The notes under the pieces: model-generated
Database searches by the model: none
Seen by the model: only the letters and a program-made list of their open reading frames with translations
What the model was told of the DNA's origin: nothing
Shown: piece after piece, positions 1-64,000 of the stretch
Layout of the letters: the number at the start of each line of letters is the position of its first letter
Numbering within the stretch: the stretch's first letter is position 1
Position numbers and translations under genes: made by a program
Source: Eledone cirrhosa
Taxonomy: Eukaryota
DNA length: 64,000 nucleotides
Direction of reading: 5' to 3'
Assembly: GCA_964016885.1 (NCBI GenBank)
Contig: OZ024747.1
Span: 85,746,001-85,810,000, forward strand

Positions 1-43324: not shown

Positions 43325-43689
43325 CTCTCTCTCTCTCCCCATCTCTCTCTCACACACACACACAGGCACGTACACACACAGACAGATCTAGAAAAAAACA
43401 TGCCATAAAGTGATTTAGAGATCAAATCATTCTTAGTATAAAAAATGCGTTGACTCCGGCTGAGTTTCTATCTCTTCTTCCCAGTTGCAGCACATTGGTT
43501 TGTAGCAAATATTATTTATTTGTAATGGTCCAAAAACCAATCGCCTTGTCTTGTGTCAATTTATTACTGTCCAATGTCTATTGGAGCTAATGTTATGGAC
43601 CATAACAAACCGAAGCCATGATGACCACCAGCAGTTGACTGGTGAATGGGGACTGTACTGTGTTTTGTCCGTTTTTCCATTGTTTTCAT

Positions 43690-43980
43690 CCACTATATTT
43701 GATTCATTGTATGATCTTCCCCATGCAGGACACTTCTCCAACTTAATATGTATTAAATTTGACACCACCTGCGTTCTCTGTGCTCTTATCTTTCTTTTTC
43801 TCACTTACTTTCCCCTCTTCAATGTGTCTGTCTATACAAGACTTACGTCGAAACGAACAATTGTTTCCCTCACTTTGTCTTTTGTGCATACCTTCCCTAC
43901 TTGGCCAACATGTTGGGCTTTGTTTCTATTTCATAGATTTTCTTTCATCCCGAATAGCTATCTGTGGATACTCAGTGGAT
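43690..43980 (-). pseudogene. Possible decayed Gypsy gag zinc-knuckle region
   Basis: EKCPAWGRSYNE resembles gag 'CPAWG..C..C'; the rest is heavily degraded. Confidence 0.3.
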
Positions 43981-44218
43981 TCTATTGATGCACTGGTGGC
44001 ACATAGTCATGTATTATAAAGCATCCGAAACTATAATGATGCCCAAAAGACAGCCGATCAATGGGAATTGTTCGTACATATGCTTGTCTCTTCCCAGTTT
44101 CCTGTTTCATATATTTCTCCCATATATATATTTGAAAAAAGGAAAAGAATGACTTCACTTGTAATTTGATTTAATTATATAATTTGATTTAATTTTATAA
44201 TATTGTAATATTATGAGT

Positions 44219-44386
44219 TGGTAGACCTAGTAAGTTCTTTGTTAACTTCGGTGGGAAGAATTTTAAAGATTGTCAAACTGAGATCAATCGCCACCGATGA
44301 ATGCGAGAAAGTTCTCCAAGAAAGTTAACCAAGGATCTTTAAAATTCTTCCCACCGAAGTTAACAAAGAAATTCCTAGATCTACCA
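44219..44386. repeat. Inverted repeat with ~52-bp arms
   Basis: tggtagacctag..ttctttgttaacttcggtgggaagaattttaaagat and its reverse complement. Confidence 0.88.
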
Positions 44387-44472
44387 TTGCCTTTCATCCT
44401 TACGGGGTCGATAAAATAAAGTACCAGTACTGGGTAATTGCTGGCCTTGTGCAAATAGTAGAAACAATTATT
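44387..44472 (+). mobile_element. SINE family A, headless 3' half
   Basis: Begins at ttgcctttcatcc. Confidence 0.88.
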
Positions 44473-44572
44473 ATAATATAAAGTTAAATAAAATTATTTA
44501 GAACTACAAGTGAAGTCATTCTTTTCATTTTTTTCAAATATACCTAACTGTACCAAGGATCTCACACATTTT

Positions 44573-44691
<119 letters not shown>

Positions 44692-44867
44692 TTATGTCTG
44701 CTTCTTGGTTAAATATTTCAAACAAATGTGGTTTTTCAACCCTTGTAATTTTAGACACACGGTTTACTGTGTTTCTTACTATATATTATTAATCGGCTCA
44801 GTATTTTATACTTGGAGCTTAATAGTTGCAGGGTTCCAATTGGAGTTTTAACTCTAATTTTCATTTA

Positions 44868-45049
<182 letters not shown>

Positions 45050-45287
45050 CATATATATACTACCATTACAATTGAAGTCAACAATACCAAGAACATAGAA
45101 CGAGCCAGTACTACTTTCACTACCATTGCTGCAATTATAGTCAACACCACTAAGGAGGAAAGAAAGAGAGAAAGCAATAAACAAAACTGTGAACTCTTCT
45201 ATATATATGTATGTAAACCATGTTATTTTATACCATATTCTTATTAATATACAACTTAAATCCATTATGTTATTATACACTTCCGTA

Positions 45288-45325
45288 GTATGAAGAAGCC
45301 CACGTAGCTGAAACCGGTACGATAG
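45288..45325 (+). ncRNA. Degenerate minimal hammerhead
   Basis: aTGAAGA-agc ccacgta gct-GAAAC-CG-GTA; C3 mutated, stem I poor; AATAAA downstream. Confidence 0.45.
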
Positions 45326-45451
45326 ATTTCTTTTTTATGAATAAATGTTTTGCTGTTATTCTATGAGAAAATCCCATTAGCATTTTCTACTGTTTTTTTC
45401 TTTTTTACTATTATATCTATCAGCTCGTGTGTCACTTCTCAACATTCTAAA

Positions 45452-45486
<35 letters not shown>

Positions 45487-45669
45487 GTGTGCGTGTGTCC
45501 GTGTGTGCGCGCGCGCGCACATGTGTGTGTGTAACACTTAAGAAACAACTTTTGTCCGTAAGAATAGTTTATTTCTAAACAACCCCGCTGACACGTTGTT
45601 TCTGTTATTGCATCTCTGTGTCAGTCTTGTTATTCTCTAACACACACACATACCCCCCCCCCACACACA

Positions 45670-45813
<144 letters not shown>

Positions 45814-46126
45814 GTATCAAACAGACACAAACATCATCCTTAGTGGATCTGAAAGAAATGTTTTACAATATTGTTTTTCTATTTTCCAGTAGATGTCTCT
45901 GCATGTCCTCTGCCACTGTTGTTGAAGTTATTGTTGTCGTGCTTGTTGTTGTAGTGGCATGTTGTTGCTGCCGTTGTTGTTTTTGGAAACTTCACTGACG
46001 CGTAGTTTTCAATATTTAGATTCCGCGCTGTTTCTCTGATGTTGTTATGTGGCGGTGGGTAACGAGTGGCTAGGGTTTACACTAATAACATTGAAACATT
46101 TCTCAAATTTAAAGATCTGAACGATG

Positions 46127-46187
<61 letters not shown>

Positions 46188-46199
46188 TTTTTATGCTCT

Positions 46200-46919
46200 T
46201 TATCTAACATGGTCTTAGAATATATAAATGCACGTGATCTGGGGTCGTCTTGGAAGGGGACCACCTGCCCAACGACCTGAAACATAGATGTTATGGCCAT
46301 CAGCAAGACCAGAATGTCCAAGGTGCGGGGCCTTCGCACCCATTTTCAGTGCTACGAGATGTATGCATCTTCAAGCCCTCTGGCATCTGTTGGCAGAGTC
46401 ACTGTGTTGTTTCGGAAAGGCTTGGATCTCACCATTGGGACCATCTTCCTGGACCCTAAAGTAAGTTGTTGATGCTGGACGTGACCAGCAGCGAAGGTAT
46501 GCTTTCAGACCAGTGGCTGCTGTCTATGCCTAGATAGGGGCAAGACGACTCTTTTTTTTCAATCGCTTCCAGACCTTTCTAGGAATGCTCGCTCTTTAGT
46601 AGAGGAAAATCAGGGTAGAGAGGAAAGTGTTGCCTTCTAAGCTGTTTGTTGAAAGTTGGGTGAGCATAGCCAGAGTGAATGCCCCAGTCGATTCGAGGGA
46701 ACATGCCCTTAGCGGTCAAGGTGATTGTGGTTTTTGTGGGCTTTTTTCCATGTGAGCTTCGGAAGTCCCCTCTTTGGGCAATTTATTTTGTTTGAATTTA
46801 TACCTGTTTCTCTTTTTTATATTAGAAATGTTTTACACACCAAAACCAACAGTGTACCGTCCCCTATCGTCTTGTTTTCTTAATGTGAGCCCTGCGTGGC
46901 TAATAAAGAAATCATTATT
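46200..46919 (+). mobile_element. Internally deleted L1/Tx1-like LINE (APE endonuclease N-terminus fused to ORF2 C-terminus and 3' UTR)
   Basis: INARDL..IDVMAISKTR..GRVTVLFRK..FLDP..LLMLDV..AVYA*..FF, then RKIRVERKVL..FVESW; ends ggctaataaagaaatcattatt. Confidence 0.75.
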
Positions 46920-46996
46920 TAAGTGTAGATAAAAAGGGTTTCCTTCTCAATTACATAGTATTTCAAGTGTTTGTGGTACACTGTGTCTCTTTCATC

Positions 46997-47042
<46 letters not shown>

Positions 47043-47144
47043 ACGTTCATACACAATAAGGCTACTATGAGTTTCTCTCCATTCTTATACACACACACAC
47101 ATATGTACATACATACACAAACACACACACTCACACACACACTT

Positions 47145-48245
<1,101 letters not shown>

Positions 48246-49763
48246 CCAAGTAGGAGTACGATGAAGTCTCTCCTATGTCCAGACACAATAGCTTCAATAT
48301 CATGGAAATATTTGTTAATGTCAACAAAGATACCCAGACACAAGTGTGGTTTTAGTGTGGTGGAATATGATGTACGTGAAGGGAAGGACTTGGGGCTGGT
48401 TAGGCCGTTGTGGGAATCGGTGGGGAGTGGGGGGGGGGGCTGTTGTAGGGTAGATGAGTGGGGTGGTAGTGAGATAGCGGGGTGACGGCGGTGCAATGGA
48501 GATACAGTCATGATGGAAGAAGCTGGAGAAGGGATGGAGTCGGCTACCGTAAATGTATGGCTATGTCTGTGTTTGTAAGTACATGTGTGTGTCTGTGTAT
48601 GTGTGTGTGTGTGTGTATATAAATAAATATATATGTATACACACACACGCATACACACGCACACACACATATATATATTTGTGTATAAATATATATAGGT
48701 GTACATACATGCACACACATACTCTTACAGAAACACTCACACACACACACAAACACACATACACACATATATATTTGCGTGTGTATATAAATATATATAT
48801 GTGTACATACATGCACACACACATACATACACACACACACATATATATATTTGAGTGTGTGTGGTGTGGAGAAGACATTAGTTATTGTTTTTTTTTTCTT
48901 TTTTCTCCACCCATTTTTGTCTTGTTAATTGAGGGTAGTGACGACAGCGCCACCTCAATTAACAAACTACCACTACCAGCACCACCACCACCACCTCTAC
49001 CACCACTACCACCACCGTATCTCCCCATCTCGCCGCCACCGCTGCCGCCGCAACCAAAACCACCACCACCACCACCACACCACCAACAACAACAAAAACA
49101 AAAAGAACAACAGCTACCACCACCACCACCACCATCTACCACCACCACCTACGCTGTCTCACCATCACCGACCCTCCGCCTCACCCTGGTACGTCGTCCT
49201 TTCATAATGTAATTCTATGAAAGCCACCCCTCTTTTCTTCTATGAACAACACTCCAGACTAATAAAATCACGATATCTACATTAACCTCCTCAATTACCC
49301 CCCAACACCACCACCACTACCACATACCCTTTTGTATATCGTCATCCACCCTTCCACCTTTGTTACATTTACAGCTATCTGCCCAACTCCACTACCTTAT
49401 CATATCCACAACATACCCCACCCCTATTGTCTCCACCCAGCTACTTTAATCGCTACAAAACTTTCAAAGGTTCTACCCGATTGTCGCATCATAACCCCAA
49501 TAACAGAAACCTTTATTATATTTAATGCAAAAACAACAACAATAATAAATTTAAGCCCCTTCAAAAAGGAAAACGATCAGCATTCACCCGGTTTGTCTCC
49601 CACCCACATATCCCAATCTTTCTTTATCATTCCCCATCCACCCGACACTACGTAATACCATAACACGCTCTTTCACCCACACAACTAACCAGTTACCACT
49701 CTTTAATCACGATATCAAAGAACGCTTACACGCAAATTCGATATATTAGTCACACACACATAC

Positions 49764-49823
<60 letters not shown>

Positions 49824-49977
49824 CATATATAAATATATATATATTTATATATATTTATAATATACATATATATATATATGTTAGCTATGAAGAGTCACGA
49901 CATAGTACCATCCAAATGGAAGGGGATAGCTGAGGGAGGGTGTGAGTTTTCCTCTTTGTTCTCGCCTCTCTGAATAA

Positions 49978-50163
49978 GGGCGGTGGATTGGCAGTAGAGG
50001 GTCAGACGCCATGCTTTGCAGCAAAGAGTTACGGCCCTTTATGGTCTGAGTTCAAATCCCGCCGAGGTTAACATTACCTTTCATCCTTACGGGGTCGAAT
50101 AAAGTACCAGTAATGTACTGGTGTAATTGGTGACCTTGTGCCAAAAGTAGAAACAATTATTAT
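49978..50163 (+). mobile_element. SINE family A
   Basis: B box, central domain, tail. Confidence 0.9.
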
Positions 50164-50431
50164 TTGTCAACCTACTCACTTCAGTCTCCTAGTTAAAAGA
50201 CACTCACATGTTGTTCCCTGTCTCTATGTTTTAGTGTTGTTTCATATGCATCTTTCCGGTGACTTGTTTTAAGTCGTCCTCCAGCCTGGGCTCAGTACTA
50301 TGCAATTTCACTCTTATGCACAAAAGTGCATTCCCAGTGGGTGGCTGATGGCGAATGTAGATGCTTTTGTTCATCTATTTTAAGTATTCCTTTCTTTTTT
50401 GTGTACAGCTTTGCTATATATACATATATAG

Positions 50432-50521
<90 letters not shown>

Positions 50522-50662
50522 ACACACACACATATGTATATGTATATATTTATCTATATATATATGTGTATGTGTGTGTGTATGTGTATGTATGTATAAA
50601 TACATATGTATATGTTTATATTAATATATATTCATGTGTGTATGTGTGTATGTATATGTATA

Positions 50663-51273
50663 CGTCAGGTCACCAGTTGGTGCTACTGGTAACATGTATC
50701 CCAGTACAACCTGTCCCATGGTCGGGTCGTTGGCGACTAAACTGGCAACCCCACCATGGTTTCTTGGTGAGGAGGGTGACTTTGGACATCCTGCAGGACT
50801 AAAAACAAAACCTGTCAAAGGGCAAAGGAGCTCTTAAGAGTCAATGGCCATCCAAAATTACCGGGAGAGATGACCCCTTAGCCTTTGTCAAGGCAGAATT
50901 CTAGGAGAAGGAAAACTCTGATATAACACCTGCAACTCTGATGGTATCCAATGATGTTGACTTGTTCTTCTTTTTGGTAAATATCATCTTGGTTAAGAGA
51001 GTGGGACTGGCTTTGTGCAGTGCCTTTGCTCACTATAAAAGCTTCACGGCACAGGCATTGCTTTATATCTGGAGATCTCTCTGCACTTGTCATCACATGG
51101 TACCATGGGCCCAGCACTATGTGTCAATAATTGTCACAAGTGTAGTGTTTGTACCAGAGTTTTCAAGTCGCTGGCTGGACTAAAAAGTCACACTCGTTGA
51201 GCGCATCGGTAGGAGTTCTCCTACATGGATATAAAGTAGTGGCCGTACTCGAAAACGAGTTGGCAGCCACCAT
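50663..51273 (+). mobile_element. Family C RTE-type element, copy 3 (longest 5' end)
   Basis: Near-identical to the other copies from 50677. Confidence 0.85.
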
Positions 51274-51712
51274 GTGTATATGTATGTATGTATACATGTA
51301 AGTATGTGTATATGTATGTGTATATGTATGTATGTATGTATGTGTATATGTATGTATGCATGTGTGTGTGTTGTTGGGTGATGATTGTCCACTCGTTTCC
51401 AAAGGAAGACCATCACTGACTATGAAAAGAATCGTATTTTCGATATCAGAATGACGCCGGCCACCGTCACGACTACCACCACCACCACCACCACCACCAC
51501 TACCACCACCACCACCACCACCACCACCACCACCACCACCACCACTACCATAACCACCACCACCACCACCACCACCTTTACCAGCACCACCACCACCAAC
51601 AACAACAACAACTATAAGAAGAAAGTGATTGTTGAAGACAAGTTTCAATAATTGGGTGACGACGTTTCCAATTAAATATGTAATGAGACGGTGTTTAGAG
51701 CTAATTAACTGA

Positions 51713-52007
51713 ATGTATGTATGTATGTATGTATGTATGTATGTATGTATGTATGTATGTATGTATGTATGTATGTATGTATGTATGTATGTATATATGT
51801 ATGTATGTATGTATATATGTAAGTATATATGTATGTATGTATGTATATATGTATGTATGTATGTATATATGTATGTATGTATATATGTATGTATGTATAT
51901 ATGTATGTATGCATGTATGTATGTATGTATATATGTATGTATGCATGTATGTATGTATGTATGTATGTATGTATGTATGTATGTATGTATGTATATATGT
52001 ATGTATG

Positions 52008-52041
<34 letters not shown>

Positions 52042-52506
52042 TGTATGTATGTATGTATGTATGTATATATGTATGTATGTATATATGTATGTATGTATGT
52101 ATGTATGCATGTAGGTATGTATGTATGTATATATGTAAGTATATATGTATGTATGTATATATGTATGTATGTATATATGTATGTATGTATATATGTATGT
52201 ATGTATATATGTATGTATGCATGTATGTATGTATGTATATATGTATGTATGCATGTATGTATGTATGTATGTTAGTATGTATATATGTAAGTATATATGT
52301 ATGTATGTATATATGTATGTATGTATGTATGTATATATGTATGTATGTATATATGTATGTATGTATATATGTATGTATGCATGTATGTATGTATGTATGT
52401 ATGTATATATGTATGTATGTATATATGTATGTATGTATGTATGTATGCATGTAGGTATGTATGTATGTATATATGTATGTAGGTATGTATGTATGTATGT
52501 ATGTAT
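51713..52506. repeat. (TATG)n tract
   Basis: Direct inspection. Confidence 0.95.
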
Positions 52507-52509
52507 AAA

Positions 52510-52869
52510 GAAAACTCTGATATAACACCTGCAACCCTGATGGTATCCAATGATGTTGACTTGTTCTTCTTTTTGGTAAATATCATCTTGGTTAAGAGAG
52601 TGGGACTGTCTTTGTGCAGTGCCTTTGCTCACTATAAAAGCTTCACGGCACAGGCATTGCTTTATATCTGGAGATCTCTCTGCACTTGTCATCACATGGT
52701 AACATGGGCCCAGCACTGTGTGTCAATAATTGTCACAGGTGTAGTGTTTGTACCAGAGTTTTCAAGTCGCTGGCTGAACTAAAAAGTCACACTCGTTCAG
52801 CGCATCGATAGTTCTCCTACATGGATATAAAGTAGTGGCCGTACTCGAAAACGAGTTGACAGCCACCAT
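52510..52869 (+). mobile_element. Family C RTE-type element, copy 4 (5'-truncated) with (TATG)n tail
   Basis: Same 3' end, shorter 5' end. Confidence 0.85.
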
Positions 52870-52966
52870 GTATGTATGTATGTATGTATGTATGTATGTA
52901 TGTATGTATGTATGTATGTATGTATGTATGTATGTATGTATGTATGTATGTATGTAGGTAGGTAGG

Positions 52967-53027
<61 letters not shown>

Positions 53028-53116
53028 ATATGTATGTATGTGTTTCTGTGTGTATGCAAATACACTTACTTGTGTTCATATATTTACATATATAATTGTA
53101 TAAATTTACATATAGC

Positions 53117-53225
<109 letters not shown>

Positions 53226-53441
53226 GCACACACATACACGTACACATCTAGAATCATAGACACACGAAAAACATGAATACTTATATGTATAGACAAAAAC
53301 CATTATCAGTGCATTGCAGTTCAGGATATAGGTGTCCTCTGAGTGTAAACAAGGGGGAGGACTCCTCTCCATTGTTTACATTCGCAGAGTATATTAGTAT
53401 AAAGAACGAGGAATCAGTAATGCATTAAACCTCAATTTATT

Positions 53442-53535
53442 AACATATTACATATGTTTCTTCGTTGCTCAGCTCGAGGCAGGATCTGTTACAGATCGAA
53501 CCCGACTCTGCATTCGAAGAGTCTTCAGATACGTC
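53442..53535 (-). ncRNA. Type I hammerhead motif with a long stem II
   Basis: Minus strand: gacgtat-CTGAAGA-ctcttcg..(~55 nt)..cgaa-GAAAC-ATAT-GTA|atatgtt, then AATAAA. Confidence 0.7.
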
Positions 53536-53572
53536 TTGTGTGTTCAAACACACAAGACACACACACATACAC

Positions 53573-53603
<31 letters not shown>

Positions 53604-53610
53604 TACATAC

Positions 53611-53656
<46 letters not shown>

Positions 53657-53823
53657 GGGATAACAGATTATTGTTATAGTTAGTCCACTTAGGTGTAGTC
53701 TAGTTAGGGTACTCCGAGTAGTGGATGATATCACCGCTTGGCTAAGTTTGACTCAACAAGGCGTTTCCATAGTGATGCTGCGAGTATGCGGTGATTTCTA
53801 TGTTGTAAACACTTGGAGTAATG

Positions 53824-54163
53824 ATAAATCAAGAAAGAAGAGTGACACGGTTTGCTATACAAAAAAGGTTTTTAATCTCATTGCTGACAATTGTTTCTCT
53901 GAATTGGTAGGTCTAGAGATCGCCACCCGCTTGTTTTCACGTCATTCGATCACCAATACATAGTTGTAACCAGTCAATTCATCAGAGCATTCTCGCAAGC
54001 TCTGATGAATTGACTGGTTACAACTATGTATTGGTGATCGAATGACGCGAAAACAAGCGCGTGGCGATCTCTAGACCTACCAGTTCAGAGAAACAATTGT
54101 CAGCAATGAGATTAAAAACCTTTTTTGTATAGCAAACCGTGTCACTCTTCTTTCTTGATTTAT
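53824..54163. mobile_element. Fold-back element, 165-bp arms with a 10-nt loop, hammerhead in each arm
   Basis: About three mismatches between arms; gct-CTGATGA(54002)-long stem II-GAAAC(54090)-AATT-GTC|agc, then ATTAAA. Confidence 0.88.
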
Positions 54164-54269
54164 ATATATATATATTAAAGTGTTAAACAATATTCAATGA
54201 TTATGTCAAAGAATGAGCTTTAGAGTAGATTGGAAGCACTCAACGATATATAATTTTCTGGAGTTATTA

Positions 54270-54562
54270 ATATTAAAATATAAGTATTAATAAAATAGAT
54301 GTTCTTTTGATCAATTACATTTTATTATACATATTTCGGATGTACAACAGTACATCCTCATCAGACAAAATATAATGATACATGACATACCCTTAGATGT
54401 TAAATGGTTAAGATTACCTTGATTATATCTTAACCATTTAACATCTCAGGGTATGTCATGTATCATTATATTTTGTCTGATGAGGACGTACTGTTGTACA
54501 TCCGAAATATGTATAATAAAATGTAATTGATCAAAATAACATCTATTTTATTAATACTTATA

Positions 54563-54571
<9 letters not shown>
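54270..54571. mobile_element. Fold-back element, 145-bp arms with a 12-nt loop, hammerhead-like core in each arm
   Basis: CTGATGA-ggatgtac tgtt gtacatcc-GAAAT-AT-GTA then AATAAA; ends in (TA)n. Confidence 0.85.
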
Positions 54572-54643
<72 letters not shown>

Positions 54644-55071
54644 CCTCAGAGAAAAAAACAAAAACATTTGCATTACAGTAAAATGATATATTAACACCAA
54701 TGGTCATCCAATTGAGTTTGATGGATCACTTTATATATGCTCTAGGTAGATGTTTGAGCTACATATGTTGAACATTTCGTGTGAAAACATTCCTGAGAAG
54801 CTATAAGGCCGATAACTGCTGTAAGAATTACTCTCTTTTTTTTTGTAAAGCTCTCTGTAAAAATGAACAAACTCCATTAGGTTTTTATTTGAATAATTCC
54901 CCGGTGAGGAGCGGGATAAAGGGTTTCATTAAAGAACTACGTCTAACGTGAATATTTAGGTACATCTCATCACAGGTAATTTCGGGAACTTTCGCATTTA
55001 GTTGGCAACAATATATATATTTATATATATATATAGTTGGCAACAATATATATATATATATATATAGTTGG

Positions 55072-55145
<74 letters not shown>

Positions 55146-55159
55146 TATATATATGTATG

Positions 55160-55241
<82 letters not shown>

Positions 55242-55338
55242 CATATGATATGTAGGTTCAAGTGTGGTGTCAGGGTTAACGACAGTTTAAAAAGGTACTC
55301 AATAATTAGGTAGGATACAGACATCTTTATTATATATA

Positions 55339-55392
55339 GGAATGATGATTTCATAAGAACGAAACAGTTCTAGTCCTGTAGAAGTCATTTCT
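55339..55392 (+). ncRNA. Damaged second copy of the 48034 hammerhead family
   Basis: tgatgatttc ataa gaacGAAACAGttctagtcCTGTA|gaagtcatt; part of the 5' strand of stem I and C3 lost. Confidence 0.65.
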
Positions 55393-55393
55393 C

Positions 55394-55507
<114 letters not shown>

Positions 55508-55717
55508 AGAATAGAAAAAACGAGGAAGTTTAGTTTACATATGAAAAATATTTATCGCCTATCGACCTGTTACGCGCGTTTCGCAGAGGATTGGCTCAAG
55601 GTGACCCATAGGGGTTATGGACCCGACTCCAGTATCGATTTACTCCCCAGATTGGTGATGCGACAAAAGATATATTTTTCATATGTAAACGAAACTTTGT
55701 CGTTTTTTTTTCTATTA
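55508..55717. repeat. Imperfect inverted repeat (~45-bp arms) enclosing a decayed hammerhead on the minus strand
   Basis: atagaaaaaacga..agttt.gtttacatatgaaaaatat and its reverse complement; minus strand gcGAAAC-GCGC-GTA. Confidence 0.6.
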
Positions 55718-55827
55718 TATACACTCTACCTGTGCATTTGAGTGCTTGATTTGGTATCAACACCAGTATTTCAGCGTACTACCTACACTATATATATATA
55801 TGTATATATAGTGTATATATTGCTCGG

Positions 55828-55878
55828 ATCTAGCTGTCGAAACGGCCGCAGCTCAGCCGTCGGGGTCCTGACTCTTTT

Positions 55879-55883
<5 letters not shown>
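55828..55883 (+). mobile_element. Family D fragment
   Basis: tctagctgtcgaaacggccgcagctcagccgtcggggtcctgactcttttcctat followed by (TA)n. Confidence 0.7.
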
Positions 55884-55927
<44 letters not shown>

Positions 55928-56169
55928 CTTAGAGTTTAGACTCAATGGGGTCATATATATATATATATATGAAAAACAAGGTTAGAGGAATACTGCGTGG
56001 TTGCACATGGGTTACATATTATAAAATTAGTCCCTCATCAGTGATTTGCCAACCATCATTGGTATTTCATCGCATTAATATATATATATATATATATATA
56101 TACACCAACTCAGTCATTCTTTTCCTTCTTTTCAAATATACCTAACTGTACCAAGGATCTCACATATTT

Positions 56170-56276
<107 letters not shown>

Positions 56277-56420
56277 AAGAGAGAGTTAGTTGTTTTGTGA
56301 TCAGCTGCCTTTTATGTAACAAATGTCAAGCACTCAACGATATATGTTTATCCGAATAATAAACAAAAGAAAAAACACACACGTAAATAGGGATGGACTA
56401 ATGTAACTGTCTTTTTTGTT

Positions 56421-56453
56421 TATATGTGTGTGTGTGTGTGAGTACACACTTTA

Positions 56454-56546
<93 letters not shown>

Positions 56547-56585
56547 TATACATATTAAAGTGTGTACTCACACACACACATATAT
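56421..56585. repeat. Palindrome centred on a (TA)n tract
   Basis: tgtgtgagtacacactttaatatgta-(TA)n-tacatattaaagtgtgtactcacaca. Confidence 0.85.
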
Positions 56586-56710
56586 ATACATTAACACACA
56601 CACTCGCATATTAAAAAAAAACTGTTATAGTTTTTCATTTTCCTATAATTATTTTTATAAAACCAAAATTCCAACGTTCAAATCTAATCAGAAAGACAGA
56701 GGTGGAGGGG

Positions 56711-56788
<78 letters not shown>

Positions 56789-56983
56789 AAGAGAGGAGGG
56801 GGAGAGAATGTGTGAGGTAAAGAGAGTTATGGTGGAGTGTGTAGTCAGATTAATGCAGTGAATCGTAACGAAAGAATCATAAAATATCACAGTTGATTGA
56901 ATGGTATTTAGTGCTAGCGATGTCAGATAGTGCACCATCAACGGAGACAACTCGCTACAACTTAATATCTCTCGCTCTCTCTC

Positions 56984-57024
<41 letters not shown>

Positions 57025-57066
57025 ACACGCACGTACATATACATGCATATGTTTACATACATATGT

Positions 57067-57105
<39 letters not shown>

Positions 57106-57196
57106 GTAATAGTAATAAATGTGAAGACTAAAATCCAAAGAGGGCTCGATAAGGATAAATATATATCAAATATATAAGAACCGTAGAGCAAATATT

Positions 57197-57296
57197 TATT
57201 AAAATAACAGATTAAAGTTTAAGCAAAGAATCGCTGCTTTCACCCTTGACGTTAAGGGGGAAAGCAGCGATTCTTTGCTTAAACTTTAATCTGCTA

Positions 57297-57304
<8 letters not shown>
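57197..57304. repeat. Hairpin with ~52-bp arms; one arm partly repeated at 9691-9725
   Basis: tattaaaataacagattaaagtttaagcaaagaatcgctgctttc..gaaagcagcgattctttgcttaaactttaatctgctattttaata. Confidence 0.88.
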
Positions 57305-57353
<49 letters not shown>

Positions 57354-57374
57354 GTTTATATATATGTATATATA

Positions 57375-57450
57375 CAGGTTGTCACAAAATATGTATATAC
57401 ACTTCAACAGCATTCTAATAAATATGTGTATACACTTTTGGGACATCCTG
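57375..57450. mobile_element. Tiny Tc1/mariner-type MITE
   Basis: TA|CAGGTTGTCACAAAA...TTTTGGGACATCCTG|TA. Confidence 0.7.
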
Positions 57451-57504
57451 TAGATATATGCATAAATCGATATATACATACATATATATATATATATATA
57501 TATG

Positions 57505-57580
<76 letters not shown>

Positions 57581-58245
57581 TTAATTCGTCATTGAGCCAC
57601 ACCGTGAATGGTTGCCAAAAACATATATATCTATATCTATGGCTCTGTCTAGTTTATGTATATGTAAACCTCTGTATTTTATATACTCCCGTAAGGTTGA
57701 GTAAAACTTTAGGCAGTATTCGGCTGCGCTTTCTAACAACCAGCCTACTCTCCGTCAGGCACCAATCACAAGCTTACTGACTTGACCACTGGCCATGTGA
57801 CAATTCTTAGCCATTTTGGATTCGTTTCTGGCGGGGATCATTTAAGAAAAATCTTTGTCCAATTGAGTTTGTTTCCTGATGATTTCGAAACTCGTTGATT
57901 TATCCATGATCGGATATTTGAAAAAAGCGAATGAAACTTCCGGGGGTAGAAACATGTTTTTGGTATGTTTATGTACATTTTTTCTTCTAACTTTGATTTT
58001 GTACCTAATTGTGTATGGTTAACTACATGTCTAGTCAATTTCTACGGGCTATTTGAAATACTGGGTAAATCATCTGTGGCTGTGGATCGCAGATAAAATA
58101 GCTATCATTTATTTATCTATTGTTTCTTCATGAGTACATTTTAAACTTATAGCCTCGTTTAATTGATATTTTATGTGGTTGATTATGCTGGTTGGGAGAA
58201 GAAATACTGTATATATTTTATCAAATGATTCTATGGACTAACTTT

Positions 58246-58332
<87 letters not shown>

Positions 58333-58339
58333 ATATATA

Positions 58340-59156
58340 TAAGAGGGTGTTAAAGTTTGCTTGAAGCATTGTGAAATGTGTAAAATACGTATTTAAGAAG
58401 GCCACAACAATGCAGAGGGAAATCTCGAGGTAGGAAGTGAAAGATAGATAGGAAAAACAGGTGAAAGTGAAAATTGAGAGAGACAAAGATGAAAACAAAA
58501 CAAAGGTAGAAGGGTTACCGTAGTAGAGATTTAATCCCAATATTTCGGGATCACGCCCATCAACGGGGGAAAGTTCCAAAAGGGGGGGGAACAGGCCAAG
58601 CGGAGAAAGTTGTAATGTCGTTAAGACAGGAATGCCGTTATGGGGAGAAAATTATTTAAAATTTAAACGAGGGAAAGAGTGCGCGTGCGCGTGATAGGCT
58701 GTGGCAAAAGCTACTGACCAAATGGGTTAAATCAAGAGGGTGCGCTAGCGTGTGAAAGCCGTAAGATATGTGTGTGTAAATATATATGTGTGTGTAACTG
58801 TGTGTGTATAAGTGTAAGTGTGTATATGTGTGTGTGTGTGTGAAAGATAGTGGGCTGTAGAAATTGGAAATCAAAGGGTGTGAAAGGTGGTAGGTTGTAA
58901 AATATGTGTGCGTGTATAAATATAGATGTGTGTGTGTAAGCGTATGGGTATACATGTGTGTGTATATGTGTGAGTGCGTTTGTGTGTGAAAGAAAGAGGG
59001 CTGTAGAAGCTGGAAATCAAAGGGTGTGAAAGGTGGTAGGTTGTAAAAACATGTGTGCGTGTATAAATATAGATGTGTGTGTGTGTGCGTATGGGTATGC
59101 ATATACGTGCGTGTGTGTGAAGATAGCAGGCCGTAGGCTGTGAATGGTTACTATGG
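58340..59156 (-). mobile_element. Probable 3' UTR/pLTR of the Penelope-like element, with a ~145-bp tandem duplication (58838-59136) and a degenerate hammerhead (58535-58570)
   Basis: Directly downstream of the ORF; minus strand ttgatggg cgtgat ccc GAAATATT ggga ttaaa; ends at (TA)n. Confidence 0.6.
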
Positions 59157-60320
59157 TTAAGTTAGCCATGTCAGCTCATTTCTCTCAGCCCGGTTGTTAA
59201 GTGGGGGTCTGAGGTTCTTAATAACAAGTGCTTCCTTTATCCTTAAGGATCCGATGCTGCGTTCAGTCGCTAGGACTGTGACCATGGGTCTATCCTGTGG
59301 GTTTCCGCATTTAAGGATGTGTTTACGGAAGGAAGATGCGTTGGTGTTGATATGTTCCTTGATACGAACATGTAGGGGTCGGATGGTGCTACTTATGTAA
59401 AACTTGTTACATTTATCGCATTGAATCTTATATACGACATAGGTGCGTAGGCAATCTGCCCCCCGTATCGGGCAGTTGCTGAGGGAACACGTCCCATCTG
59501 ACTCGTCGGGTTTGTTGGAGAGGCATCTTCGCAGCGAAGGTCCAGTGTGGGCCAAATGTATGTCAAGTCCCTCCGTCCGTATGGCCCTGCGGATGGCGTT
59601 CGTGGTATATTCACTCAGGTGGGGGATTTTAAAGAAGTACCTGCTATTATTTAGTTTTCTAGTGGGTGTCTGTCTATTGGGTCTGGGGTCTCTAATTCCG
59701 TTAATCAGTCGCTTGGGGTAACCATTAGATCTGAGTAGATTACGGAATTGCGTGGTATGGGTGAGACCACCCATCGGGTCGCTGCATCTGTTAGTGATCC
59801 GTGTCAGTTCATTTAGGACATAGCCTCTCTTAGCGTTGTTGGGGAGGGCTGAGTTATAATGCACAAATAAGTCCTTGCACGCTGCTTTGCGGTAGAAGGT
59901 GGTGTTTATGTCTCCTTCTTCCGAGATGTTGATACGGAAGTCGAGGAGGGCGAGTGACCCGTCTTCTCCTGGGTGTTCGATGGTGAAATCGACGTGATGG
60001 TCAGTATCGTTGAAGATTTGGTGAATTTCATTCGCCATCTCCCGGGAAGAAGTAAGTATCAGGATATCATCAACGTATCTGGAGTAGAAGGCGACGGCGT
60101 TGGGTTGGCAGGTATTGAGTGCCTTACGTTCCAGGTGGTCCATGTACGAGATCGCAAGTATGCCGGACAGACTAGAGCCCATAGGTAGCCCAGAGATTTG
60201 TTTGTACGTGTGGCCGAGGAAATTGAAGAGTGCATTATCCACAACGAAGGAGAGGAGTTGGTGGATGTCCGTGTGTGTGAGTCCAACCCTAACCCCAACC
60301 AGCTCCATCTCACTCAACAA
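59157..60320 (-). CDS. Penelope-like element ORF, 5'-truncated: RT C-terminal half plus GIY-YIG endonuclease
   Basis: QISGLPMGSSLS, YSRYVDDILI, LLDFRI, YRK, then VVYKIQC..C..FYISSTIRPLHVRIKEH, EAL.I...P.LN; uninterrupted frame. Confidence 0.95.
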   Translation of the reverse strand: MLSEMELVGVRVGLTHTDIHQLLSFVVDNALFNFLGHTYKQISGLPMGSSLSGILAISYMDHLERKALNTCQPNAVAFYSRYVDDILILTSSREMANEIHQIFNDTDHHVDFTIEHPGEDGSLALLDFRINISEEGDINTTFYRKAACKDLFVHYNSALPNNAKRGYVLNELTRITNRCSDPMGGLTHTTQFRNLLRSNGYPKRLINGIRDPRPNRQTPTRKLNNSRYFFKIPHLSEYTTNAIRRAIRTEGLDIHLAHTGPSLRRCLSNKPDESDGTCSLSNCPIRGADCLRTYVVYKIQCDKCNKFYISSTIRPLHVRIKEHINTNASSFRKHILKCGNPQDRPMVTVLATERSIGSLRIKEALVIKNLRPPLNNRAERNELTWLT

Positions 60321-60428
60321 ACATTAGGATATACTTAAGTATTATCCCAATTTAGTGTTTGGGGTGCTAACTAATCAGTATTTCGTGGATAATTGGTTGT
60401 ATTATTTTATATGAGACATTATTAAATA

Positions 60429-60481
<53 letters not shown>

Positions 60482-60498
60482 AATATATAAACACTCCC

Positions 60499-60583
<85 letters not shown>

Positions 60584-60611
60584 GTATGCATATATATATA
60601 TAAACACTCCC

Positions 60612-60672
<61 letters not shown>

Positions 60673-61216
60673 TAGAAAAAATTAACAGAGAGGGCAAGAC
60701 AACGGACAAAAACAATGCAAAACAAAAAACAATTTTTTAAGGGGCACTATAAAACGTTGTTTTAAAAAACAAAAAAAAATACAAACGAAAGACAAAACTC
60801 CAGGGTCATCAGCCGTTGAGTTGGACTTTGGCAGTTTCGACCCCTAACAACGGTACTGTTGGTTACAGCGTCTGACACAAACCAAAGCGCTGTCCAGTGG
60901 TGTAAAAGACGAAAGCTATAACAAGTACACAGTGTTAGTGTGACGTCAGGGAAAAGTTTGGTGCTTCTTATGGCACGAAAGTCTCGAGTATGGAACAGAA
61001 AAAGAATAATCTCCCTTTGTTTGTTGAAAAAAGAAGTAAGTGACATAGTCACTACTTTAAAACAATAGCGTAAGGTCTTCAAAATGTTTTTAATTAAGCA
61101 TGCAGTATATTGCCAAATATACTATATATATGTACAGCCACCGGAAATAACATCTGTGAAATAAACAACTCTATCTATCTGCTTAGCTAACTACCTCACC
61201 GTGAAACAAACAACTA

Positions 61217-63375
61217 ATGCCGTTCGGTCTGCGCAACGCTGCACAAACTTTACAGCGGTTTATTGACACCGTGTTACGTGATCTACCCTTTGTATACGCG
61301 TATATCGACGACGTGCTAGTAGCAAGTACTTCCGAGAAAGAACACAAGAAGCACTTAGATCTTCTTTTCCAACGTTTCGCCGAGTACGGTATTATCATCA
61401 ACCCCAGCAAGTGCCTTCTCGGCGTTCCTTCACTGTCCTTTCTCGGGCACATCATTGATAAAGACGGCATTCGTCCACTTCCTGAGAAAGTAGAAGCTAT
61501 CCGCAATTTTCCCGCACCTACATCACTTCGGAAACTGCGTGAATTCCTCGGTTCAGGTGAATTTCTATAGGCGTTTCATCCCTCATTGTGCCGACGCAGC
61601 CAGACTCCTCACGGACCTTCTTCGCAACCGGACTCGGAAAAACGAAGACATCACTCTGAACGAGGAAGAACTAACATCTTTTAACCGCCTGAAGGAAATG
61701 TTGGCAAACGCTTCCATGCTCGTTTTACCCAGATCTGGCGCTTCTCTTTCGCTGCTAGTGGACGCATCAGACACAGAGTTTGGAGGCCTTTTACAACAAT
61801 ATGTCGATGGCGTTTTGCAACTCTTATCCTTCTTTTCTAAGCGGTTGCAACCTGCAGAAACTAAATACAGTACGTTCGGCCGTGAACTTTTGTTGGCAAC
61901 CTACCTTTCAGTTAAACATTTTCGTCACATGCTCGAAGGATCGGATTTCGTGATCTACACGGACCATAAACCACTAGTTTATGCGTTCCGTACCAAACCT
62001 GATCGACATTCACCAAGAGAACTCCGCCACCTGGATTTTGTCTCCCAATATTCAACTGATATTCGGCATATCAAGAGATCAGGCAACGTAGCAGCCGACG
62101 CCTTGTCCCGAATCCAGCTGAACGCAATACATGTGCATTCAGGCATCGACCTTCAACAGATCGCAGCTGACCAAGAGAATGACGAAGAGTTTATCAAGCT
62201 CCGAGATTCTCCATCCCTCAAGTTTCAGCAAGTTCCCATTCCTTCTTCTTCGGGACAAATTTGGTGCGACCTTTCTACCAGTCATGAACAACCGTACGTA
62301 CCACAGATGCATCGTCGACAAGTTTGTTCTGCTTTACACTGTTTGTCTCACCCGAGAATCCGGGCTACACAGAAACTCACCTCTGCTCGTTTTGTGTGGA
62401 CTAACATTAGCAAGGAGGTGCGCGACTGGTCCAGGAGCTGCATTGCCTGCCAGAAGCCAAAGTCCACAGACACATCAAAACTCCACTCGGCACATTCGCG
62501 CAACCTGATGCACGTTTTCATCATGTGCATATCGACATCATTGGACCTCTACCACCATCACAGAACTGCACACACTTGCTCACCTGCATAGATCGATTTT
62601 CCCGTTGGCCTGAGGCTAAAACTTTGGGTTTACACTGGGTATCACGTTATGGCGCCCCAGCGAAGATAACGGACAAAGAACGCCAATTTGACTCCCAACT
62701 CTTCAGGGAACTGACTCGCCTGTTAGGATGTAAACACATCCGCACGACAGCTTATCACCCGCAAGCTAATGGTCTCGTGGAAAGATTCCATCGGCAATTG
62801 AAAACTGCAATAAAAGCGTATCCAGACAGGACCCACTGGTTTGAATACCTGCCACTCATCCTTCTGGGCATTCGATCCACCGTTAAGGAGGAATTCGGAC
62901 ACACACCTGTAGAATTAGTGTACGGCACCACCCTGGTTCTACCTGGTCAGATGGTTACTCCCATCTCTCCTCAGGACGTTCCAGACCCAGGATCATATGT
63001 ACACCGTCTTCGACAGTATATGTCTCACCTTGCTCCTGCAAGCGCCCGTCAACAGAACACGGCCACACACGTACCTTAAGACATTAAAGATTGGACACAC
63101 GTTTTCGTTCGAAACGAAACCATCCCAGCTCATCTTCGACCTCCATATTTTGGCCCTTACCGTGTTCTAAAAATATATCCGAAATATTTTATTCTCGACC
63201 AAGATGGTAAACAGAATTCTGTCAGCGTGGACAGATTAAAAAAAGCCATCATGGATACAGTTACAGTCTCTAACCAGAAACTCCAACAGATAGCTGTCCC
63301 AGCAAGCCACCTGTTTCATCTCCAGTCACGAGAAGTGGACGACGTGTCCATTGGCCCGCCAAGTTGGCACAATAT
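61217..63375 (+). pseudogene. Ty3/Gypsy pol relic (RT, RNase H, integrase) with frameshifts
   Basis: [60 protein letters not shown] motif, VSVDRLK; no LTR seen. Confidence 0.95.
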
Positions 63376-64000
63376 GTGAATTACCGTTAACCTCAAGTGA
63401 GTTTCTCAATCATTCTTCTTGCAAAACATTTCTATTTTCCTTGTGTTTACTATTTCCAGTTTCAAATACAATGAACTTTCTGCTTGAACAATTGCAATTT
63501 TTAGTGACCATGTGTTCATGTCACGAAGAACATTATTTATTATGAACATTATCTATTACAAACACTATTTAAGAACAAACATTGTGTATAGCATTGTGTA
63601 TAGCATTTTTTTTCTTCTCTCGCTTGTTTTGCAAAAAATTTTATTTTCCATGTTCTGCAATGTTAATTGTGTAATTGCCATAATTTTTATATACATACAA
63701 GGCGTGTACATATTCTATTTTTCATGCGCACTACACAACAACGTTTGTTTCACCTTTCGTTCATACACTGAGCAATAGATATTTTGCCCCTCTAACTCTT
63801 ACATTAAAAAATGTTTTCTCTTTGATCACGCATATTCACAAATCGCATCCTCAAAACAGTGGCCTTCTTTTTTACGTACTCATTTACTCAATAGCTCGAG
63901 AATGCCTCGCTATTTTTTACCACATGCATTCGCTCAAGTCATATGCTTTGGAGCAAACTGTTACTTTTAAGCAACATGCTTACGGCCATTCATTTCACAC

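What the first reader, a model, noticed from the sequence alone, without database searches (positions are those of the whole stretch)
53824..54163. 165-bp fold-back whose axis sits immediately 5' of a hammerhead with an ~80-nt stem II
The two arms differ at about three positions and point outward from a 10-nt loop. Each begins 3-4 nt before CUGAUGA and ends after ATTAAA, the right arm running into (TA)n. An intact core (GAAAC-AATT-GUC) with an unusually long stem II insert is present on both strands, so a transcript from either direction would contain a ribozyme and its antisense. Inference: a recent insertion formed by fold-back or template switching during Penelope-type reverse transcription.
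Basis: partly seen in the sequence, partly recalled or inferred. Interest (0 to 1): 0.75.

Follow-up and report, generated by a model that had tools for sequence, protein, structure and literature searches.

The report
Penelope fold-back at predicted transcription start
This mirror-image DNA is a leftover end of a protein-coding Penelope-type jumping gene inserted back-to-back in a TA repeat, and its centre lies where many copies of the family stop, likely because the element's RNA starts there, just before a predicted self-cutting RNA motif that carries an unusually large, conserved 80-base side arm.

Summary
The palindrome is real (165-bp arms, 3 mismatches, 10-nt loop) but is part of a larger insertion: the left arm runs 169 nt further (to 53655). 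It is a head-to-head, 5'-truncated insertion of a Hydra-clade Penelope-like retrotransposon (1,163 exact anchor matches; ~800-aa ORFs) in (TA)n. All 20 of 20 sampled inverted pairs have one arm ending at +165 and one at +334; the short arm carries the loop here, so simple self-fold-back is excluded and two primed cDNAs are likely. The axis position is a family hotspot: 27 of 28 TA-joined 5' ends fall in +3..-14, at a TATA/initiator-like site, likely the transcription start (no RNA data). The hammerhead core is intact; its 75-83-nt stem II domain covaries across sister families and exceeds published Hydra motifs. Cleavage is untested, no cleavage-site boundary was found, and 49 of 138 cores carry U4C. 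Inverted copies, tails and ribozymes are published, and this scan noted the long/short rule before on other DNA. The start-site pile-up and the long domain I did not find described.

The parts
53612..53653 (.). left (TA)n target tract
   Evidence: family ends lie in (TA)n
53655..53823 (-). 169-nt tail (+166..+334), present only on the long arm; in tandem copies it leads on to the ORF start about 50 nt later
53824..53988 (-). long arm, palindromic part (+1..+165), with hammerhead core (CUGAUGA 53985-53979; predicted cut after 53886)
53989..53998 (+). loop = element positions -10..-1; the A at 53989 is the initiator-like A, predicted transcription start and 5' edge of stem I
53999..54163 (+). 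short arm (+1..+165), ending at the family's short 3' end
54002..54008 (+). hammerhead core CUGAUGA
54009..54089 (+). 81-nt stem II domain: three stacked helices with internal loops, covarying across sister families
54090..54101 (+). GAAAC-AATT-GTC: core, 2-bp stem III within a self-complementary 8-mer, predicted cut after 54101
54102..54113 (+). 3' strand of stem I, pairing with -10..+3 around an internal loop
54164..54175 (.). right (TA)n tract, shared with the tail of a second, unrelated hammerhead fold-back

Best explanation
This is a 5'-truncated, head-to-head insertion of a Hydra-clade Penelope-like retrotransposon in a (TA)n tract, likely made from two cDNAs primed on opposite target strands and joined near the element's predicted transcription start. 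Shown: family membership, fixed 3' ends at +165 and +334, one of each per inverted insertion, and a pile-up of 5' ends at +3..-14. Inferred: the GIY-YIG endonuclease nicks both strands of (TA)n; reverse transcription starts at the two internal sites on uncleaved sense RNA; when it primes in the 5' part of a transcript begun at the TATA/initiator-like site, it runs off at about -10, like a strong-stop cDNA; here the short cDNA reached -10/-11, the long one +1, and they were joined with 1 nt of microhomology. The hammerhead begins at that start site, would cut slowly or only as a dimer, and is not needed to make such copies. This copy has no promoter or ORF and is likely a dead end.
For: Parent ORFs of 790-812 codons with RWK, DKT, CxCx5C, CxxC, CxH and no CCHH lie upstream of this sequence (criteria); RVT_1 E 7e-6, below the curated cut-off. 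99 of 100 unbiased arms end near +165 (51) or +334 (48); 20 of 20 divergent pairs are long+short. Paired arms are closer to each other than to the median copy in 15 of 15 testable pairs; the window arms share an allele seen in 1 of 73 sampled arms. 27 of 28 TA-joined 5' ends lie in +3..-14 and no same-family end in -15..-25 (30 loci in the first 100 of 153 rows, 2 internal deletions dropped; uniform P about 7e-6). Chromosome sample: 23 of 81 arms at risk end in +17..-14, 0.92%/nt against 0.18%/nt in -61..-250. TATA-like words lie 30-33 nt before the initiator-like A in this family and family B, and 37-42 nt before the core in two more sister families. Sister families show the same pile-up just 5' of the core (read by eye). 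Two RT start sites, cleavage and extension of both strands and use of uncleaved RNA are shown in vitro for a Poseidon element (PMC11167929, parts 1-2 of 4 read).
Against: No RNA evidence for the start site. No excess of cap-derived G: 3 of 24 copies starting at -10 with a non-C neighbour. One sister-family copy starts at -21; in the chromosome sample 11 of 58 arms scored in -15..-60 (0.41%/nt; at least 3 are alignment artefacts), so the boundary is not absolute. The predicted start coincides with the 5' edge of stem I and with short palindromes, so sequence effects are not separated from a start site. The most numerous sister type (L226) shows the pile-up without a clear TATA. D. virilis Penelope has a TATA-less internal promoter (PMC2377424, passages). 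The recurrence of one junction (8 of 25 near-axis loci) also suits a self-priming step.
Confidence: 0.68

Rival explanations
1. Same element, but the head-to-head form arises by self-priming: an antisense RNA (or one cDNA) whose 3' end lies at about -11 folds back and is extended, and the unequal ends come from endonuclease resolution.
For: Proposed for rotifer Penelope (PMC3846280, passages). The same junction recurs in 8 of 25 loci and has 3-nt microhomology in one allele class. Where the loop-bearing arm is long (L036, L040) a cDNA fold-back fits.
Against: Here and at L033, L221, L222, L223 the loop-bearing arm is short, so DNA self-copying cannot give the long arm. Solo arms joined straight to (TA)n stop at the same place. 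An antisense 3' end at the sense promoter is unexplained; sense RNA is the template in vitro.
Confidence: 0.15
2. The 5'-end hotspot reflects structure, not a transcription start: cDNA ends refold on the complement of stem I or anneal through local palindromes, which favours joining there.
For: Stem I begins at -10; several axes sit on natural 6-nt palindromes at -3..+3; the pile-up follows the core even where no TATA is clear.
Against: Better TA microhomology at -18..-22 draws no same-family ends; TATA-like words hold canonical spacing while the spacer diverges.
Confidence: 0.2
3. The stem II insert is a retained 52-59-nt GY-AG intron; splicing would leave a compact stem II with a 6-nt loop and switch the ribozyme on.
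For: A pyrimidine-rich AG precedes the 3' strand of stem II in 18 of 18 aligned sequences and GT or GC follows the 5' strand in 16 of 18. Penelope elements keep 5' introns; the D. virilis intron lies 46 nt after the start and abuts its hammerhead.
Against: Donors are weak and often GC; one subfamily has AC there. The pyrimidine tract and the G are explained by covarying pairs, and the whole insert is structurally constrained. No insert-less copy matched in the genome (not decisive, as these elements retain introns).
Confidence: 0.12
4. Assembly or chimeric-read artefact.
For: No read bridged the junction in the runs laid (reduced-representation data, sparse).
Against: Arms carry private differences and end at two family-fixed points in TA tracts; the same junction occurs elsewhere with different flanks.
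Confidence: 0.02

Closest known systems
Hydra clade of C-terminal EN+ Penelope-like elements (Craig et al. 2021, PMC8557442; section 11, passages and supplement parts read)
   Same: RWK, DKT, CxCx5C linker, no CCHH, CxxC and CxH, (TA)n targets, 3' hammerhead, inverted 5'-truncated copy, tail at one end.
   Different: Tail 169 nt against the 30-40 nt stated for PLEs; stem II domain 75-83 nt against at most about 24 nt in the Hydra rows of File S2; Hydra-1_Obim has a different, short motif.
PLE minimal type I hammerheads (Cervera and de la Pena 2014, PMC4209133; parts 1-2 of 4 read)
   Same: Type I, short palindromic stem III, unpaired base at the foot of stem II; opposite-strand pairs 100-700 bp apart already noted.
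   Different: No G10.1-C11.1 pair; three-helix stem II domain; U4C common in amplified subfamilies.
Poseidon element PAc (Frangieh et al. 2024, PMC11167929; parts 1-2 of 4 read)
   Same: Two internal RT start sites bounding the tail, both target strands extended, uncleaved RNA used.
   Different: Other clade; start sites adjacent and inside the ORF, here 169 nt apart and before the ORF; head-to-head products not analysed in the parts read.
Adineta vaga Penelope families (PMC3846280; passages)
   Same: Head-to-head inverted pLTR, tail at one end, palindromic junctions, putative TATATATA and initiator in the pLTR.
   Different: Explained there by antisense self-priming; no copy-level map of 5' ends in the passages read.
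Non-LTR retrozymes (10.64898/2026.07.22.740005; part 1 of 5 read)
   Same: Type I hammerhead, PLE-derived.
   Different: No tandem array here; the sequence is the end of a coding family.

Membership tests
Hydra-clade PLE | single ORF with RT and C-terminal GIY-YIG-type endonuclease | tested here: met
   (790-812-codon open frames in related copies); RVT_1 in 1 of 2 proteins, below cut-off, no Pfam hit for the endonuclease, which is assigned by motifs
Hydra-clade PLE | RWK and DKT motifs | tested here: met
   L067-L069
Hydra-clade PLE | CxCx5C linker, no CCHH, CxxC and CxH near the C-terminus | tested here: met
Hydra-clade PLE | (TA)n insertion | tested here: met
Hydra-clade PLE | placement in an RT phylogeny | not tested
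   no tree built; reference sequences were only seen in a supplement
PLE insertion structure | inverted 5'-truncated copy, tail at one end, partial tandems | tested here: met
   20 of 20 pairs; tandem pLTRs in L063, L068
PLE insertion structure | tail of 30-40 bp | tested here: not met
   169 nt
PLE insertion structure | target-site duplication | tested here: inconclusive
   both flanks are (TA)n
type I hammerhead ribozyme | CUGANGA, GAAA, NUH and stems I-III | tested here: met
   stem I only 72% paired across families; Rfam gave no hammerhead hit
type I hammerhead ribozyme | G10.1-C11.1 pair and compact stem II | tested here: not met
   A.A apposition, 81-nt domain
type I hammerhead ribozyme | self-cleavage | not testable with these tools
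   active fold 5.2 kcal/mol above the minimum as a monomer; no sharp genomic boundary at the cut
non-LTR retrozyme | tandem non-coding units | tested here: not met
spliceosomal intron (stem II insert) | conserved GT donor, AG acceptor, spliced form | tested here: inconclusive
   AG conserved, donor weak or GC, no spliced copy

The most novel reading that the evidence does not exclude
A clan of Hydra retrotransposons starts transcription exactly at the 5' edge of its hammerhead, makes two strong-stop cDNAs from one locus's RNA that are joined head to head, and regulates cleavage through a conserved 80-nt stem II module (a protein-binding switch or a retained intron), so that genomic copies record the RNA's 5' end at base resolution.
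Probability: 0.25. Interest if true: 0.72.

Novelty: new variant of a known kind. Interest (0 to 1): 0.47.

Why it matters
How Penelope-like elements make inverted and tandem insertions, and what their hammerheads do, are stated open questions (PMC8557442). This family gives countable constraints: one long and one short end per inverted pair, 5' ends stopping at a predicted start site rather than at the ribozyme cut, and amplification of U4C cores. Each turns into a simple test (5'-end mapping, cleavage with and without the 80-nt domain). The long covarying domain also shows a class of hammerheads that standard descriptors and Rfam miss. The locus itself is an ordinary dead copy.

Tried and rejected
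Cleavage-site truncation: two arms of the chromosome sample start at +104/+105 and only 1 of 86 ends in +41..+103, but genome-wide 7 of 13 TA-adjacent starts lie upstream of the cut (+84..+100); no sharp boundary, rejected. Cap-derived G: 3 of 24, at least one explained by the partner arm; not supported. A palindromic master element copied as a unit: the same junction occurs with four alleles and both polarities; rejected as the general source, though L033 and this locus share loop and polarity. Insert-less genomic copies: none. Twin hairpin beyond both ends (earlier notes): not evident in one quick fold of L063; not pursued. Rfam: only miRNA-like hairpin hits below gathering scores. Sequencing runs: no RNA holder listed; no bridging read. 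Metagenome scan: one 33%-identical relative, not informative. First end-mapping script double-counted loci and was replaced. PMC5785218 is not held, so published small PLE hammerhead variants were not checked there. Paper searches for the start-site and long-stem claims; none listed a description, but subscription papers are mostly absent and bioRxiv supplements are closed.

Full report
Coordinates: +1 is the G three bases before CUGAUGA (53999 on +, 53988 on -).

Observation. The inverted repeat is as described: 165-nt arms, three mismatches, 10-nt loop. Both strands carry CUGAUGA, an 81-nt insert and GAAAC-AATT-GTC. Rfam reports no hammerhead.

Family. A DNA search of the 3.0-Gb own genome gave 1,473 candidates, 40 scored; an exact 20-nt anchor matched 1,163 places. 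Upstream of the motif, copies run into a 3' UTR and an endonuclease C-terminus; related copies hold open frames of 790-812 codons with RWK, DKT, CxCx5C, CxxC, CxH and no CCHH, the features listed for the Hydra clade (PMC8557442 section 11). Pfam gives RVT_1 at E 7e-6, below cut-off, for 1 of 2 proteins. No tree was built. In tandem copies the tail leads into the ORF start about 50 nt after +334, so ribozyme and tail are the 5' leader as well as the 3' end.

3' ends. Of the first 100 of 1,163 anchors (contig C1), 51 end near +165, 48 near +334 and 1 at +251. All 20 divergent pairs have one of each. Near-axis loci agree: 15 of 19 examined are long+short, 2 had a degraded arm and 2 belong to another family. 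Paired arms are closer than the median copy in 15 of 15 testable pairs; the window arms share an allele seen in 1 of 73 arms and differ by 1.8%, against 1.3-5.9% in the sample. This is the published inverted-copy-plus-tail structure with a longer tail. Earlier notes of this scan report the same rule in other families; I tested it here independently.

Why the axis is next to the ribozyme. 25 loci have both arms starting within about 20 nt of +1, 8 of them with nearly this junction, in four allele classes and both polarities. In the unbiased sample 23 of 81 arms at risk stop in +17..-14 (0.92%/nt), against 1 of 86 in +41..+103, 11 of 58 in -15..-60 (at least 3 artefacts) and 16 of 47 in -61..-250. 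Among 5' ends next to (TA)n, 27 of 28 fall in +3..-14, with a mode near -10, and the exception is a sister-family copy at -21 (first 100 of 153 rows, 30 loci, 2 internal deletions dropped, read by eye). The A at -10 sits in a TCATT word 31-33 nt after a TATATATAG run; family B has TATAAAAG 30 nt before the same position, and two more sister families have TATA-like words 37-42 nt before the core (promoter consensus recalled). Sister families pile up likewise. The simplest reading is that cDNAs run off the RNA's 5' end. Against: no RNA data, no cap-G excess (3 of 24), no clear TATA in the L226 type, and the site coincides with the edge of stem I. A matching boundary at the ribozyme cut was sought and not found (7 of 13 starts upstream of it), which fits use of uncleaved RNA as shown for PAc.

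Mechanism. Here the loop-bearing arm is the short one, so a cDNA folding back on itself could copy only 165 nt; the 334-nt arm needs a second template pass. With two RT start sites and extension of both target strands shown in vitro for another clade, I infer two cDNAs, one per strand and start site, joined by microhomology. Antisense self-priming remains a rival.

Ribozyme. The long-insert form is a clan: 840 further matches to a pattern that excludes this family (some unrelated). In 18 representatives the insert is 75-83 nt; a structure I specified from these sequences has 87.9% of cells paired, 51 cells with changes on both sides against 20 in shuffles, 0 of 500 reaching it, and slid controls at 28-44% (sequences are related, so this is not a probability). 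Basal stem II halves pair better within than between families (-8.2 against -4.3 kcal/mol). Stem I is weaker (72% paired), RNAalifold alone recovered only 8 distal pairs, and the window sequence alone folds no better than shuffles (z -1.1). The active monomer fold is 5.2 kcal/mol above the minimum, and stem III is a self-complementary 8-mer suited to dimers (PMC4209133). 49 of 138 cores of this family read CCGAUGA, so an intact U4 is not needed for spread; its effect on cleavage is recalled, not tested. Hydra motifs in File S2 have stem II regions of at most about 24 nt; the longest loops there are 29-35 nt in spike-moss elements. An intron reading has some support (AG in 18 of 18, GT/GC in 16 of 18) but covarying pairs explain these letters and no spliced copy matched.

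This copy. Both arms begin downstream of the TATA-like word and there is no ORF. A read-through transcript would form a 165-bp duplex (-293 kcal/mol) with the antisense arm made first, so the ribozyme would likely be silent. Reads did not bridge the junction, but an artefact is unlikely.

Verdict. Real; a new variant of a known kind. Known: inverted Penelope insertions, tails, pLTR hammerheads, putative TATA/initiator words in pLTRs. Not found in my searches (scan notes): a 5'-end pile-up at the predicted start site and a conserved 80-nt stem II domain. Interest 0.47.

Noticed in passing
window 54176-54571: Second, unrelated hammerhead fold-back sharing the right TA tract: arms 54270-54414 and 54427-54571 (3 mismatches), compact 20-nt stem II, axis 50 nt before the core, and a 94-nt tail on the left arm only.
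   Followed up: partly
window about 53300-53545, minus strand: Third hammerhead-like motif (CUGAAGA at 53528) with a 61-nt stem II region, in a repeat just left of the finding; three such elements lie within 1.3 kb.
   Followed up: no
window 29252, 48041, 57876: Further type I hammerhead-like motifs, the last with a 50-nt stem II region.
   Followed up: no
window 26171-26310 and 57192-57309: Shorter hairpins (66- and 50-nt arms) of other repeats.
   Followed up: no
window 50908-51207 and 52507-52806: 97%-identical direct repeat 1,599 nt apart; a similar sequence flanks L023.
   Followed up: no
L029/L030, L209/L210, contig C25 rows: Copies duplicated with their flanks (segmental duplications), which should count once in statistics.
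   Followed up: partly
L141, L189, L217: Other elements appear to be inserted at the family's own TATA-like run (-46), suggesting it acts as a TA target.
   Followed up: no
L225-L252: Most sister families have GUU rather than GUC at the predicted cut.
   Followed up: no
L032, L045: A different hammerhead family also folds back just 5' of its core.
   Followed up: no
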